A stretch of 64,000 nucleotides of DNA, from IMG/VR virus record IMGVR_UViG_3300027776_000009; one strand, 5' to 3'. Made by a program: the position numbers and the translations under genes. Positions 1 to 64,000 of the stretch are shown one piece after another; positions within the stretch are counted from its first letter, which is position 1; every line of letters starts with the position of its first letter. Under the pieces are notes generated by a model. That model had not been told where the DNA came from. It searched no databases and saw only the letters and a list, made by a program, of their open reading frames with translations. The stretch comes from a virus. Its lineage: Duplodnaviria; Caudoviricetes.

Positions 1-332
1 TGCACCGCGCTGATCACACTGCGCAACCGCAGCTCGTCATCACCTTCAGTCGACATCATGCGCCACACGGTAATGCTGGCATTGGTGGGGTTAACCGCGG
101 ACTGCGCCACAGCGTAGGCCATCAGTGGAGCAATGCTGCTCAGCCCCACGCTTTGCGCGAAGATGGAGAGCAGATCACTGAGCCACTGATATACCGGTCG
201 CATGAAGTACACTGCTGCTGTATTAACCGCGACGCGTTCACGTCGGGTCTGAAGAGAAACACCAGCATCTTCGTTGATGAAAGGGATAATCTGGCGATTG
301 CCGACGGTTTTGGTTTCAACAGGTGCGTTCAT
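1..332 (-). CDS. Hypothetical protein, 3' end runs off window (MNAPVETKTVGNRQIIPF...)
   Basis: Hand translation gives an open frame from ATG 332 to the window edge. It has an ATGA overlap with the stop of the 329-1207 gene. Confidence 0.7.
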   Translation of the reverse strand, partial: MNAPVETKTVGNRQIIPFINEDAGVSLQTRRERVAVNTAAVYFMRPVYQWLSDLLSIFAQSVGLSSIAPLMAYAVAQSAVNPTNASITVWRMMSTEGDDELRLRSVISAV

Positions 333-1207
333 TGTTCAACTTCCTGAGTGGGTTGGGTATTCAGACGAGCATCGTGCTCATCCATGGCCAGACGGATTTC
401 ATCAGCCAAGGCGTCCGACGTGATCGCTTCGGAGGGTTCTTGCGAAGCCTTGGCGCGGGCGTCTTTACGACGTTGACGCACCCGCTCCCGATAGCGGTCA
501 AACTTTTCCTTCTTCGCGGGGGACAGCTTTTTCTTCGGTTTGGGGACTGATTCAGATTCCGCCGGAGCTTCGTCTTCCTTAATTTCCGGCGGAAGAATAC
601 TCTCCTTCAGCTTGGCAGCTTCGTGCAAGAGGTACTGACTGGGGCGCAGCATGTCGCGGATCACGTTCAGCAAGGTTTCCACGCGTTCTTGGGAATAAGA
701 ACCCGGTGGCAAATGGCGTGAACACCAGCGATCCAGATCGTCACGACCGGTAAAACCGTACCGCGGTGAGAGCGTTACCCGACGGCTACACTCGTCCACA
801 TGCTTACGCAACAGATAAATGACGTGACGGATCGCACGGGTCTTGTGCCGTTCCTTGGAAACCATGAACAACAGTGCCTGGTCTTCCGTCATTCCATCGC
901 TGAGCAGCACCTTGTACTGCCCCTGATTCCAGAGCTTGCGCGTCCAGGGAGTATTCGGCATCAGGAAGATAGACCCCACAGCACCGGGTTCCGCGCGGCC
1001 AGCATAAATGGCCATCCACCCACCCGGGAGCTCCGGGATAACCATGTCTGACCGCCAGAGTACATCCGTAATCAACCGGAAACCTCCTGACTGACCACGT
1101 TCATCCAGTTCGTCCGGAGTGTACTTTGCCAACAGATCCAAGGCTGTCGGCCAGACAATGCCCGTTGCCTTAATCGACCGCATTTGGTCATGCATTGATC
1201 CACGCAT
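329..1207 (-). CDS. Hypothetical protein (292 aa) with charged C-terminus
   Basis: Long ORF with SD GAGGA upstream and an early-promoter-like motif at 1309-1320. Confidence 0.75.
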   Translation of the reverse strand: MRGSMHDQMRSIKATGIVWPTALDLLAKYTPDELDERGQSGGFRLITDVLWRSDMVIPELPGGWMAIYAGRAEPGAVGSIFLMPNTPWTRKLWNQGQYKVLLSDGMTEDQALLFMVSKERHKTRAIRHVIYLLRKHVDECSRRVTLSPRYGFTGRDDLDRWCSRHLPPGSYSQERVETLLNVIRDMLRPSQYLLHEAAKLKESILPPEIKEDEAPAESESVPKPKKKLSPAKKEKFDRYRERVRQRRKDARAKASQEPSEAITSDALADEIRLAMDEHDARLNTQPTQEVEQ

Positions 1208-1308
1208 ATCAGTTTCCTCTTGTTAGTATTGGGTTTTCACCACGTTGTGCCATGCTGCACTTACTATAGTGCTACTGTGTAAACTTCTACACAGACACAG
1301 TCCCTTAA

Positions 1309-1320
1309 GTGATATGTAAT
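1309..1320 (-). promoter_or_regulatory. Degenerate early-promoter-like motif (ATTACATATCAC)
   Basis: Weak match to the ATAYRYACTAC motif, in a divergent intergenic region. Confidence 0.35.
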
Positions 1321-1375
1321 TTCGTCTTTTTCGGTTGCGTAATGATATAGACCCTTACGCACAGGAAACCCCATC

Positions 1376-1966
1376 ATGCCCCCTATGCTACGCCAGCGAG
1401 TGCGTGTGTCACTCGAAAATGAAAAAGATATTGGTCAGGAAGTTCTGGAGCTGGAATATACGTTCTACGGTAAGATCCGAGACTTTACTGAACTGAGCAA
1501 AGCTTTTCGTAAAGAAGAGCACGAGCAATGGATCCTTCCGATTGGTGATGAAAATGCTCCTGTCAGAGCGCGCTTGCGAGCGGTTGATGGGAACGATTTC
1601 CTCTTGACCACCAAGACCAAACGCGATGGTCAACCCGGTGTCTTGGAAATCACGGAAGTGATTCATCACGCTATGTTTAAGCAATTGACCAAGGTCGCTA
1701 TTGATGGGTACAAGAAGACCCGGTACGTTTTCCGTGTCCCCAATTCGGGACTCCTGTGGGAAATCGATGTCTTCCAAAACCAACAAGGCAGCCCCCATGT
1801 CTGGGTGAAGATCGATCTGGAGGTCAAGTCAGCCGAGGATAAGATCCCGCCACTGCCCGTCCAGTTTGATGATTTGATTTTGGTAAATGGTCCGCGTTGG
1901 GATAAAGCCCAAGAGGACTTTGTCGATAACCTGTGGGATAAGGAATGGGCTAAAATTGCTGCCTGA
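1376..1966 (+). CDS. CYTH-like (triphosphate tunnel metalloenzyme) protein
   Basis: ExExxF start motif (ELEYTF), RARLR, LTTK, KTRY, WEIDVF and IDLEV match the CYTH pattern. Confidence 0.7.
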   Translation: MPPMLRQRVRVSLENEKDIGQEVLELEYTFYGKIRDFTELSKAFRKEEHEQWILPIGDENAPVRARLRAVDGNDFLLTTKTKRDGQPGVLEITEVIHHAMFKQLTKVAIDGYKKTRYVFRVPNSGLLWEIDVFQNQQGSPHVWVKIDLEVKSAEDKIPPLPVQFDDLILVNGPRWDKAQEDFVDNLWDKEWAKIAA

Positions 1967-1977
1967 GGAGTGACATT

Positions 1978-4020
1978 GTGGGATTCTTTCGCCGCGCTAT
2001 CGGAATGATCACTGTAGAAGAAGTGGGTGGGGTCATTACGGTGTATAACGTCCCCACCCGTACCATTCATAAGGACATCAAAACCATCTGGGCGACCAGC
2101 CGCATTGGAAGCTATCTCTTTATTGACTTTACCGATTCCTCGTTCCGCATTCCGAGCTTCTTTGCGTTGGAGTTCGAGAAAATCGTTGAGACAATTCTGG
2201 CTTCTAATGCCCGAGATTCTTCACCCAGAGCCCTGCGTCGGATTCTGGAAGAGCTCCGGGAAAGTACCTGGCTGGCGCGCATCAATCAACCCCATGTTCC
2301 TCCGTTGGATCTGACGCATCTCAATGAGATCAAGTTTGACTTGCTGCCGCATCAGATGGACTTTCTGAAGCGATACATGTACATCAAACCCCGTTACAAC
2401 CTACGGGGCGCGCTGCTGATGGTACCGCCTGGAGGTGGTAAGACGATTTCAGATATCTCCATTGCCGTGTGCGCCAAAGCGGAGATTGTCTACATCGTCT
2501 GCCCGAAGAATGCTGTTAATGAAGTCTGGCGAAAGACACTGCTCAATGACATGTCGGTCCCTCAGACTGTCTGGGTGGCTGCTGATGGGAAACCCCTGGA
2601 TCCCGAAGCTCGGTGGCATATCTTCCACTACGAGACCCTGAATCAAGCCGTAGCGCTGACACAACGCGCTCATGGAAAACGAGCCGTGGTCATTCTGGAT
2701 GAGTCCCACAACTTCAACGACATCAAGTCGCTACGTACCGATCTCTTTTTGACTCTGTGTCAGAAAGCAGAACCTACGGACATCGTCTGGGCGTCGGGGA
2801 CTCCGGTGAAAGCCATGGGTCACGAAGCGGTTCCTCTGCTGCGCTCAATTGACCCGCTCTTTACGCCTGATGTAGAGATGCGATTCAAGAAGATTTTTGG
2901 TGCTGACTCTAGTCGTGCCTTGGACATCCTGAACCATCGCTTGGGGATTGTTTCCTTTAAAGTCCCTAAGTCGAACTTCATGTCCGAGAAACCGATCATT
3001 AATGATGTCACGGTTACGATCCCCAATGCGGTGCGGTATACACTGCCGTACATCAAAGAGGTCATGATCAAGTACATCAAAGAGCGTATGGATTTCTACA
3101 CCAAGAATCGTCCGCAGTATGAAGCGATGTACTACAACTGTCTGCGTGACTACGAGCGCACGATCCGGTCCTCGGATGAGCGTGAGAAATACCGCGTCTA
3201 TACGGACAACGTCAAGACCTTTATCAAGTACGGATTTGACGCGCGTACCATGGGACCTCAGGCACTGTACTGTAACCGCTTTGAAAAGGAACACATCCTC
3301 CCGGTGTTGTCGCAATCTCAGCGTAAACCTTTCATTGACGCGAAGTCTGTCGTGAAGTACGTGGAGCTCAAAGTACGCGGCGAGTGCTTGGGGCGTATTC
3401 TGTCCAAAGAGCGCGAGCAGTGCCATATCGAAATGGTAGCTAGCGTGGACTTTGAACAGTACATTGACACGGCAGAAAAGAAGACGTTGGTCTTTACCAG
3501 CTATGTGGGGGTGGTTGACACAGCACATGCGCGTCTGCAAGGTCTTGGGTACACGCCGCTGCGTGTCTATGGCGATACAAACAGTGAGCTCCAGAGCATT
3601 GTCAAGCAGTTCAAAGAGAATGAGGATATCAATCCCCTCATCGCGACGTATCAATCTCTCTCCACGGCTGTTCCTTTGATCATGGCGAATAACCTGATCA
3701 TGTTGAACTCCCCGTTCCGTTACCACGAGCAAGAGCAGGCTATCTCTCGCTGTTTACGTTTGGGTCAGGACAAAACAGTAACGGTCTACCGCGTGTTCTT
3801 GAATACGGGTAAGGTCCCTAATCTGTCTACTCGATCTGAAGACATCAACGAGTGGAGTCGACAGCAGGTGGACGCTATTATTGGGATTGACAGCAGCACT
3901 GATATGGGTTTCGGTATGGAAAGTATCGAAGACAGTCTTTACTGTGTTGATCCGCCCCATGTGGAACCTGTTACAGGTCAAGCATCTGACTACCGTAAGC
4001 CAGCATCCGCTAGCTGGTAA
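1978..4020 (+). CDS. SNF2/SF2 DEXH helicase
   Basis: Walker A PPGGGKT, DESH, SGTP, motif VI QAISRCLRLGQ. GTG start with SD GAGGAG. Confidence 0.9.
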   Translation: MGFFRRAIGMITVEEVGGVITVYNVPTRTIHKDIKTIWATSRIGSYLFIDFTDSSFRIPSFFALEFEKIVETILASNARDSSPRALRRILEELRESTWLARINQPHVPPLDLTHLNEIKFDLLPHQMDFLKRYMYIKPRYNLRGALLMVPPGGGKTISDISIAVCAKAEIVYIVCPKNAVNEVWRKTLLNDMSVPQTVWVAADGKPLDPEARWHIFHYETLNQAVALTQRAHGKRAVVILDESHNFNDIKSLRTDLFLTLCQKAEPTDIVWASGTPVKAMGHEAVPLLRSIDPLFTPDVEMRFKKIFGADSSRALDILNHRLGIVSFKVPKSNFMSEKPIINDVTVTIPNAVRYTLPYIKEVMIKYIKERMDFYTKNRPQYEAMYYNCLRDYERTIRSSDEREKYRVYTDNVKTFIKYGFDARTMGPQALYCNRFEKEHILPVLSQSQRKPFIDAKSVVKYVELKVRGECLGRILSKEREQCHIEMVASVDFEQYIDTAEKKTLVFTSYVGVVDTAHARLQGLGYTPLRVYGDTNSELQSIVKQFKENEDINPLIATYQSLSTAVPLIMANNLIMLNSPFRYHEQEQAISRCLRLGQDKTVTVYRVFLNTGKVPNLSTRSEDINEWSRQQVDAIIGIDSSTDMGFGMESIEDSLYCVDPPHVEPVTGQASDYRKPASASW

Positions 4021-4043
4021 CTTAACCCCCTGAGGAAAGTATC

Positions 4044-5393
4044 ATGAGCAACAAACTGTATTACAAGCTTGGCTTGGAAGAGTTGACTGATCCTGTCGAA
4101 GACACACCGGTTGACGAAGTCGGTACCGTTGAGGCTGCTGCTGAAAAGCAAACCGATATCCAGACCGACCTGGGAGATATCGAGAAACTGCAAGATGACA
4201 ACGAAACTCTTCAGCAAGCTGCCGTCGCGCTTGAAAATGCTTTGAAGAATGGTCATCCCGCAGAATCACTGACATTCATCCGTCAAACCATTCATCGCAT
4301 TGACAACCGCTGGGGTATGCACCACCGCATCGCGTCCATGGAAAGTGCGTCGAGCGATGCCGAACTGATTGCTTCGATGGAAAGCGCTGTTGTGGACGGT
4401 ATCAAGAAGACCGGCAAGGCTATCTGGGAAATGCTCAAGCGCGTTTGGGCGAAGCTAAAGGAATGGGTCGGGCTACTGATCGAGAAAATCGGTAATGGCG
4501 GCAAGAAGTTGGGCGCCAAGCTCAAGCGTTCCAAGGAACTGGTTGAGATTGTTCCCAAGGAAAAAACTCACGAAGTTGATTACGCTCTGCTTGAACAAGC
4601 TATTGGTGAAAGCACAGTTGCACGCACACTTGAAATGTTCAATGTGGATGACGCTGGTGGGTGTGGGGGTGTAGCTGTACTGGAGCATATTACAGCGAAC
4701 ATTGATTCGGTAATCAATGCCATGACAGGCTCTTTCTCACTGCTTTGGCTTCTTGCTAATAAACTCAAACCGTCATCTACGGTCGAAGACGCCGGCGAAA
4801 TCGTGACTGAATACGTCGACGACGTGTTACCACGACGGTACACAGGCGAAAGTAGTTTGAAGGCAGCACTTGGTGCTCCGGACGTCTGGATTTTACATCC
4901 ATTGTTGTCAATCGGTTACGGTGGTGCAGTGATCAATGGTGGTGACTACGGTAAGCATAACCCCACTCCCCCGACACCTAGGCTTATGATCCATAAGACC
5001 AACTACTACGACAGAATATCAAAGGAGATACCTGACCAAGCTGCTGTTGCTAAGCGTTTGATTATTACCTCACCAGCCGACATGGTCAAAGTCGGCGCCG
5101 CTCATGAGAAGTTTACTGAGGTGGTAAAGAACGCGGTTGAGCATTGCGATAAGATTTATCGCGAGCATAGTGCTAAATTAGCCACGTTCTGCGATAGTAT
5201 TCCAGAAGGTAGCAATCTCTCGCTCAACAGCTACCTGCGGAAACTCATCAGTGAATCAGGATCATCCGTCACATCGCTGTTTAGCAGTCTTGCTGGTTAC
5301 CAGGCAGTGGTTCTGCATATGACAGAAACTTATGTTATTGTCATGAACCGCTATTGGGAACTCGTGGCAAAAAAGACCAAGCCGACGGAGTAA
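4044..5393 (+). CDS. Inner-head (phiKZ internal head family) protein paralog
   Basis: MSNKLYYKLGLEEL leader, acidic propeptide, ASMES twice, then an amphipathic WEMLKRVWAKLKEW helix shared with 57778-59187. Confidence 0.8.
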   Translation: MSNKLYYKLGLEELTDPVEDTPVDEVGTVEAAAEKQTDIQTDLGDIEKLQDDNETLQQAAVALENALKNGHPAESLTFIRQTIHRIDNRWGMHHRIASMESASSDAELIASMESAVVDGIKKTGKAIWEMLKRVWAKLKEWVGLLIEKIGNGGKKLGAKLKRSKELVEIVPKEKTHEVDYALLEQAIGESTVARTLEMFNVDDAGGCGGVAVLEHITANIDSVINAMTGSFSLLWLLANKLKPSSTVEDAGEIVTEYVDDVLPRRYTGESSLKAALGAPDVWILHPLLSIGYGGAVINGGDYGKHNPTPPTPRLMIHKTNYYDRISKEIPDQAAVAKRLIITSPADMVKVGAAHEKFTEVVKNAVEHCDKIYREHSAKLATFCDSIPEGSNLSLNSYLRKLISESGSSVTSLFSSLAGYQAVVLHMTETYVIVMNRYWELVAKKTKPTE

Positions 5394-5420
5394 CGTTAAG
5401 GTCGTGTGTTTTACGTAACA

Positions 5421-5455
5421 GCATAACGGGAGGGGCAATTGCCCCTCCCTATGCC
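5421..5455. terminator. Bidirectional hairpin flanked by GCATA/TATGCC
   Basis: GGGAGGGGC-AATT-GCCCCTCCC (5428-5449) between convergent genes. Confidence 0.75.
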
Positions 5456-7933
5456 TTATGAGATTTCCACATGTTGGTTGTAGGTCTGTGGTAGGTTCAA
5501 GATGTTGGCTGTGTTAGTCACTAACACCTCGACCCCTTGGAACGCCCCGTGCATGTGAAAGTAGTGAGAGATCATAAACAATTGCGAACACCGTTTGGTT
5601 TCCACAAACTGTTTAATGAACATGATGATGTTGGAGCGATGCAGTTCATCAAAGGTGATAGCCACCTCATCCAGATACAGAGGGTGATCCTCTAGACCCG
5701 AATACAGACTAACCACCAGCTTGAAGGCTAGATTAACCATCGCTACTTGAGACGCTGACCCGTGCTTAATGTCGCCGTCGCGCTGAGTCTTCCCTTTAAC
5801 TGAGAAGGGGAACTCGTAGGTCAGTTCGGACTTACTGTCTTCAGGACACGGGAGTACTTTCAGATCCGATGTCCACACCTGTGCAATGATAGCATTGAGT
5901 TGATCGGTAAAGACCTCCACAAACCCCTTCATCATCTCAGCGATCAATCCATCAGTCGGCGATAGTTCCTTAACCAAAATAGCGTAAGCCTCTTGGTTCT
6001 TAACCGCTTCGTCGTAGCTACGCTGTAAATCCGCCACTAAAGTAGCCGCATTACGCGCCTTATTGAGGGCGGCTTCCGCAGTCGCCAACAGGATCTGGTT
6101 TGAATGTATATCCTTGTCCAATTCTGCATTACGAATCGCTCGTACCAAGTCATGTAAGGTTTCATCAAGCGTATCGTGCTGAACATTCAACTCATCGGTC
6201 TTAGCCTGTATGAATTGAACCCAGCGACGATAGTTCAGGACCTCATCGAGTTCGGCTTGTGACATCTCAACATCGATAAGATCTTCCTCCAGAGAACCTA
6301 AGAGTTCGGCAAGATACGATTCCAACTGTCCCGACTTAGCTGTCTCGGTGGATCGCAGTTGGTCCACAGTGGTCCGTATATCCTTGATCTGGTGCGCAAT
6401 GTGATCAGCATCTATCAAACGCGATAAATCAGCTCGCCAGGCAACAATCGCAGCAATACCTGCCTTAGGTGAGGCACCTCGATCCCATACCGACCCAATC
6501 GCTCCCCACAGAGACTTCAGAGCGGGGTGTTGTCGGATGATTGCATTGAGACGATTGACGCATTCCCGATACATGCGGTGTTCATCGAAGAATGTCGAGA
6601 GCGACGTTTGCTCCTTCTCCAACCGTGCCGTTGTATTCTCATTATCAATCAAGTAATCACGAATGCTCTCAACATCGCCATTGTTGACACCGGGTTTCCA
6701 CAGGTAGCCACACTTGGGGCAGTTGATGTGCTCGATCTTTTCAAGATGCATCAGTCGGTGCTCAGCTTTAGTACCATCACGTCGCAGTTGATCAAGACGC
6801 AATCCAAGGCTATCAAATGCCTGCTGAGCCTCCTTAACCGCCTCTTCTGAGAACCGATACCCGCTGTTTACTGGCATCGTGCTCAGGATGTCGTTCAGAT
6901 CGATCTGTAAGGCCTCTGTTTCGCGTAATAACTGTTCAGCCTGAGGTAGGTAGCGTCTGTCCTCAGGCAGGGCTTCTAGGGCCTCTGCGTGAGTCTTAAG
7001 CAACGCAGCGAGTTTCTCCTCAAGTTCCTGAACGTTTCCGGCAGACGCCATCTTTAGCGTTTCAACGGCCTGATGGATTCTACCCGCTTCGGTTTGTGTC
7101 CGTTCACAACGCGCTTTGGACGCACTCAGATGCTCACGCAGTCGGAGCTCATGCGCTGCCATATTGTGAAACCCTACCTGTCGCAGCCCAACGGGGGTTG
7201 CTTTATGTTGATTCAATATGGCATCCGCGAGTTTTTCACACTCACGCAGGGTTTGCTGATAGAGATTTTCAGCGCGCTGGAGGGGTGGTACGTTAGGTTC
7301 TCGGGATCCTAGATAGATGTTGAGTTCACGTACCAGTGTTCGTGTCTCTTCTTCCATCTTAGCAATGTCTTCTAGCGAGGGGAGACGAGTTACTTCCTCA
7401 GCCAAACGCTTAGCCAGATGTTTTACCACGCCTTTGGTATCTCGATGGATAGTCCGCAGCCGCTCCCAAATCCCTAAGGCATAACTCATATCGCTCCCAG
7501 AGAGCCTCATCAGCCACGACCGACGCTCCAAAGCAGGCATTAGTGTAAAGCTATCGATGTCCAGTAGGACATCCATGAGTTTCTGATCCAGACCCAAATG
7601 TTCCTGTATGAGAGCTTTCTGAACCGTTGCGGTTCGTCCGGGATTTAGAGCTTCCCCATTACGCGTAAACGTATGACTTACTCCTTGTGTAAAATCAGAC
7701 AGGAGTACGTACTGACTTCCCTTATCCGTAAACTCGATTTGCTTACACCCCCCGGGGTGATAGTCCGCTTTGTTAGCCGGCATCGGAGTCAACTCACGAA
7801 GCAAGGTGGTTTTACCCGATCCGTTGGTTCCAATAATCAATTGATGGACTGCCTCGGGTCGGTAGTCAACTTCATGGATCCCCATGAGGTCCAGCCAAAT
7901 ATTCCCTTTCAGATAGAGTCGTGTAATAATCAT
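5456..7933 (-). CDS. sbcC: SbcC/Rad50-like SMC ATPase
   Basis: Walker A GTNGSGKT, long coiled coils, CPKC zinc hook, GSASQ signature, LYLDE Walker B, SH loop. Start moved to MIITRL (SD GAGGAAGG). Confidence 0.9.
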   Translation of the reverse strand: MIITRLYLKGNIWLDLMGIHEVDYRPEAVHQLIIGTNGSGKTTLLRELTPMPANKADYHPGGCKQIEFTDKGSQYVLLSDFTQGVSHTFTRNGEALNPGRTATVQKALIQEHLGLDQKLMDVLLDIDSFTLMPALERRSWLMRLSGSDMSYALGIWERLRTIHRDTKGVVKHLAKRLAEEVTRLPSLEDIAKMEEETRTLVRELNIYLGSREPNVPPLQRAENLYQQTLRECEKLADAILNQHKATPVGLRQVGFHNMAAHELRLREHLSASKARCERTQTEAGRIHQAVETLKMASAGNVQELEEKLAALLKTHAEALEALPEDRRYLPQAEQLLRETEALQIDLNDILSTMPVNSGYRFSEEAVKEAQQAFDSLGLRLDQLRRDGTKAEHRLMHLEKIEHINCPKCGYLWKPGVNNGDVESIRDYLIDNENTTARLEKEQTSLSTFFDEHRMYRECVNRLNAIIRQHPALKSLWGAIGSVWDRGASPKAGIAAIVAWRADLSRLIDADHIAHQIKDIRTTVDQLRSTETAKSGQLESYLAELLGSLEEDLIDVEMSQAELDEVLNYRRWVQFIQAKTDELNVQHDTLDETLHDLVRAIRNAELDKDIHSNQILLATAEAALNKARNAATLVADLQRSYDEAVKNQEAYAILVKELSPTDGLIAEMMKGFVEVFTDQLNAIIAQVWTSDLKVLPCPEDSKSELTYEFPFSVKGKTQRDGDIKHGSASQVAMVNLAFKLVVSLYSGLEDHPLYLDEVAITFDELHRSNIIMFIKQFVETKRCSQLFMISHYFHMHGAFQGVEVLVTNTANILNLPQTYNQHVEIS

Positions 7934-7995
7934 TGCCGCCTTCCTCATAACGCACATAGGTGGAGGCAATCTGTCTTTTTCTACAGGAGCATCAC

Positions 7996-9009
7996 ATGCA
8001 GCTCTCTAAACTCCATTGCTATTCCGTCGGATACGCTGTTGAAAACAAAGCCCTGTCGTCTTGGGATCTGGAAGTCTATCCCGTCGAGGTGCTGGGGTAT
8101 GCGGAAGGAGAGGTCTCTGCGGATCGAGGTGAAGATACCGCCGAAGGCGTCGACGCCTTTGGGCAGAAATACAGCGTCCGTGTGGAGATGTCTCACTCCA
8201 TTAAAGCCCGCTGGCTCAGCTTTGAAAGTAATCGCAAAACCCCACCCGATGTACGAAGGGGGGAGAAGGTCTACATTTACCGGTTTGCGGATGTCGACAA
8301 GTACTATTGGATGTCGGATAAGGAGTCTGAGTACCTCCGGCGTTTAGAAACCGTGGTTTATGCGATCAGCGCCACGCGTGATGAAGCCACTAAGGTCCTG
8401 ACACCTGAAAACACCTATTACTTGGAAATGTCGTCGCACACCAAGCAGATTACACTGCATACGTCCAAAGCAGACGGGGAACCGTTTGCATATACGTTTC
8501 AATTCAATCTGAAAGAAGGTGCTGTTGTCTTGGAGGACGATGACGGAAACTCGTTCCAACTGGATAGCGCTGAGCGCCAGTTAACCCTGAAGAACAAAGA
8601 CGGAAGTATGCTGGATGTCAATAAGCGTGATATCCTGATCGAAGCTCCGGACTCTGTGACGGTGAAAACCAAGGCGTATAACGTCATCTCGGACACGATT
8701 AAGCGAGTGGTCAAGAGCTCAATTACCGATGTGACTCCGCTTTATCAGGCGACTATTGTCCAGACTAACTTCACGGGTAAAGTGAATGTAGCGGGTCTGA
8801 CCTCGCTACTGGGTGGGATTACCACCGCGGGTAGCGCAGGTGCTGTCACAGCAACCATTAGTATCCCGATTACCATGACAAGCACAACCACTATGTCGGG
8901 TAATGCTGCGGTGAGTGGTACCTTCACGGTCAACGGCATCGATTGTGGTAGCACCCATGTCCACGTGTCTGCCGCCCCGGGTTCTGATACATCTGCACCA
9001 AAACCATAA
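7996..9009 (+). CDS. Baseplate central spike (gpV/gp5-like; phiKZ gp164-like)
   Basis: OB-fold-like N-terminus (TPPDVRRGEKV), beta-strand repeats and a C-terminal HxH apex (THVH...TSAP). SD AGGAG. Confidence 0.8.
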   Translation: MQLSKLHCYSVGYAVENKALSSWDLEVYPVEVLGYAEGEVSADRGEDTAEGVDAFGQKYSVRVEMSHSIKARWLSFESNRKTPPDVRRGEKVYIYRFADVDKYYWMSDKESEYLRRLETVVYAISATRDEATKVLTPENTYYLEMSSHTKQITLHTSKADGEPFAYTFQFNLKEGAVVLEDDDGNSFQLDSAERQLTLKNKDGSMLDVNKRDILIEAPDSVTVKTKAYNVISDTIKRVVKSSITDVTPLYQATIVQTNFTGKVNVAGLTSLLGGITTAGSAGAVTATISIPITMTSTTTMSGNAAVSGTFTVNGIDCGSTHVHVSAAPGSDTSAPKP

Positions 9010-9010
9010 C

Positions 9011-9045
9011 GACATAGGAGGGGCGAAAGCCCCTCCGGTTATGTC
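9011..9045. terminator. Bidirectional hairpin flanked by GACATA/TATGTC
   Basis: GGAGGGGC-GAAA-GCCCCTCC (9017-9036) between convergent genes. Confidence 0.75.
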
Positions 9046-10286
9046 CGTCGTGTCGATTGCAGTTTGAATAGCTCCGGTTTGGCTTTCCATGGCAAATTGG
9101 GATCTTCGGTGATATGCGCCACGGACAAGATTTCCCGAATCGTAGAGTCGTGTGCATAGTGCTTCTGTAAGCCCAAGCGCGTGCGTATAACCCACATGCC
9201 TCGCTGACCCACCCGCATGTACTCAATCATCTTTCCTGACTGCGTACGGAGCGGATAGAGGGGTTCTGATGGATGCTCGTAGACTCCCGGTGTTGTTGTC
9301 TCACCCACGGGAATGGTTTCCCAATGCAGGTCTGGAGTATCAACAATAATCAAGAACGTGAGTGCGTGTGTGAGCAAGCTGTCAATAAAGGCTGCAGTTC
9401 TTAGTTCGGGATACGCCAGCGACCCCGGGCGATGAGTAGATTCTGCCTCGGAAAAGAGCGGGAGTTTCAAGCGTTCTCGCAATTCAAAATACCGAGCACT
9501 CCAATCCATATCGGTGAAGTTCAGGCGGATAATACCGTTCTCTTCGGAGATGACATCGATAACGCGATCCTCAACATGTAGGTAACCCCCCAAGGACACC
9601 ATGATGCTCTTATTCGACAGAGGTTGCCCAACTGACAAATAGACCACCCGAGATGGGTCTGTTCCCGCATATGTCAACCGCATCTCTGGTGTAATAGGGA
9701 TCTGCTCAACATCCCCCAGATTAACCATGCTCCACACCCCCACATCATTCCCTGCAAACTCATCGGGCTGTGCGGCTCCATGTTTAACCAAAATACGCTC
9801 TTCACCGTACGGAACAGTCCGATGAAGTAACCCATTCACTGTGACCAACGCCTTTGTTTGCAGCTCTATTGGATCGATATAGCTTTTGTAGATCAAGAGA
9901 TCGTCGTACGTTTCACCAGCAAGCTTTGGCGTGTCTGGGTGTGTACTCACCACCTTCTTGATTTTAAACTGCTGTTGCCACGCATCTGCATAAAGCGCGC
10001 TGCCAGTCGTGTAAACAGGCTCAGTCGATAACTCTGGTAGTGCACCATCCGGTATGGAGAGGAGCCAGTCTTCCAGCGCGAGGTTCAGATAGCGTGCAGT
10101 GGTAGCACGAAAGGCGTTGATGTCTACGTATCGTTCCTGCGCATTTAAGCCTGGACAAACGACGACCAAATGCCCGTTACTGTAATTCAGAAACAGAGCA
10201 GATAACGTCACTAGCGACAGATCCGTGGGTTTCCACGTCTGATTTTTGCCACGGAGTTTTGCCGTGGCGCTAACGTATTGATACAT
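9039..10286 (-). CDS. Putative virion structural protein conserved in phiKZ-like phages
   Basis: 415 aa ORF with SD GGAG. TVNGLLH and SLGGYLH motifs resemble phiKZ-like structural proteins (recalled). Confidence 0.65.
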   Translation of the reverse strand: MYQYVSATAKLRGKNQTWKPTDLSLVTLSALFLNYSNGHLVVVCPGLNAQERYVDINAFRATTARYLNLALEDWLLSIPDGALPELSTEPVYTTGSALYADAWQQQFKIKKVVSTHPDTPKLAGETYDDLLIYKSYIDPIELQTKALVTVNGLLHRTVPYGEERILVKHGAAQPDEFAGNDVGVWSMVNLGDVEQIPITPEMRLTYAGTDPSRVVYLSVGQPLSNKSIMVSLGGYLHVEDRVIDVISEENGIIRLNFTDMDWSARYFELRERLKLPLFSEAESTHRPGSLAYPELRTAAFIDSLLTHALTFLIIVDTPDLHWETIPVGETTTPGVYEHPSEPLYPLRTQSGKMIEYMRVGQRGMWVIRTRLGLQKHYAHDSTIREILSVAHITEDPNLPWKAKPELFKLQSTRRT

Positions 10287-10362
10287 GGTAAACTCCGGTC
10301 TATGTTATGACTGCCCCTGAACGGGCCCATATTCTTAAGTTTGCAAAGAGAGTGAGGTGGCT

Positions 10363-12162
10363 ATGCCATTCCCTGTACCGTTTCTTTATCCGTACGATCC
10401 GACGGGTACGCAAGCCTCAAATAAGATCACGGCTGAACACCACGTGGTCACACCGCCTGTGAACAACGCTAAGGCAAACTTCATTGTGCCGACCGCCTCT
10501 CCATTCTTCGGAGACTCCATGGTAGTTCGCACAGGTCCTCTTCCGACCGACCCATTGCTGGTCCGGGGAGTGGATTACGATTTGGTGCTCCAATTCATCG
10601 AAGCATCGAACGTTCTCTATACACAGATTTACGGTGCGATTGTTTTTAACGACCATGGCTTCAATCAGGACGTTTATCTGACCTACCAAACCATGGGGGG
10701 TCCGTACGTTGCCAATGACTACACCTTCGTGGAAAACTTTGACCAGTCCCTTTACCATATCCGGTTGGTTTCATGGACTCAGATCGTAGGATTGACATCC
10801 GGCTTTCCTCCGCTTCCGCACCCTACCCCGGCACCTGATCTGACCGGTATGGCGGAATTGGTTGCCAAGATTGAGCAACTCATTACAGTCATCACGGCGA
10901 ATGGTTCAGTAGCGGGTCTATCTTCCGCATTGACAAACCACTTGTCCACCCTTAGTGGCGCACACGCCCCTAGTGCTGTGGGGCTTGGGAATCTACCCAA
11001 CTACGGTGTCGCAACACTGTCGGAGTTGCTAGCTTGGGCAAACAATAAACTGGTTGTACCAAGCCTGCTGCAAGGGCTCTTGCTTCCTCAGAATCCCACG
11101 GCTGGAAAAATATTAGTGGGAGATGGCGCTGGGTTTGTGCTATCGGATCTTGAGAATGCACAACCTCGCAGCAATGCGTTCATGTACATGAGTACGCTGA
11201 TTGATCTGAAACTCTGGGTGCGCAAGCCTGGACTGAAGATTGAAGGAGTCATGCGTTTCGGTGATGCCGCGTTAAATATTGCTAGCTTAGGGCTCGGGAC
11301 GACCTGGTTGGTCTACGCGTTCTGGACCGGAACTGCGATCCAGCTTGAAGTCAGCACAACAGATTACGCAACTAGCCCGACAGATCCTGATGTCTTTATC
11401 AAGATTGGGGATCCGACTCGTACCTTGGTTGGAATGATTTTCAAGAACGATGATAGCATGTGGCACACCCGTTCCGTCTATGTAGACAACCGGCAATACA
11501 CGGCACTGTTGACTGACCCTTATACCCATCCCGAATGGATTAAGCCCTATGAAGGGAAGAAGTTACCGGCGGATTATCCTTACTGGACAGGAACCAGTTC
11601 CGAGTGGTCAGATCCAACGAGTGTTAGCAACGTTACGGATATGGAAATCCCTGTGCTGATGTTTGCCAACGAAATCGTTCGAGTGCGCTATAACGCTAAC
11701 ATGAACTACAGCACCTTGGGAGAGGGATCTCCCGCTCAGGGCACCTTCGATATTGTTACACAATTGACCACCCCCACGGTTCCTAGAAGCAGTTCTCCGG
11801 AAGTTATTGGTGCTCGCCATACACTCAATCACCCTTACGGCAGCAGTGAGGACACGGTCTACTACACGGAAGCCTCGGGGGTCGTTGAGTTGTATGGTGC
11901 GAATAACTCACGAGTCTGTTACGTTACGATGCGAGCTGCAAAGTCTGTAGATCCTGACGCTGCCGGGAACATGAGTAACTGGAACAGCATCTTTGCATAC
12001 TACGCACCGTCGTCCTATACATGGCTGTATCACAGCTTGGGTTTCAAACGTAACAACGGTGTGTTCGGCTCACCCCTGATCAGTAGCAAGGAACATACCT
12101 ATCTTGCCATTGAGCACGATGTTGAGAGTTTCAACCTGCGGGCGTTTGCTAACCATTTGTGA
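10363..12162 (+). CDS. Virion structural/tail fibre protein (phiKZ gp145/146-like N-terminus)
   Basis: YPYDPTG..SNKI..EHH N-terminal domain, YQTMGG and a HAPSAVGLGNLPNY fibre motif. Confidence 0.75.
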   Translation: MPFPVPFLYPYDPTGTQASNKITAEHHVVTPPVNNAKANFIVPTASPFFGDSMVVRTGPLPTDPLLVRGVDYDLVLQFIEASNVLYTQIYGAIVFNDHGFNQDVYLTYQTMGGPYVANDYTFVENFDQSLYHIRLVSWTQIVGLTSGFPPLPHPTPAPDLTGMAELVAKIEQLITVITANGSVAGLSSALTNHLSTLSGAHAPSAVGLGNLPNYGVATLSELLAWANNKLVVPSLLQGLLLPQNPTAGKILVGDGAGFVLSDLENAQPRSNAFMYMSTLIDLKLWVRKPGLKIEGVMRFGDAALNIASLGLGTTWLVYAFWTGTAIQLEVSTTDYATSPTDPDVFIKIGDPTRTLVGMIFKNDDSMWHTRSVYVDNRQYTALLTDPYTHPEWIKPYEGKKLPADYPYWTGTSSEWSDPTSVSNVTDMEIPVLMFANEIVRVRYNANMNYSTLGEGSPAQGTFDIVTQLTTPTVPRSSSPEVIGARHTLNHPYGSSEDTVYYTEASGVVELYGANNSRVCYVTMRAAKSVDPDAAGNMSNWNSIFAYYAPSSYTWLYHSLGFKRNNGVFGSPLISSKEHTYLAIEHDVESFNLRAFANHL

Positions 12163-12188
12163 TAAGTCGGTTGTAAGGAGTTTTACAC

Positions 12189-14177
12189 ATGCCATTTTCC
12201 CCTTTTGGATACCCCCTGGATTTGACAGGGGTAGCTCCCACAAACGCGATTGTGGGAGATGTCACCACGTTCACCTCACCCGAGACGCGTGCCTTTGTTC
12301 CCTCCGCCGGACCGTTCTATGTCTTCAACATGGTTCTGCGAAACAGCGTCACCGGCATTATCTTAGCACCTAAGGTCGACTATTTGGTAGAGTACTTACT
12401 CCCCGAACCTAGTATGGCCTCAGGTAAGGAGGTCGGCGGTATTATCCGGGTCATTAATACAGACGTCCCTGGTGTTTCCATGGATTATCACGTCATCGGT
12501 GGGTCTTACGGTAATACCGTAACCATGTTACAGACCTACCTGGATGATAACCCCATTCTTCCCATCAATCCTATCTGGGGGGAAATCCCTGACGCCCCTG
12601 TGCAATACCCGCCCGCGGCGCATCTCACTGACATGAAGACAGTGTTTGGACTGGGTCCTCTGGTTAATGTCATTGAGGGGGTCCGGCAGGCACTGCTCAG
12701 CGGGGATCAAGCAGCATGGGGAGCGGTTTACAACTATCTGAACCTCAGGTTAACCGAGGAACATCTCTCCATATTGAGTGATGTAACAGCGCTTCAGCGC
12801 CCTGTCCCCATGGGTCCTGTAGCAGGTCAGGTACTGATGTCGCTTTCCCCGACTCCTGCTACGTACGGCTGGGGGGATTACGTCCCCATTCCTCCGGGGT
12901 CGGCCAAGGTGCTTATCTCTACAGGTACCGCTCGCGGAGACTGGGTGTGGGGAGATCCGTCAGCGGCGTCACTTCCGACACCTCCGACCACCGGTCAGGT
13001 CCTGCGGTCCACGGGCAACATGCCGGGGGATTGGGATTGGTCACCGAGCGGAATCGAACCTCGGTTTGATGTCTTCATGTACGCGGTTGATGAAGACCAT
13101 ATTCGGATTGCGCCTCGTAACGGAGGTTACTTCTGGGTCAATGGGGTTAACCGTCAATTGGTGAACCCTATTACCCTGACGCTAACACTCAGCACGGATA
13201 TGGTGCTGTACTCGGTCTTCCTACAGTGGAACGGAACAGAACTGGTTCCTTACGTTGTTAATGTGCTGAACGCTACGGATACCCCTCGTATGGGGCCTAA
13301 TGGCGTTGTTTGCAGCTACGATACCAACATCGACGTGTATCACTACAACACTGTCTTTGTAGGTCACTATATTCGCATGCCTAACTCGGTTGAGCTGACC
13401 TATCCTAATATGGGGAAGCTCTACGTCCGCAGTTATCACCACGACGCCGGCACCACCGTTGCAGGTTCCATTCTGGAAGGAGCTACCCTGAAGCGCGGTC
13501 CACGACCGTTTTCACGCAATGGAACACGGCTCGATACCGCACTCTATCTGGGGGAGCGTTTGCAAGGTGTTGCAAACGGTGACTGGGGAGTAGGGTGGAA
13601 CTACGGCGAAGTTCCCTATCTGGGTGATAACGGTAATTTAGGAAACCCGCCGTATGACGCGGGTCCTAGTACTGAAATGGTCCTCGGAACGATTGTCTGG
13701 CCCTTTGAACAGATCCGAGTGGCAGGGCATTTCAACTGCTACGCCTCTAACGACGTGGACTCACTCATCGCCTTACGAACATGGGGGTTTGGTCACCACA
13801 CCTCCGGCACCCCCACCATTGGATGGGCAACCATACTGGAACGCGCTGGGTTGGGTTGGGATGACTACGATGGCCACGGCTCACGGATTCATAAAGGATC
13901 TTTAGAAACCGTGTTCTGTACAGACATGGTGTATACGGACTCTGGTGAGGACTATACCGCTAGGCACCATCTGGCGTCTTTCCGAATCTTTGACATGATC
14001 TGGAACGATAAGGTCTACATGCATGGTCAAGGTGATGCCGCATGGAGCGGGTCTGTTAAAGGCGCTGGTGCTTCACGACTCATTGTCCAACCCATCACAC
14101 TGACACGCTGCCTCACAGAAACCACCTGGCCGGGCAACACTGGCTTGGGTCTTGAAATCGGACCCGCTTTCTATTAA
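12189..14177 (+). CDS. Virion structural/tail fibre protein, paralog of 10363-12162
   Basis: YPLDLTG..TN N-terminus, YHVIGG and three GQVL.S.G...W.W repeats. SD AAGGAG. Confidence 0.75.
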   Translation: MPFSPFGYPLDLTGVAPTNAIVGDVTTFTSPETRAFVPSAGPFYVFNMVLRNSVTGIILAPKVDYLVEYLLPEPSMASGKEVGGIIRVINTDVPGVSMDYHVIGGSYGNTVTMLQTYLDDNPILPINPIWGEIPDAPVQYPPAAHLTDMKTVFGLGPLVNVIEGVRQALLSGDQAAWGAVYNYLNLRLTEEHLSILSDVTALQRPVPMGPVAGQVLMSLSPTPATYGWGDYVPIPPGSAKVLISTGTARGDWVWGDPSAASLPTPPTTGQVLRSTGNMPGDWDWSPSGIEPRFDVFMYAVDEDHIRIAPRNGGYFWVNGVNRQLVNPITLTLTLSTDMVLYSVFLQWNGTELVPYVVNVLNATDTPRMGPNGVVCSYDTNIDVYHYNTVFVGHYIRMPNSVELTYPNMGKLYVRSYHHDAGTTVAGSILEGATLKRGPRPFSRNGTRLDTALYLGERLQGVANGDWGVGWNYGEVPYLGDNGNLGNPPYDAGPSTEMVLGTIVWPFEQIRVAGHFNCYASNDVDSLIALRTWGFGHHTSGTPTIGWATILERAGLGWDDYDGHGSRIHKGSLETVFCTDMVYTDSGEDYTARHHLASFRIFDMIWNDKVYMHGQGDAAWSGSVKGAGASRLIVQPITLTRCLTETTWPGNTGLGLEIGPAFY

Positions 14178-14184
14178 TCCACAC

Positions 14185-14218
14185 GGCATATAGGCGGGGT
14201 AATCCCCGCCTATATGCC
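14185..14218. terminator. Bidirectional hairpin that includes GGCATA/TATGCC
   Basis: Perfect 15-bp inverted repeat GGCATATAGGCGGGG-TAAT-CCCCGCCTATATGCC between convergent genes. Confidence 0.8.
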
Positions 14219-14686
14219 CTATACTCCAAAGTACTTCCGAATCATCTTTAGCACCAACTCCCAAATAGCGCCTAACCCATCCCACACGATTCCCTGATGA
14301 TCGTTATGAATATCCGCGTAGGAGATAAACATGATCGTTCCGCCTAGGGCAAGTACCACGGAAACCAACGCGGTAATAAACCCAAAGGTTACGTAGGGAA
14401 GATCTGCTAGCTCTTCTTGCCGCTCATCGGATTGCCGATAGGTATCCAGATACTGGATAAACTCTTGGGTTTCCGGCGTTGAGAGAAGACGTTTCTTCAG
14501 CACCGTCTTACACACCTCTTCATCCAGGCAAGATAGCCAATCGCGGATATCTTCACCTGTCATACTCAGATGTATCGGGGGATTTAGCTTCAGTCCCTCG
14601 TTGAAGCGAGAGACCGCGTAATCTCCGTACTTGATATCGCCAATGCGAATGTCTTCTAAAATCATGGCAATGTTTAACAAGTTCAT
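14219..14686 (-). CDS. Membrane protein (one TM helix plus C-terminal amphipathic helix)
   Basis: Hydrophobic VTFGFITALVSVVLALGGTIMFI. ATGA overlap with ruvC. Confidence 0.7.
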   Translation of the reverse strand: MNLLNIAMILEDIRIGDIKYGDYAVSRFNEGLKLNPPIHLSMTGEDIRDWLSCLDEEVCKTVLKKRLLSTPETQEFIQYLDTYRQSDERQEELADLPYVTFGFITALVSVVLALGGTIMFISYADIHNDHQGIVWDGLGAIWELVLKMIRKYFGV

Positions 14687-15237
14687 GAGAGACGCCTCCT
14701 CAACATCTGAAACGTAGAGTATCCGATAGCGATAGCGTCTACGGCGTGTTCAGTGAGCTCCAGATAATTATCAGGAAGCAGAAGATCGGGAATACGCTGT
14801 AAAGCCGCACGAGTTAAATATTTATCGTTAGCCCCACCTTTTACCCCCACGTCGTTTTTAGCGACGGAAGGTTCGATAAGGTGTAGACGCTGGTGGTCAT
14901 CATAGCGACGTAACGCGGTTCTTGTCGCACCAATGCAGAGCGTTAAGATCTCGTAGGGTTTGGGTTGTTGTTTGAAATACGCACTTTCGCAGCTTACTAA
15001 CCCAGGTTTCCAAGCGTCAAAGAATCGATAGAGTGCGTCTTCTAACTCCCGCAAGCGCTCAACAGTCGGAGGTTCGTCTAAGTCCATACTCAGCGTGCGA
15101 GCACGGTGTATGCGATGCATCCTGAGTGTATACGCATCCAACACACGCATGGTGTCTAAACCCGTATTAAACTCGTATGCACATGCACCGCAAAAACGCG
15201 AGCCCGGATCGATGGACACTGCTCGCACGTAGCGCAT
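14683..15237 (-). CDS. ruvC: RuvC-like Holliday junction resolvase
   Basis: SIDPGS, CES, PSVAK and EHAVDAIAIG catalytic motifs. Confidence 0.85.
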   Translation of the reverse strand: MRYVRAVSIDPGSRFCGACAYEFNTGLDTMRVLDAYTLRMHRIHRARTLSMDLDEPPTVERLRELEDALYRFFDAWKPGLVSCESAYFKQQPKPYEILTLCIGATRTALRRYDDHQRLHLIEPSVAKNDVGVKGGANDKYLTRAALQRIPDLLLPDNYLELTEHAVDAIAIGYSTFQMLRRRLS

Positions 15238-15238
15238 G

Positions 15239-16159
15239 TTAGATGCTCACGCCAAACAGCGGTTCAGAAGTCCCAACATCGATCGGAACACTGAGCCCAC
15301 CCAGGAATGCTTGAAGCGGGTAAATCGTGGTAATGTGTGCTGCAATCTGTACACCGGCGGCTTCGTAATACGTATCCGGAGTGACGGGGGTAGTCACCTG
15401 CGGAGCACCGATATCGTTGGGGTACTTATCTGTCACCGCTTTCTCAACCCCGGTGCAGAGTCCCATTTCGGAGATGACTGCGTAATTGGCGTCTCCGTAA
15501 AACAACGTCACAGCATCGATGATTGCTTGGACTTCAGCAGGGGTAAAGGATACGGTCATGACAGCAGAAACCCGCATGTAGCTACCGTCGTTAGTGGTTC
15601 CGATATCGGGCAATGCCGGACGACGGTCGTTTACAGTCGGTGCAAACGGCGTAGTAACAGAAACTCCACCCGTGACCGTTGTCAGTGTGGTTTCTACAGC
15701 GATGGTGCCTGTATCGATGACTCGACCGAAATAGACGGCGTATAGTACACCGTCCCGATACAAGGTCTTCCGCAGACGGTACTTTTCCCGTTCCAAAGAG
15801 GTGAGATCCGAAGTTACCGGCCGGGCAATAAACGGAATCATCCCATAGAGACCAGAATGCCTGGCTTTATGCGGCAAGGTATCCTGAGTGGGGGGTGAAC
15901 CCACGGGTCCTGTAACGTTGTAGTGCGCTTTGTTACCAATAACCAGATAACGGGTTGTCAGAAACTGGGTGTCGTCAGCGGGATTGTAATCCGCAAAGAC
16001 TTCCATTCCAGCGGTGACTGGTGAAGGTTGGTACGGAACCGCCAGAGGGTCGTTCAACGCTTCTGCTACCGAAGCATTCGTGGGGATGTCGTGATTCAGT
16101 TTCAGCAGCAGTGCGGTTTGCACTTGGCTTCCGTAGACGGAACGGGTAATGGTTTGCAT
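15239..16159 (-). CDS. Virion structural protein (phiKZ gp139-like)
   Basis: TRSVYG N-terminus, IGN, IPF.AR, YRLR and AVISEMGLCTG motifs typical of this phiKZ-like family (recalled). Confidence 0.7.
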   Translation of the reverse strand: MQTITRSVYGSQVQTALLLKLNHDIPTNASVAEALNDPLAVPYQPSPVTAGMEVFADYNPADDTQFLTTRYLVIGNKAHYNVTGPVGSPPTQDTLPHKARHSGLYGMIPFIARPVTSDLTSLEREKYRLRKTLYRDGVLYAVYFGRVIDTGTIAVETTLTTVTGGVSVTTPFAPTVNDRRPALPDIGTTNDGSYMRVSAVMTVSFTPAEVQAIIDAVTLFYGDANYAVISEMGLCTGVEKAVTDKYPNDIGAPQVTTPVTPDTYYEAAGVQIAAHITTIYPLQAFLGGLSVPIDVGTSEPLFGVSI

Positions 16160-16213
16160 AATGAATCCTACAAAGCAGGTGATGGGCTACAAAGAATTAC
16201 GGCTGCATAGTAA

Positions 16214-16249
16214 TTTCTGACAGCATGGAGCTACCCATGCTGTCAGAAA
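16214..16249 (-). terminator. Hairpin after lysis genes
   Basis: 15-bp stem TTTCTGACAGCATGG/CCATGCTGTCAGAAA, followed on the minus strand by TTACTATGC. Confidence 0.65.
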
Positions 16250-16259
16250 GACTCGCGTG

Positions 16260-16514
16260 TTACGGTTTACTTTCGTCGGGGACAGGTTCATCTTTCGCAA
16301 CGACAGCATTACCTTGCTGGATAATGCGCCCCACGAGAATTGCCAGACCGATGTACTTGACCCAGCCTTCCGGCAGATACGCCTGAACAACCGGGAGGTT
16401 TTCTTCCAGCACCTGAAGCACAATCATGATCGTGGTCAGTTGCACGCTGAAATACTTCCAGCTTTGTTTCCAGTCAGAGACCAGTTGAAAAGCGGGAGGA
16501 GTTACCTTAGCCAT
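16260..16514 (-). CDS. Putative holin (84 aa, two TM segments)
   Basis: DWKQSWKYFSVQL...GRIIQQ pattern, two hydrophobic segments, directly downstream of the endolysin. SD GAGG. Confidence 0.65.
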   Translation of the reverse strand: MAKVTPPAFQLVSDWKQSWKYFSVQLTTIMIVLQVLEENLPVVQAYLPEGWVKYIGLAILVGRIIQQGNAVVAKDEPVPDESKP

Positions 16515-16524
16515 AATAACCTCT

Positions 16525-16947
16525 TCAGATAGGAATGGTCTTGAGTTGAAAGTGCATGCCGTCGGGTTTGCTCCAGACACCGCCCCAATCGAAACCTGCG
16601 TCCGTGAAACACTTCACAAACCCCGGAGAGAGCGTAGGTGACTTACCGAAGCCGTTCCATGCCGCGTTGACGTCAATAGCAACCCCCCAAGAATGGAGAG
16701 ACGGACTGGCTCCTCCGCGTTTCTTGCGGATATTGAAGCAACCATCCCACGTACGCAATTCCTTGACAAAACCCGTCCGGATAAGGTTACGAAACGCCTG
16801 CTCCAGCGGCTTCACCATATCCCGGTTGCAGTACACGCGCTTGGGGATCACACCGATTTCCAATTCCGTGGGGACATCCCAAACCGTCATGAACTTCTCG
16901 GTTTCGGGGGATCCGTACTTCTTTTGACACTGAGCTGATGTCAGCAT
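16525..16947 (-). CDS. M15-family (L-Ala-D-Glu type) peptidase, endolysin
   Basis: SLHSWGVAID and DGMHFQ zinc-binding motifs, plus WGGVW. Confidence 0.85.
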   Translation of the reverse strand: MLTSAQCQKKYGSPETEKFMTVWDVPTELEIGVIPKRVYCNRDMVKPLEQAFRNLIRTGFVKELRTWDGCFNIRKKRGGASPSLHSWGVAIDVNAAWNGFGKSPTLSPGFVKCFTDAGFDWGGVWSKPDGMHFQLKTIPI

Positions 16948-16962
16948 GATAAACTCCGTAGG

Positions 16963-19900
16963 TTAAGGAAGTTGACGAACAGCCAACCTGAAATTGGACA
17001 GGGTTAACACCCCGGTGATTTCAACGATAGTCCCTTGAACATTGAATTGATCATTGGGGTCCAGCGTAACGTAACGCGAGAAACTGACTGGGTATTTCGC
17101 GAGCGTATCGGCGCAGTACACCGAGATATCAAACACCTGATCGCCCCCAAAGTCCAAATGAATAATCCCGGTAGCAACCCCTGCGGGGATACTCACCTCG
17201 GCGTATAAGGACACCTCGTAGCGCCGCCGGAAAATCTCCATGGTGTTTGAACGAATGTACGTTCCTGCCCGGGTAAAGCCCTTCCCGTGAGTTTGTGCGG
17301 ACGCTGACGTCATGTCTACCAGTGTGTTCGCCGTGCTTATCGTCACCGTGACATCATTGACATCGTGATACTCCGTCAAGAAGCACTCATTCTCAACATC
17401 GACCGAGTGATCACCCAGATGATCGTAGGCAGCCCCAGCAATGCTGAACATCTTAGCGGGTAGGGGGCTATATGCATCACCGGGGTAGACAGACACATTC
17501 CGCAGCCGGAGTTTTCGTGCAGGGATATTATCATTGGAGGTGTAGATGGCGTCAAAATCAATGACTCCAGCGGGAGGAGAAACTCCGGTGTACCGCACAT
17601 CCATATTGGATAAAGTTAACCGCCCATCGGAATCATTCATGTAAACTGACATGAACGCGGTATCGTTCGCGGTCCCCTGCACCCCATCGACGATAACATC
17701 ACCGTAGGACGTCATGCGTATTGGGTTCGTAATCGTGTTACAGACAATATTCTTGGCAATAATGCCTGCACCACCGGCTAAGTCCAAGGGATCCGTGGTG
17801 TCAAACACGAGGTTCTCAAGTCGCGTATATGCTTGAGACCCCGTGTTAATAACCGCCGGAGAGCTCCCGTCGGCAGAAAGAGTCAGGTCACGAAGAGTCA
17901 GTATTGCGCCCAACGGGGTTGATATGATGGTGCCCGAGGTGCTTCGAATAACCGCATTTGGAAGCCCCATGATTTCCACCCGCTGACCAGATACAGAGTT
18001 GCACCGAAGCATCTCGATACCTAGATTGACATCGCCAACAACCAAATACTTACCCGGCTCAACCAACCACGTGTTTGTGTCGACCAGATTGGTCGAGAAA
18101 TCACCCAACCGCCTCACCAATTTTACATTTGGGTAAAGGCGTTTCAGGGCGCCGTATAACGGGTTCAGTTGGACGTAATTCTGATAACCCGCACTGACGG
18201 CTCCGCTGGAGTCGTACTTTACGTTAGCCAAATCTTCGTAGTAGTTGACTTCAATACACGGAAGACTTGGATCGGTTCTTGGTAACAGCAACCCACTCGG
18301 ATTTCCAGCCCCTAACTCGATTGCTGAGTTATCAGCAATATCAATAACGACGGCTGACGTCATGGGGTCCAAAGAATTTCTCTGGAACTCCGCCACAATG
18401 TAGTTGTCATGCCCTATGCGTATTCGTCCGCCAGTGTCCGCGTTGACGCCATTATTGAAGAAAATGGAGCAGTTTTCGTGTACTCGCAAGCAGTCGCTTA
18501 CAACATCACCTCCAGCCCAGGCTGCGGTCACTGTCGCCCCTATGTTTACCATGGGTGAAAAGGCATCAGCATTGTATCGCAGTTCGCCAACAAAGGAATC
18601 CAGCATCAAGCCATCTACCTTGCAATCGAACCAGAAATGCGACAGCCCAACCCCCCATTGAAAACTGCTGTGGGGGGTAACTGGGTGCGTGTAGGCGCGA
18701 TATGTGGACAAAGTAATGTTGTTGGCAAACAACGCGTAAACCTTGTTGGGCGTTATATAACCAAGGTTGGCACGAGTCAGCGATAGTTCCCCATACTGAC
18801 CGGTAAAACCGCGATCATCAAGAACCAGTCTCTTCTTAAGAGAGGGGGGTAATGTGATCAGGTACTCATACGCTGCATCGAATGTCGCAAAAGAAGCGGA
18901 GGCCGGAAGAGCTTGCTGAGGACTAACGGTGTGACAATACACCACGACTTCGCTCGTGCTTTGCTGTGCACGTTGTGCAAGAGTGGTTACGCCGGCGATG
19001 GCTGCGTTCAGGTTCTGCTCTATGGTTTGCTGACTGCTTAGCAATTCCGCAGATACAGCATCCTCGTCCATGTACAGCGTAAATGAAGGAGTACCCGTCA
19101 CGCTGTCAATATAGACAATTGCACTATCCCCTACCGTGTGCCCATAAGGCATTGGTAAGATCAGTGGCGTAAAGAGAGGGTCCAGCCACGTTTTCAGCAG
19201 CATTCCTTGGGCGACATTAGGTGGGAAAACCGCGTGGGTAACAATATCAACCGCTGGCTGAATCGGCTGCCCTGGAAAGTAGTTATCCCAGTTTGGCTGA
19301 GTCAACCCTGCGGTTCCCGCAGTTGTGCCAGAAACCGCATAGCTAGGCGCGTCAAGCGTCAGCCGCGGAGTTATCCCGATAGGCTCGTACCCGTTTCCAA
19401 CATCTAGCGTAACTACGACGTAGAACACTGCCAGCTCTGGATTAACGGGTCCGTCCGTATAGATGTTCGTGGTAACAATATCGTGCTGGGTGTTATCGGG
19501 TGACACGCTGACTGCTGCGAACGAGAGCTCGTTTGTCGTACGACCCACAACAAGCAGTGTCTTACGCCCCAACTCAACTGCCAGATTCTGCGTACTGATG
19601 TTGTGATAAATCTGCGATCCACCACCCGGATAAGGGAAGGAGTTGTCAGCAATCGAAGTATCAAGCGTTGTCTGTTGGTTTTGTCCGAATGCAGTATCAG
19701 TAATGAGTGCCGATATACCCCCAACCCCTGCTCCCGTGTAAGCATCGCGTAATGCAGTAGCGGAGTATGACGCTGGAGCAAGCATCATACCGACTTGATA
19801 GACTGCGCCGTTTGGTGCTGTGGTAATCTCCCATCCAAAACGAAATGTTTTGGATGCAGTAATGAAATCTGTAACAAGATCTGTTTTGACAACCCCGAAA

Positions 19901-20235
19901 CCGGCTGATCCATACCCCAGGGACGGTTCGGCTCCGGTCACATCAAACACGAACTCACCAGTCTGGCCGTCAACAATAATATCGACGCTATCAATGACAG
20001 ATGCTGTTAAAATCGTTGTGTTAATAGTGGGAGTAATGTCCCACAGAGGAATGGTCTGACTACCTCCTCCTCCTCCTCCGGTGCCTAACTCAACAATACT
20101 TTCAACACCGTTGTCCTTCTTGATAAACATTTTACCATCATAGGTATTGATGGCTACTTCACCCAAGGCAATATCCCCAACGGTGGGAATTTTTCCGGGG
20201 ACTGAACTACGCTTTAAACGAACGGGGGTTGCCAT
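16963..20235 (-). CDS. Large fibre/adhesin (1090 aa) with Mtd_N-like N-terminal domain and C-terminal beta-helix-like region
   Basis: N-terminus VRLKRS...LGEVAINTYDGKMFI, a Gly6 linker and periodic LTLRDL/TRLENL/LTLSNM/LRLRNV beta-helix rungs. Confidence 0.75.
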   Translation of the reverse strand: MATPVRLKRSSVPGKIPTVGDIALGEVAINTYDGKMFIKKDNGVESIVELGTGGGGGGSQTIPLWDITPTINTTILTASVIDSVDIIVDGQTGEFVFDVTGAEPSLGYGSAGFGVVKTDLVTDFITASKTFRFGWEITTAPNGAVYQVGMMLAPASYSATALRDAYTGAGVGGISALITDTAFGQNQQTTLDTSIADNSFPYPGGGSQIYHNISTQNLAVELGRKTLLVVGRTTNELSFAAVSVSPDNTQHDIVTTNIYTDGPVNPELAVFYVVVTLDVGNGYEPIGITPRLTLDAPSYAVSGTTAGTAGLTQPNWDNYFPGQPIQPAVDIVTHAVFPPNVAQGMLLKTWLDPLFTPLILPMPYGHTVGDSAIVYIDSVTGTPSFTLYMDEDAVSAELLSSQQTIEQNLNAAIAGVTTLAQRAQQSTSEVVVYCHTVSPQQALPASASFATFDAAYEYLITLPPSLKKRLVLDDRGFTGQYGELSLTRANLGYITPNKVYALFANNITLSTYRAYTHPVTPHSSFQWGVGLSHFWFDCKVDGLMLDSFVGELRYNADAFSPMVNIGATVTAAWAGGDVVSDCLRVHENCSIFFNNGVNADTGGRIRIGHDNYIVAEFQRNSLDPMTSAVVIDIADNSAIELGAGNPSGLLLPRTDPSLPCIEVNYYEDLANVKYDSSGAVSAGYQNYVQLNPLYGALKRLYPNVKLVRRLGDFSTNLVDTNTWLVEPGKYLVVGDVNLGIEMLRCNSVSGQRVEIMGLPNAVIRSTSGTIISTPLGAILTLRDLTLSADGSSPAVINTGSQAYTRLENLVFDTTDPLDLAGGAGIIAKNIVCNTITNPIRMTSYGDVIVDGVQGTANDTAFMSVYMNDSDGRLTLSNMDVRYTGVSPPAGVIDFDAIYTSNDNIPARKLRLRNVSVYPGDAYSPLPAKMFSIAGAAYDHLGDHSVDVENECFLTEYHDVNDVTVTISTANTLVDMTSASAQTHGKGFTRAGTYIRSNTMEIFRRRYEVSLYAEVSIPAGVATGIIHLDFGGDQVFDISVYCADTLAKYPVSFSRYVTLDPNDQFNVQGTIVEITGVLTLSNFRLAVRQLP

Positions 20236-20263
20236 ATGGCTGACTCCTGGCTATTTAGCCGTC

Positions 20264-20298
20264 AAAAAATCCAGAGGGTGGCTGGGCCACCCTCTGGA
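20264..20298 (-). terminator. Intrinsic terminator between shaft and tip genes
   Basis: 13-bp stem TCCAGAGGGTGGC/GCCACCCTCTGGA followed by TTTTTT on the minus strand. Confidence 0.8.
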
Positions 20299-20311
20299 CA
20301 CGTGTAAAGGG

Positions 20312-21289
20312 TCAGAAAGAACCGCCGTCGATAGCACCATTAATCCAATCAGTTCCGTCAAACATCAACACCTCACCAGTAGCGGGAGTATTGATGACAA
20401 CATCGTCAAGATCGTCAATGACTACAGTCTGGCCTTCCCAGAAGCCGTCTCCGGAATACCGGAGGAATTGACCGGTAGTGCCGGGAATCGTTTCCCCAGG
20501 ATCAACGTTTTCCCAAGAGGAAATGGTGGAGTTCCACCGCAACAAATGGTTATTACCGATAGCCGTAAGACTCACGTTGGAAAGATTTTCCAACGGAGTA
20601 GCCACGATCAGCGCGTTAACATCGTCTGTAAAACCGGCGATCGCATTGGTATCCAGCGGGATATTGGTCCAATTGGTACCGTCAAAACTGAGGACGTCAC
20701 CCGCGATCGCCCCAGTGATAACACCGAGGTCACTGATAGCCGCCGGAACGTTAAGAACCCCCGACCAATCCACAGAACTCGCAGTCCCCGCGGTGTACTC
20801 CACGTAACCATCCGCTTGGTCCAGTTTGGTGTCATCCACCACGAAATAAAGAAGACCAGTGGCAGTTTCTTTGACAGTATCGCCAACCTGAACTTCGGCG
20901 GTAGTCAGTGCGTAACGGGCCGCGGTGTTAACCACCGGCACCAGTCGCTCAATGGCGGCCGCAGGCAGGCGCGCAATGTTCAGCGTACCACTGGTGATGT
21001 TGGATGCGTTGGTTGTGTCGACGTTCTGAACGTTGCCCAAGCTGATGGTCGATTTGGTAATAACGACAGCGCCTGTTTCGCCGTTGACGCTGTCCACCGT
21101 GTTGACCTGGGCGCCATCGGCGATTCCCGCCAGTTTATCGTGGTCGGCCTTACCGCCGATACCGTAGACGTTGCTGCCGTTACCAATAAAGAGTGTGCCG
21201 CTGGCGTGGCTATAAGCCAGCTCGCCGTCTTGCAGGGTAGCGGGGGCGGCGGTGACGGCGCTGCGTTTGATGCGAATAACGTTGGACAT
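20312..21289 (-). CDS. Fibre protein (325 aa), candidate polymerising shaft subunit
   Basis: N-terminus IRIKRS...GELAY...LFIG, VDSVNGETGAVV and LGNVQNV fibre motifs, G.VL.FDGT.W.N repeats and C-terminal IDGGSF. Codons are C-ending-rich. Confidence 0.8.
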   Translation of the reverse strand: MSNVIRIKRSAVTAAPATLQDGELAYSHASGTLFIGNGSNVYGIGGKADHDKLAGIADGAQVNTVDSVNGETGAVVITKSTISLGNVQNVDTTNASNITSGTLNIARLPAAAIERLVPVVNTAARYALTTAEVQVGDTVKETATGLLYFVVDDTKLDQADGYVEYTAGTASSVDWSGVLNVPAAISDLGVITGAIAGDVLSFDGTNWTNIPLDTNAIAGFTDDVNALIVATPLENLSNVSLTAIGNNHLLRWNSTISSWENVDPGETIPGTTGQFLRYSGDGFWEGQTVVIDDLDDVVINTPATGEVLMFDGTDWINGAIDGGSF

Positions 21290-21330
21290 GATGGTGCCTT
21301 TTAAGGAAACGTTGGGGTGATGAAAGGTGT

Positions 21331-21690
21331 TTAGTAGGTTCCGCCGTCAAGATCTTGATTACCGTAGTATTTCCAAAGACCGGCGAAATCGTCAACAGAT
21401 GGAGCGGGGATAGCCGTGGGTGAACCTAAAATCGCCAGCCAGTTTTTCTGGGGGTCGAAGGTCGTGGTGAAGCCGGTGCCGACGGCGTCGTCGGCATACC
21501 CAATGTAAATGAAGGTATTGACAGATGCAAGGACCGTTCCACGGAGCTCCTCGATATCGATTCGATAAACTCCAGCGTCAGAACCCACTGGTCGTTGAAC
21601 AAATACCAGATCCGTATCTATCAACCCTCCTGGTAATGGACTGAGTTGTTTGACGTCCTTGGTATTGGCCAAGGGTATGGTGTATGACAT
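21331..21690 (-). CDS. Small fibre adaptor (119 aa) ending LDGGTY
   Basis: N-terminus resembles that of 26968-27945. YIGYADD..GTGF motif and a C-terminal DGGxY. Confidence 0.7.
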   Translation of the reverse strand: MSYTIPLANTKDVKQLSPLPGGLIDTDLVFVQRPVGSDAGVYRIDIEELRGTVLASVNTFIYIGYADDAVGTGFTTTFDPQKNWLAILGSPTAIPAPSVDDFAGLWKYYGNQDLDGGTY

Positions 21691-21691
21691 A

Positions 21692-22222
21692 TCAATCGAG
21701 CCTCATAAAGTAACCACCGAGATCGAGGAGAGTCTGGTCATCCACTCGCAGTATCAACGAATCATCAGGAGGTAATGCTAAGTGCATTAATAAAACCGTG
21801 GCTTCACCTACCCATCCTATACTGCCCGGAGATGCGGTAAAGGTGTAGTCTCCCAGTCCGACCAGAGATTCATTAAGAACATCCTCAGTCTCTAGATTAA
21901 TCCCGCACTCTTCCAACAGTACGGGAAGGAGCTCGTGTGATTCAGTTAGCCCAGGTCTGACCAGTTCGGGCCAGGTCTCCCCAATGGCGTCAGTCAGGTC
22001 AATTCTCCGATAAAACAGAGTTCGTTTACCCGAAAAACGTTGGGTGTCTGTAGGCCTTATCGTGATCTTCGTATTACGCGGATCGTAAGACGAGTTCGGG
22101 AGCGGGTTTTCAAATACCAGATCGTCCACCGTAAACGGCTGTCGATTCTGTGGATTGCAGGTGTTGATGTTGATGACGAGCCTAACACGCCCGGTCAGTG
22201 ACAGATCGGTCCCATCAGACAT
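21692..22222 (-). CDS. phiKZ gp131-like baseplate/fibre anchor domain protein
   Basis: RNTKI...YRRIDL...SHELLP...GINL...D...ASPGSIGWVG pattern. Paralog of 27945-28448. Confidence 0.75.
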   Translation of the reverse strand: MSDGTDLSLTGRVRLVININTCNPQNRQPFTVDDLVFENPLPNSSYDPRNTKITIRPTDTQRFSGKRTLFYRRIDLTDAIGETWPELVRPGLTESHELLPVLLEECGINLETEDVLNESLVGLGDYTFTASPGSIGWVGEATVLLMHLALPPDDSLILRVDDQTLLDLGGYFMRLD

Positions 22223-22327
22223 GGTTTGCTCCTATGGTGTAAGAATCAAGACATGCTGCGGGAGCACTCGCTCCCGCATTATGCCGCCGTACCCACCTCA
22301 CACAGAATGTGCCTACGGTGGCGCCTA

Positions 22328-25300
22328 TCAGAAGTTGTCGTCGAAGTAGTGGGCTACCGTTTTCACGGTAACCGGATTGGCTGCCTCACTATCGTGAAAA
22401 ATCAACCATCCAGCACCGCTGGCGACTTTGACAACCCCCGTCCCGGTGAGAGGATTACCCGCGGGTGTATAGTCCAGGATAGCCTGGAGTGGGGATCCGC
22501 TGCCAATCAATACCTTGGTGTCACCGATGATTCCCGAAGAGGTCAATCCCGAGAACTTCGGGCTGTAATACCCTGTGTTTGACGGATCGTCACCAACGAT
22601 CAGGACACGACGAGCTTCCGTATAGCTTAGCATCATGTCGTACCACCCGTTTTCGTTGGCTCCAGAGGTTCCTCGTGCTAAGATTGAAAAGGCTGAGGTA
22701 CTACTAGAGACCGTTCCAACCAGTGTTCCGTTGTAATACGCCGACAACGTAGTGCCAACTCGCGCGATGCGGCACTCGGCGTCAATGGATGGAGTCGTGA
22801 TAACGCTACCCACGAGAGTGGCGTTATTGTAGACTTCCAAATTACCGGTGGTGGCGTTGTACTGAAAACGCAATGTTCCGGTGCTGTAGTCATACGTGGT
22901 GGCGCCAGTTGCTACCCCCAGAGCTTTTTCCTGACCATTACCCTCGAAACTGATCCATTTGAAGCGTAGATCGAAATCTGAGTTAGCCGGGATCAGTTGG
23001 TCCGCTACGAGGTGTCCGCTACTATTACTCGTCTGAGCACGGTGGATCAGTAGTCCCTTATTTTGGAGACAGCGGAACATAACCCCGTTAGCAGCCGTGT
23101 CTTTACCGTCCGCATCCGGCGAAGCGGGTGAGAACGTAACAGGTTCATCAACACGGGTACCTAAGGGAGTGGTCGGAACAGTGTCTATCTGAGTAAGTGG
23201 GGCAGTGGCGTCTGTGGTGTATGCGAAGTTGCAGCTATACGTCGTCCCATTGTCTTTCATGAGCCCCAGTCCAAGCGTTCCGATCCAGTACTCATTAGCC
23301 ACAAACGACGTTCCACTCACTCCATTGCTAAATGAGATTCGCAAGCCATTCATATCTGGTGCGGTTTCGAGACTCGCGTGGACATCTCTCGCACCCGCGT
23401 GATCACGCACCCAGGCACCGCCATCCCAGCCGTACTTCTTCCAGAACGCACTTTCATACGTACTGTATTTCGCATGGGTTGGCGGTAGCATGAAGGGGGT
23501 TACCCCGTAGGCGTCGGCCTGATCACCCTCGTAGGAGAAGAACATATTGCTCCCAGGGAGATAGATCAGCGGGCGACACAAAAGCCCCGTGGTATCTCCC
23601 GAGTACGCGCTGAGTTCCGTTGTTGCCGACGTGATCCCGGTGCGTACTGCAAACTCACAGTTCGCATTCCCGTTCGACAGATAGGTACCATTGGTGAACG
23701 ACGCAATCCCGCTTGTCTTGGTGAACACGCTCGGAAAGTTACCACTATATCCTGCAACATGAGATGACAGGAAGCCTTTGTTTCCACCAATAGTCGCAGG
23801 GACTGCACGACATTGTGCGGAGGCGGTTTCAGGACCATAGAGGTAACTGGCCTGCATATTGTTGGCACCGTATTGGAACCTCAACATGGTCCGGTCATTA
23901 CCCAGTGGGTTTGACACCCCCGCCACCCACCATCCGTCGACACAGCGAATGGAGTCAGAGATCCGCAATAGGTTAGCCAGAGTCCAGGTAAACGAGGTGT
24001 AGTTCACGCCATTGGTCGTCGGATTAACCGCAGTACCTAACCCCGTCGACCACCAGACGTACCCCAATCGGAAGCCACCGCTAGTGACCCCTCCGGCCAA
24101 TACCGACGAGACAAAGAGAAATTGATCGTCTCCGACATTATCCGGATCGATAATCATCGCTGATACGTTTGACCAATTGCTGTCCGTAATACCTGCGTAG
24201 GTAAATGTAGGCGATCCGGTGGTTGGGTTATGGACGCTCCAGGAGAGCGCGCCAACGGCTGCATCGGGGTTGGATAGTTTACACAAGCCACCATCGTAGA
24301 GAACCCAAAGAGTGCCTGCAGTGTCATTCTTGGCACAGATTTGATACACCTTATTCGTCACACCCGCCGGAGCTGGGATCTGCTCGACCGTATCCAGTGC
24401 GGGGTTAATACGCCACAGTCCGGTATCAGCGCAACCAATGTAGGTATAGCCCTTGGTGCAGTCGCCATCGGATACTGCGGTAACAGGCAACGCTGGCGAG
24501 GTGTTCGCATTGAAGAGAAGCTTTGACCCCCGCAGTACATCGTAAATTGCAATCCCGTTCTTTGTACGATTGCATTCAAATGCGGCTACATAACGAGTTG
24601 CGTCAGGACTACGATACGTTACACCGCCCCACTTGGTATTGACCTCGTAGGCTTGGTCTTGCGCGATTCCGCGGAAGGTGTTTCCACCCGCGCGAGTCTG
24701 AGGTAGGAAAGCGGTTCTGGGGATCCAGAGATTACCCGCAAAACCCGCAATGAAGTCAAAAACCTCGACTTTGTATTTAGCCGGAGTCGAGAGGTCTCCG
24801 GTGTCGGTGACTCGAACACGAAACAGTTTCTGATAATGAGGATCAGTCCAGTTGTCCACGTTCAGCGTCAAAGAACCTGACATCGTTGCAAGATTACTGG
24901 TGTCTTGCAGAGGTCCTGCGGGTGTATTTCGCTGAGCGTAGGTATTCTGTCGAGGATCGAGTACATCGGGAAGGACTGGTTGATACACGTAGCCCTTGCT
25001 CATGGTTGTCGGCGTCGAAGCCGCCGACTCATAGCCGGCGTCTCCCATCCAGAGATGCTTCATGAACAGCCCCATGGTGTTAACATGAGCGGCAGGAAAG
25101 GCTAATGAATGCTGGAATGCATTTCCAACACCGATAATGTCAGTGCTACCCCAAGGTCTCCAGAGCGACACGCTAGAATCCGTGAGTACATTTGAAGCTT
25201 CCGTGCCTCCCGATATACGCCCACCATGTAGTGTCATCGGAGAAATATCGTCCAATTGATAGGCTGACGATGTCAGTGATCCCCGCAATCCTCGGTAGTT

Positions 25301-25927
25301 GAAGTATACGCTATTGACAGCATTGCAGACCTTGGTGAACAAACCGCGCAAATCTTCATACACACGGGGAGACGTACGCTGGTTAGACGAGTCTACAACG
25401 GGATGTAGAAAGAGGCGATACGTCACACTGAGCTGCACGTCCGTGTTCTGAGTACACGGTGTACTCAAGCGCAGTATGGTTAACTTGGAATTGCTCTCGG
25501 AATTAACCGTGTGCGACGAGTAGTCGTCCTTGGTCGTATAGAGTCCCAATACGCGAATAGTCCGCGCTGAACCAACGGGTGCTGGAATCAGGAAATTGAA
25601 GGTCACTACATCCGGATCATTGACCGTAGCGCCGGGTGTGTAGGTGGGGAAATCTTGGTTAACGTTGACGTTACCATCACTGCCGCACCATGCGTTCAGT
25701 CGCGTCGGCTTAATGTCAGCGGACCTGTAAAAGAGCTTCCACCGCGCAGAGGACGAATGATTCTGACTGGTAGCGTCCCGTTTAGTCGGGATACTGAAAT
25801 CACCGATCAGTGTAAACATCCGTTTGAACGCAGGTAAGCAGATATCATTACACACCGGCGGCCCAACCGGTTCTTTTCGCCCATCGGGGTAGATATATTC
25901 CAAGAACGCCGATCCAACAATTTTCAT
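22328..25927 (-). CDS. Large virion/adhesin-like protein (~1199 aa)
   Basis: Beta-rich, with propeller-like repeats (YIGCADTGLWRIN, LWVLYDGGLCKL) and a lectin-like RIARVGTTLSAYYNG near the C-terminus. Start MKIV with SD GGAGG. Confidence 0.7.
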   Translation of the reverse strand: MKIVGSAFLEYIYPDGRKEPVGPPVCNDICLPAFKRMFTLIGDFSIPTKRDATSQNHSSSARWKLFYRSADIKPTRLNAWCGSDGNVNVNQDFPTYTPGATVNDPDVVTFNFLIPAPVGSARTIRVLGLYTTKDDYSSHTVNSESNSKLTILRLSTPCTQNTDVQLSVTYRLFLHPVVDSSNQRTSPRVYEDLRGLFTKVCNAVNSVYFNYRGLRGSLTSSAYQLDDISPMTLHGGRISGGTEASNVLTDSSVSLWRPWGSTDIIGVGNAFQHSLAFPAAHVNTMGLFMKHLWMGDAGYESAASTPTTMSKGYVYQPVLPDVLDPRQNTYAQRNTPAGPLQDTSNLATMSGSLTLNVDNWTDPHYQKLFRVRVTDTGDLSTPAKYKVEVFDFIAGFAGNLWIPRTAFLPQTRAGGNTFRGIAQDQAYEVNTKWGGVTYRSPDATRYVAAFECNRTKNGIAIYDVLRGSKLLFNANTSPALPVTAVSDGDCTKGYTYIGCADTGLWRINPALDTVEQIPAPAGVTNKVYQICAKNDTAGTLWVLYDGGLCKLSNPDAAVGALSWSVHNPTTGSPTFTYAGITDSNWSNVSAMIIDPDNVGDDQFLFVSSVLAGGVTSGGFRLGYVWWSTGLGTAVNPTTNGVNYTSFTWTLANLLRISDSIRCVDGWWVAGVSNPLGNDRTMLRFQYGANNMQASYLYGPETASAQCRAVPATIGGNKGFLSSHVAGYSGNFPSVFTKTSGIASFTNGTYLSNGNANCEFAVRTGITSATTELSAYSGDTTGLLCRPLIYLPGSNMFFSYEGDQADAYGVTPFMLPPTHAKYSTYESAFWKKYGWDGGAWVRDHAGARDVHASLETAPDMNGLRISFSNGVSGTSFVANEYWIGTLGLGLMKDNGTTYSCNFAYTTDATAPLTQIDTVPTTPLGTRVDEPVTFSPASPDADGKDTAANGVMFRCLQNKGLLIHRAQTSNSSGHLVADQLIPANSDFDLRFKWISFEGNGQEKALGVATGATTYDYSTGTLRFQYNATTGNLEVYNNATLVGSVITTPSIDAECRIARVGTTLSAYYNGTLVGTVSSSTSAFSILARGTSGANENGWYDMMLSYTEARRVLIVGDDPSNTGYYSPKFSGLTSSGIIGDTKVLIGSGSPLQAILDYTPAGNPLTGTGVVKVASGAGWLIFHDSEAANPVTVKTVAHYFDDNF

Positions 25928-25928
25928 C

Positions 25929-26933
25929 TCAACCTCCAAGGTTTCCACCCGCCACTCGTGTGACGGTGTATGCATTATTCACCACACCGGACTCGAACTG
26001 ACCTACTGTTTCGTCCGTTCCAGAGACCGTCTCTAACCGATAAACCACTCGGATGAGAGCGTAATCGTTAATGATGGTACCTGTTTCAAATTGCAGTGGC
26101 GTATCTGTGTATTCCAAGGTATCCTGACGATACACCACGCGGGTCAACGAGTAGTCGTTGACCAAGCTACCCGTTTCAAACTGCGACAAGACATTGTTAG
26201 CGGCGGCTAATCCGTCATAATCCGCCCAGCTATCGTAGGCGGTTTCATTGTCTCGTCCTGGGCGTCTGTATATCGCTCCAAACCTTAGCCGTGCAGGGAG
26301 ATCTGTTACAACCTCTTTGGGTTCTGATGCTAAAAACGTTTGCACGAGAACCCAACTACTGCCGCCCCATCGCTCAACAATCACTCCGACGTATCTGGCC
26401 TCGTAATTCTGACCGATCTCGTCCGGAGTTTGGTGTGCGAAGGCGGGCTCGGGAATCTGCAGCGTCGACCCTGCACCACTTAGACTAAATCCGGCGTTGT
26501 GTGGTATGGTGTCGTCAAACACCCCGGCATAGGTAACGTAGTGTTTCCACACCAGTGCGGATGACGGATAGAGTACGTCATTAATCACGGTTCCGGTGCT
26601 ATAAGTCTCTGCGTCACTTGCCGGAGTGGTGTAGATGACAACGTCCCTGTAGCTTTCCATGGGGGTGTTGCGATCTACATAAAAGCGAAACACCTTATCG
26701 GTCCCGGGTATTCCACCCGGGAGATAATAGGCGGCAGTGGCTGACGTTGGAAATAAGGAAACGATAGGAGTACCTGATATCTGAACCCACTCGGTTGTGT
26801 GCTGATTCAATTCCCCAATAACAGAAGCTTCTAGATATACCACGGGGGTGCACACCGCAGACTGGTTCTCCCCCGCGGACTGAATAACTACCACCTGTCG
26901 CGTCAGGTGACCTACCATTAAAATCTGCGGCAT
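25929..26933 (-). CDS. Virion accessory protein (334 aa) with C-terminal triplicated repeat
   Basis: Ig/PKD-like SAGENQ...EWVQISG start and three QFE(T/S)G..(I/V)N.Y...RV repeats. Confidence 0.65.
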   Translation of the reverse strand: MPQILMVGHLTRQVVVIQSAGENQSAVCTPVVYLEASVIGELNQHTTEWVQISGTPIVSLFPTSATAAYYLPGGIPGTDKVFRFYVDRNTPMESYRDVVIYTTPASDAETYSTGTVINDVLYPSSALVWKHYVTYAGVFDDTIPHNAGFSLSGAGSTLQIPEPAFAHQTPDEIGQNYEARYVGVIVERWGGSSWVLVQTFLASEPKEVVTDLPARLRFGAIYRRPGRDNETAYDSWADYDGLAAANNVLSQFETGSLVNDYSLTRVVYRQDTLEYTDTPLQFETGTIINDYALIRVVYRLETVSGTDETVGQFESGVVNNAYTVTRVAGGNLGG

Positions 26934-26967
26934 GATTCCTCCGACTCAGCGAGTGTTTATCCTGAAG

Positions 26968-27945
26968 TTATTCATCAAAATAAGGACTGGTGTACGGAAC
27001 GTAATCCCCTAAGAGATTCAGCCGAATCCATGACAGATCCACGGACTTTGTTGTTAACTTGAAGACCAAGATGTCCCCCTTTTCAAACACTAATCGCTCT
27101 GACGGAACTAGCGCTTCTGCATCATTGAAGACGAGGGTCCCCGGCATTCCGGCGCCTACGGCTACGGTGTTAAAACTGATAGTCCCAACCGCTGTCATCG
27201 TACCGGTTACCCCCTTGGTCTTGTAGATGGTAACCACGTTGGGTTCAGTGATATTCCCATTACAGAGGGTCCTATGAAGAACCGCCGGGGGCTTAAGACG
27301 ATCATTCGGGAGGGTGTGTTGTAACGGGATTTCAAAATCCCGAATCGCAATGTAACTCCCGATCTCTTGATCCAGAAACAACGGAGCACTAGCGCCAGCC
27401 GTTAGTTCCAAGTGATCAATGTCCTGGTCCATTTTGATTCGGACTAAACGAAGTACGCCGCCTACCTTCTCAGCAAAGTTGTTCCCAGAGGTAAAGTTGC
27501 TAATAACAACCCACAAACTACCTTCATGGTAGAGAATATCCGGGGGGGTTATTTGGTCATCAACCGTACGCTCCGTGAAGAAAGCCGTTGTAGGTTTCCA
27601 CAGTTTGACCTGACCAAACGCCTGAAGTGTATTGCTGACCTGAGTCAAGCTATTACTGACCTCGGTCACCGCGGCTGTGACAAACTCTGTCGTAGCGATT
27701 TGGGTGTTATTGGTTCCGGGATCCGGCGTCGGGGCCTCTGGAGTACCGTTGAATGAAGGAGAGTCGATAGGCGCAAGACCTTCACGGGCAGCTTGTATCA
27801 CCATGTCGACGCTGACTTCCTGATCTCTTTCTTCAGCGGGGGCGGTCGCACGATACAATAACAAGGTATCGGTGAGTTGCAGCTCCGTCGCAATCGGTAA
27901 CTCTCCTTGCGTTACAGTGTTCGTAATGGGAATCGAGCCAGCCAT
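26968..27945 (-). CDS. Tail fibre/adaptor protein (325 aa)
   Basis: Classical fibre repeat APIDSPSFNGTPEAPTP...NNTQIATTEFV. Confidence 0.75.
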   Translation of the reverse strand: MAGSIPITNTVTQGELPIATELQLTDTLLLYRATAPAEERDQEVSVDMVIQAAREGLAPIDSPSFNGTPEAPTPDPGTNNTQIATTEFVTAAVTEVSNSLTQVSNTLQAFGQVKLWKPTTAFFTERTVDDQITPPDILYHEGSLWVVISNFTSGNNFAEKVGGVLRLVRIKMDQDIDHLELTAGASAPLFLDQEIGSYIAIRDFEIPLQHTLPNDRLKPPAVLHRTLCNGNITEPNVVTIYKTKGVTGTMTAVGTISFNTVAVGAGMPGTLVFNDAEALVPSERLVFEKGDILVFKLTTKSVDLSWIRLNLLGDYVPYTSPYFDE

Positions 27946-28448
27946 TAGCTTCTCCTCAGGTATAAGTTACCGACTTTGATTAAACGTTCATCGACAGTGC
28001 GGATCAAGGTAAACCCCAAATCACCAGTACCTCCTAATTGAATCTGAACGTCGCCAATAAAGCCTAAACTATCCGGCGTGGCCTTTAGTACATAGGCGGT
28101 ATCCGTCAGGTCTTCATCGACGATGTCTGAAGGGGTGAGGTTGATTCCGTAATCTGTCAAGATAGCGGGTAAGAGCTCATGTGAACGAGTAGCGCCTTCG
28201 ACAGTCACCACGGTATCTTGGGCGATCAGATCACTTAATGCGTCTCGGGTGTACTCCATGACTAGGTTATTGCGAATCCCGTAGATGTCATAGACCAGGA
28301 TCTGCACCCGCGTGTTATTACCCTCGGACACCCAAGGAGTTGGGTGCATGATTGACAATGTGTTTAGATCCAAATCCTTTTGGAACTTTCCCGCGATGAG
28401 CTTGGCACGTATCCGCTCTTCTGCGGTCAGTAAGTAGTTTTCAGCCAT
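27945..28448 (-). CDS. phiKZ gp131-like baseplate/fibre anchor domain protein
   Basis: NTRV...YTRDAL...SHELLP...YGINL...DIVD...ATPDSLGFIG pattern. Confidence 0.75.
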   Translation of the reverse strand: MAENYLLTAEERIRAKLIAGKFQKDLDLNTLSIMHPTPWVSEGNNTRVQILVYDIYGIRNNLVMEYTRDALSDLIAQDTVVTVEGATRSHELLPAILTDYGINLTPSDIVDEDLTDTAYVLKATPDSLGFIGDVQIQLGGTGDLGFTLIRTVDERLIKVGNLYLRRS

Positions 28449-28458
28449 GAGAGTCCCC

Positions 28459-30654
28459 TTAGATCAGTGTGACCTGCGAGGTCATGTCAATACGTAGCAG
28501 CGGAGCTACACCAACGGGATGAATATCTTGGGGGGAGACTACACTCATGGGTAGAGTGATCCGTCCCGCTCCGTACGCTTCTGGTTTGCGATACCGCAAC
28601 GGCTTAAACCCGCTCACGATGGGTGGGTTTGTAGACATGCTGTACGCATACTGAACACTATAACTGCTGAATTGTTTCATGATCTCAATCACAGCTTCCT
28701 GAAGACGCCGAAGTCTGAGACTACTATCATCCACGTTTCCGGTTCCATTACGGACGAGTTCAGCCGCGAGTTGTTTGTAGAGCGCTTTCCGATCCGGACT
28801 GTCCTCGATTTCGGCGACACTGACACCATTCGTCGTAAACCAATCGGCATAGGACACTCCCGCACCTAGCTCACAAGGGAGATTATCCCAATACAGCTTA
28901 TGGAAAGCTTCCTCTGCTTCCCCACGTGCCACCGGATCACCAAACTGTGTAATCGAGAGATACCGTTCCTCCAACCGTTCGTGAAATTGGAGCGCTTTCT
29001 GAAAGAAAACGGTGGTGGATGTAAAGGTGTAAGTCGGATCCCCACTGAGCATCGTGGTTAAGAAACTGTCACTGATATCGTTGGACGTCACCACTGCCTT
29101 TAGCTCAGCCAGTGTAGGTTTAGCTGCGAACAGCGGATGCGGAATAACGCCGACTCCTCGGGGAATGTTGTGTACCCGTATCGTAGGAATATCGATCAAC
29201 GGATTATCCGTGTTGGCGCGATTAAAGCAGTAGACGGCTAAAATGAGCGCGTTCAGCGGAGTGAGCTGAAGTCTGTCTCCCGTAGCGGGATTCGTGGCAA
29301 ACACAGAGCCGTTAAACGTTCCACGGGAGGCACAAAAGATCCAGAAGTGCGCAATAAAGCTCGACAGCGGGAAAATACGCATATCCGTATCGTCCAGCAT
29401 TTCGGACTCTATTAACTTGACGGGGTACTTATCTCGCCCGGTTCTTGTCAGCGCGTGAACCATTTCGCTTTCAATAATATCCAGGTCACGGCCGTTTTCC
29501 CGAGCCAGCGGAATTTCCTTATCCAAGGTTTCACGAATCGTCAGAACGTCGTCCCCGGTGCCTACTTGACGGAAGTTAATGGCGGAGCGCTCAGCGAACG
29601 GTGTTGGGAATAAACTTTCAGGCATGTCGTCTACATTATGGCGCAGACTGTATCCCGATAACGGGACTTTGACAGGAGATGCCAGTTTTTCCACCAGTGT
29701 TTCAAAGGTGGATGTTTTCCCCATGTTTTTTTCTAGGTACCGAACATTCCGATATAGGAAAAGAGACTGCGGAAGAGGAAGACTAGGAATGTATTTAGCC
29801 AGTCGCCCGTGACTTTGCAGAAACTCTTGCACATGGTAGCTGTGCACTTCAGGAGTGTGACAGCGCTCAAGACGATGGTTCATAACTGCTAGCGGTAAAT
29901 GCGCCGCTAGGTTACCGATAAAGGACGCCAGATATAAATCGTTGACCAGGGCATATCCACCATTATACCATCGGACATAAGTGGAATCTACGTACCGTTG
30001 CAGCCCCTCAATGAGGGAGCTCTCGTTGGATTCCAACAAGGTTTGTTTGCTGCGTCCCGCATCTGTACGCGGTGTATAGGCATATCTACCATCAACCAAC
30101 TGACGGCGGTAATACCCGCCGCAGTATAGGATACAGCCGTCTGCGGCTGCAATAGCGATGGCGGTTGGTGTGGGATAGAGAATACCTAGGATTAGATCTT
30201 CAAAGTCAGGATAAACCGCAACCAGGTCCCGGTAATAATCTGTCCCATAGGCGTATTCGTTAGCGACCGCTACGTCACCTCCTTGATCGGGATCAATGTA
30301 GGCAAGTTCGAAATTGGTATAGATGGGACCTGAAGGTCCTGCGCGCTTTACCAACATCTTATCCGCTGAAACTCCCGGGGGGAGCCCAATAGGATTGCCG
30401 TCAATATCCGTGGAGAACAACTTGGCAGCAATGTTGATTGCCAATATACGGCTGCGATCACTAACGTGATATTCGCCCGCCAGATTCTGATAATATTTCC
30501 ACGAGCTCAGGTCTGCCGGATCATGTGTGCCGCCGTACCCGGCATCGCTCAAACCGTTATTGATAGCAACGGCCACCGCGTGGTGTTTGATAACAATCGT
30601 TTCCGCCAACTTCATTACGTCGGCACGATACAGCCGATACAGACTATTCGACAT
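28459..30654 (-). CDS. Baseplate structural protein (phiKZ gp128-like)
   Basis: WKYYQNLAGEYH, LILGILYP, FLYRNVRYL and QFSSYSVQY motifs. Divergent from the portal gene. Confidence 0.75.
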   Translation of the reverse strand: MSNSLYRLYRADVMKLAETIVIKHHAVAVAINNGLSDAGYGGTHDPADLSSWKYYQNLAGEYHVSDRSRILAINIAAKLFSTDIDGNPIGLPPGVSADKMLVKRAGPSGPIYTNFELAYIDPDQGGDVAVANEYAYGTDYYRDLVAVYPDFEDLILGILYPTPTAIAIAAADGCILYCGGYYRRQLVDGRYAYTPRTDAGRSKQTLLESNESSLIEGLQRYVDSTYVRWYNGGYALVNDLYLASFIGNLAAHLPLAVMNHRLERCHTPEVHSYHVQEFLQSHGRLAKYIPSLPLPQSLFLYRNVRYLEKNMGKTSTFETLVEKLASPVKVPLSGYSLRHNVDDMPESLFPTPFAERSAINFRQVGTGDDVLTIRETLDKEIPLARENGRDLDIIESEMVHALTRTGRDKYPVKLIESEMLDDTDMRIFPLSSFIAHFWIFCASRGTFNGSVFATNPATGDRLQLTPLNALILAVYCFNRANTDNPLIDIPTIRVHNIPRGVGVIPHPLFAAKPTLAELKAVVTSNDISDSFLTTMLSGDPTYTFTSTTVFFQKALQFHERLEERYLSITQFGDPVARGEAEEAFHKLYWDNLPCELGAGVSYADWFTTNGVSVAEIEDSPDRKALYKQLAAELVRNGTGNVDDSSLRLRRLQEAVIEIMKQFSSYSVQYAYSMSTNPPIVSGFKPLRYRKPEAYGAGRITLPMSVVSPQDIHPVGVAPLLRIDMTSQVTLI

Positions 30655-30697
30655 AACCCACTTCCTCTCACAACTTTTTTAACCCGGAGATTTCACC

Positions 30698-33454
30698 ATG
30701 AGTACCGGTGACCGTAAGGCACGCACCTTTGCTGACGTAGCCATTCCCGAAGCACTTTCCCCCAAGCCGCGTAAGTTGGCCAATATCCCTACCTTTAAGC
30801 GGAATACCGTAACGGAGGCGGTGACTCGTAAACTGGTTCAGTCGCGCTATATTAGCACGGGGCGAACCATGGGGGGGTCTACCTTTAGCGGTGCCCCGCC
30901 CGCTCAGTACATGGGGACTGTCGTTAGCAAAACCGCCACAAATGTGGTCGATGCAGAAAACATGCTGCAATTGCTGCCGGACCTAAATCTGGGAATGCAG
31001 ATCCTGATTGCCAGTATTCTTTCACCGGCTGATATGATGTCGTGCAAGCTGACATACAGTTTACGCTGTCGAGATCTGGACGACGTTGGCGTCCAGATGC
31101 TCGCAGAAACCCAAGAGTATTACGAGGGACCCTATAACATAACGAGCCGGCTGGAGCCTATCCTGAAGGACATTTTGTTCATGAAAGGCTGCTATCCGCT
31201 AGCGATTTTGCCGGAATCGGCTATTGATGACGCTATCAATTCCAATGCCAAGATCTCCATGGAATCCATGCGTGAAACCATGACGTCTCAGGGTTTGCCA
31301 GAATCTCTTGGCGTATTGGGAAATCCCGTGAAGATCGGTGGTGCATCCACGGTTCCGAAGAAGGGTATCGCGGCGTTTGGTATGGAAGCACTGACCGATA
31401 AGAAGAAGTCTCAATACCGGCATGAGGTTGACGGTGTCCCGACCTTGGTAGTCAGTGACAACCCGAACGTCCTGAAGTGGCCACTGGTACATCAACGCAT
31501 TACCGCGCAACGCGTGGGGGACGCACTCGGAAAAGAACGTGTGCATATTGTTGCCGGGATGGAGGATGCATCGCACCACAGCATCGATCCCACCACACTG
31601 GTCTATAAGCCTCGATCTTTCAATTACACTCCCGTACTGACGATCAAGTCCTTGGCGGAGTTGGAAAAAGAAAACGTGGGTAATCCGTTGGAGATTATCT
31701 TCCCGGCTGAAGCAGTCATTCCTGTTCATGTTCCCGGTTCTCCCGATCAGCACGTAGGCTACTTTGTAGTCTGTGATCGTTTTGGTAATCCCGTCAAGAC
31801 GAAAGTGTCGCAAGACTTCTATTCCCAAGTCCAAGACAACCAGACGATGATGCGAGAGATGTCATCTCAATTGTTGGCAACGACGCGGAGAGCTTCCGAA
31901 GGCCAGCAAGCTGCCAATGCGGAACTTACAATGGAGCAAGCCTCGGCCCTGTATACGGAAGTCGTCGAAAACGACCTACGCCAGCGGTTGACGAACGGAC
32001 TATACGGTGAAAACGTGGATATTTCTCGTCCGGAAGAAATCTATCGTATCATGTTTTCACGAGCGCTTCAGAACATGATGACCCAATTGGTCTTCATCCC
32101 AACGTCACAATTCGTCTATATGGCATTTGATTACAACGACTACGGGGTGGGGAAGTCACTGCTGGAAGACACCAAGATCTTAGGATCGATCCGGGCCATC
32201 TTGCTGTTTGCCAACACCATGGCAGCCATCAAGAACTCGGTTAATCACGTTAAAGTGAATCTCAAGCTGGATCCTGAAGATCCGGATCCAGATCGCACCG
32301 TGGAATACCTGATGCATGAGTTCGCGAAGACTCGTCAGGCATCTTATCCGTTGGGGACTTCCAATCCGGTTGACATGGTGAACTTCCTCCAAACCTACGG
32401 TGTTCAGGTGGTAACCTCGGGCCATGAAGGATATCCAGAAACTGAAATTGATTTGGAAGAACGTCAGGCAAATCAGGTTAAGGTAGATACAGATCTGGAA
32501 GAAGCCTTGAAGAAACGGCATCTGATGGGGATCCATATCCCGCCTGAGCTGGTGGATATCTCCATGGGGATGGATTTCGCTACGCCTTATATGAACAGCA
32601 ATGTGTTGCTGGCCAAACGAGGCGTCATGATTCAAGAGAAGTTTACCCCGTATCTGGAGGACTGGGTTCGCAAACACACGCTGGGGTCTGCTCCACGCAT
32701 GGAGAAACTCCTGAAGATCGCTGAAGAAGGTATCAAGAAAGCGGGTAATAAAACACCGCTGGGTCGAACGACACCTCGCGATCTCGTGCTGTACTTCTTG
32801 CAGAATCTGGAAATCTCTCTCCCGGCTCCTGACATCAAGCGGATGGAGAACCAAGCTCAAGAAGTTGAGCAGTACAGCGATCTCTTGGACAAGTGTTTAC
32901 CATCCATGATCTCGGCGGATATCTTCGACACTTCAGCGATTGGTGATCTCAGTCAGAACATCGAAACCATGACGAAGATCATTAAGGCGCGCTATATGAG
33001 ACGCTTCATGTCGCAGCGAAACATCTTGCCTGAGCTGGCAGAACTCACCAGCTTTACTGAAGATGAAGGTCCTGCATATGACGCCATGGAAGAGCATCTC
33101 AGTTATGTCAAGGGGATTACTTCCTCACTCAAGGGATTCTTGGTGCCAGCGTCTAAACTCGCTGAGAAGACCAAGGAGGCGCTTGATAAAGCCGGTGTAG
33201 GCGGAGGTGGGTTCTCTAGCGATACCTCGTCAGAATCGACAGATGAAGGCGGTGGTGAGGATGCGGGTGGCGGTGACGGGTTTGACCTGGGTGAGGATTT
33301 GGATGAAGATCTGAATGACGGGACTCAGGATGAAGATGTCACCAAGGACGCGGGTAATGAGGAAGCCGGTGGGGTGGAATCTGCAGAAGAGAAACCCGCA
33401 GAGGATAAACCGGAAGACGAAAAGCCGGAGGCTGAGGGCGAAAAAACAGAGTGA
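30698..33454 (+). CDS. Portal protein (phiKZ gp129-like)
   Basis: 918 aa with LLPDL...SILSP.D, EAVIPVHVPG.P..HVGYF and G.GKSLLE motifs, plus a long acidic C-tail. Syntenic position. Confidence 0.8.
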   Translation: MSTGDRKARTFADVAIPEALSPKPRKLANIPTFKRNTVTEAVTRKLVQSRYISTGRTMGGSTFSGAPPAQYMGTVVSKTATNVVDAENMLQLLPDLNLGMQILIASILSPADMMSCKLTYSLRCRDLDDVGVQMLAETQEYYEGPYNITSRLEPILKDILFMKGCYPLAILPESAIDDAINSNAKISMESMRETMTSQGLPESLGVLGNPVKIGGASTVPKKGIAAFGMEALTDKKKSQYRHEVDGVPTLVVSDNPNVLKWPLVHQRITAQRVGDALGKERVHIVAGMEDASHHSIDPTTLVYKPRSFNYTPVLTIKSLAELEKENVGNPLEIIFPAEAVIPVHVPGSPDQHVGYFVVCDRFGNPVKTKVSQDFYSQVQDNQTMMREMSSQLLATTRRASEGQQAANAELTMEQASALYTEVVENDLRQRLTNGLYGENVDISRPEEIYRIMFSRALQNMMTQLVFIPTSQFVYMAFDYNDYGVGKSLLEDTKILGSIRAILLFANTMAAIKNSVNHVKVNLKLDPEDPDPDRTVEYLMHEFAKTRQASYPLGTSNPVDMVNFLQTYGVQVVTSGHEGYPETEIDLEERQANQVKVDTDLEEALKKRHLMGIHIPPELVDISMGMDFATPYMNSNVLLAKRGVMIQEKFTPYLEDWVRKHTLGSAPRMEKLLKIAEEGIKKAGNKTPLGRTTPRDLVLYFLQNLEISLPAPDIKRMENQAQEVEQYSDLLDKCLPSMISADIFDTSAIGDLSQNIETMTKIIKARYMRRFMSQRNILPELAELTSFTEDEGPAYDAMEEHLSYVKGITSSLKGFLVPASKLAEKTKEALDKAGVGGGGFSSDTSSESTDEGGGEDAGGGDGFDLGEDLDEDLNDGTQDEDVTKDAGNEEAGGVESAEEKPAEDKPEDEKPEAEGEKTE

Positions 33455-33493
33455 CATAGTTCGGAGGGGGCGTTGCCCCCTCCGAGTATGCCG
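33453..33493. terminator. Bidirectional hairpin flanked by GACATA/TATGCCG
   Basis: TCGGAGGGGGC-GTT-GCCCCCTCCGA (33461-33485) between convergent genes. Confidence 0.75.
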
Positions 33494-33889
33494 TTAATCA
33501 TGCAACTTCCTTGCTTCCTCAGCACTAGGTAGCGGTGCTTCCTCAGCTTCTTCAATGGCAGTAATCTGACTGACTGAAAGATTATCCCGTGCCAGAATCT
33601 CTACCAGCACGGCATCTTGCACCGATTCGTTGGCACTATAGAACGCCTGAGGAACACGAACCAGTACTGTATCTTCCTTACTGCGACGGAGGAACCGTGA
33701 CTTGAAGGTAACACGCAGCACGACCCCGGAGTGGGGGCGTACACAGTTGCGAGTAGCTTTCACAACAGAACCTTCCCCGTGCTGCGCCTCGAACCAGATC
33801 GCTTTGACCTTATTGAACATAGAGCCGTTATTCCCACGGTTGAGTTGATAAAGTCCGTAGATGACCAGAATGGCGAAGAATGCGCCCAT
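33494..33889 (-). CDS. Hypothetical protein with N-terminal TM/signal anchor
   Basis: 131 aa ORF with hydrophobic N-terminus. SD GAGG. Confidence 0.65.
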   Translation of the reverse strand: MGAFFAILVIYGLYQLNRGNNGSMFNKVKAIWFEAQHGEGSVVKATRNCVRPHSGVVLRVTFKSRFLRRSKEDTVLVRVPQAFYSANESVQDAVLVEILARDNLSVSQITAIEEAEEAPLPSAEEARKLHD

Positions 33890-33891
33890 GA

Positions 33892-34095
33892 TTAACCTCT
33901 CTTGATGCGAGTTTTCGCATCACCTGTAGTGAGAAACACCCAGACACTCAACACCCCCATGCCGTACGCCATAATCAACAGCGCCGGAGCCGTTGGGGGT
34001 TGTTGAGTAACCAAGGACTGCAGTGTGCTAATTACCAAGCCAATAACGCTGGCAAACATCAGAGCAAACAACAGGAAACGCGCTAACTTACGCAT
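33892..34095 (-). CDS. Small two-TM membrane protein
   Basis: Two hydrophobic segments. Start MRKL with SD GGGG. Confidence 0.6.
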   Translation of the reverse strand: MRKLARFLLFALMFASVIGLVISTLQSLVTQQPPTAPALLIMAYGMGVLSVWVFLTTGDAKTRIKRG

Positions 34096-34669
34096 GGGAA
34101 ACCCCTTTATCCAGTTCGAGAAATACACGCATGGCCTTATAGCGCCGACGGTGCCAGCGGTGCCCTTTGACTAACCCCTTGGCTTTGTCGGCAATCTCTT
34201 GCGCTGGGTAGTAGCGGAAGGACTCCTTAATGGGGTCGTAGTCTCGAACATAGTAGCCCTCCAGAACACACACCGAGGGATCCGGGTGCTCTAGATAACG
34301 ACGCATGGCTGACCACTCACTCGACCGGGGGATCACTGCGGCGTAGCGCCGATACCCCATGGACGTTTCCAGACGAAACAGCGTTCCATTAACCGGATGT
34401 TCTTCCGTCCAGACATAGGACGTTATGGATTTCCAACTGGATACCCCATCGGCTTTGTAAACGACCCGTTCTTGATACGGTGTGCGGGGCGTGATAGTGA
34501 CCAATAGATCGCGCGCATTCCCCATTGTCATAGATTCCAATAACCACTTCGGGGGAACGGCGTTTCCGGGTGAGTTTATGGTCTTGCTACCGATATCGAT
34601 CTGGTGAGTCTGCCAGATTCGGTGCAATAAACTCGCTAACTCAACATTGTGATAGCGTTCTTCGAACAT
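34088..34669 (-). CDS. Hypothetical protein (193 aa)
   Basis: ORF with SD GAGG, coupled to the downstream gene. Confidence 0.65.
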   Translation of the reverse strand: MFEERYHNVELASLLHRIWQTHQIDIGSKTINSPGNAVPPKWLLESMTMGNARDLLVTITPRTPYQERVVYKADGVSSWKSITSYVWTEEHPVNGTLFRLETSMGYRRYAAVIPRSSEWSAMRRYLEHPDPSVCVLEGYYVRDYDPIKESFRYYPAQEIADKAKGLVKGHRWHRRRYKAMRVFLELDKGVSHA

Positions 34670-34720
34670 GATAACCTCTGCGGTATAAAAGCCGCCATAT
34701 GCTGGCGGCCTTGAGTGAGT

Positions 34721-35287
34721 TTAACAGCGGGGGGGTACAACACCAGTTTGTCCTTGATACTTACCGTTACGGTCCTTGTAGGAGATTTCGCAATCTTCAT
34801 CCGATTGGAAGAACAGCATTTGCGCAACCCCTTCATTAGCGTAGATCTTAGCCGGGAGGTTAGTGGTGTTGGAGAACTCCAGCGTCACATGTCCTTCCCA
34901 TTCGGGTTCCAGCGGTGTTACGTTTACCACTATCCCGCATCTGGCGTATGTTGACTTACCCAAACATACCGTCAACACGTCGCGGGGAATCTTGAAATAC
35001 TCCACAGTACGAGCCAGAGCAAAGCTGTTGGGAGGGATAATGCAGATATCCGACTGGACATCCACAAAACTCTTGGGGTCGAAGTTCTTGGGGTCCACCG
35101 TTGCTCCGAAGACGTTGGTAAACACCTTGAACTCATTGGCGCAGCGGACATCATACCCGTAGCTGGAGACGCCGTAGGAGATGACTTTCTCTCCCCCGTG
35201 GTGACGGACTTGAGCTGCGCAAAAGGGGTGGATCATACTGTGCTGCTCAGCCATACGGCGAATCCACTTGTCAGACTTGATACTCAT
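34721..35287 (-). CDS. dcd: dCTP deaminase
   Basis: [35 protein letters not shown] and KYQGQ motifs. Confidence 0.95.
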
Positions 35288-35302
35288 CGTGTTCTCCTCT
35301 AC

Positions 35303-35325
35303 AAAAGGGGTGGGTACCCACCCCT
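35303..35325 (-). terminator. Palindromic hairpin with short U-tract
   Basis: AGGGGTGGGTACCCACCCCT with TTTT on the minus strand. TATGCCG lies on the plus side at 35332-35338. Confidence 0.6.
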
Positions 35326-35330
35326 AAGGT

Positions 35331-37259
35331 TTATGCCGTGTAGTCGCAGTGGTTGGTGATGACGTAGCCCTCGTAGAGAGCATTCGGGACCACGTAGAAG
35401 ACACCGCCATCCGAGGTAACTACCTTGTTATAACGTGCACTCGGTTGGAGCTGCGGGAAGATCGCGTCCAGCGCCTTAAACAGCCACGGAATGGATGACG
35501 GGGTAATGACTCCGATTTCGCTGGCGCAGGCCAAGGCAAGATCCGTTGTCGTTACGGGGAGCAGGATGACGTTATCCAGCGTCACGATGCAGTAAGTGTC
35601 CTTATCCCATTCAAACTCCACAAGCTCCTGCAAGACCTCGAACCGCAAGCAGTTAGCCACGGCTGTAGCAACCGTACGACATCCTTTCTGAAACAGGTCC
35701 TGCACGATTTCTTGCTCTTTATCAATTTCTGTCTCCAAAGAGCTCAGATCATCGATAAAGGACCCGATGGAAATATCCACATTCAACACCACGTTCACGT
35801 AGAAGTTCACGTAATTCGTGATGGCAGTATGGAGGAGTTCCCAGTAGTGCAATGGCAGGATCGGGGAGCGCAAACAGATCAGAATGGCTTTCATCTCGTT
35901 CCAGTTCTTACTGTTCGTCAGAGACTGCATGAGCGCCGATGTCTTGGTATCAGACACTGTCCAGAGCGACTGATTCGCCACGGTGTATGCAATCACAGCG
36001 TCTTCAACCCCAGAGTAGATCCCCGGAATATCGGACAGACGCGACTGCGCGGGAGCCCAGTAATCATCTTCATTGATCCCGGCGATGTACCCGTTCAGCA
36101 CCAGGTTACATTGGAGACCTTCCTTGATGGCGGCGTTGGTATCAGTGGACTGATCCTCGATGCGTTTGAGCAACGATTCCACTCGCTCCATTTGCTGCAA
36201 CCGTTCCGCGACAGCGTAGGCTGACTCTGTATCCGGCGTCGCGTCACGAACATCCGCGGTTCGGGAAACCAGTAACAGGTCAGTAGCATGGTCTTTGTAT
36301 TCCATCTTCTTGTCCTTAGCCTCGTCGGTAGTCACAATGGTGTTAAGATAGCCGTCGTCTTTCTTGACCCAGAAAGCCACTTGTTCACCCAGAATGTACA
36401 CCAATGGGTAAACATTCGGCGGGAGGTAGCCGTCTTGGAATGAGAGGGAGGTTTGTTGCACCAAGTTCTTCAACCGAGTATCTGGTGCGTTGGCGGGAGT
36501 TTTGGCATTGTTAGATTTGGGAGTTTCCTTCTCCACCCGCCCTGCTCGACCATGGGTGTAGGTTTCACCATTGTCATCATTACGTTCCTTACTCTGGGTC
36601 GAGTTGGGACCGTATCCTTCACGCCGACGACCACTTTCCTTATCACGACCAGCATCCCAACCGCGTCCACCACGAGCAGGCTCACGATTCCGATCCCGTC
36701 GATCATCCCGCCCTCGGTCGCCGCGATCATAGCGACTGGTGCGTGAATCACCGCGGCCGCGAGCGCGATCGCCGCCGCGTTCGCGATTGTAAAAGTTCTG
36801 AATATCTTCCGTGAGCCGATCATACGTCCGCATGGCGTCGTCCACTTTCCGAAGCTGTCCGTCTGTCAGATAGCGTTCCAGCTTCCGATCTGCATCCGCT
36901 TCCAAAGCCGCATACAGCATACCCACGATGTCGGCCGCTTTATCGCACAATTCCTCATCCGGGAGAGTGGAGCGCCGGGATTCGATATCCGCCAATTCAA
37001 CCACCATACGACACATGGTGTCAAAGTGACTGTTGTTGAATCCATTTTTGGCGGCCGTATAAAACAAGCTCTGACGCAGTACGGAGTCATTGGCCTGTTC
37101 CTGGATGACATGTTGCAGGGAACCCGCTGCAATGCGAACCAGCGGAGTCATCCCAGAATCCGGGAGGCGAAGACTGGGTACGTAAATCGGGTTATCTCGA
37201 ACATCACGATAAAGATCGCCCGGCTGAACATCGTCGAACGGTGTATCAAAGTTTGCCAT
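35331..37259 (-). CDS. Hypothetical protein (642 aa) with an R/G/D-rich disordered segment
   Basis: Long ORF with SD AGGAG, downstream of the nvRNAP subunit gene and with its own promoter-like motif. Confidence 0.8.
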   Translation of the reverse strand: MANFDTPFDDVQPGDLYRDVRDNPIYVPSLRLPDSGMTPLVRIAAGSLQHVIQEQANDSVLRQSLFYTAAKNGFNNSHFDTMCRMVVELADIESRRSTLPDEELCDKAADIVGMLYAALEADADRKLERYLTDGQLRKVDDAMRTYDRLTEDIQNFYNRERGGDRARGRGDSRTSRYDRGDRGRDDRRDRNREPARGGRGWDAGRDKESGRRREGYGPNSTQSKERNDDNGETYTHGRAGRVEKETPKSNNAKTPANAPDTRLKNLVQQTSLSFQDGYLPPNVYPLVYILGEQVAFWVKKDDGYLNTIVTTDEAKDKKMEYKDHATDLLLVSRTADVRDATPDTESAYAVAERLQQMERVESLLKRIEDQSTDTNAAIKEGLQCNLVLNGYIAGINEDDYWAPAQSRLSDIPGIYSGVEDAVIAYTVANQSLWTVSDTKTSALMQSLTNSKNWNEMKAILICLRSPILPLHYWELLHTAITNYVNFYVNVVLNVDISIGSFIDDLSSLETEIDKEQEIVQDLFQKGCRTVATAVANCLRFEVLQELVEFEWDKDTYCIVTLDNVILLPVTTTDLALACASEIGVITPSSIPWLFKALDAIFPQLQPSARYNKVVTSDGGVFYVVPNALYEGYVITNHCDYTA

Positions 37260-37296
37260 GGTGGTATGCTCCTACCTGTGTGAGTGTTGCAATTAA

Positions 37297-37309
37297 GTAG
37301 TACGTATGC
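37297..37309 (-). promoter_or_regulatory. Early-promoter-like motif GCATACGTACTAC
   Basis: Matches the repeated motif, about 38 nt upstream of ATG 37259. Confidence 0.55.
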
Positions 37310-37345
37310 GTAACGGACTCCATCCTTGGACTCCGTCGTCGCTTC

Positions 37346-38971
37346 TTACCGCCGGATACGGTCTTCCGTTCGAGCGGTTAACTCTTTCAAATCCGGATTA
37401 TGGACAACCGTCCATTCCTCATCCACGTGAACGTAGGGTGAGATACGGTTCCGACCCGTAGGCTCTCCTCCCGGGAGGATGTTGTACTGACCGACTTCAG
37501 CATAGCTAACATCCAGCAAACGAGTGGCATCCACCACAACCCGTCGATTACCGCCCTTACCCGATCCTCCATTACTTCCCTGTAAGACAATGTTAGCCGT
37601 CAACTTAAACGCCATACAGTCACCCGGGGTCATGATGGAGGTCACTTCCGGGTGATTGTAGTTGATCTGCTGGATCAGAGTGGGACTGAGGTAGCTGTTG
37701 ATGTGCTTGGTGATCTCTTGCTTATTCAGCGGTTTCTTCTTGCTGATGTTTTGCAAGGAATACATCATACCGAAGACGGCTTTGTTGATATCAATCAGTA
37801 GATACCGCATGATCATCAGACGTTTTCCATACATCGACGCCATGGATTGCGACGACTCCATCATCCGACGCGTGAAGGACTCATTGATGTGGGCAAAGAG
37901 ATCGTAGATGTTATCCACATAGACCCCAACGGACAACAGGGTGTTGCGGATCATACCGTCCACGTAATCGTCCAACGAAGCAATGTGGGCGTCAATCTTA
38001 TTCAACAACTTCCCAACGGCTTCGTCGGAGGAATAGATGACGTGCCCCAGCACCACTTTCCATAGCCGTGTATCATCCATGTATTCCGGCATCATCTGCG
38101 TAGGGAAATGATCCGCTACGTAGAAGAAACTCGCAATCATGTTCTCTACCGTTTCGTTGTACTCGGACTTTCGAACGGCCAGCATCACGCGGGTGGAGGC
38201 ATAATACGGATCACGCACCTTGTACGGGCGAACTCCTGAGGTTGAGCAAAGGTACCAGATATCTTCAGGATACTTGTCCAGCGTCATGTCTTCGACAAAC
38301 CCTACTTCTACCCGGGCATGGGCGTACTTCTGAAAGGAGTGCGTCAGTCCGTATTTGCAGAACAAGTAATGCACCAACGACGCATCCAGATTCATGACTT
38401 GCCGAGTCGTAGGTTTCTCAGCCGGAGTCTTCTTACTCGCGTGATAGACATTCGACCACACGACGTTCCCCATAATCCGCTCAACCCCCCGAGTGAAGGG
38501 ATGTCGCTTACGTTTGAAGTTCAGACGATCACGGTTCATGGGGATGAAGAGGTAATCGCTCCCCACGGAGATGGCTTTGTCAGACAAGACTGGTGAGATA
38601 CAGAACGAGGACCCCATGATCGTAATAAGCCCGCCCTCACGGACATAAGGCAGATACAAATGCGCAGGACGCAGCTCTTCTCCCTCCCAGCTAAAGATCA
38701 ACCGGGTTAAGTAGACATCGGATTTGCTGAACTCGAACTTTTGCTTGTTTCCGCGTTTAGCTGAAGCGTACGCATAGGCTTCCGCGGGTGTACAGCGCTC
38801 CAGACGTTCGAAGCGGAACCCTTCAGGAAAACCGGGTGCCGCACAGCGTATAACCTGTTCTACCCAGACCGGTGCATCCGGTACTTGGTAATAAGCCAAA
38901 CCGCGCGTAATGCGCTCGTTCATCTTCGGAATGTCCTTGTCTACTTCAGCAAAGATGCGGCTATAGGTCAT
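37346..38971 (-). CDS. Non-virion RNA polymerase beta subunit, N-terminal part (phiKZ gp123-like)
   Basis: LYLPYV, G..F.ISPVLSD, HYLFCKYG, SLDDYVD and P.GR.RISP motifs. Lies two genes downstream of the major capsid gene as in phiKZ. Confidence 0.8.
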   Translation of the reverse strand: MTYSRIFAEVDKDIPKMNERITRGLAYYQVPDAPVWVEQVIRCAAPGFPEGFRFERLERCTPAEAYAYASAKRGNKQKFEFSKSDVYLTRLIFSWEGEELRPAHLYLPYVREGGLITIMGSSFCISPVLSDKAISVGSDYLFIPMNRDRLNFKRKRHPFTRGVERIMGNVVWSNVYHASKKTPAEKPTTRQVMNLDASLVHYLFCKYGLTHSFQKYAHARVEVGFVEDMTLDKYPEDIWYLCSTSGVRPYKVRDPYYASTRVMLAVRKSEYNETVENMIASFFYVADHFPTQMMPEYMDDTRLWKVVLGHVIYSSDEAVGKLLNKIDAHIASLDDYVDGMIRNTLLSVGVYVDNIYDLFAHINESFTRRMMESSQSMASMYGKRLMIMRYLLIDINKAVFGMMYSLQNISKKKPLNKQEITKHINSYLSPTLIQQINYNHPEVTSIMTPGDCMAFKLTANIVLQGSNGGSGKGGNRRVVVDATRLLDVSYAEVGQYNILPGGEPTGRNRISPYVHVDEEWTVVHNPDLKELTARTEDRIRR

Positions 38972-38976
38972 CAGAC

Positions 38977-40185
38977 TCACTCCTCTTTTGACGTTGTTTT
39001 GGTGTAGTTCACGTAGACAATTGCAAGAGCTGCCACAATGGTCGGCAACCACTTAGCAAACTCTGACCAGTCTTTACGAGCCATGGAACGGCGTTCGTAA
39101 GTATCCTTAAGCCCTAACAGCTCCTTATCTCGGGCTTGCTTTTCACGAGCTGCTTCAGCTTCTACTCCCCTCAAGATCCGCTCAATCTCCAGGTTCTCTT
39201 CTTTGAGTTTATACGTTTCCCTGACGTGCTCCATTTCCAACTCGGCTTTTTCCTGCTTGAGAGCAGCGAGTTGTTTGTCAAGGTCCAGGAGTTCTTGTTT
39301 GTGTTTCATTTCGGTTTCTTGATACTGCCGTTTCAAACCAAACTGAAACTCCTCATTCTCGCGTTTACGGGCTTCTGCTACGTCACCTAAAATCAGAGCA
39401 TCGTTTGCGGTTCGGAAGAGCGGTAGCTCCTGATCCGCTTTCTCAAAGGTGTAGTGCCGTTGCTCGGTGACAAACTGATCCGAGGGAGAGGGAGCTTGAA
39501 TATAGACGCCGTCCGGAACGGTTTTATCCGCGGTCGCTAGGACTCGATATACCATTCCTGCCAGATTGATAAAACGATCTCCATACTGCTGAGCCGTGTC
39601 GTTGATACGAACATTGAAGACAAAGCCCATATGGCGCTGCTCTTCACGCAGCGCCATAGCGTGACCCTCCACACTGGCCGGGTGTACTGTTTGAGCTTCA
39701 TCGGTATCGCGGCAGATAACAATGTCAAGCTCTTCCAGGTAAACTGACCCACCCGCTTTTTCAAACTTGGATCGGGTAAACCCGTAGGTTAAGACACACT
39801 CATGCCCTCGGGCAACTTGTCCTCCCTTGGAATCGTTGTACGCTCTCTGAATGACTTGGAGCTCAATCGGGGATTTGGAGTCAACCTCATCTAATACCCG
39901 GTGTACGTCAAAATTAACAGAGCGGGGAAAACGCAAGCGCTGATGGATAACAAAACCCTTCTCACGGCGCGTGGTGTCTGTTAAAGGAGGGATCTTAACC
40001 GCGATGCTGCTGCGGAAGATAACCACAATAGCATAGGGAAATCCATTCTGATAACTGAGTTCAGATTGAAACCCGGTAAGTGTATCGGTATACGGTGTTT
40101 TATCGCGGAAGTTTCCTGCTGCGATGTTGTCGGTTGTCGCCATAATGGGTAAACGGCGTTGCCCGAATAGGGTATCATAGCCCAT
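38977..40185 (-). CDS. Conserved hypothetical protein (phiKZ gp122-like) with coiled coil and C-terminal TM
   Basis: Coiled coil, then YERRS..RKD.SE..K.LP and a hydrophobic tail. SD AGGAGG. Confidence 0.75.
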   Translation of the reverse strand: MGYDTLFGQRRLPIMATTDNIAAGNFRDKTPYTDTLTGFQSELSYQNGFPYAIVVIFRSSIAVKIPPLTDTTRREKGFVIHQRLRFPRSVNFDVHRVLDEVDSKSPIELQVIQRAYNDSKGGQVARGHECVLTYGFTRSKFEKAGGSVYLEELDIVICRDTDEAQTVHPASVEGHAMALREEQRHMGFVFNVRINDTAQQYGDRFINLAGMVYRVLATADKTVPDGVYIQAPSPSDQFVTEQRHYTFEKADQELPLFRTANDALILGDVAEARKRENEEFQFGLKRQYQETEMKHKQELLDLDKQLAALKQEKAELEMEHVRETYKLKEENLEIERILRGVEAEAAREKQARDKELLGLKDTYERRSMARKDWSEFAKWLPTIVAALAIVYVNYTKTTSKEE

Positions 40186-40208
40186 ACTGACCTCCTGATT
40201 GCAAGTAG

Positions 40209-40221
40209 GTAGTACGTACAT
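40209..40221 (-). promoter_or_regulatory. Early-promoter-like motif ATGTACGTACTAC
   Basis: Sits between the capsid terminator and the gp122/nvRNAP operon. Confidence 0.55.
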
Positions 40222-40237
40222 GATAAAAAATGCATTA

Positions 40238-40278
40238 CGGCATAACGGCATAGAGCCCCGGCATTGCCGGGGCTCTAT
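40238..40278 (-). terminator. Capsid-gene terminator: hairpin followed by TATGCCG twice
   Basis: ATAGAGCCCCGGC/GCCGGGGCTCTAT stem, then TATGCCGTTATGCCG on the minus strand with no U-tract. Confidence 0.75.
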
Positions 40279-40301
40279 AATCATGGCAATTAAACCCCGG
40301 A

Positions 40302-42515
40302 TTACGGGATGTTGCGCATGGCGAACGGCACCTGTTCGGACACGGCGACTTCGAGGTTTTCAATCTCGATCACGCCGAGCAGCGGGCAAGTGTTGATGTG
40401 CAGAGTGCGCTGCTGAATCATGGTTTCCATGGTGGTGCGACCATCACGGCTGATTTGCAGGTTGGTGGCGAGTTCCGGCACGAAGGCCATGCAGCCCGGG
40501 CTGAGCAGATCCGGACCAGATTGGTTCGGACGGGCGAAGCCGAGGAAGATCTTGCCGAAAACGCGCATGTCCGGAGACACCACCACACGGTAGTCGAAAC
40601 CGATACCTGCCGTACGAGTGTCGCCATCCACCATCAGGTGACGCTGGGTGTACTGGTCAGTACCGATGATCAACACCGGACGTTCACCGGTGCCACCGGT
40701 CATGGAGTCCAGAGCGCCTTGGTAGTTGGAGTTCCGGTACATGCGGTAAGCGATATCGCGGATCCGGTTGATGATGGTGGCAGAGACGTCGGCCGCACGA
40801 TCTTGCGAACGAGCCGATTGCAGAACGTCTTGCATGTCCAGCACCGAGCGCTCGAAGTACGGACGGATCAGCAGGCGACCCAGGCCTTCGATTTCCGGCA
40901 CCGGCTGACTGCGGTCCAGACCCAGCTTCAGGTTTTCCAGCATGTTGGCGTAGCCAAGCAGCTTGGTCACGGCGTTGTTGCTGTTCCGCACACGAGCCAC
41001 TTGAATCGGAGCCGCCAGTTCCGCACTGGTGCGGGTAGCAGTCACCGGAGACGGGCAGGTGATGGGTGGGCCGAGGAAGATGGTGTGGCGTTCGCGGATG
41101 GTCAGCGTGGAGGTCTGAGTACCGACTTCACGACGGTTCAGGTTGGAACGACCGGCGTCGATATCAACACCCACCACGGTGAAGGAGTCGATTTCAGTTT
41201 GCAGAGCCGTCAGATCCAGACCCAGGATTTGGGTGTAGGTGTCATCAGCCGGATTGCGTTCCCAGACGCTGTCGATACGGACAGTGCCGGTCACGCCCAC
41301 AATACCTTCACCGGTTTCGGTGTCGATGCGGCCGTTCACATCCATGGCCAGACGAACGACCCAGTCGACGCGCAGCGGGTCAGCCAGATAGGCCAGGGCC
41401 GGAGCAGCAACGTCTTGCAGGTTCTTGGTGGCACCAGTGATGGTCAGGGACTTGGTAGAGAAGGCCAGGTTCAGTTGGCGATCGTTGCCTTCCTGAGCAT
41501 GCTGGTAGCGCGAAGTCGGCATGTCCAGCGTCGTCAGCGGAACAACCGTGGTCACGTTGCCGGTGACGGCGTGGATCTTGACGTAGACCTTCTTCAGCAC
41601 GACGCGCAGATCGAGCGAGTCAGTGTTGTCCAGGATACCGGTACGCAGCAGAGCCGGGGTCTGGGACAGACCCAGCAGGTCGAACGGACGGTTCAGAGCC
41701 AGCGGAGCAGTCTTGAAGGTTTCACCGGCGACGGTGTAGTCGTACGGAGCCACATCAGCAATCGGTGCGAAGCAGGCGTGGTTTTCAGTGGCGCCGACAT
41801 CCGGATCGTAGACCGGAATCGCCTTGGCCACATCGGAAGCCAGAATGCGGTGATCCACGGTCGCGTCGACCAGGTGGGTACGGCCGAAATCGGTGGGCTT
41901 GCCGGTGTTTTCGTGCTTAGCACGGTTGAAGATCATGGTGCGCTGGCAAACGATTTCCAGACCCGGTTGATCCGGAGTCAGCACGACGGTCTTGTAGAAG
42001 GCTTCGGAGAACTCGTCCTGCACAGCGGTCTGCATGTTCACCACAACGGAGAACGGCACGTGATCCACCAGCTTACGGTCATCGAAAGCTTCCATCGAGG
42101 CCACATCCAGGGCACCAATGGGGCGATAGTCCAGACCTGCGGGCAGCGTGTCAACGACAGCAATGCCGGCACCGCCTTGGGGACGCTGAACGGTCATGGC
42201 GGAGCGGGCGTAGGCAGCGGGATTGCCAGCGGCAGCCATGATGATACGACCGGCTTCCAACTGAGCTTCGGTGTAACCTTCCAGGCCCAGGTTAGCACCC
42301 TTGAAAGAGTCGGCCAGAACGGCGTCAGCGGTGGCGTTGTAGCGATCGAGCAGTTCGAAATCGTTGTCGCTGAGGGCTTCAGCAGAGACCGTCAGTGCGC
42401 CGACACGCTGGTTGACCAGCTCAGCACCTTGGCGATTGAAACGGGATTGCAGGTTTTGGATCACGCCAGCCAGGCCGGATTCACGACCGCGCTTCGTGTT
42501 GAACTTGTTGGACAT
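40302..42515 (-). CDS. Major capsid protein (phiKZ gp120-like), 737 aa precursor
   Basis: ASMEAFD processing site, QDEFSEAFYKTVVLTPD, TDSLD, IIGTD and R.LHI...P motifs. Strong codon bias. Confidence 0.9.
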   Translation of the reverse strand: MSNKFNTKRGRESGLAGVIQNLQSRFNRQGAELVNQRVGALTVSAEALSDNDFELLDRYNATADAVLADSFKGANLGLEGYTEAQLEAGRIIMAAAGNPAAYARSAMTVQRPQGGAGIAVVDTLPAGLDYRPIGALDVASMEAFDDRKLVDHVPFSVVVNMQTAVQDEFSEAFYKTVVLTPDQPGLEIVCQRTMIFNRAKHENTGKPTDFGRTHLVDATVDHRILASDVAKAIPVYDPDVGATENHACFAPIADVAPYDYTVAGETFKTAPLALNRPFDLLGLSQTPALLRTGILDNTDSLDLRVVLKKVYVKIHAVTGNVTTVVPLTTLDMPTSRYQHAQEGNDRQLNLAFSTKSLTITGATKNLQDVAAPALAYLADPLRVDWVVRLAMDVNGRIDTETGEGIVGVTGTVRIDSVWERNPADDTYTQILGLDLTALQTEIDSFTVVGVDIDAGRSNLNRREVGTQTSTLTIRERHTIFLGPPITCPSPVTATRTSAELAAPIQVARVRNSNNAVTKLLGYANMLENLKLGLDRSQPVPEIEGLGRLLIRPYFERSVLDMQDVLQSARSQDRAADVSATIINRIRDIAYRMYRNSNYQGALDSMTGGTGERPVLIIGTDQYTQRHLMVDGDTRTAGIGFDYRVVVSPDMRVFGKIFLGFARPNQSGPDLLSPGCMAFVPELATNLQISRDGRTTMETMIQQRTLHINTCPLLGVIEIENLEVAVSEQVPFAMRNIP

Positions 42516-42672
42516 GGTAGTATCCTTCAGAGCTTGGTTAAAAAAAAAATGTGCCGGCGTCACCGCAGGCGGAAGACCCATATAGTTAGGCGTAGCGCCC
42601 ACGGATGGAAAATAACATCGGTGACCAATGCGGCGGACAGAGGTCGCCACATAGTAATGCAACAGAGTGCGC

Positions 42673-43347
42673 TCAGGTGAGCGAGAACCCTGGGAGCTTG
42701 CGACAGATATCTACAAAGGCTGCGAAGATAGGGAGCTTCGCAACTTCAGAGAACGGATGATGAGCACATAAGGTCTCAAGGACTTCACTGATAGCACGAT
42801 GGAGTTGAACCAGGTAATCGTAGTTAGGATTCGCCTGCATGAAGCGTATGCCATATACATTATCCCTGATGTAGAACAGCATGGGAAGGACATCTTGGGT
42901 GCTGGTCTCTTGAGTACATTCTTGACACGGATTGATCAGTGAACGCTCAATTTCAGCGCGAACCTTAGCTTCATTGATAGCGTTATCATCATCGCTACGA
43001 AGCGCGATATTCCGCATTTCTTGACGATCGCGAATACGCTGCAACGATGCTTTATACTCGTCATGAGTAGGGTACTTACCCATAGCGTCAGCCTTGACAT
43101 TTTCCCAAGACTGATCCGCCAAGAGCGGGTAGGTCGGGATAGAGTTGACCAGCGCGATAATCGCGGGGTCCATACCGGTCACCATGTTTGGCAACTGATC
43201 GTTACAGATGCTGTAAAAAGCTACATCATCACGCGATGTTATGCGCGACATCGCCTCCACATCCAAAATCTGACGCTGACTCATCTGCGCCGATTTCAAG
43301 GCAGCATCCAACCAAACGGGTACTGCCACCATAGACAAATTCAGCAT
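42673..43347 (-). CDS. Hypothetical/virion protein (phiKZ gp119-like)
   Basis: Lies between DnaB and the capsid gene. Start MLNL with SD GAGAG. Confidence 0.65.
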   Translation of the reverse strand: MLNLSMVAVPVWLDAALKSAQMSQRQILDVEAMSRITSRDDVAFYSICNDQLPNMVTGMDPAIIALVNSIPTYPLLADQSWENVKADAMGKYPTHDEYKASLQRIRDRQEMRNIALRSDDDNAINEAKVRAEIERSLINPCQECTQETSTQDVLPMLFYIRDNVYGIRFMQANPNYDYLVQLHRAISEVLETLCAHHPFSEVAKLPIFAAFVDICRKLPGFSLT

Positions 43348-43377
43348 GATTGCTCTCACACGTATTGGAGTCACATT

Positions 43378-44922
43378 ATGGATACAAAATTACTGCTGGT
43401 CAAATCCATTACGCTACTGTACCGTGAAAGTCAGCTCGCGGATGGTAAGAACTCAGCCGATATTGTATCTGCCGTATTAGACGTCCTGAAGGCACCCGAG
43501 GGGTACACCATCAATTCCGCTGAGTTTGGTAAAGATACCATTTCAGCATTACGGGAAACCACCCGCTGGATGGCACAAAATGAGCCGACGACCACATACG
43601 ATAAAAGCGAGTTGTTACAGCGCCTGCGGGTCAACGCCAATAATGACAATGGATTGTTTGATGCGCTGTATAACGGCATTGAGCCCGAACATGGGGAAGA
43701 CGGACTGAAGCGCCTGTGTCTATCGTATCGCGAAGCCTTACGGTCGTTTCTGATGCAGCAGAAACTGCGCGAGACGATGAAGAAGTACTACACCCAACTC
43801 TGGTTTCAACCCAGTAGTATTGACTGGGGACATTACGTTAAAGACGTTCGGGATGAGCTCTTGCAGTTCGAAGCTAGCAGCACTGGACCGTTGGCGCTAC
43901 CACACTTGGTTACGGAGATTGACTTTAATAACCCAGAGTCAGTACAGTCCGCAATTGAGAAGGGACGGAACGATGTCACTCCGGTAGGGGTGCTCAAGAC
44001 AGGACTACAGGGACTGAATCGGATGCTGGGGAAAGTGGGAGGCTTTCAGCGGGGGGATTTTATACTGACCTCTGGACTTCCATTCAACTACAAGTCGGGT
44101 CTGGCGTTGGATCTAACACGTCACATTATCCGCTACAACACCCCCCACCTGTGGAACATTGAAAAGAAACCCATGGTAGTTCGCATCAGTCTGGAGAACA
44201 AAGCTGAGAGCGACGTCATGGCTTTATACAAGTCCATGGTGGAGATTGAAGAAGGGATTCCGGTTGACCTGACGATTGTTGACCCCCAAGAGGCTACACG
44301 ATACGTGTTAGGGAAGATTCAAGAAAACGGATGGAACCTCAAAATCTACCGCTTCACCTCCTCTGAGTTCACTTATCGCGACCTCTTTGACTTGATTGAG
44401 AGCCTGGAAGCTGATGGCTACGAAATCATTTTCTTGAGTATTGACTATCTCAACCTCATGTCTAAGAAAGGTTGCACAATGGGGGCGCAAGGGGCTGAGA
44501 TTCGAGATCTGTTCCGGCGCGTGCGCAACTATACCAATCCGCGTGGGATAACGTTTCTTACCCCCCATCAGCTCTCACCCGATGCACGGATGCTGGCTAG
44601 AGCAGGCGTACCTGAACTGGTGAAGAACCTTCCAGGGAAGGGGTTCTACGACTCTTGCAAGAGTATCGATCAGGAAGCCGATATTGAAATCCATCACCAC
44701 ATCGAAATTGTCAACGGGGTTGCCTATTTGACGTTCCAGCGGGGTAAACATCGATCTCAGGTGGGTGTGACCTTACCCAAGGATCAGTACTGCGCCTATC
44801 AGTTCATGGAGCTGGGGGGGTTAGTAGATGATGTCAACGGTGCAGATATGAGCCTACGGTCGGTGGGCGGTGCACCTAATAGCCAAGGAGGTGCATCAGC
44901 CTGGTGGGATGACGCAGCTTAA
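43378..44922 (+). CDS. dnaB: DnaB-like replicative helicase (phiKZ gp118-like)
   Basis: TGLQGLNRM, degenerate Walker A NYKSG, ISLEN, IDYL, TPHQLS, IDQEAD and RGKHR. SD GGAG. Confidence 0.85.
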   Translation: MDTKLLLVKSITLLYRESQLADGKNSADIVSAVLDVLKAPEGYTINSAEFGKDTISALRETTRWMAQNEPTTTYDKSELLQRLRVNANNDNGLFDALYNGIEPEHGEDGLKRLCLSYREALRSFLMQQKLRETMKKYYTQLWFQPSSIDWGHYVKDVRDELLQFEASSTGPLALPHLVTEIDFNNPESVQSAIEKGRNDVTPVGVLKTGLQGLNRMLGKVGGFQRGDFILTSGLPFNYKSGLALDLTRHIIRYNTPHLWNIEKKPMVVRISLENKAESDVMALYKSMVEIEEGIPVDLTIVDPQEATRYVLGKIQENGWNLKIYRFTSSEFTYRDLFDLIESLEADGYEIIFLSIDYLNLMSKKGCTMGAQGAEIRDLFRRVRNYTNPRGITFLTPHQLSPDARMLARAGVPELVKNLPGKGFYDSCKSIDQEADIEIHHHIEIVNGVAYLTFQRGKHRSQVGVTLPKDQYCAYQFMELGGLVDDVNGADMSLRSVGGAPNSQGGASAWWDDAA

Positions 44923-44935
44923 GGCAAAAAAGAAA

Positions 44936-44973
44936 GGCATAATACGGGGAGAGCATTTGCTCTCCCCGTATGC
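44936..44973. terminator. Bidirectional hairpin flanked by GGCATA/TATGC
   Basis: ATACGGGGAGAGC/GCTCTCCCCGTAT stem between convergent genes. Confidence 0.75.
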
Positions 44974-44975
44974 TA

Positions 44976-45200
44976 TTATGCTTTCATATTGACTTCTTTT
45001 TCAATAGCCAGTTGATTCCGAATATCGTCCGTATATGGACACAAGGGATCATAATCGATCAGATCCAGTATCATTTCCAGATCAGAGACACTACAGTCTT
45101 TGATAGGAAACCAACCAGATTCCGACATAACGCAGACGCCGAAGATGAACTGCTTGGTCAATGCGACCTTTCCATTGGTGTACGTAATTTGAGTGCTCAT
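44976..45200 (-). CDS. Small hypothetical protein (74 aa)
   Basis: Start MSTQ lies downstream of the promoter-like motif at 45248-45260. Confidence 0.55.
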   Translation of the reverse strand: MSTQITYTNGKVALTKQFIFGVCVMSESGWFPIKDCSVSDLEMILDLIDYDPLCPYTDDIRNQLAIEKEVNMKA

Positions 45201-45247
45201 AGGGAGCAGATCCTCTTTCTTCAAGATGGATGGGATTATCCACATAG

Positions 45248-45260
45248 GTGTTATGTATCT
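45248..45260 (-). promoter_or_regulatory. Early-promoter-like motif AGATACATAACAC
   Basis: Variant of the repeated motif, just downstream of a terminator. Confidence 0.5.
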
Positions 45261-45275
45261 ATTCTGGATTGGGAC

Positions 45276-45303
45276 AAAAAGAAAAGGGAGCCCGAAGGCT
45301 CCC
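45276..45303 (-). terminator. Intrinsic terminator with UUCG loop
   Basis: GGGAGCC-TTCG-GGCTCCC-TTTTCTTTTT. Confidence 0.85.
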
Positions 45304-45307
45304 ACGC

Positions 45308-45601
45308 TTATGCCGCCAGAGCGGCATCCATTTCGCGCAGCGTCTTCAACGCGGCGCAAGACACCATCACAGTACCGGGAAGCTCGACGCCAGCATCATC
45401 GATGCGGGCTCCGGAGAGCATAAGACCTTTCGGGTCGAAATGCTCTATACGTGTGTTAAGAACTTTCTGAAGCATGTCAAAAGACACGTTCGGGAAGTTC
45501 ACTCTGTACCAGCGAAAGGACCCGTGCTGCATGGTCATTTCAGACTCCAGCATGTCAGGGTGGGGTTGTGAAGAAACAGTCATCAGGGAAAGTGCGGACA
45601 T
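45308..45601 (-). CDS. Small hypothetical protein (97 aa)
   Basis: SD AGGAGG, with its own promoter motif and terminator. Confidence 0.65.
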   Translation of the reverse strand: MSALSLMTVSSQPHPDMLESEMTMQHGSFRWYRVNFPNVSFDMLQKVLNTRIEHFDPKGLMLSGARIDDAGVELPGTVMVSCAALKTLREMDAALAA

Positions 45602-45657
45602 GATAGCCTCCTACGGCTTTGGGTTTTGCCATCAGATTATTCTGATTGGTCATCTAG

Positions 45658-45670
45658 GTAGTATATATCT
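45658..45670 (-). promoter_or_regulatory. Early-promoter-like motif AGATATATACTAC
   Basis: Exact copies at 61477-61489 and 62049-62061. Confidence 0.65.
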
Positions 45671-45690
45671 CAAAAAAAGTGGATTCATAC

Positions 45691-45716
45691 AAAAAAGAAA
45701 GGAGCATGAGCTCCTT
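45691..45716 (-). terminator. Intrinsic terminator
   Basis: AAGGAGC/GCTCCTT stem plus TCTTTTTT. Confidence 0.7.
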
Positions 45717-45728
45717 CCTGAGTGATAC

Positions 45729-46076
45729 TTAGTCATCCACATCATCGTAATCTGGTTTAATAGATGCGCGACAATGTTCACACAGGTAGTACACTGGGCC
45801 ACAAAGCCCTTCGCCGGGATCGCGCCATGGTTTGCACGCGGCTTCTCGCTTGCAGTGGTCACAATAGTACAGGTTACTGCACTCAGTGATCCCTTTACAA
45901 TACTCCTGATAATGCTCCTCGCAGAAGTCCTCGTATTCAGCACCGAAAGAATCTGTCTCACCTTGGACACGATACAGAGCAGGTTGGTGACATCCATCGG
46001 TATCGCAGGCGTGTCCACTAGAAAGAGATCGAACATGTCCGGGAAGTGTTGAGATAGGACCTGATACGCTCGCCAT
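45729..46076 (-). CDS. Cys/His-rich putative double zinc-finger protein (115 aa)
   Basis: CDxxGC...CEEH, CDHC...CEHC. SD GAGGAG. Confidence 0.7.
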   Translation of the reverse strand: MASVSGPISTLPGHVRSLSSGHACDTDGCHQPALYRVQGETDSFGAEYEDFCEEHYQEYCKGITECSNLYYCDHCKREAACKPWRDPGEGLCGPVYYLCEHCRASIKPDYDDVDD

Positions 46077-46092
46077 GATTATCTCCTCTTGT

Positions 46093-46120
46093 AAAAAGAA
46101 AGGGATCCCGAAGGACCCCC
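46093..46120 (-). terminator. Intrinsic terminator with UUCG loop
   Basis: GGGGTCC-TTCG-GGATCCC-TTTCTTTTT. Confidence 0.75.
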
Positions 46121-46125
46121 GTAGG

Positions 46126-47073
46126 TTAACCGCGCAGATAGCCACCCGCATACCCACGTTCCGGAGAACCGTAGATATCAATCAGCTCGCCCTTCTTGGA
46201 CTTCATCCACAGCTCAACCAGCCTGGGATTGATCGTACCAATAAGCCCGATCTTGGTTCTGGGAGAACGCGGCGTGGGGAGCATCAGATACTCGACCGGA
46301 ATCCCCAGCTCCAGTTGGGCATGGTTGAGCTCCTGGATTTCACCGGCACGGCAATCCCGGTAGTAGTATCCACCGAGTTCGCAGATCGGACTATTGAGGA
46401 TTTGCTGGATCGCTTTATCGATCCGTGCGCCCAGCTCCTCGACAGACATGTTGCGGAACTTTGCAACCACCTTGCGGCGATGGAGGCGCAGTTCATCCAC
46501 GTTGATGTCAGGACACAACCCCGCGAAAGCCGCTGCTGGGCAGTGATCACTGGCAGCAATCAGGAGACGATTACTGGGGAAGATCTCCTCAAGCTGCGGG
46601 ACCGTAAAACCCAGACTCAGCAGGAAGATCCAGAGCTGACCCAGGGAGCTACCATGCCAGTAATCGTGGGGTTGCTTGTTGAACCCCGGATCACCCGGAC
46701 GATGATGGTCAATGATAACCGCGTGACTACGGTCAACATCAATCAGTCCGCTCTCGATGTATACGGGAGTGATCCCGTCACGATCTTCCATCGGGACTTC
46801 CTCACTATACCCCAATACCCCGTCGATCTCCGAGGGATAGTAGACTTGGTACGGATGAGAAACATCCTTCAGGAGCGTAGCGTTGTACGCGTTATGGCTG
46901 GCAACCGGCTGAGCTTCACCGCCATTATCGATACAGGCTTGCGTGATAATCCACCCGCCATGGATATGTGGCGAGCAGGCATCCAGAACGCCGCGGATCG
47001 CCAGCATTTCTGGGTCCTCTGCTCCCAGAATAAAAACGTAGTCCTCGATCAGATTGTGGGTATAGTGTTCCAT
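46126..47073 (-). CDS. DHH-family phosphoesterase (NrN-like)
   Basis: LGAEDPEM, IIDHH, SSLGQ, LIAASD motifs. SD AGGAGG. Confidence 0.65.
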   Translation of the reverse strand: MEHYTHNLIEDYVFILGAEDPEMLAIRGVLDACSPHIHGGWIITQACIDNGGEAQPVASHNAYNATLLKDVSHPYQVYYPSEIDGVLGYSEEVPMEDRDGITPVYIESGLIDVDRSHAVIIDHHRPGDPGFNKQPHDYWHGSSLGQLWIFLLSLGFTVPQLEEIFPSNRLLIAASDHCPAAAFAGLCPDINVDELRLHRRKVVAKFRNMSVEELGARIDKAIQQILNSPICELGGYYYRDCRAGEIQELNHAQLELGIPVEYLMLPTPRSPRTKIGLIGTINPRLVELWMKSKKGELIDIYGSPERGYAGGYLRG

Positions 47074-47084
47074 GATTTGTCCTC

Positions 47085-47366
47085 CTACGGACAGTTGGGG
47101 ATAGTCCCATTGGTGTTATGTACGTGAAATAGTTTCGTTTGTAGTCTTACTCCGAGCTCCTGTGGGATGCGGTAAGGACAGTTATCGATACTTCCTTCAT
47201 AGGTTTTTCGCAGACCGTGCCAGACACTCATCATGAGTTCAGCCTCTACCCAGTATGAATACGTCGCGGCCATACCGGCGCTAGTATCATAAACCCGTGC
47301 GGTGTGATTACGTTTCAGTAAATCAACCAGAGCTGCAAAATGACTATCGGTCATTTTTTCACACAT
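47085..47366 (-). CDS. Hypothetical protein (93 aa)
   Basis: SD AGGAGG. Confidence 0.6.
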   Translation of the reverse strand: MCEKMTDSHFAALVDLLKRNHTARVYDTSAGMAATYSYWVEAELMMSVWHGLRKTYEGSIDNCPYRIPQELGVRLQTKLFHVHNTNGTIPNCP

Positions 47367-47386
47367 TGCTACACCTCCTAAATTAA

Positions 47387-47422
47387 CGGCATAGAGGAGG
47401 GAATCCCCTCCTCACTATGTCG
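47387..47422. terminator. Hairpin flanked by CGGCATA/TATGTCG
   Basis: GAGGAGGG/CCCTCCTC stem at 47394-47413. Confidence 0.65.
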
Positions 47423-47425
47423 TTG

Positions 47426-47740
47426 TTACTTTGACAAGATAAACGCACGCACATGGATCTTGCTGTAACCATCCATGCCTTCTTCCTGAAGCTTATTGTC
47501 AATCTCTTCAGTCAGTGCTGCGGACATTTGAGTCAGATCAATACGCCTGGACGGACAGATACGGAGTTCACAGGTTTTGATCTCTGTCTCCGTTTCCAGT
47601 TCCGTTTTTATCAGGATGTTCCACCAGCGAGGCTTCCGAGCTTTCTCACGACAACCGTTGTAAAACTCCAGGTTGTGAAGCTCGTTATCCTCAGGTACCA
47701 GTGTAAACCCTAACCATGGGCGTTTCTCAACGTACGACAT
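47426..47740 (-). CDS. Hypothetical protein (104 aa)
   Basis: SD AGGAG, downstream of tmk. Confidence 0.65.
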   Translation of the reverse strand: MSYVEKRPWLGFTLVPEDNELHNLEFYNGCREKARKPRWWNILIKTELETETEIKTCELRICPSRRIDLTQMSAALTEEIDNKLQEEGMDGYSKIHVRAFILSK

Positions 47741-47752
47741 AGTAACTTCTCC

Positions 47753-48409
47753 TTATTCAGCAATCGAGGTAAGTGAGTAACATCCATTAGTATCACAACC
47801 CCCAAACTGTAACTCCAGTTTTGTAAGCGCCCATTGTGCGATAGCATCAGGCTCCCAGCCCACGGGAAGTAATGTTTCAAGCGCCTGTGTGTAGTCTTCT
47901 GGAGGTATCTGATTATACAGATTGATCCGTTCACTATATTCCTCGGGCGTCAGTGCGTCAAAGTGGTTAAGATCACCTCGTTTCACTAATCGGTCGATTG
48001 CGGTACCGGGCAGTGCAAATAAGAGGAAGGTAAGGTCTGGGAGAGCATGCTCACGCACGGATTCCTTAACAATCGCTTTAACCTGATCATCGACCCCTTG
48101 GTAGACGTAAGTGGAAAGGATGTATCGATCACAGATGACCCAGTACCCTTTCTCCAAATAGGGTTCAACCAGAGTTTGTAAGTGATGGCGGCGTTCGGCG
48201 CTAACCAGTAAAGTGTTGGTGACCTTATCCAACATAAGCGTCTTATCAAAGAGCAAGCGTCGAATATCTCCCCCAATTGAAGATCCACCGGGCTCCCGTG
48301 TCTTGACAGCTTTGATTCCCTGCTTATTCAGCAGGTAAACCAGATTACTAACTAATGTCGTTTTACCGGCCCCATCAGGACCCTCCACGACGATGAACTT
48401 TCCTCTCAT
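47753..48409 (-). CDS. tmk: Thymidylate kinase
   Basis: EGPDGAGKTT, TREPGG, CDRY..ST..YQG and PDLT motifs. Confidence 0.95.
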   Translation of the reverse strand: MRGKFIVVEGPDGAGKTTLVSNLVYLLNKQGIKAVKTREPGGSSIGGDIRRLLFDKTLMLDKVTNTLLVSAERRHHLQTLVEPYLEKGYWVICDRYILSTYVYQGVDDQVKAIVKESVREHALPDLTFLLFALPGTAIDRLVKRGDLNHFDALTPEEYSERINLYNQIPPEDYTQALETLLPVGWEPDAIAQWALTKLELQFGGCDTNGCYSLTSIAE

Positions 48410-48743
48410 GTTTCTCTCCAGAGTATGGCTGTACAGCCAGAACAAACAACCCTCCGTCGCCACAGGCTTTATTGAGACGCTTACTCAGCTCCTCATACAC
48501 CAGGGCTCTCTCGTGACAGAAGTGGTCATCTAAAGGAAGCGGGTGATCCGTTTTGGCTTTCACCCACCATTGATGTAACCCGGCTTGGCGACCAATCCGC
48601 ATAGCCTGCGTCTCGCTCAGCCAGATGGCAACTAACACTCTTGCGTTGGCGTTGGGTAAAACCCCTCGCCAGAGTAATGACCAGTTGGACGAGCGGTGTG
48701 GGGTATCCATACGCACTCTGACTACACAGCTATCATCACTCAT
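48375..48743 (-). CDS. Hypothetical protein (122 aa)
   Basis: ATGA-coupled to the upstream structural gene. Confidence 0.5.
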   Translation of the reverse strand: MSDDSCVVRVRMDTPHRSSNWSLLWRGVLPNANARVLVAIWLSETQAMRIGRQAGLHQWWVKAKTDHPLPLDDHFCHERALVYEELSKRLNKACGDGGLFVLAVQPYSGEKHERKVHRRGGS

Positions 48744-50113
48744 GTTTCATCGCCTTTACGGGTCTTAGGTTTCTTTTCTACAAACAGGGTTAAGGCTGTC
48801 TGCGCCGCGAATCGTCTGACTTTGGGATTGGTGTTTGTGGGCTGGGTAACGGTGTGAGAACCTACCAGTGTCCCATAGAGTTCTTGCACGGCGTCGTTTT
48901 CTACATAGAGGTACTTGACAGGCATGCCGGGGTAGAGCAGTGTGTCATTGCTATTCTCCCAGATGGTACGTATGTACGCTCCGTTGCGAGCCGCAATTTT
49001 CGTGTACTCCGTCAAATAGTTTGCCGTAATCCGACTGCCGGATTCCACCACCATATTCAATCCGGTGTCTTGGGTCTCCGCAATAAACTCCGTGACATTG
49101 CCTGATTTCTTAACAGTCGCCTTGTTCCCATCGACTTCGATGAAGCCATCCATTACACGAGCCGCATCCATGAAGCGTATGCCGTTACCCGCATTGAGCT
49201 GCATCTCATTAGTCAGATCGTTGTGTTTAGTCTCACCGGTCGACAACACGATGAGCTGAGCAGGAGTTTCACGATACGAGCGCTCGGGATTAGGGAACCG
49301 TCCTTTGGGGACCTTCATTACGGTCAGCGTGCGTTTAGCCGCTGTGTACCCTTTGGTGTTATAGGGCGGGTAGAGATACCAGAATTGGTTCTGTAGGTAG
49401 AACTGAAACCCGGCGGGATATATCCCTCCGCATATCTGATTGATTAGCAGGGGGGCGGCAATAAGGGGGGTTAGGTGTGGGATGACAATGTGTTCACGGA
49501 CTTCAGGATTAAAGCCTTCTGCCACGGTAACTCCCTTGATTCGAGCTGAGACATCCTCCCCATCCTCTCGACTCATTTTAGTCAGTAGATACCGAATCAG
49601 GTCTACTCCGCGAATCTTGCGATATGGTCCACCAACGGATTTCATCCGCAACGTTTCCAAGGCAGGATCCAGCAATTGGAACCGCGCTGATGGGGCTTGA
49701 GTGCGATCCATGGTCTGCTGATTACTGGTCGTGATATCGCCGGACTCAATGGTCTTACTGCGTCCATCATAGGGAACTGCGCGATACCGGTATGAACTGA
49801 GCGGGAGGCTGTCCTCATTCTTCGGGATCTGTGATTCCGACATAGGCCAGTACTCAACCGTGGCTTCCAAAGAGGCTTTATACGGCATCACGTCGTACTG
49901 TAGTGAGCCCGCTGAGATAGCCACGGAGATACTCATGATGTCCGCATATTGCTCAATGTAGTTACGCTCCAACTCAATATCGTTGACATGATACGTCGCA
50001 ATATCTTTTCCGTTGGCGTGAAGGGTGCAGACCAGACGATAGAAGACATCCTTTTCACCGGAGCCGCTGATCGCACCAATCTCAGCCAAGTAGGCTTGGA
50101 CTTGTCTCGACAT
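48740..50113 (-). CDS. Virion structural protein, baseplate hub-like (phiKZ gp101-like)
   Basis: GGIYPAG, W.LYP.Y, N.GNG.RF and WENS...LLYPGMPV motifs. Synteny. Confidence 0.7.
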   Translation of the reverse strand: MSRQVQAYLAEIGAISGSGEKDVFYRLVCTLHANGKDIATYHVNDIELERNYIEQYADIMSISVAISAGSLQYDVMPYKASLEATVEYWPMSESQIPKNEDSLPLSSYRYRAVPYDGRSKTIESGDITTSNQQTMDRTQAPSARFQLLDPALETLRMKSVGGPYRKIRGVDLIRYLLTKMSREDGEDVSARIKGVTVAEGFNPEVREHIVIPHLTPLIAAPLLINQICGGIYPAGFQFYLQNQFWYLYPPYNTKGYTAAKRTLTVMKVPKGRFPNPERSYRETPAQLIVLSTGETKHNDLTNEMQLNAGNGIRFMDAARVMDGFIEVDGNKATVKKSGNVTEFIAETQDTGLNMVVESGSRITANYLTEYTKIAARNGAYIRTIWENSNDTLLYPGMPVKYLYVENDAVQELYGTLVGSHTVTQPTNTNPKVRRFAAQTALTLFVEKKPKTRKGDET

Positions 50114-50116
50114 AGG

Positions 50117-50713
50117 TCACCTGTGCTGCCTAATAATTGAGGGAAGAACACTTTGATACTCACGCTGCGGGCGCTGCGTGACAGGTTGCTCGTCGTCATC
50201 CAGATACGCATTACGCCGTCGCTTCTTAGCAATACTCATAACGGGTTTTGCCAATGGGGTGTTATTCGACATCCGTTTAGCCATGGCCGCAAAGCCCCCG
50301 GTGGGTGTCTCACCGTCGTTGAATCTGAGACTGATCCCATGGACGATTTGTGCGAGCTGGTCCAGCTTCATGAGGTCATCGCGAGGAGGGGCTTTCCCGT
50401 TCAAGGAGTTACTGAGTATCCATTGCCAATCCTGGAGGTGTTTCTGAATGAGTTGGTATATGGAAACCGAGTCCTTGGGGTATACCAGTGTGATGGGGAC
50501 TCCTAAGTCAATGCGCTCCGCCATATCACTGATCGGAAGTTTGACGTGGCGACTACTGCGTAAGTAGACGCTGTCTTCCTCGTCATCGCCGGAATAATGA
50601 CGTGAAATCACACCATCCGCATCTTGCTCATGGAAAAAGATCTCCGGGATTTCAACATCAAACAAGCGATGAAAGATCAGAAACGCTGCGTTCTTGGGGT
50701 TTCTCGGCATCAT
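50117..50713 (-). CDS. Conserved hypothetical protein (phiKZ gp100-like)
   Basis: IY..IQ.HL..W and P..DL.KLD.LA motifs. ATGA-coupled. Confidence 0.65.
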   Translation of the reverse strand: MMPRNPKNAAFLIFHRLFDVEIPEIFFHEQDADGVISRHYSGDDEEDSVYLRSSRHVKLPISDMAERIDLGVPITLVYPKDSVSIYQLIQKHLQDWQWILSNSLNGKAPPRDDLMKLDQLAQIVHGISLRFNDGETPTGGFAAMAKRMSNNTPLAKPVMSIAKKRRRNAYLDDDEQPVTQRPQREYQSVLPSIIRQHR

Positions 50714-52122
50714 AAGGACCTCTGCGTCATCTTCAGCATGGCCAGCAAAATGGGGATGTAATAATACCGCTCCAGCCGCCCCCAAGTCCGGATAGTTTCG
50801 CAGAACGTCACTAGAATCGGAATAGGGACTTCACGATGTTCGAAATAGTGATGGATCATCAGCTCCAGTTTAGACATCCCCTCCGTATTGTCGCTATAAA
50901 AGAAACTGGATAGAACATATCCGTCATCAAGCAATATGGGATGGACTAAGGGGACTTCATCGGACAAGAACGCTTGATCAATCGGTAGCTGATCTCCGTC
51001 GTCCAGATAGAGTCCGCTCAATACGTTGTTGAAGAGTACGGAGGCTAAGTCAACCGCCCAATCATTCAACGTAATAAGTGGTATTCCCGTAATAGGTTGT
51101 GCATGCCCGTAGTCCTTGTCTACAGAGGTTCCCAGTGCTTTGGGAGCCACCACCGTTCTTATGCCGCTATAACGCACGCAGTCAATAGCCGGCTGAGGCG
51201 CCCACTCAACCACCGAGATTCCCTGGGTGGTAGCAAACACATCCCGCAATTGATTCTTATCCACCGCCAACAGGGCCGTGTAGAAATCGGGCTGTTCTAA
51301 CAACGGAACACCCTGTACGTTGAGCTGACGAGCTTTGTAGAGATTCGGGTATTCGCGAGTGTCGTAGAGTCGCAGTACGGCATTCGTCACGTAGGGATCG
51401 TACGTGGGCTCAACTTGCCCCGGGACCAGAAAGGTGCGATATTCCCGCGAGTAGAACTGGTCTGACCAGTGCTTGAAGAGATCAGCTTCCAACGTCTCTA
51501 GGGTTTTGCGGTTCTCAACCCCTTCGCTGGTTAGCATGGGGTTTTGTCCGTAGGCGAGATAATCGCGCTGGAAGTAAACCGTTTTAACCACTCGGGTATT
51601 GATCAGTATATCCAAGTCCTGCGTCATGAAGCGCGCTAATACAAACGACACCTCATAGCAGGTTTCTTTCAGGATGGTTTTCTTCTGAACATCCGTGATC
51701 GTAAACTGTCCAGCTCTCCCATCCCCAATGTCAGCCACAAAAGCATCGCCCTTATTGGGCTTCAGATAGGGGAAGATCGTTGCGCTACCCGTGACGGTGG
51801 CAATCTGAGTCTCCGGATCAATCGATGGCGAGAGGCTGTCTTGGAGTTTGAGTATAAATCCTTTCACCAAGAGATACTGTTGATAAACCGCTTGCTGTGT
51901 GGGCTGAAAGGGGGATAGCTCTTCGTCAGCCCCTACTTGCTGACTGTAGTAATCCACGAACCAATTCGAGCCAGCAATATACACCAACAGGGAAGATAGC
52001 GGGTTTTCCTTGGCGTCCACTACCGAGTGACGATAATCCACATCCGCAATGCGTGCCGTGGGAACAAGCTGACCAGGATGCGGTTGTGGAACACTGGTGG
52101 GTTCTTCGATAATAGGCATCAT
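50710..52122 (-). CDS. Virion structural protein (phiKZ gp99-like)
   Basis: G..W.VDYYSQ, PN.GD.F.ADIGDG, YDPY and Y.LS..FY...W..LER.Y motifs. Confidence 0.75.
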   Translation of the reverse strand: MMPIIEEPTSVPQPHPGQLVPTARIADVDYRHSVVDAKENPLSSLLVYIAGSNWFVDYYSQQVGADEELSPFQPTQQAVYQQYLLVKGFILKLQDSLSPSIDPETQIATVTGSATIFPYLKPNKGDAFVADIGDGRAGQFTITDVQKKTILKETCYEVSFVLARFMTQDLDILINTRVVKTVYFQRDYLAYGQNPMLTSEGVENRKTLETLEADLFKHWSDQFYSREYRTFLVPGQVEPTYDPYVTNAVLRLYDTREYPNLYKARQLNVQGVPLLEQPDFYTALLAVDKNQLRDVFATTQGISVVEWAPQPAIDCVRYSGIRTVVAPKALGTSVDKDYGHAQPITGIPLITLNDWAVDLASVLFNNVLSGLYLDDGDQLPIDQAFLSDEVPLVHPILLDDGYVLSSFFYSDNTEGMSKLELMIHHYFEHREVPIPILVTFCETIRTWGRLERYYYIPILLAMLKMTQRSL

Positions 52123-53648
52123 GTCCTCCGATGGGATAATAAGGTAAAGGCTCCAACGCGACCCCAAGCAGCTTGTTGTCCATTACCCAAGTAGTAACTG
52201 CTGTTACTCATCACCGCCAGCACCGCCATAAAGTCGTCAAACGAAATCGTTCCGTCAAGGCGCAGTGTGGGAAGTGTTGCCGTAGGGTCTATGGTTCGGA
52301 TAAGCTCGATGGCAAACGCGCCGTATTGACACAGTTTTTTCTTGGCGCGAAGCGACAGGAGGTTTAGGTCTACCAACATTCCGATAAGCAACCGATACGG
52401 AACCTTGACATCCATGGGGGTTAGTGTACGCACATCCATGGACTGCGTGATCATGAGTTGATCAGACGGCAAGAGCTCTTGTTTTCGCATCAGTTGCAAG
52501 AGGAAGACCGATTCGTAAGGCTTTGCCAAATAAATGGGTGTGTCGCGCATGTACGCCATGGCCGAAGGCTTGAATGCCCACGGGCCCAAGGCAGTCAGAT
52601 TGAGTAAGGCGGTTGGATCCGCTTCATCGATACCGATGAGTATACGAAAAACGTTCTGATGAGTTGTAATGGGCCGCATAGGAACCCATTCATCATAGGT
52701 CGGGATAGGAATACCCGGCACCTGTTCCCACGCGCGCCCTAGGCGCTTCATGTACGTAAACTCGTTGAGCACCGTCTGACTCAAAGACCGGCGGATGTAG
52801 TAATCCTCCAGCTCAGCAGGCTTGATATCTGGGCGATACTTTTTCCCGATAACCGTATTGTGAATAACAATCGGGTAAATCAAAACCGTACTGTCAACGC
52901 GGTCGTAGTTGAACGTATACGTGAACGAAACCACGTAGTTCCCCGCTTCGCCATCGCGCTCCGCCCTCGGTGGTTGGATATTGAAATCCGTATGCCCCAT
53001 GACGCCAGACTGACTCTCACGAATCACAAACAACGGATTATTACCCGCCTGATTAGTAATCACAGTCATGTTACTGACAAAGCATCGCTTAAGCCACTGG
53101 GGAAACGTCGTCCCATCTCCACCTTTTAACTCGCGCAGGCGGTGGATTTCGTGCAGGATCACCATAAACTCGGGAGGGATCGGGTAATGGTATTCCGGAA
53201 CATGGAACTTTTCCGTGATCCCTTGCGCCACACGACGCTTCATCAGACGTTCCCAGGATTGTGCAGAGGTCTTATCCGGAGCGTTGTACTTGACTTCTAC
53301 CGTGGTTTGGATGCGTTGATAAACAGGCCGTATGTAGACGTCCAGTGACTCATCGGTAAAAACATGACGCTGTTCGGTACGGAGAATGGCCTGAACACCG
53401 GAATTATCTTCTTCGTATTCTTCGCTGACCTCAATCGTCAGACGTGGGTCCGTGGGGAGTTGATCCGGCGCGTCTTTGTCATCCAGGGTAGAGCCCGTGA
53501 CGGGGACGGCGCCCCCAGTGCCCGGGAACCGGATCGGAGTGGATCTCGGTAGGTTGGCAAATTGGAGCAGTTGTCGGATCACTTGCATTGCAACGGGGCG
53601 GGCGATGTTCTCCGAGATATCCGGAGTCTCCCAGGCAACCATAGGCAC
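52119..53648 (-). CDS. Virion structural protein (phiKZ gp98-like)
   Basis: RPV, F.D..L.V.IRPVY, YHYPIP, YPIVIHN and IP.YDEW motifs. GTG start with SD GGAG. Confidence 0.7.
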   Translation of the reverse strand: MPMVAWETPDISENIARPVAMQVIRQLLQFANLPRSTPIRFPGTGGAVPVTGSTLDDKDAPDQLPTDPRLTIEVSEEYEEDNSGVQAILRTEQRHVFTDESLDVYIRPVYQRIQTTVEVKYNAPDKTSAQSWERLMKRRVAQGITEKFHVPEYHYPIPPEFMVILHEIHRLRELKGGDGTTFPQWLKRCFVSNMTVITNQAGNNPLFVIRESQSGVMGHTDFNIQPPRAERDGEAGNYVVSFTYTFNYDRVDSTVLIYPIVIHNTVIGKKYRPDIKPAELEDYYIRRSLSQTVLNEFTYMKRLGRAWEQVPGIPIPTYDEWVPMRPITTHQNVFRILIGIDEADPTALLNLTALGPWAFKPSAMAYMRDTPIYLAKPYESVFLLQLMRKQELLPSDQLMITQSMDVRTLTPMDVKVPYRLLIGMLVDLNLLSLRAKKKLCQYGAFAIELIRTIDPTATLPTLRLDGTISFDDFMAVLAVMSNSSYYLGNGQQAAWGRVGAFTLLSHRRT

Positions 53649-53692
53649 GATGGTTCTCCATTCTCTTGAAAAAGGCTCATACAATTCGGTGA

Positions 53693-53727
53693 CGGCATAT
53701 TTCCCCAGGTAAAGACCTGGGGAAATA
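53693..53727 (-). terminator. Hairpin plus TATGCCG
   Basis: TATTTCCCCAGGT/ACCTGGGGAAATA stem directly after the head gene stop. Confidence 0.75.
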
Positions 53728-53735
53728 GCGTTTAC

Positions 53736-55139
53736 TTAGGCAGAGGCACCCTTCGGGATCGAAGCGCGGACCAGCGCCAGCGAGTCACGCAACACTGCGA
53801 TATAGTGACGCGAGACGGCGTGGTTGAAGCTGACCGCGGTGCGCCACAGCGCCATGATGCCGCGAGGCAGGCCGGCCAAGAAAGCACGCTGATAGCGATC
53901 CTTGTTCTCCATGTACGACATGGTTTCTTCGGCTTCGCGACCCAAGTCATTCACCATCTGAGCCATCTTCAAACCAGCGCGTTGATACGCGTCGATGTTG
54001 TCGCAGTAGCGAATGGCCAGTTGCGTAATTTCCTTGCTCTCCTTGACATTCAGACTCCGCATCACAGGGGTTTGACTGCCCGACTTAACGGGGGCGCGTT
54101 GGAGGCCAATGTCCCAACCTTCCACCATGTCATGGAAAGAGTTGGTGAGGATTTCAGCATGCGAGTTCCCTTCTTCGTCCGTGTAGGACTCCGCGTGGTG
54201 CATATCAAAGTCTTCGAAATGATAGTACATGTAGACATCACCCAAGAGGGGTTCCCCGCGGACGATGTGACTACCGGAGCCCGGTGCTTGAACTTCCTTA
54301 GTACGACCAATGACCTGAGTACCGTAACCCACCAGCGCCTTGTAGATGCTTTCACGGGCAGCGCTAATGGTCTTGAAGACAGAGTCGCTGCGACCAGGCT
54401 TCACAACGGCCTTAATGACGCCTTCCAGCGCGCCTTTGAGGTGACCAAGGCTACCCACGCCTTCTTCGCTACAGATGCGGCCAATGGCCTTATCGAGCGT
54501 TTTGAGGTTGGCGACCAAGGTCTTGCTGTCCGGGTACATTCCATTCAGGGTGAGGTTCTTGGATTTGATCTTGACTTCTTCGCCGCCGTCGAAATCAGCA
54601 GCGCCTGCGGCGGCTTCCAACTGCTTGGCGCGTTCGCGGATAAACTTGGCGGCGTTACGCACCCAGTTCCACCAGTCACTGATGCTACCCATCAGTTTCT
54701 TGACACCGGCTGTGAAGCTCTTAGTCAGTTTACTGATCGTGTCGCGAATACCTTCCAAAGAAGCATTGACTTCTTTGTCTTGAGCCGCGTTATCGCCATC
54801 GTCCAGATCTTCGCTGATTTCTTCCATCGAGGCACGACCCGTGGGGATAATCCCCCAGCGCTTCGCAATGCGAGCATGGGACATGTTGGCAAACGCGATG
54901 GCTTGCTTGCTGCATCGCCCGCTAGCCAAAGCGGATTCCAGTGCGGCAGCAGCCGACCCCAAGGTGCCAATATCTGCCGCAGCGGTATCCATAATGGAGA
55001 CGTCGTCCGACATTTCTTTGCTGGTGTTGGATTCTTCCAGCAATTGCGATTCCACGGTATCCGAAGGCTCAATAGCTGCGGAAGGTTCGTTCTCAGTCAG
55101 GTCTTCCAGACCCAGACGATACATCAGTTTGTTCGACAT
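53736..55139 (-). CDS. Inner-head protein paralog
   Basis: MSNKLMYRLGLEDL leader and ASMEE and ASLEG sites. Strong codon bias. Confidence 0.8.
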   Translation of the reverse strand: MSNKLMYRLGLEDLTENEPSAAIEPSDTVESQLLEESNTSKEMSDDVSIMDTAAADIGTLGSAAAALESALASGRCSKQAIAFANMSHARIAKRWGIIPTGRASMEEISEDLDDGDNAAQDKEVNASLEGIRDTISKLTKSFTAGVKKLMGSISDWWNWVRNAAKFIRERAKQLEAAAGAADFDGGEEVKIKSKNLTLNGMYPDSKTLVANLKTLDKAIGRICSEEGVGSLGHLKGALEGVIKAVVKPGRSDSVFKTISAARESIYKALVGYGTQVIGRTKEVQAPGSGSHIVRGEPLLGDVYMYYHFEDFDMHHAESYTDEEGNSHAEILTNSFHDMVEGWDIGLQRAPVKSGSQTPVMRSLNVKESKEITQLAIRYCDNIDAYQRAGLKMAQMVNDLGREAEETMSYMENKDRYQRAFLAGLPRGIMALWRTAVSFNHAVSRHYIAVLRDSLALVRASIPKGASA

Positions 55140-55205
55140 GGTTAAACCCTCGGGGGTATGTGTAGTAAAGCGCTCACTTGAGATACGAGTGTCATAAATA
55201 ACAGC

Positions 55206-55475
55206 TTAGGATCGGTTATCTATCCACCACTGCACATAGTTACCCAGATAAGTACCTGCCCACCCACCTGCACCGGCTGCTAGAATAACCATGGGGTTGT
55301 TAGCATACTCAACAACGACTGCTGCCCCCACCATGGTTATTGCCGAACCCGTAATCGCAGCGCGGTGGATCTGATGTCTAGCAATGGCCTGGATGTAGAT
55401 TACATAAACGGCATCAAAGAATAAGATGCCGAAGAATGCAATCAGATAAGGCTTAGCTGTTGTGATTAGACCCAT
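55206..55475 (-). CDS. Small multi-TM membrane protein
   Basis: 89 aa hydrophobic ORF with GGWAGTYLG. SD GTAGG. Confidence 0.65.
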   Translation of the reverse strand: MGLITTAKPYLIAFFGILFFDAVYVIYIQAIARHQIHRAAITGSAITMVGAAVVVEYANNPMVILAAGAGGWAGTYLGNYVQWWIDNRS

Positions 55476-55851
55476 CGCAAATACCTACCTCAGGTATAAC
55501 AGGTAGATTGCCGATTGCTACAGCCATTGCCTGTGGGTCCGTAACATCTACCATCTGTCCGTTCTTCACAGCCTTCATCATCCAGTCGGGCTGCGCAGTC
55601 GCCAATGCAACTGCATGAGAGAGCAGATCCGTTGGGTCGGGTGTGGATCCCAATGAAACGGCACTTACAGTGCTGAGAACTACTCCGGTCGACTGGATGC
55701 TCATCAATTTATCCAACTCATCAAACACCTTACGGCATTCAACTTGATAAGGATTATCTTCACGACGGCGTGCAATAGGGTTGTGGTGTGCTGCAATAAA
55801 GAGTTCTCTGAACTCCTTCCACGTATCGTTCAATGTTGATAACTCAGTCAT
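55453..55851 (-). CDS. Hypothetical protein
   Basis: ORF coupled to the HD gene. Confidence 0.55.
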   Translation of the reverse strand: MTELSTLNDTWKEFRELFIAAHHNPIARRREDNPYQVECRKVFDELDKLMSIQSTGVVLSTVSAVSLGSTPDPTDLLSHAVALATAQPDWMMKAVKNGQMVDVTDPQAMAVAIGNLPVIPEVGICDGSNHNS

Positions 55852-55855
55852 GGTA

Positions 55856-56746
55856 TCAGTATCCGTCAAACTGTTCAGACGCGACTTCGCGAGCCACGTG
55901 GTAGACCAGATAGGTTAACAGCTCAGCTTCCACCATCTGAGGACTATCCGCCAATTCCTGCTTCAGTCCTTTGTTATGCCATTCGAAGCTCTTCATAAAC
56001 CGGATCTGGTTTCTGCAGAAGCTAAGAAAGTCCGTATGTCCGAGCCGAGTGTTCAGCTCTGCAAAGAGCCCTTCGTAGACTTCCTCGAAATAGTCACGAG
56101 AGAGAAACGCCAGGCGATCAATGTCACGGAGAATACTGCCCAGCGTCGTTGGTTCACGATTGTACGGATACTCGGACTCCATAACCAACCACCGGCACTG
56201 CCCCATGGTTTCATCAAGCTGACGAGCCGTTTCCATATGAAGGTCATCAAGGAAATCATCAAGCGTCACACCTGCAGCGTAAAAAACAGGGTAGTGTCTC
56301 CAGTCCCCATTGATAGGTACTGTGAACAACGTGAGAACTCGGGCGATGTTGGCACTGTCGTCGTATTGCCCTTGGCTATGGTAGACGTCGTGCAGTAATA
56401 GCGTTAGCGCAACTACTTGGACCGACCGGGGGGTAAGGTCGGGACAGCCGCGCTTGACCGCAGAACTGAAAAAGCGATCCAAGGCGGTCAGGACGTGTGC
56501 CCGATTGTGGTAGGTTTTACGGATATACTGAGTAGGGTCTTGTGTTTCGTAAATCCCAATACTCGGGTCAGAGTACTCCCCCAGCCAGTAACTGAAAAGC
56601 GCTTGCCCTGTCTTCGGGAACAGACGTATGAAGTTGTTCATGACGTTATTCTGTTCGGCGTACATGTCGTCAAATGAACAGGGTTTCAAAAGGCCACGGC
56701 TAACGAGGCGGCGTTTCACTTCTGCCACCGTTTCAATATTGTTCAT
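55856..56746 (-). CDS. HD-domain phosphohydrolase with PDEase-like YHNxxH motif
   Basis: YHNRAH, LLHDVYH, ILRDID, NQIRFM. SD GGAGAG. Confidence 0.75.
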   Translation of the reverse strand: MNNIETVAEVKRRLVSRGLLKPCSFDDMYAEQNNVMNNFIRLFPKTGQALFSYWLGEYSDPSIGIYETQDPTQYIRKTYHNRAHVLTALDRFFSSAVKRGCPDLTPRSVQVVALTLLLHDVYHSQGQYDDSANIARVLTLFTVPINGDWRHYPVFYAAGVTLDDFLDDLHMETARQLDETMGQCRWLVMESEYPYNREPTTLGSILRDIDRLAFLSRDYFEEVYEGLFAELNTRLGHTDFLSFCRNQIRFMKSFEWHNKGLKQELADSPQMVEAELLTYLVYHVAREVASEQFDGY

Positions 56747-56764
56747 GATTCTCTCCAGATGTTC

Positions 56765-56796
56765 AAAAAAGAAAAGGGTGAGGAAAGTCCTCACCC
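56765..56796 (-). terminator. Intrinsic terminator
   Basis: GGGTGAGGA/TCCTCACCC stem plus TTTTCTTTTTT. Confidence 0.8.
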
Positions 56797-56808
56797 AAGC
56801 ACAGCAAC

Positions 56809-57597
56809 TTACTGATCGATACTGGTCCGGAAGTGGTCGCATCCCCACTCGCTGTGAACGCAGTACTTCACCGCCGTCAGTTCGACAAACTGCTCCGTAT
56901 CAACCCACGACGGATTACCGGGTTGGTAAACCATCACATCTTCTATTTTGGTGCCATCAGTCATGACACCGCGGGTGTATACCAAGACGGTATGGGCATC
57001 GTCAGGGAATGGGACCTGAGACGGCACGGGACCGCTATCGTCACGATTCCCCTTCTTGATCAGCTTACGCACATCTTTGCCAACCTTACGGGCAGCTTTG
57101 GTAAAGGCTTCGATGTCCATCTCATCAAGCATGCGCTCAGCGCGCACATCGAAGGGTTCTTCACCGGACAAGTCTTCAACAGTCGAGATAACACCCAGAA
57201 CCGGAGGCTTCTCAGTCAACCACTCAGCATTGCCATAATTGACACGTCGGTCCCCGATAACGTCCAGAGCCATAGCACGGGCGCGCTGATCCAGGGAATC
57301 GATTTCTTCCTGAGTGGCCAGACGAAGCATGTAGTTTGGCAGCTGACGAGTTTCGTGTTCACGTCCATGGGGGGAGTAAAAGCCCACAGTAACGGAAGGC
57401 GTTGTATTATCGACGCGGTCGAGACTGGAACCGGGTCCTGTAGTCTGGCGATTGTTATCAAACACAACCAGCAACACGTCAGTATTGCGGTTATCTTTGA
57501 ACAGATCGTGATATACGACCAAATCACCGGTGTTGAAAGAAACGGGAGCGTTCTTCAAAACGGTAGCGAGGGCAATCAGGCGAGTAGACATCTTCAT
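56809..57597 (-). CDS. Hypothetical protein, paralog of the N-terminal half of 59295-60761
   Basis: Shared M..S.RL..LA..L, G..VVY..LF, VG.Y.P.G...E and RLAT..EI motifs. Confidence 0.75.
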   Translation of the reverse strand: MKMSTRLIALATVLKNAPVSFNTGDLVVYHDLFKDNRNTDVLLVVFDNNRQTTGPGSSLDRVDNTTPSVTVGFYSPHGREHETRQLPNYMLRLATQEEIDSLDQRARAMALDVIGDRRVNYGNAEWLTEKPPVLGVISTVEDLSGEEPFDVRAERMLDEMDIEAFTKAARKVGKDVRKLIKKGNRDDSGPVPSQVPFPDDAHTVLVYTRGVMTDGTKIEDVMVYQPGNPSWVDTEQFVELTAVKYCVHSEWGCDHFRTSIDQ

Positions 57598-57689
57598 GGT
57601 AAATCTCCATTTGTACATGGTTGGGTAAAGTGTCGGGATGAGCGTCATGTAATGACTGACTCTGTAAGAATTAACCCGACTCTACCTAA

Positions 57690-57702
57690 GTAGTGTGTAT
57701 GT
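57690..57702 (-). promoter_or_regulatory. Early-promoter-like motif ACATACACACTAC
   Basis: Exact copy at 60838-60850. Confidence 0.65.
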
Positions 57703-57720
57703 TAATTGTTTTTGAAATGA

Positions 57721-57753
57721 CGGCATACAGGCTGATACACGTGTATCAGCCTG
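57721..57753 (-). terminator. 26-bp perfect palindrome plus TATGCCG
   Basis: CAGGCTGATACACGTGTATCAGCCTG followed by TATGCCG on the minus strand. Confidence 0.7.
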
Positions 57754-57777
57754 ATGGTCTTAACTTTTCTCGGCGGG

Positions 57778-59187
57778 CTATTTAGGCATAGCGTTCCACG
57801 CCTCAACGTTTGCTAGCTGTTTGGCCACATTGTAATCCGTCGCAATGCTGAGATAGTAAGACATATTGTCAATAAAACTGTCAATATACTTCTGAAATCT
57901 CAGCAAGATGGGAGTTTGCTTGCTCGTGTATTGTTGAGCCAAATTTTGCACCAAATCCTGCCTCTGTCGTTCATTAGCGGATATGGCTGCAGCGCTGGCT
58001 TTTTCCAGCCTTTCAAAGAGCTCTTTGATCTCCTTCTGATAGGTGTCAAAGTTCTTTTGATTCATCTGAACAAAATCTTTCAGGGCTTCTACTAATCCAA
58101 GGGTCTCATCAAGTTCGGGGAATTTAAGTTCCTTTTCACTTAATAAAAGACCTCTGTCAAGTAACTTTCGACCATGGACCGTATCGCCGAGCCGCAACGA
58201 CGGTAGTTCAAACCGTATCTGATCCCCGTTAGTCCCGTCATATTTCGGTTGTAGTTCTGCTAAATAAAGACACTGCTCCCCTGGGTAAACGTTGCCATAG
58301 GTCTTAATGCTTTTATCGCTTAGTGATTCGGCGGCAGCCGAATCATGGCCAGCCGGAACATTAAAACCTATGTCGTTAAAATAATCTACTTGATCAAGTA
58401 GAAGATTTTTCCGCGTGGCGTCACTTAATCCGGTACGCTCCAATACAGCAACCATGTTTCTGACCAGACCGTAATAGAGAGCAGCCTGTCCAGACCCACT
58501 AAGAAGTTGCGTCATGATGGTTGTGAAATCGGACCGCGTTGTTGGAAAATGGTTTCCGACCATCAGGTTCATTAGCCGCTCATAATCGACTTTCAAGTTA
58601 TCGAGTATCTTTAGATGAAGATCGTTCGGGATAACCTTAATGTGTCTGGTTACTGTGGCGACGGAACCGGTTTTTGCGTCGTGAATATGGCTCACGATCT
58701 TATTCTCAAGGGTCTCTAGTTTCTTCTTCCTCAACCCAAGAAGTTGCAGGATCTTACCACCCCATTCCTTGAGCTTTGCCCAGACACGTTTGAGCATTTC
58801 CAACAGAGCCTTACCCATGTCTTTCAGACGCTGCCCAATCCCGTCTTCCATAGAAGCAATAAGTGCGCTGGGGTCACTGCTCTCCATAGACGGCGTTGCG
58901 TACCCAAATCCCCAGCGTTTGTCGACCATCTGAATAGTTTTCTGGGCAAAGACCAAGGCATTACGATCCAGCATAGCACCTTTCAAGGCCTGTTCCAGGG
59001 CTGCTTGCACATCTTCCAGAGCATCTGTGTCGGCACGTAAGGTATCGACACGGTTTATATCTTCTTGCAGTTCATGATGGAGCTGGTTAGCCTCCAGTTC
59101 AGATCCCTGCATTTCCACCACAGGGAGAGTGACTTCCGGTTCAACGAGTTCTTCCAAACCCAAACGATAATAGAGTTTGCTAGACAT
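57778..59187 (-). CDS. Inner-head protein paralog
   Basis: MSSKLYYRLGLEEL leader, PSMES and ASMED sites, EMLKRVWAKLKEW helix. Confidence 0.8.
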   Translation of the reverse strand: MSSKLYYRLGLEELVEPEVTLPVVEMQGSELEANQLHHELQEDINRVDTLRADTDALEDVQAALEQALKGAMLDRNALVFAQKTIQMVDKRWGFGYATPSMESSDPSALIASMEDGIGQRLKDMGKALLEMLKRVWAKLKEWGGKILQLLGLRKKKLETLENKIVSHIHDAKTGSVATVTRHIKVIPNDLHLKILDNLKVDYERLMNLMVGNHFPTTRSDFTTIMTQLLSGSGQAALYYGLVRNMVAVLERTGLSDATRKNLLLDQVDYFNDIGFNVPAGHDSAAAESLSDKSIKTYGNVYPGEQCLYLAELQPKYDGTNGDQIRFELPSLRLGDTVHGRKLLDRGLLLSEKELKFPELDETLGLVEALKDFVQMNQKNFDTYQKEIKELFERLEKASAAAISANERQRQDLVQNLAQQYTSKQTPILLRFQKYIDSFIDNMSYYLSIATDYNVAKQLANVEAWNAMPK

Positions 59188-59249
59188 GACAATATACCTA
59201 CAGAGGGGGTGGGTGGACAAGATTTGTAACACAGACTCATAGCATAACC

Positions 59250-59278
59250 AAAAAAGAAAGGGGGGTCCGTAGACCCCC
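59250..59278 (-). terminator. Intrinsic terminator
   Basis: GGGGGTC-TACG-GACCCCC plus CTTTCTTTTTT, then TATGC. Confidence 0.8.
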
Positions 59279-59294
59279 GGTAAAGCATTGCGCT

Positions 59295-60761
59295 TTACTT
59301 GCTGTAGATGTTTACGCTGATCACTCGGCTGTCCTTGACGTTAATGATAACAACATCATTGACATCACTGCTGATAAGCACGTCGCACTGTTTCGAAGTG
59401 ACATCCTCAGCCAGCAGCTTTGCTACCACCTGATCTGTCTGGATCACAACGACATAAGTTTCGTCGGCGTAAGAACGATCGTTGACAACCACCAGACGAC
59501 CGCCGAGCCGGTGGATCTCGTGCTCAACCGGGAAGTGAATCAATGGAGTTCTCAGCAACTCTACGGCGTATTCCGTTGCGATGGCCAGCTCTTCCTTGAC
59601 TGTGGTTGCGTGTGCAAACCGATCATTAAAACCCTCCCAATCATACGTGCCGACTGGATACACGTCGACGCCATCATCGATACCCAAGGGCTTAACCGCT
59701 TCGGAGAGTGGTTCCTTTTCACCCGGCTGAATGGACGGTGAACGGATATAAAGCGTTCCCACAATGCGGTCATCATGCAGGTACTTGATAACCAAGGCTT
59801 TGTTGACCTCGGTCGGGAGGGTCCACCATTGGTCAAGCATGAGACGCTGTACTTCGATCCGACCATTGCCAAGCCAAAGCGCCTGAGCCCATTTTGCAGC
59901 AACTCCGTGTTTCATAACAGTTTCATCGACATGTTCCGGCATTTCCGAATGAATCAGGATCATGCGGTCCATCGAAACCTGTGTCACATCCGTGATATCA
60001 AAGAGACCTGACGCAACGGCGTGTGCATACAGAACAAACTCATCGTAATGCATCGGACGATTGCTGATCGAGCAACGTTGATCACCGTGGGCGCTCGACA
60101 CTTTTGCGCCAACCGTGACCGGTGAAGCATCGTATGCTTCCAGCCCGCGCTGATTACGACGCTGCCGCTGCTCTTCATAATAGCCTTCTGCCCCGGTTGA
60201 CAGTCTGATTTCACTACGGTTTTCACCGAGTTGAGCACCGAACTCCACCCCACCACCGGCCCAGGTTGACTCAGCAATGACCGGACGCACTTTCCAGGAA
60301 TCAATCGGATCACCTTCCTTTTGCGTCATCCAGGCAATGTTCCCGGCTGGATGAGGAGTACGGTTTACATTCAGGTATTCCAGGGCCTGCTCATAGGCCA
60401 ATGCATCACCCCGTTTGATTTCGTCTTCCGTTGCCAAGCGGATGTGGCGCGGATCCACATCCATCAGTTCGTAGTCATTACCCAAGGGGTGATACATGCC
60501 GACAGAAATACGGTAGTCAAGGGACGCTTGATACGCATTACGCAGATCGTACCGACCATCACGAGTCCCATACAAGCCATGCATCTGAGGTTCACGACCC
60601 AACTGAGGACGCTGTGGCATGATCACCATCAGACACGACCAGGTGTTTTCACCCGCTTCAACGAACAGGGATTTATAAACCACGATCTGACCGGGCTCAA
60701 AGGGCTTATCCGGGTGGACGAGGGAAGCAGCGAGTTGTTGCAGACGTTGTGAGAGTTTCAT
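59295..60761 (-). CDS. Hypothetical protein (~488 aa)
   Basis: Start MKLS (SD GGAG) aligns with the paralog. An alternative in-frame ATG at 60809 also has an SD. Confidence 0.75.
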   Translation of the reverse strand: MKLSQRLQQLAASLVHPDKPFEPGQIVVYKSLFVEAGENTWSCLMVIMPQRPQLGREPQMHGLYGTRDGRYDLRNAYQASLDYRISVGMYHPLGNDYELMDVDPRHIRLATEDEIKRGDALAYEQALEYLNVNRTPHPAGNIAWMTQKEGDPIDSWKVRPVIAESTWAGGGVEFGAQLGENRSEIRLSTGAEGYYEEQRQRRNQRGLEAYDASPVTVGAKVSSAHGDQRCSISNRPMHYDEFVLYAHAVASGLFDITDVTQVSMDRMILIHSEMPEHVDETVMKHGVAAKWAQALWLGNGRIEVQRLMLDQWWTLPTEVNKALVIKYLHDDRIVGTLYIRSPSIQPGEKEPLSEAVKPLGIDDGVDVYPVGTYDWEGFNDRFAHATTVKEELAIATEYAVELLRTPLIHFPVEHEIHRLGGRLVVVNDRSYADETYVVVIQTDQVVAKLLAEDVTSKQCDVLISSDVNDVVIINVKDSRVISVNIYSK

Positions 60762-60837
60762 GGTGTTTCTCCAGTTAATTACGGATTGATCAGCGGTCTT
60801 TGTAGCCATAATGGCTCTCCTATGGGTTATCCCTTAG

Positions 60838-60850
60838 GTAGTGTGTATGT
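60838..60850 (-). promoter_or_regulatory. Early-promoter-like motif ACATACACACTAC
   Basis: Repeated motif just downstream of a terminator. Confidence 0.65.
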
Positions 60851-60866
60851 ACAAATGGTTTCAAGC

Positions 60867-60912
60867 AAAAAAAAAATAGGTGAGGGAGAGACTCCTAAGA
60901 GTCTCTCCCTCA
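60867..60912 (-). terminator. Intrinsic terminator
   Basis: 14-bp stem TGAGGGAGAGACTC/GAGTCTCTCCCTCA, then CCTA and T10. Confidence 0.75.
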
Positions 60913-60917
60913 GGGGG

Positions 60918-61439
60918 TTAGAAGGGGCGGAGGTTGACATTTGTATAGTCAAGCTCGCCGGCCATGACCAGCTTCAACTCATCCTTGCGGAGGAGTTTAC
61001 GGAGCTTCTTCACAGTGATAGGGAGTGCGTCTGCATACCACTGAGTGGTGCGCAGCAGAATTTCGCCCTCGTCGACCTGTACCCACAGCAGCTCCTTGAG
61101 CTGAAGCGCAGCCTTGATCTTGGCGAGGATCTTATTGATCCTCGCCTTTCTGGGAGCATTGAGGTGCTCCCAGAATTGATCAAGCGTGGGTCGGAGTGGG
61201 AGACCTTCAATCAGCTCCCGCTCGCCGGCGGTGAACTTTGCCCCGTCGATCCGGAGCACAGCCGGATCGACGGGGTCTCCGGCCTTGAAGCTGCACGCGT
61301 GCGGGAACAGTTTGGCCAACGCACGGCCAAAAGACTCATTCGGCAGTTTGCCGTACATTCCGCAGACATGCTGCGGAATCACGTACTGCACATGGTGAGT
61401 GGCGAGGCAAGAGTTGGTAACACGAATGAACATGCCCAT
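60918..61439 (-). CDS. Hypothetical protein (173 aa)
   Basis: SD AGGAG, with its own promoter motif and terminator. Confidence 0.7.
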   Translation of the reverse strand: MGMFIRVTNSCLATHHVQYVIPQHVCGMYGKLPNESFGRALAKLFPHACSFKAGDPVDPAVLRIDGAKFTAGERELIEGLPLRPTLDQFWEHLNAPRKARINKILAKIKAALQLKELLWVQVDEGEILLRTTQWYADALPITVKKLRKLLRKDELKLVMAGELDYTNVNLRPF

Positions 61440-61476
61440 GGTGATCTCCTTCGATCTTGGTTTAGGGTTCACAGAT

Positions 61477-61489
61477 GTAGTATATATCT
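61477..61489 (-). promoter_or_regulatory. Early-promoter-like motif AGATATATACTAC
   Basis: Repeated motif with an AT-rich upstream stretch containing AATCC. Confidence 0.65.
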
Positions 61490-61511
61490 GAAGTTTTTTG
61501 GATTTTAGCCC

Positions 61512-61550
61512 AAAGAAAAAGGGAGCATCCTAGCTCCCTCGGCTATGCCG
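61512..61550 (-). terminator. Intrinsic terminator; TATGCCG on the opposite side
   Basis: GGGAGC/GCTCCC stem plus TTTTTCTTT on the minus strand. TATGCCG at 61544-61550 on the plus strand. Confidence 0.7.
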
Positions 61551-62012
61551 TTACAGGCAACGCAGTGCGTTGATCACCAACACCTTGCGCTTTGCGTAAC
61601 GGGACAGCGCTTTCTCCCAGCCGTCCCACAAGGCATGCGGACGAACCACGCTGTTGTCTTCCAAATCGCACAGCTTGATCCACAGAGCCTCCTTATCCTT
61701 GGACTCAATAAGCCGCTGAATGGCTTCATCACCATCCTCATCCTTGCGCTTGGTGAGCAGATCAACCAGCGTTGCAACACGATCCCCGAACGTTGCGTGG
61801 ATATCGTACATCGTTGTACGAGTATCCTCCACAACATCGTGGAGCAGCGCTGCTGCCACGGCTTCGTCGCTGAGGCAGAGTTCCTCCACCGCCTTCGCCA
61901 CCCGCTGAGGGTGGTTGAAGTACGGTTCCGAACCACAACGGCGCATTTGAGCGCCGTGAGCAATGCTCGCAGTTTTGCGAGCCTTTTCTATCAGTGTCAT
62001 GATGGGTTCCAT
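61551..62012 (-). CDS. Stand-alone RelA/SpoT-type HD hydrolase (Mesh1/small alarmone hydrolase-like)
   Basis: AHGAQMRR..SEPYFNHP, AALLHDVVEDT, FG..VA.LV..LTK and IKLCD..DN motifs. Confidence 0.85.
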   Translation of the reverse strand: MEPIMTLIEKARKTASIAHGAQMRRCGSEPYFNHPQRVAKAVEELCLSDEAVAAALLHDVVEDTRTTMYDIHATFGDRVATLVDLLTKRKDEDGDEAIQRLIESKDKEALWIKLCDLEDNSVVRPHALWDGWEKALSRYAKRKVLVINALRCL

Positions 62013-62048
62013 GATGCCCCCCTTCGGGCTTGTGGTATGATCACAGTA

Positions 62049-62061
62049 GTAGTATATATCT
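62049..62061 (-). promoter_or_regulatory. Early-promoter-like motif AGATATATACTAC
   Basis: Lies 37 nt upstream of the HD hydrolase start. Confidence 0.65.
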
Positions 62062-62074
62062 GAAATTAAAATGA

Positions 62075-62115
62075 CGGCATAAATGGAGGGCTCACCCGAA
62101 AGGGTGAGCCCTCCA
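62075..62115 (-). terminator. Hairpin plus TTTATGCCG
   Basis: 14-bp stem TGGAGGGCTCACCC/GGGTGAGCCCTCCA after the head gene. Confidence 0.8.
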
Positions 62116-62134
62116 ATGCTTTCATCCCGAAGGA

Positions 62135-63718
62135 TTACTGAGCAGCAGCGGCAGTCGGCACCGAAGCGACAACGTAAGCCAGCACAGCGCGGCACACACT
62201 CAGGTTGGTCGAACAGATCTGAACGTTGTAGTTATCCAGCTTGTTGTACAGCAGGACCATGCCGTAGCCGATGGAGGCCAGGAAGCGGCGACGGTAGAAG
62301 CTGGTTTCACCTTGCAGAGCCTTGATGTGATGATCGATCTTGGCTTCGGCAGCTTGAACCGCAGTTTCACGAGCACCGGCTTCGCGGAAGAAGACTTCAA
62401 TCGCATCGCAGATGGCCACAACGTGGTTCAGAGCTGCAGCAGCGTCCTTGGAGGACAGCGATTGGAAGACCGACTTCTTGGGCATCGGAGCTTTGCGGGT
62501 GCGCAGCTTGATGTGGTTCGACAGATAACCTGCCGGGAAACCCACGTAAGCATGCATAGCGCCACCTACCGCAGTACCCACGGTCGCGCCAAGGGCTGCG
62601 AAACCGCCGCCCAGCGCGCCGCCAGCCAGACCACCCAGAGCACCACCAATGATACCGGACCCACCAGCAGCGTAGTTACCAGCAGCGCCAAGAGCTGCGC
62701 CAACGGCAGCACCCTTCCCCGTATACTTCAAGGCTGTCCCAATACCCGTTACCAGGATTCCGCCAGCTGACGTTGCGATTTTTCCAGCCAGCGACTTGTA
62801 ATTGAAGTTGGTCACTTCAATGGACTTACCACCCAGCAGTGCGTTGCTGTAGTACATATTGGTGAAGTTGGCATCGTCACGCTCTTCATGAATCTTCGGG
62901 AGACCTTGGGTAACGTAGTCACCAATGGCCTTGGTGATTTCTTCACCAGTGCGGTTCAGCATCTGGTTGTACTTCTCGGCGTCTTTCAGACCCACGACGT
63001 CATCGGCCAGCTTCAGGAACACACTTTCCACGGTCTTCAAGCAACCCGAACCATCCGGACCCACGGCGTGGATCGTAAAGGTTTCCAGTTCCTTCAGCTT
63101 GGTGACCAGCGTACCACCAGACGCGGCTTGACCACCGGCGGCCAGCGCGGCGTTGGAGAAAGCAATGTCTTCACCACCGGCAAAGGAACCGGCAGCTTCA
63201 ACATGCGCCTTCAGCGCGTGAGCGCGTTCACGGAGCTTGCCAACCGCTTTCTTGGCCGGGGTGATGAATGCCATGATGTGGTCACGGGCTTGCTTGATGC
63301 GAGCCACCATGCCGGTGTAGAACTTGGCCAGGTTTTCCTTGATGCCTTCCATCGAAGCGGTCAGTTCGGCAGTCAGGTTGTAATCGGACATGCCTTCGGT
63401 GGAAACCACCGGCGGCAGATCCATCCCCCAGCGACGATACACACCAGCCACCGGAGTGCGGGAGAAGGTGATGGTGTCACGAGTGATATTGCCGCTGGCC
63501 AGAGCCGAGTTCATGGCCACCATCACGTCTTCCAGAGTACCGGCGTCTTCAACGAGGTTTTCGTTGTCTTCGACAGCGCTGTCAGCTTGGTTGGCGGTTT
63601 CTTCGGCATCGATCATGTGCGCTTCGACGGAATCAGAGCCATCGGTGTCCACGTTTTCAATGGGTTGGTCTTCAACGAGTTCTTCCAAACCCAGGCGATA
63701 CATCAGTTTGTTGCTCAT
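62135..63718 (-). CDS. Inner-head protein paralog with glycine-zipper insertion
   Basis: MSNKLMYRLGLEEL leader, STEG and ASMEG sites, long GxxxG-rich hydrophobic segment. Confidence 0.8.
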   Translation of the reverse strand: MSNKLMYRLGLEELVEDQPIENVDTDGSDSVEAHMIDAEETANQADSAVEDNENLVEDAGTLEDVMVAMNSALASGNITRDTITFSRTPVAGVYRRWGMDLPPVVSTEGMSDYNLTAELTASMEGIKENLAKFYTGMVARIKQARDHIMAFITPAKKAVGKLRERAHALKAHVEAAGSFAGGEDIAFSNAALAAGGQAASGGTLVTKLKELETFTIHAVGPDGSGCLKTVESVFLKLADDVVGLKDAEKYNQMLNRTGEEITKAIGDYVTQGLPKIHEERDDANFTNMYYSNALLGGKSIEVTNFNYKSLAGKIATSAGGILVTGIGTALKYTGKGAAVGAALGAAGNYAAGGSGIIGGALGGLAGGALGGGFAALGATVGTAVGGAMHAYVGFPAGYLSNHIKLRTRKAPMPKKSVFQSLSSKDAAAALNHVVAICDAIEVFFREAGARETAVQAAEAKIDHHIKALQGETSFYRRRFLASIGYGMVLLYNKLDNYNVQICSTNLSVCRAVLAYVVASVPTAAAAQ

Positions 63719-63799
63719 GGTGTTACTCCACGGAGATTTTGAATGCGGGAGTCATGACTCTCCCGCGTTGTTTACAGCAAACGAGTGGGTACTGCGAGA

Positions 63800-64000
63800 T
63801 TACTTGGTGTCAGCTTCAGGTACCGGCGGCGGGGTTGGCGACTTATCGTCCTTACCAACAGATGCGCCGTAGCTCTTCAGCACCAGATCACCGTAAGCCA
63901 GATAGGCCTTGACTGTTTTGGTCAGGTAACTAACGATGGTGTAGTCGGAGGTGATGCCATACGACCAGAAGGCGGCAAAGACCTTGGCAAAGTCGGCGCG
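63800..64000 (-). CDS. C-terminal end of a gene, probably another inner-head paralog (5' end off window)
   Basis: Hand translation ...RADFAKVFAAFWSYG...TVKAYLAYGDLVLKSY...PEADTK* is open to the window edge. The ending resembles the paralog C-terminal helices. Confidence 0.55.
   Translation of the reverse strand, partial: RADFAKVFAAFWSYGITSDYTIVSYLTKTVKAYLAYGDLVLKSYGASVGKDDKSPTPPPVPEADTK

What the first reader, a model, noticed from the sequence alone, without database searches (positions are those of the whole stretch)
16963..22222. Candidate 'plug-and-socket' self-polymerising virion fibre: anchor, adaptor, repeating shaft, tip adhesin
Seen: four consecutive genes have complementary termini. 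21692-22222 is a gp131-like anchor. 21331-21690 (119 aa) ends LDGGTY and lacks the KRS domain. 20312-21289 starts with an Mtd_N-like domain (IRIKRS..P..L.DGELAY...LFIG) and also ends IDGGSF. 16963-20235 starts with the same domain (VRLKRS..P....LGEVAINT.DGKMFI) but has no DGGx(F/Y) tail. The 20312 gene has capsid-like C-ending codon bias and is followed by a U-tract terminator (20264-20298) that would lower tip expression. Inference: the C-terminal DGGx(F/Y) peptide is a plug for the N-terminal KRS domain. The adaptor would nucleate, the shaft would polymerise head-to-tail at high copy, and the tip would cap the chain. This is pilus-like base/shaft/tip logic, with length set by the shaft:tip ratio through terminator read-through.
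Basis: partly seen in the sequence, partly recalled or inferred. Interest (0 to 1): 0.85.

Follow-up and report, generated by a model that had tools for sequence, protein, structure and literature searches.

The report
Segmented phage tail fibre with conserved joints
Four neighbouring genes of a giant phiKZ-like phage encode an anchor, adaptor, connector and tip of a tail fibre whose pieces appear to join end to end through a short C-terminal motif and a matching N-terminal domain, the same joint as T4 gp36-gp37 and one that recurs across thousands of phages, but nothing supports a self-polymerising shaft.

Summary
**Observation: confirmed.** All four minus-strand ORFs, their terminal motifs, the 14-bp hairpin plus T6 tract, and the capsid-like codon bias of the 325-aa gene are real.

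**Plug-and-socket idea: strongly supported by comparative evidence.**
- 73% of ORFs ending in D(G/A)Gx(F/Y) are followed by a gene starting with the KRS domain, against 4% of other ORFs.
- 72 of 78 socket-selected genes have a plug-ending gene upstream.
- The socket domain is strictly N-terminal.
- Natural fusions place a plug-like "TIDG.." directly before an internal socket.
- T4 gp36 (ends DFGYY) and gp37 (socket HMM E 1.6e-16) form the same pair. T4 literature states that gp36 binds the N-terminal region of gp37.

**The window's layout is the commonest grammar:** plug-only adaptor, then type-A socket with plug, then type-B socket without plug.

**Self-polymerisation: not supported.**
- Plugs feeding type-A and type-B sockets differ systematically (p about 1e-12).
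- They are never identical within a phage (0 of 35 trios).
- Chains hold one connector.
- The T4 precedent is described as one gp36 trimer joined to one gp37 trimer.
- Terminator-like hairpins between connector and tip are rare elsewhere (3 of 35).

**Still unexplained:** the connector's high-expression codon bias and the downstream hairpin are both conserved in two relatives.

**Verdict:** an ordered, segmented fibre on a DUF7941 anchor. Physical contact at the joint is inferred, not shown.

The parts
21692..22222 (-). Anchor: a stand-alone 176-aa gp131-like N-terminal domain protein (DUF7941), the presumed baseplate-side base of the fibre.
   Evidence: Pfam PF25613 at E 5e-23; phrog_2935 and phrog_1037, both virion structural. 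In phiKZ, six such domains form the fibre base under gp130. Conserved as a 176-aa gene in relatives L236 and L238.
21331..21690 (-). Adaptor, 119 aa, with no socket. Its C-terminal plug LDGGTY is encoded at 21334-21351.
   Evidence: Orthologues end IDGGVY and LDGGNF. It corresponds to the 'plug only' first element of the commonest chain grammar.
20312..21289 (-). Connector, 325 aa. It has a type-A socket (residues 1-44, 21158-21289), a central domain shared with many fibre proteins, beta-hairpin repeats, and the C-terminal plug IDGGSF (20315-20332).
   Evidence: Socket HMM E 3e-17. Of 15 homologues with this N-terminus, 14 end in D(G/C)GxF, against 0 of 105 without it. Family alignment A2. The AF2 monomer model shows hairpins but is weak overall at pLDDT 53. 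C3 0.397 and A3 0.080.
20263..20299 (-). GC-rich hairpin (14-bp stem) plus T6 tract, starting 13 nt after the connector stop codon. It looks like an intrinsic terminator.
   Evidence: Fold energy -35.4 kcal/mol for the whole 76-nt spacer. A hairpin of different sequence sits at the same position in L236 and L238, but without a clean T tract.
20249..20260 (-). Conserved palindromic element GGCTAAATAGCC, between the hairpin and the tip gene's ribosome-binding site.
   Evidence: Nearly invariant in the window, L236 and L238, while the hairpin sequence varies. Only one other near-match occurs in the window. Function unknown; it could be a promoter or an RNA element.
16963..20235 (-). Tip, or distal subunit, 1090 aa. 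It has a type-B socket (residues 1-47, 20095-20235), no plug, and a long variable C-terminal part that is presumably the receptor-binding or depolymerase region.
   Evidence: Socket HMM E 7e-19. PHROG tail-fibre and long-tail-fibre-distal-subunit hits cover residues 1-55 only. The N-terminus matches gp37 of over 100 T4-like phages. Relatives share only the first ~56-69 residues. A pectate-lyase-like lead at 0.82 is not significant.

Best explanation
The cassette encodes one ordered, segmented tail fibre of a phiKZ-like jumbo phage.

**Proposed architecture**
- The DUF7941 protein forms the baseplate-side base.
- The 119-aa adaptor sits on the base.
- The 325-aa connector docks on the adaptor.
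- The 1090-aa tip docks on the connector and carries the variable receptor-binding part.

**Joints**
The last two joints are of one widespread type. The extreme C-terminus of the proximal protein, hydrophobic-D-(G/A)-G-x-(F/Y)-COOH, meets the roughly 45-residue Mtd_N-related N-terminal domain (I-K-I-K-R-S ... G-E-L-A ... L-Y/F) of the next protein. Gene order equals assembly order. This is the same joint as gp36 to gp37 in the T4 long tail fibre.

Two joint classes exist:
- plugs with N, A or other residues at position -2 feed type-A sockets (GELAY or AELAF);
- plugs with T, S or E at -2 feed type-B sockets (GE(L/V)AINTxDGK).

This would enforce the order adaptor, connector, tip and disfavour connector-on-connector addition.

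**Shown versus inferred**
- Shown: motifs, synteny, covariation, fusions and homology to gp37.
- Inferred: direct physical contact, trimeric state and the role of position -2.
For: - **Family-level co-occurrence.** 14 of 15 KRS-starting homologues end in D(G/C)GxF, against 0 of 105 others.
- **Plug-selected loci.** Among 80 loci found through IDGGTF-stop, 80 of 110 plug-ending ORFs are followed within -40 to +260 nt by a socket ORF, against 65 of 1646 other ORFs (odds ratio 65, p 4e-72). All 108 socket hits begin within 25 residues of the ORF start.
- **Socket-selected loci.** Among 80 loci found only through the tip-type socket, 72 of 78 have a plug-ending ORF upstream. 54 of 80 show the grammar no-plug, plug-only, A plus plug, B-or-C socket; in 48 of these the last socket is type B.
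- **Window grammar.** The window's trio is the commonest grammar in both sets. It recurs in unrelated phages: L026, L030, L031, and the SPbeta-like L032.
- **Family size.** The socket profile hits 30,300 representative clusters. 149 of the top 150 hits are N-terminal, and none of these tip-type proteins has a plug.
- **Natural fusions.** P0126-P0129 and P0243 have plug-like TIDG.., YIDG.., AIDG.., TISG.. or TIDA.. directly before an internal socket.
- **T4-like phages.** T4, PG7 and EcS1 gp36 end DFGYY or DFGTY, and gp37 starts with the socket; T4 gp37 residues 6-47 score E 1.6e-16. The T4 review states that trimeric gp36 binds the N-terminal region of gp37.
- **Covariation.** Plug position -2 is T in 30 of 35 pairs feeding type-B sockets and in 2 of 37 feeding type-A sockets (p 1e-12). 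The adaptor and connector plugs are never identical in 35 non-redundant trios.
- **Close relatives.** L236 and L238 keep the whole cassette, while the tips diverge completely after the socket.
Against: - No structure or binding data exist for the joint. PDB sequence and profile searches found nothing, and only a weak monomer model could be made.
- Counts are not phylogenetically independent, even after de-duplication at 70% identity.
- The window's own plugs (adaptor T at -2, connector S at -2) fit the two classes only loosely.
- In locus L030 the adaptor and connector plugs are both DIDGGTF over the last seven residues, so specificity cannot rest on the last residues alone.
- About a quarter of plug-ending ORFs have no socket gene directly downstream.
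- The connector's capsid-like codon bias, conserved in relatives, suggests more copies of connector than tip. A simple 1:1:1 fibre does not explain this.
Confidence: 0.7

Rival explanations
1. The 325-aa protein polymerises head to tail, its own plug into its own socket. The adaptor nucleates the chain and the tip caps it. Length is set by the connector-to-tip ratio through terminator read-through.
For: - The connector carries both a socket and a plug.
- Its codon bias is second only to the capsid gene, and this is conserved in relatives.
- A strong hairpin follows its stop codon in the window and in both relatives.
- In L030 the adaptor and connector plugs are identical over seven residues.
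Against: - Plug class covaries with socket class, p 1e-12.
- The connector's plug (S at -2) belongs to the class feeding type-B sockets, whereas its own socket is type A.
- 0 of 35 trios have identical adaptor and connector plugs.
- Chains carry one connector, whose length varies from 166 to 1028 aa, so length looks genetically encoded.
- Terminator-like hairpins in the connector-tip gap occur in only 3 of 35 trios.
- The relatives' hairpins lack a T tract, and a conserved element follows them that could be a separate promoter.
- T4 gp36 is described as a single trimer per fibre, joined to one gp37 trimer.
Confidence: 0.07
2. There is no direct plug-socket contact. The DGGx(F/Y) end is a C-terminal folding or trimerisation cap of a common fibre repeat, and the KRS domain is a generic attachment domain that binds elsewhere, such as the baseplate or the side of another fibre. 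The fibre genes merely cluster, giving separate or branched fibres.
For: - The plug follows a beta-hairpin repeat and ends where a new repeat would begin.
- Many plug endings are preceded by the common fibre motif L-x-N-K-T-I.
- About 27% of plug ORFs lack a downstream socket gene.
- Some sockets follow proteins without a plug.
- Branched fibres are known in other phages.
Against: - Clustering alone does not predict covariation of plug class with socket class.
- It does not predict the strict order plug-only, A plus plug, B without plug.
- It does not predict fusions that place the plug-like segment immediately before a socket.
- It does not fit the biochemically established binding of gp36 to the N-terminal region of gp37 in T4.
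- Tip-type socket proteins never carry a plug in the top 150 hits, as expected for a chain terminator.
Confidence: 0.15

Closest known systems
Bacteriophage T4 long tail fibre, distal half: the gp36 (distal connector) to gp37 (distal subunit) joint
   Same: The N-terminal domain of gp37 is homologous to the window's tip socket (HMM E 1.6e-16; tblastn hits in over 100 T4-like phages annotated as long tail fibre distal subunit). gp36 lies directly upstream and ends D-F-G-(Y/T)-Y, which shares D at -5, G at -3 and an aromatic last residue with the plug. Gene order equals assembly order. gp36 is known to bind the N-terminal region of gp37.
   Different: T4 has one such joint. The rest of its fibre (gp34 thigh, monomeric gp35 knee) uses other contacts, and gp36 has no KRS socket. 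The window has two consecutive joints of this type, with two socket subtypes, and a DUF7941 anchor instead of gp34 on gp9. The plug has G rather than F at -4.
phiKZ fibre base made of gp131-like N-terminal domains (Structural atlas of phiKZ, PMC13250141)
   Same: The 176-aa protein is a DUF7941 or gp131-like N-terminal domain. The window is a phiKZ-like phage, with a phiKZ-type major head protein and other phiKZ-type PHROG families.
   Different: In phiKZ the domain is fused to long C-terminal parts, for example the gp131 beta-propeller. Here it is a stand-alone 176-aa protein (with a 167-aa paralogue at 27945-28448), and the distal parts are separate polypeptides joined by plug-socket joints.
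Mtd_N (PF18454), the N-terminal domain of the Bordetella phage BPP-1 major tropism determinant
   Same: 23 of 54 aligned socket domains match Mtd_N (best E 8e-17), and the connector matches weakly at E 5e-4. Mtd is likewise a distal receptor-binding protein encoded directly after a fibre gene.
   Different: The window's two sockets do not reach the Pfam cutoff. The BPP-1 upstream protein Bbp9 ends ...ADLGGIA, which is only loosely plug-like. Pfam describes the domain but no partner motif.
   Same: Subunits have complementary termini, and there is a base, shaft and tip logic.
   Different: Pilus shaft subunits accept the strand of an identical subunit. Here the plug class that the connector carries differs from the class its own socket receives, and chains hold one connector. 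No evidence of polymerisation.

Membership tests
T4 gp36-gp37-type tail-fibre joint | The distal protein starts with the gp37-type N-terminal domain. | tested here: met
   The tip N-terminus hits gp37 annotations in T4-like phages. The socket HMM built around the window's domains hits T4 gp37 residues 6-47 at E 1.6e-16 and the window's tip and connector at E 7e-19 and 3e-17.
T4 gp36-gp37-type tail-fibre joint | The gene directly upstream encodes a protein whose extreme C-terminus is D-x-G-x-aromatic. | tested here: met
   Window: LDGGTY and IDGGSF. T4, PG7 and EcS1 gp36: DFGYY or DFGTY. 72 of 78 socket-selected loci.
T4 gp36-gp37-type tail-fibre joint | The proximal protein physically binds the N-terminal region of the distal protein. 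| not testable with these tools
   Known for T4 from the literature. Only single-chain prediction was available here.
T4 long tail fibre as a whole (gp34, gp35, gp36, gp37) | Presence of a gp34-like proximal subunit and a gp35-like knee protein. | tested here: not met
   Pfam and PHROG scans of the cassette and its neighbours give DUF7941 and generic fibre families, with no gp34 or gp35 families. The adaptor has no family hit.
Pfam Mtd_N (PF18454) | Score at or above the gathering cutoff of 26.3 bits. | tested here: not met
   The connector scores 20.4 bits at E 5e-4 and the tip has no hit. However, 23 of 54 aligned family members match, so these are divergent relatives.
DUF7941 / phiKZ gp131-like N-terminal domain | Pfam PF25613 above cutoff, in a phiKZ-like genome. 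| tested here: met
   82.4 bits against a cutoff of 27. The paralogue at 27945-28448 is 29% identical at E 1e-14. phiKZ-type head protein and other phiKZ-type PHROG families are in the window.
Self-polymerising (pilus-like) shaft subunit | The subunit's plug is of the kind accepted by its own socket, and copy number per fibre is variable. | tested here: inconclusive
   Comparative data argue against it: plug class covaries with socket class, and 0 of 35 within-phage plug pairs are identical. Binding and stoichiometry could not be measured, and the codon bias leaves room for it.
Intrinsic (rho-independent type) terminator | GC-rich hairpin directly followed by a U tract. | tested here: met
   A 14-bp stem plus T6 in the window. 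Relatives keep a hairpin but not the T tract. Activity with phiKZ-type RNA polymerases could not be tested.

The most novel reading that the evidence does not exclude
The 325-aa connector, made in excess (capsid-like codon bias, hairpin after its stop codon, both conserved in relatives), adds onto itself as well as onto the adaptor. The phage would then carry beaded fibres of variable length capped by the tip. That would be a polymerising virion fibre built from the widespread DGGx(F/Y)/KRS joint.
Probability: 0.07. Interest if true: 0.85.

Novelty: new variant of a known kind. Interest (0 to 1): 0.55.

Why it matters
If the joint works as inferred, a six-residue C-terminal signature and a roughly 45-residue N-terminal domain form a very widespread connector for building multi-part phage tail fibres. 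The socket is found in 30,300 representative protein clusters. It occurs in T4-like phages, cyanophages, small marine phages, SPbeta-like phages and jumbo phages.

This has three practical uses.
- **Annotation.** It gives a simple rule for which unannotated small genes are fibre adaptors or connectors, and in what order the parts assemble.
- **Gene boundaries.** It explains why receptor-binding tips can be exchanged wholesale at a fixed boundary: the tips of close relatives share only the socket.
- **Engineering.** It points to a defined splice point and a possible specificity position (-2 of the plug) for studies of fibre assembly in laboratory phages.

For phiKZ-like phages, it also shows that distal fibre parts can be separate polypeptides hung on a stand-alone gp131-like base.

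I found no description of the C-terminal motif in the searchable literature. That search covers open-access texts only.

Tried and rejected
- Megablast of the cassette against 50,697 phage records found no match. tblastn of the connector found only a partial central-domain hit.
- No whole genome is held for this window.
- The search for related loci with the 119-aa adaptor found nothing in viral contigs. Its homologue search gave only two relatives.
I replaced it with the single tip N-terminus.
- PDB sequence searches with the connector, tip, anchor and socket profile gave no meaningful hit, not even Mtd.
- The AF2 monomer model of the connector was poor (pLDDT 53, pTM 0.27). I did not use it for fold searches because the matches would be meaningless.
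- I ran no further search on a natural fusion protein. The tool returns no coordinates or contacts, so plug-socket packing could not have been read.
- The protein atlas search of the tip gave only sub-threshold pectate-lyase-like leads at 0.82.
- The idea that a terminator between connector and tip is a general feature of such cassettes is rejected: 3 of 35 trios.
- The idea that the GGCTAAATAGCC element is a recurring promoter in the window is not supported. It has one other near-match, and 3 of 100 shuffles do as well.
- The N-terminal similarity between the adaptor and the second module's fibre protein is positional but not significant (E 0.22).
- BPP-1 Bbp9 ends ADLGGIA, too divergent to count as a plug.

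Full report
**1. What is in the window**

The window comes from a phiKZ-like jumbo phage. It holds a phiKZ-type major head protein (phrog_3231, E 2e-151), a polymerase family protein (phrog_2943) and several phiKZ-type virion protein families. No tRNA genes are present, and no whole genome is held for it.

The four minus-strand ORFs of the finding exist exactly as described.

| Coordinates | Size | Features |
|---|---|---|
| 21692-22222 | 176 aa | Matches DUF7941 at E 5e-23 and virion-structural PHROGs |
| 21331-21690 | 119 aa | No family hit; ends LDGGTY |
| 20312-21289 | 325 aa | Starts VIRIKRS...GELAY...LFIG; ends IDGGSF |
| 16963-20235 | 1090 aa | Starts VRLKRS...GEVAINTYDGKMFIK; has no such end. 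PHROG tail-fibre hits cover only its first 55 residues or so |

A six-frame scan with a socket HMM and a plug regex finds these two sockets and two plugs and nothing else in the 64 kb.

[quoted passage not shown] That supports the anchor label.

**2. The terminal motifs are a family-level rule**

Among 120 proteins sharing the connector's central domain, 14 of the 15 that start with the KRS domain end in D(G/C)GxF. None of the 105 others do. The one exception comes from a 1.6-kb contig and is probably cut.

Unrelated phages repeat the gene arrangement.
- **L026:** a 568-aa fibre protein ending IDGGTY is followed 77 nt later by a protein starting MSTTIKLKTS...GEIALN.
- **L030:** a 137-aa protein ending ...DIDGGTF, then a 292-aa KRS protein ending DIDGGTF, then a 214-aa protein with a tip-type socket.
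- **L032 (SPbeta-like):** a YomF_N protein ending ISGGEF, then two KRG or Mtd_N proteins. The first of these ends IDGGTF.

**3. Unbiased tests**

- A socket HMM found 108 ORFs, all with the domain in the first 25 residues.
- 80 of 110 plug-ending ORFs are followed within -40 to +260 nt by a socket ORF, against 65 of 1646 other ORFs. The odds ratio is 65 and p is 4e-72.

*Socket-selected loci.* I then took 80 loci selected only through the tip-type socket.
- 72 of 78 have a plug-ending ORF directly upstream.
- 54 of 80 have the chain no-plug gene, plug-only protein, type-A socket with plug, then a type-B or type-C socket (type B in 48 of them, which is the window's four-gene layout).
- The same grammar dominates the first set.

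*Size of the family.* A profile of 54 socket domains (A1) hits 30,300 representative clusters at E up to 1e-3.
- In 149 of the top 150 hits the domain starts at residue 1-5.
- These tip-type proteins range from 64 to 1562 aa, and none ends in a plug.

**4. Contiguity and the known precedent**

Several proteins carry a second, internal socket. In each it is directly preceded by a plug-like segment: NKTIDGED before NTILLKRS, YIDGNEP before NKIYLKRS, AIDGNT before TTIQLLR, KTISGNS before NTLVLRNS, and FTIDANT before SNKLLLKRS. Plug and socket are therefore neighbouring parts of one unit, which is usually split between two polypeptides.

The tip-type socket matches the N-terminus of the annotated long tail fibre distal subunit in over 100 T4-like phages.
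- In PG7 and EcS1, gp36 ends IQDFGTY and EIDFGTY, and gp37 starts with the socket.
- In T4 itself, gp36 ends VQDFGYY, and gp37 residues 6-47 match the HMM at E 1.6e-16.
- The T4 review states that trimeric gp36 binds the N-terminal region of gp37 and forms the proximal part of the distal half-fibre (PMC3004832).

The window's joints are therefore of the gp36-gp37 type.

The socket also grades into Pfam Mtd_N: 23 of 54 members match, with a best E of 8e-17.

**5. Ordered fibre or polymer?**

*Evidence for an ordered fibre.*
- In 84 non-redundant pairs not selected through the plug, plugs feeding type-B sockets have T at -2 in 30 of 35 cases (T, S or E in 34 of 35).
- Plugs feeding type-A sockets have T in 2 of 37, mostly N or A, and often A at -4. 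Fisher p is about 1e-12.
- In 35 non-redundant trios the adaptor and connector plugs are never identical.
- Chains hold a single type-A connector, whose length ranges from 166 to 1028 aa.

These facts point to two joint classes that fix the assembly order. Fibre length would then be encoded in the connector gene.

*The window's clade follows this loosely.*

| Locus | Adaptor plug | Connector plug |
|---|---|---|
| Window | LDGGTY | IDGGSF |
| L236 | IDGGVY | IDGGEF |
| L238 | LDGGNF | IDGGSF |

*Caveats.*
- The counts are only partly independent.
- In L030 the two plugs are identical over seven residues.

**6. Expression signals**

The hairpin plus T6 tract after the connector gene is real.
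- Relatives L236 and L238, whose connectors are 64-65% identical, keep a strong hairpin of different sequence at the same place but lack a clean T tract.
- A nearly invariant element, GGCTA(A/T)ATAG(C/T)C, follows the hairpin, and then the ribosome-binding site.
- That element is not a common motif in the window.
- Across phages, terminator-like hairpins in this gap are rare: 3 of 35.

The connector's codon bias (high C3, low A3) is second only to the capsid gene. It is conserved in both relatives, whereas the anchor, adaptor and tip genes are ordinary.

This suggests the connector is made in larger amounts. It is the one observation that the simple 1:1:1 model leaves unexplained.

Frequent horizontal replacement of tips could explain the tip's weaker bias, since the tips share only their first ~56-69 residues. 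It would not explain the ordinary bias of the anchor and adaptor.

**7. Structure**

No solved structure matches by sequence or profile.

The AF2 monomer model of the connector is weak overall (pLDDT 53). It does predict the socket (residues 10-50, pLDDT 70-83) and each C-terminal repeat as beta-hairpins.

In the family alignment, the terminal F sits where a new repeat would begin. The joint may therefore complete a repeat across two chains. This is an inference only.

**8. Verdict**

- The plug-and-socket reading is well supported by comparative evidence, and it is the T4 gp36-gp37 joint generalised.
- The self-polymerising, length-by-read-through reading is not supported. I put it at about 7%.
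- The locus is a new variant of a known kind: a segmented tail fibre with two consecutive gp36-gp37-type joints on a stand-alone gp131-like base.
- The wider rule appears undescribed in the searchable literature. That rule comprises the motif, the grammar and the two joint classes.
The two anchors are clear paralogues (E 1e-14), but the N-terminal resemblance of the two following proteins is not significant (E 0.22).

Noticed in passing
window 26968-28448 (minus strand): There is a second anchor module. A 167-aa DUF7941 paralogue (27945-28448) is 29% identical to the 176-aa anchor at E 1e-14. It is directly followed by a 325-aa tail-fibre-repeat protein (26968-27945) that has neither a KRS socket nor a DGG plug. 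Its first 33 residues resemble the adaptor's N-terminus only weakly (E 0.22). This suggests a second fibre type on the same kind of base.
   Followed up: partly
loci L051, L062, L068, L079, L085, L098; proteins P0152, P0164, P0177, P0184: Many tip-type (type-B) socket proteins end in a second conserved C-terminal motif, roughly (F/K)AIA-x-(A/G)I-(A/V)-(L/F)-G. Some are only 66-69 aa long, that is, a socket plus this tail. They may be caps, or may carry a further docking signal.
   Followed up: no
window 20249-20260; L236 about 5905-5920; L238 about 3768-3780: The palindromic element GGCTA(A/T)ATAG(C/T)C between the hairpin and the tip gene's ribosome-binding site is nearly invariant in three relatives, although the neighbouring hairpin sequence has changed completely. 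It could be a promoter or a protein-binding site.
   Followed up: partly
L030 7565-7978: The adaptor of this unrelated small phage carries two plug motifs in tandem at its end (...VIDGGTYEGLGDTDIDGGTF).
   Followed up: no
window 10357-12162 and 12189-14177 (plus strand): Two adjacent large proteins (601 and 662 aa) share an N-terminal domain of about 170-230 residues. It matches phrog_2163 (virion structural) and phrog_13857 (tail protein), while their C-terminal parts differ. They may be further fibre or baseplate-periphery paralogues.
   Followed up: no
window 16963-20235, residues 70-1090: The tip's C-terminal part has no Pfam or PHROG hit. Language-model neighbours include pectate-lyase-like beta-helix phage proteins, but at 0.82, below the reliable range. 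A depolymerase tailspike is possible.
   Followed up: partly
proteins P0131, P0136, P0138, P0143, P0152, P0177, P0183, P0218: The second half of the socket profile (P..P..GD(L/M)(W/Y)(F/Y)(N/D)T.D..LY.Y) recurs internally, sometimes in tandem; P0138 has three copies. The socket is therefore related to a common fibre repeat.
   Followed up: no

Follow-up and report, generated by a model that had tools for sequence, protein, structure and literature searches.

A minus-strand gene of a phiKZ-like jumbo phage (46126..47073) encodes a 315-aa protein of the DHH/DHHA1 phosphoesterase superfamily, and the closest known relative of this protein is NrN, a CorA-associated enzyme of type III-B/D CRISPR systems that has been studied in Bacteroides fragilis. 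Judged by its sequence, the protein belongs to a sister family of NrN that has no name, is carried mainly by phages and plasmids, and lies outside the NrN clade. The gene is located in a stretch of 64,000 bp from a virus of the Caudoviricetes (IMG/VR record IMGVR_UViG_3300027776_000009), which is referred to as the window. The new element is a large family that has no match in Pfam, PHROG or NCBIfam, has kept its catalytic machinery intact, and is carried by jumbo phages, other phages and megaplasmids.

NrN hydrolyses SAM-AMP, yielding SAM plus AMP, and leaves pApA and cOA uncut (PMC10600005), and in the B. fragilis system the degradation of SAM-AMP is needed for immunity (PMC10600005, PMC12255297). 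The phage SAM-AMP lyase AcrIIIB4 is a proposed anti-CRISPR protein (PMC12255297), and DHH enzymes of jumbo phages have been proposed to counter nucleotide signals (PMC7824862). In the literature searched, we found neither an account of an NrN-type enzyme in phiKZ-like phages nor a name for the sister family. To our knowledge, the only role ascribed to NrN so far is that of an accessory enzyme of CRISPR systems, acting on a single substrate.

The gene and the phage

The reading frame starts with ATG (ORF listing) and is preceded, 7 nt 5' of the start codon, by the Shine-Dalgarno sequence AGGAGG (47081..47086, minus strand; read directly from the sequence), which overlaps the TAG stop codon of an upstream 93-aa ORF (47085..47366, minus strand). 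The 93-aa ORF has no Pfam family, and no relative of it adjoins the enzyme gene at other loci. A hairpin resembling an intrinsic terminator (8 bp, 5 GC, followed by a T-run; 46101..46120, minus strand) starts 6 nt past the stop codon of the enzyme gene. Between the 104-aa and 93-aa genes lies a GC hairpin, GAGGAGGG-GATT-CCCTCCTC, followed by TATGCCG (47387..47413, minus strand; also read directly), which may be the upstream boundary of a unit consisting of the 93-aa ORF and the enzyme gene. On the minus strand, thymidylate kinase is followed by the 104-aa ORF, the hairpin with TATGCCG, the 93-aa ORF, the enzyme gene and the terminator, in this order, which places the enzyme gene two small genes downstream of thymidylate kinase and amid structural genes. 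Since the GC hairpin with TATGCCG and the terminator frame the pair, a two-gene transcription unit is suggested, and the 93-aa ORF and the enzyme gene are probably co-transcribed. An ORF on the plus strand that is slightly longer than the enzyme ORF (46075-47127) was rejected as an antisense shadow.

The assignment of the phage to the phiKZ-like group is based on the kinship of its DnaB helicase and on its phiKZ-type structural genes. The divergent DnaB helicase (PF20307) encoded in the window has its best relatives, with 37-42% identity, in jumbo phages (Erwinia phage RAY, Ea35-70 and Xanthomonas phage Xoo-sp14), which we take to be phiKZ-like. Also encoded in the window are a major head protein of the phiKZ type, internal head proteins (phiKZ_IP) and head-tail joining proteins. 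Membership of this clade suggests that the phage is nucleus-forming; no chimallin was found in the window. An ORF of 642 aa (35331-37259, minus strand) that was considered as a chimallin candidate gave no match when 50,697 phage genomes were searched by tblastn, and its PHROG matches were weak and of unknown function only. The same picture, with PHROG matches that were absent or weak and of unknown function, was obtained for three further large ORFs on the minus strand (22328-25975, 1215 aa; 57778-59232, 484 aa; 59295-60809, 504 aa). A second gene of the phosphohydrolase type (55856-56848, minus strand; phrog_16069, E 1.9e-11) adjoins the internal head protein genes.

Superfamily assignment and conserved residues

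All motifs quoted in the initial annotation are present in the protein, namely FILGAEDPEMLAI (residues 14-26), YIE (105-107), IIDHH (120-124), SSLGQL (142-147), LIAASD (171-176) and the C-terminus YGSPERGYAGGYLRG, which is rich in Gly and aromatic residues. In terms of the superfamily, motif I is D20-P-E22, motif II is E107, motif III is D122-H123-H124 and motif IV is D176, and the C-terminal motif reads YGxPxRGYAGGY. These motifs are not due to chance, because the protein has hundreds of homologues and the motif residues correspond to invariant columns of the family alignment. A search at E <= 1e-3 yielded 496 homologues (90%-identity clusters), and an exhaustive profile search covering 1.84 billion representatives put the size of the NrN sister family at 1,665 clusters at 50% identity (1,053 at E <= 1e-30). 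The family alignment of 46 members (A1) has the invariant residues G17, D20, E22, M23, E107, D122, H123, H124, D128, G130, S142, G145, Q146, A174, D176, H177 and C187, and an invariant C-terminal block Y-G-x-P-x-R-G-Y-A-G. Cys108 is found in 90% of the family but is replaced by Ser in the window protein. This protein and its closest relatives also contain an insertion of about 30 residues (residues ~70-100; window 46866-46774), which sits between the Tyr63 loop and motif II and is modelled with lower confidence (pLDDT 67-74).

When searched as a single sequence, the window protein had no match in Pfam, PHROGs, NCBIfam, PADLOC or the PDB sequences, and in Pfam there was no match even at E <= 10, PF01368 (DHH) and PF02272 (DHHA1) included. 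Among the matches listed for the family, the only name was 'hypothetical protein', and none of them had a precomputed Pfam domain. A precomputed Pfam domain was likewise found in 0 of the 120 listed relatives of a CorA-linked NrN (locus L097); the lack of a Pfam match therefore does not discriminate, as genuine NrN proteins share it. The canonical acidic pattern of the DHH superfamily is DxD / D / DHH / D. The pattern common to the window family and NrN is DxE / E / DHH / D, and its non-canonical DxE/E part is a possible reason for the failure of the Pfam DHH model to recognise either family.

The two-domain DHH/DHHA1 fold was obtained with an AF2 model based on A1 (mean pLDDT 91.7, pTM 0.88). 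All significant matches of this model in Foldseek and VIA-align were DHH/DHHA1 proteins, and they covered residues 6-315.

Relationship to NrN

The relationship to NrN is visible only by profiles and structure, and it was recovered with four approaches: sequence profile, profile-profile comparison, Foldseek and VIA-align. A search of all PDB sequences with the A1 profile returned NrN (9lq9) as the top match (E 1.6e-3). The A1 profile aligns to the NrN segments LGGHDLEM, IDHH, SALEQV and LVAAND, in agreement with the NrN pattern given in the initial annotation. In the Foldseek search against the PDB, the NrN entries 9lqb, 9lq9 and 9lqa ranked first (E ~2e-5, TM 0.63 by target), followed by DhhP, NanoRNase A, family II pyrophosphatase, GdpP and RecJ. 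VIA-align gave Z scores of 14.4 for 9lqb, 14.1 for 9lqc, 13.9 for 9lqa and 12.5 for 9lq9; the best match covered the whole chain (227/252 residues, rmsd 3.5 A, 17% identity). Beyond NrN, the next DHH protein had a Z score of 10.8, and nanoRNases scored 7-8.7. The initial annotation had named housekeeping proteins of the RecJ/NrnA type, with no affinity to NrN, as the best hits that would speak against its proposal; the structures that rank first are those of NrN.

CorA-linked NrN genes for comparison were obtained with the PADLOC model DHH_CorA from 401 Bacteroidota genomes. The NrN of L097 had 546 relatives, of which 41 were aligned (A2). Comparison of A1 with these 41 CorA-type NrN sequences by hhalign gave a probability of 98.3% (E 2e-14) over 139 columns, which span the DHH domain and the next helix. 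In the joint alignment (A4), F14, G17, D20, E22, M23, I26, Y63, E107, D122, H123, H124, Q146, A174, D176, R199, G302, G307 and G310 are invariant in both groups. The residues E22, D122/H123/H124 and D176 of the window protein correspond to E21, D85/H86/H87 and D119 in the B. fragilis numbering, whose mutation has been used to abolish the activity of NrN or to trap ligands (PMC10600005; PDB entries 9lqa-c). Family members were also matched by both CorA-associated PADLOC models (C3a116 at 6.6e-8 and DHH_CorA at 2.5e-3); C3a116 corresponds to the group that Shah et al. described as 'cluster 29 (CorA) associated' (PMC6546367). We conclude that NrN is the closest known relative of the window protein.

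Both groups consist of compact two-domain DHH/DHHA1 proteins of about 250-315 aa with the motif set G-x-D-x-E-M / E / DHH / S-x-x-Q / AA-x-D. They also have in common Tyr63, Arg199 and a C-terminal loop of the type Y-G-x-x-x-x-G-[FY]-x-G-G, and both are missed by the Pfam DHH and DHHA1 models. Unlike NrN (9lq9, 9lqa, 9lqb, 9lqc), the family has DHC...CPG in place of ND-GYIP, no linkage to CorA or CRISPR has been seen for it, and its C-terminal domain cannot be aligned with that of NrN by profiles. The better-known small-nucleotide phosphodiesterases NrnA, GdpP, PggH, Rv2837c and DhhP share the superfamily fold and the DHH motif III with the window protein, but they differ from it in their canonical DxD motif I, in the presence of a GGGH motif and in their long linker, and PF01368 and PF02272 detect them.

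A family outside the NrN clade

In a maximum-likelihood tree of 46 family members and 41 NrN sequences, the two groups were placed on opposite sides of one branch (SH-aLRT 100) with a length of about 4.8 substitutions per site (3.05 + 1.77); the tree resulted from a quick search, is unrooted, and leaves out the proteobacterial C3a116-type NrN. The window protein falls into a well-supported subclade of 14 sequences, among them two proteins (P0005 and P0023) that are encoded on phiKZ-like contigs with PhiKZ_VTX, phiKZ_gp29PR and DUF7193 genes. The NrN-invariant residues W37, Y113-I114-P115 (GYIP), F171-S172 and D176-R177 (FSPxxDR) are not conserved at the aligned positions of the family. Specific to the family are a PGDPG insert of 10 residues after DHH, His177-Cys178 next to the Asp of motif IV, Cys187, and Pro304/Arg306 in the C-terminal Gly/aromatic loop; Asp128 is also invariant. 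A profile comparison of the C-terminal halves of the two groups recovered only an 11-residue Gly/aromatic motif in common (E 0.33). The C-terminal domain is the part of DHH/DHHA1 enzymes that binds the substrate and determines which substrate is chosen. Because this domain has diverged and the NrN-specific residues have been lost, the specificity of NrN cannot be assumed for the family.

Neither an adjacent or fused corA gene nor a type III CRISPR locus was found in the window or, among the listed neighbour families, at 87 related loci; at the NrN loci L096 and L097, which served as controls, CorA and RT-Cas1 are present. At the Bacteroidota locus L097 (L097:3-3704), NrN (251 aa) is directly followed by CorA and faces a divergent RT-Cas1, and at L096 (L096:1501-3729, also Bacteroidota) NrN and CorA are fused into a protein of at least 743 aa. 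The initial annotation suggested a captured signal-degrading enzyme; capture from a CRISPR locus is not supported for a protein whose separate family of 1,665 clusters is set apart from the CorA-type NrN by a very long branch and for which no linkage to CorA or Cas10 has been seen.

A protein of 531 aa (P0277, L103:185-1780) was considered as a fusion with an NrN module and was rejected, because only its N-terminal family domain aligns to the NrN profile. It carries a C-terminal extension of about 240 residues that has no alignment to NrN, and it is followed by a gene for a protein of 556 aa without Pfam domains.

Distribution and genomic neighbourhoods

The family occurs in other phiKZ-like jumbo phages at differing genome positions, on 36 IMG/VR contigs with neighbouring helicase, SSB, exonuclease, methyltransferase and recombination genes, on 13 megaplasmids (including pQBR57 and P. 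aeruginosa megaplasmids), and in PcfJ-containing elements. It was also found at 47 loci of GTDB genomes (Pseudomonas, Burkholderiales, Rhodocyclales, Patescibacteria and others), which have heterogeneous neighbours. Neighbour clusters in the ESM Atlas were 53-73% viral, and none of 400 other Pseudomonadota genomes, sampled evenly, contained a member of the family. The carriage by phages and plasmids, the result for the 400 genomes and the viral clusters indicate a rare mobile accessory gene rather than a housekeeping gene.

No member of the family was detected by tblastn among the 50,697 cultured or deposited phage genomes of INPHARED when the window protein and a central family member were used as queries, and the viral structures in BFVD gave generic DHH matches only (TM <= 0.44). 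An all-against-all search across the 87 loci revealed no conserved neighbour other than shadows of the gene itself, and Cas10, CorA and Cas families were absent from the listed neighbour families of these loci. Markers of the CorA-type NrN were present in 3 of 401 Bacteroidota genomes but in none of the 400 other Pseudomonadota genomes of the sample, and a search of 400 Pseudomonadota genomes with C3a116 returned only cross-matches to the NrN sister family. With no CorA-NrN markers in 400 Pseudomonadota genomes, the known target system appears to be rare where the family occurs.

On two metagenomic bacterial contigs of 0.6-1.2 Mb (L006 and L008), the family gene lies within about 20 kb of small genes, most of them without Pfam domains. 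The same stretch includes genes for an RNA ligase (PHA02142-like) and for NUDIX or radical-SAM proteins, and it looks like an integrated element or variable island.

Possible function

The window protein has the complete metal-binding and catalytic set, which is invariant in 46 members, on a confidently predicted NrN-like fold. It is predicted to be an active, divalent-metal-dependent two-domain DHH/DHHA1 phosphodiesterase. By analogy with NrN and the nanoRNase/dinucleotidase branch, it would most likely cut the 3'-5' phosphodiester of a small dinucleotide-like molecule. The acidic and His residues of the DHH domain would bind the metals, and the remaining half of the substrate would presumably sit in the C-terminal domain, which includes the Gly/aromatic loop and the invariant Arg306. 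For the phage, the enzyme may serve to remove a nucleotide-based immune signal of the host, either SAM-AMP or a related, perhaps as yet undescribed, linear nucleotide conjugate. Counter-defence by a small-nucleotide phosphodiesterase is the best single reading because the family is restricted to mobile elements and because viral ring nucleases and AcrIIIB4 provide precedents. Substrate, role and signal are inferred, and we advance this reading tentatively, at somewhat less than an even chance. The surroundings speak against it, as the gene adjoins thymidylate kinase and structural genes and not an obvious early anti-defence cluster. Further points against it are the diverged C-terminal domain, the replacement of NrN-invariant residues by new invariant ones, the failure to find CorA, Cas10 or another conserved partner at 87 loci, the apparent rarity of the known target system, and the need for SAM-AMP degradation in the immunity of B. 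fragilis.

Other enzymes of mobile genetic elements for which destruction of a type III CRISPR signal has been proposed, the PII-like lyase and DUF1874, are functional analogues of the window protein, but their folds are unrelated to DHH and their chemistry is different. The substrate of AcrIIIB4 has been demonstrated, whereas that of the window protein is a prediction.

The initial annotation had proposed a narrower role, that of a SAM-AMP-specific phosphodiesterase acting as an anti-CRISPR against CorA-type type III systems. NrN is indeed the nearest relative by both sequence and structure, the catalytic residues are identical, and Tyr63, Gln146, Arg199 and the C-terminal Gly/aromatic loop are common to both. 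Nucleus-forming phages, moreover, are said (in work of Mendoza and of Malone, both from 2020) to remain exposed to RNA-targeting type III CRISPR, and a phage lyase for SAM-AMP has already been proposed as AcrIIIB4 (PMC12255297). Against these points stand the very long branch between the families, the C-terminal domain and NrN-specific residues that have not been kept, and the spread of the family across Pseudomonadota, Patescibacteria and the mobile elements of these groups, whose searched samples contained no CorA-NrN markers. NrN supports immunity and does not block it in the one system that has been tested; as the degradation of SAM-AMP is needed for immunity in B. fragilis, an additional degrading enzyme need not inhibit it. 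We therefore regard strict specificity for SAM-AMP as quite unlikely. An enzyme that degrades pNpN, short oligonucleotides or pAp to mononucleotides for phage replication, i.e., a dinucleotidase or nanoRNase for nucleotide salvage, is the principal competing reading; it is also rather unlikely, but less so. It would be in line with the next-best structural matches (nanoRNases, pAp phosphatases and pApA/pGpG phosphodiesterases, Z 7-8.7), with the thymidylate kinase gene two small genes upstream, with the helicase, exonuclease, SSB and recombination genes nearby in other viral contigs, and with the invariant Arg306 in the substrate loop, which could bind a 5'-phosphate. Dinucleases carried by mobile genetic elements are a documented precedent (PMC13464484): these DEDDy diDNases, like the family described here, are a mobile sister group of a housekeeping or CRISPR-linked family of small-nucleotide nucleases, but they have a DnaQ/DEDD fold and not a DHH fold. 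However, NrN, which does not cut pApA or cOA, is clearly nearer to the window protein than any nanoRNase (Z 14.4 vs <= 8.7), hosts already possess Orn or NrnA-C, the thymidylate kinase neighbour is not conserved, and the position of the gene varies among related jumbo phages in a manner expected for accessory and not for core metabolic genes.

The presence of GdpP, PggH and Rv2837c among the structural matches, and the occurrence of the family on megaplasmids and as a stand-alone gene in chromosomes, would be compatible with a manipulation of host second messengers, in which the removal of pApA/pGpG (or c-di-NMPs) resets c-di-AMP/c-di-GMP signalling in favour of the phage or plasmid. We consider this improbable, as these matches are weaker than those to NrN and no linkage to GGDEF, EAL or DAC was observed in the neighbourhoods examined. 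Least plausible of all, and very improbable indeed, is a protein that has kept nothing but the fold and acts as a sponge (a binder without catalysis) or in a structural role. Nothing specific favours it apart from the Ser that replaces Cys108 in the window protein; against it, the metal-binding and catalytic positions show no variation among 46 diverse members and are common with NrN.

Returning to counter-defence, an eraser of immune signals would protect nucleus-forming phages from signalling immunity, against which their shell is no barrier. A wider claim, that all 1,665 clusters of the family serve mobile elements as general erasers of immune signals of the SAM-AMP type (nucleotide conjugates), appears doubtful to us. 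If true, it would mean that the use of SAM-AMP, or of a related messenger yet to be discovered, extends far beyond CorA-type type III CRISPR loci, and that such signalling also takes place in the Pseudomonadota that host nucleus-forming phages and megaplasmids. If the substrate is something else, the family would point to an unknown small nucleotide of importance to mobile elements.

The homologue on pQBR57 (WP_192963525.1) in Pseudomonas fluorescens SBW25 offers a tractable experimental system. On pQBR57 (L099:5349-7819) and on a megaplasmid of P. aeruginosa DN1 (L100:5346-7825), the gene is contiguous with, or overlaps, the end of a gene for a DUF4942 protein of about 545 aa, a pairing that is confined to Pseudomonas megaplasmids and absent from all other loci examined. 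The DUF4942 copy of P. aeruginosa has a just-sub-threshold match to a methyltransferase domain, which suggests a possible SAM-using partner.
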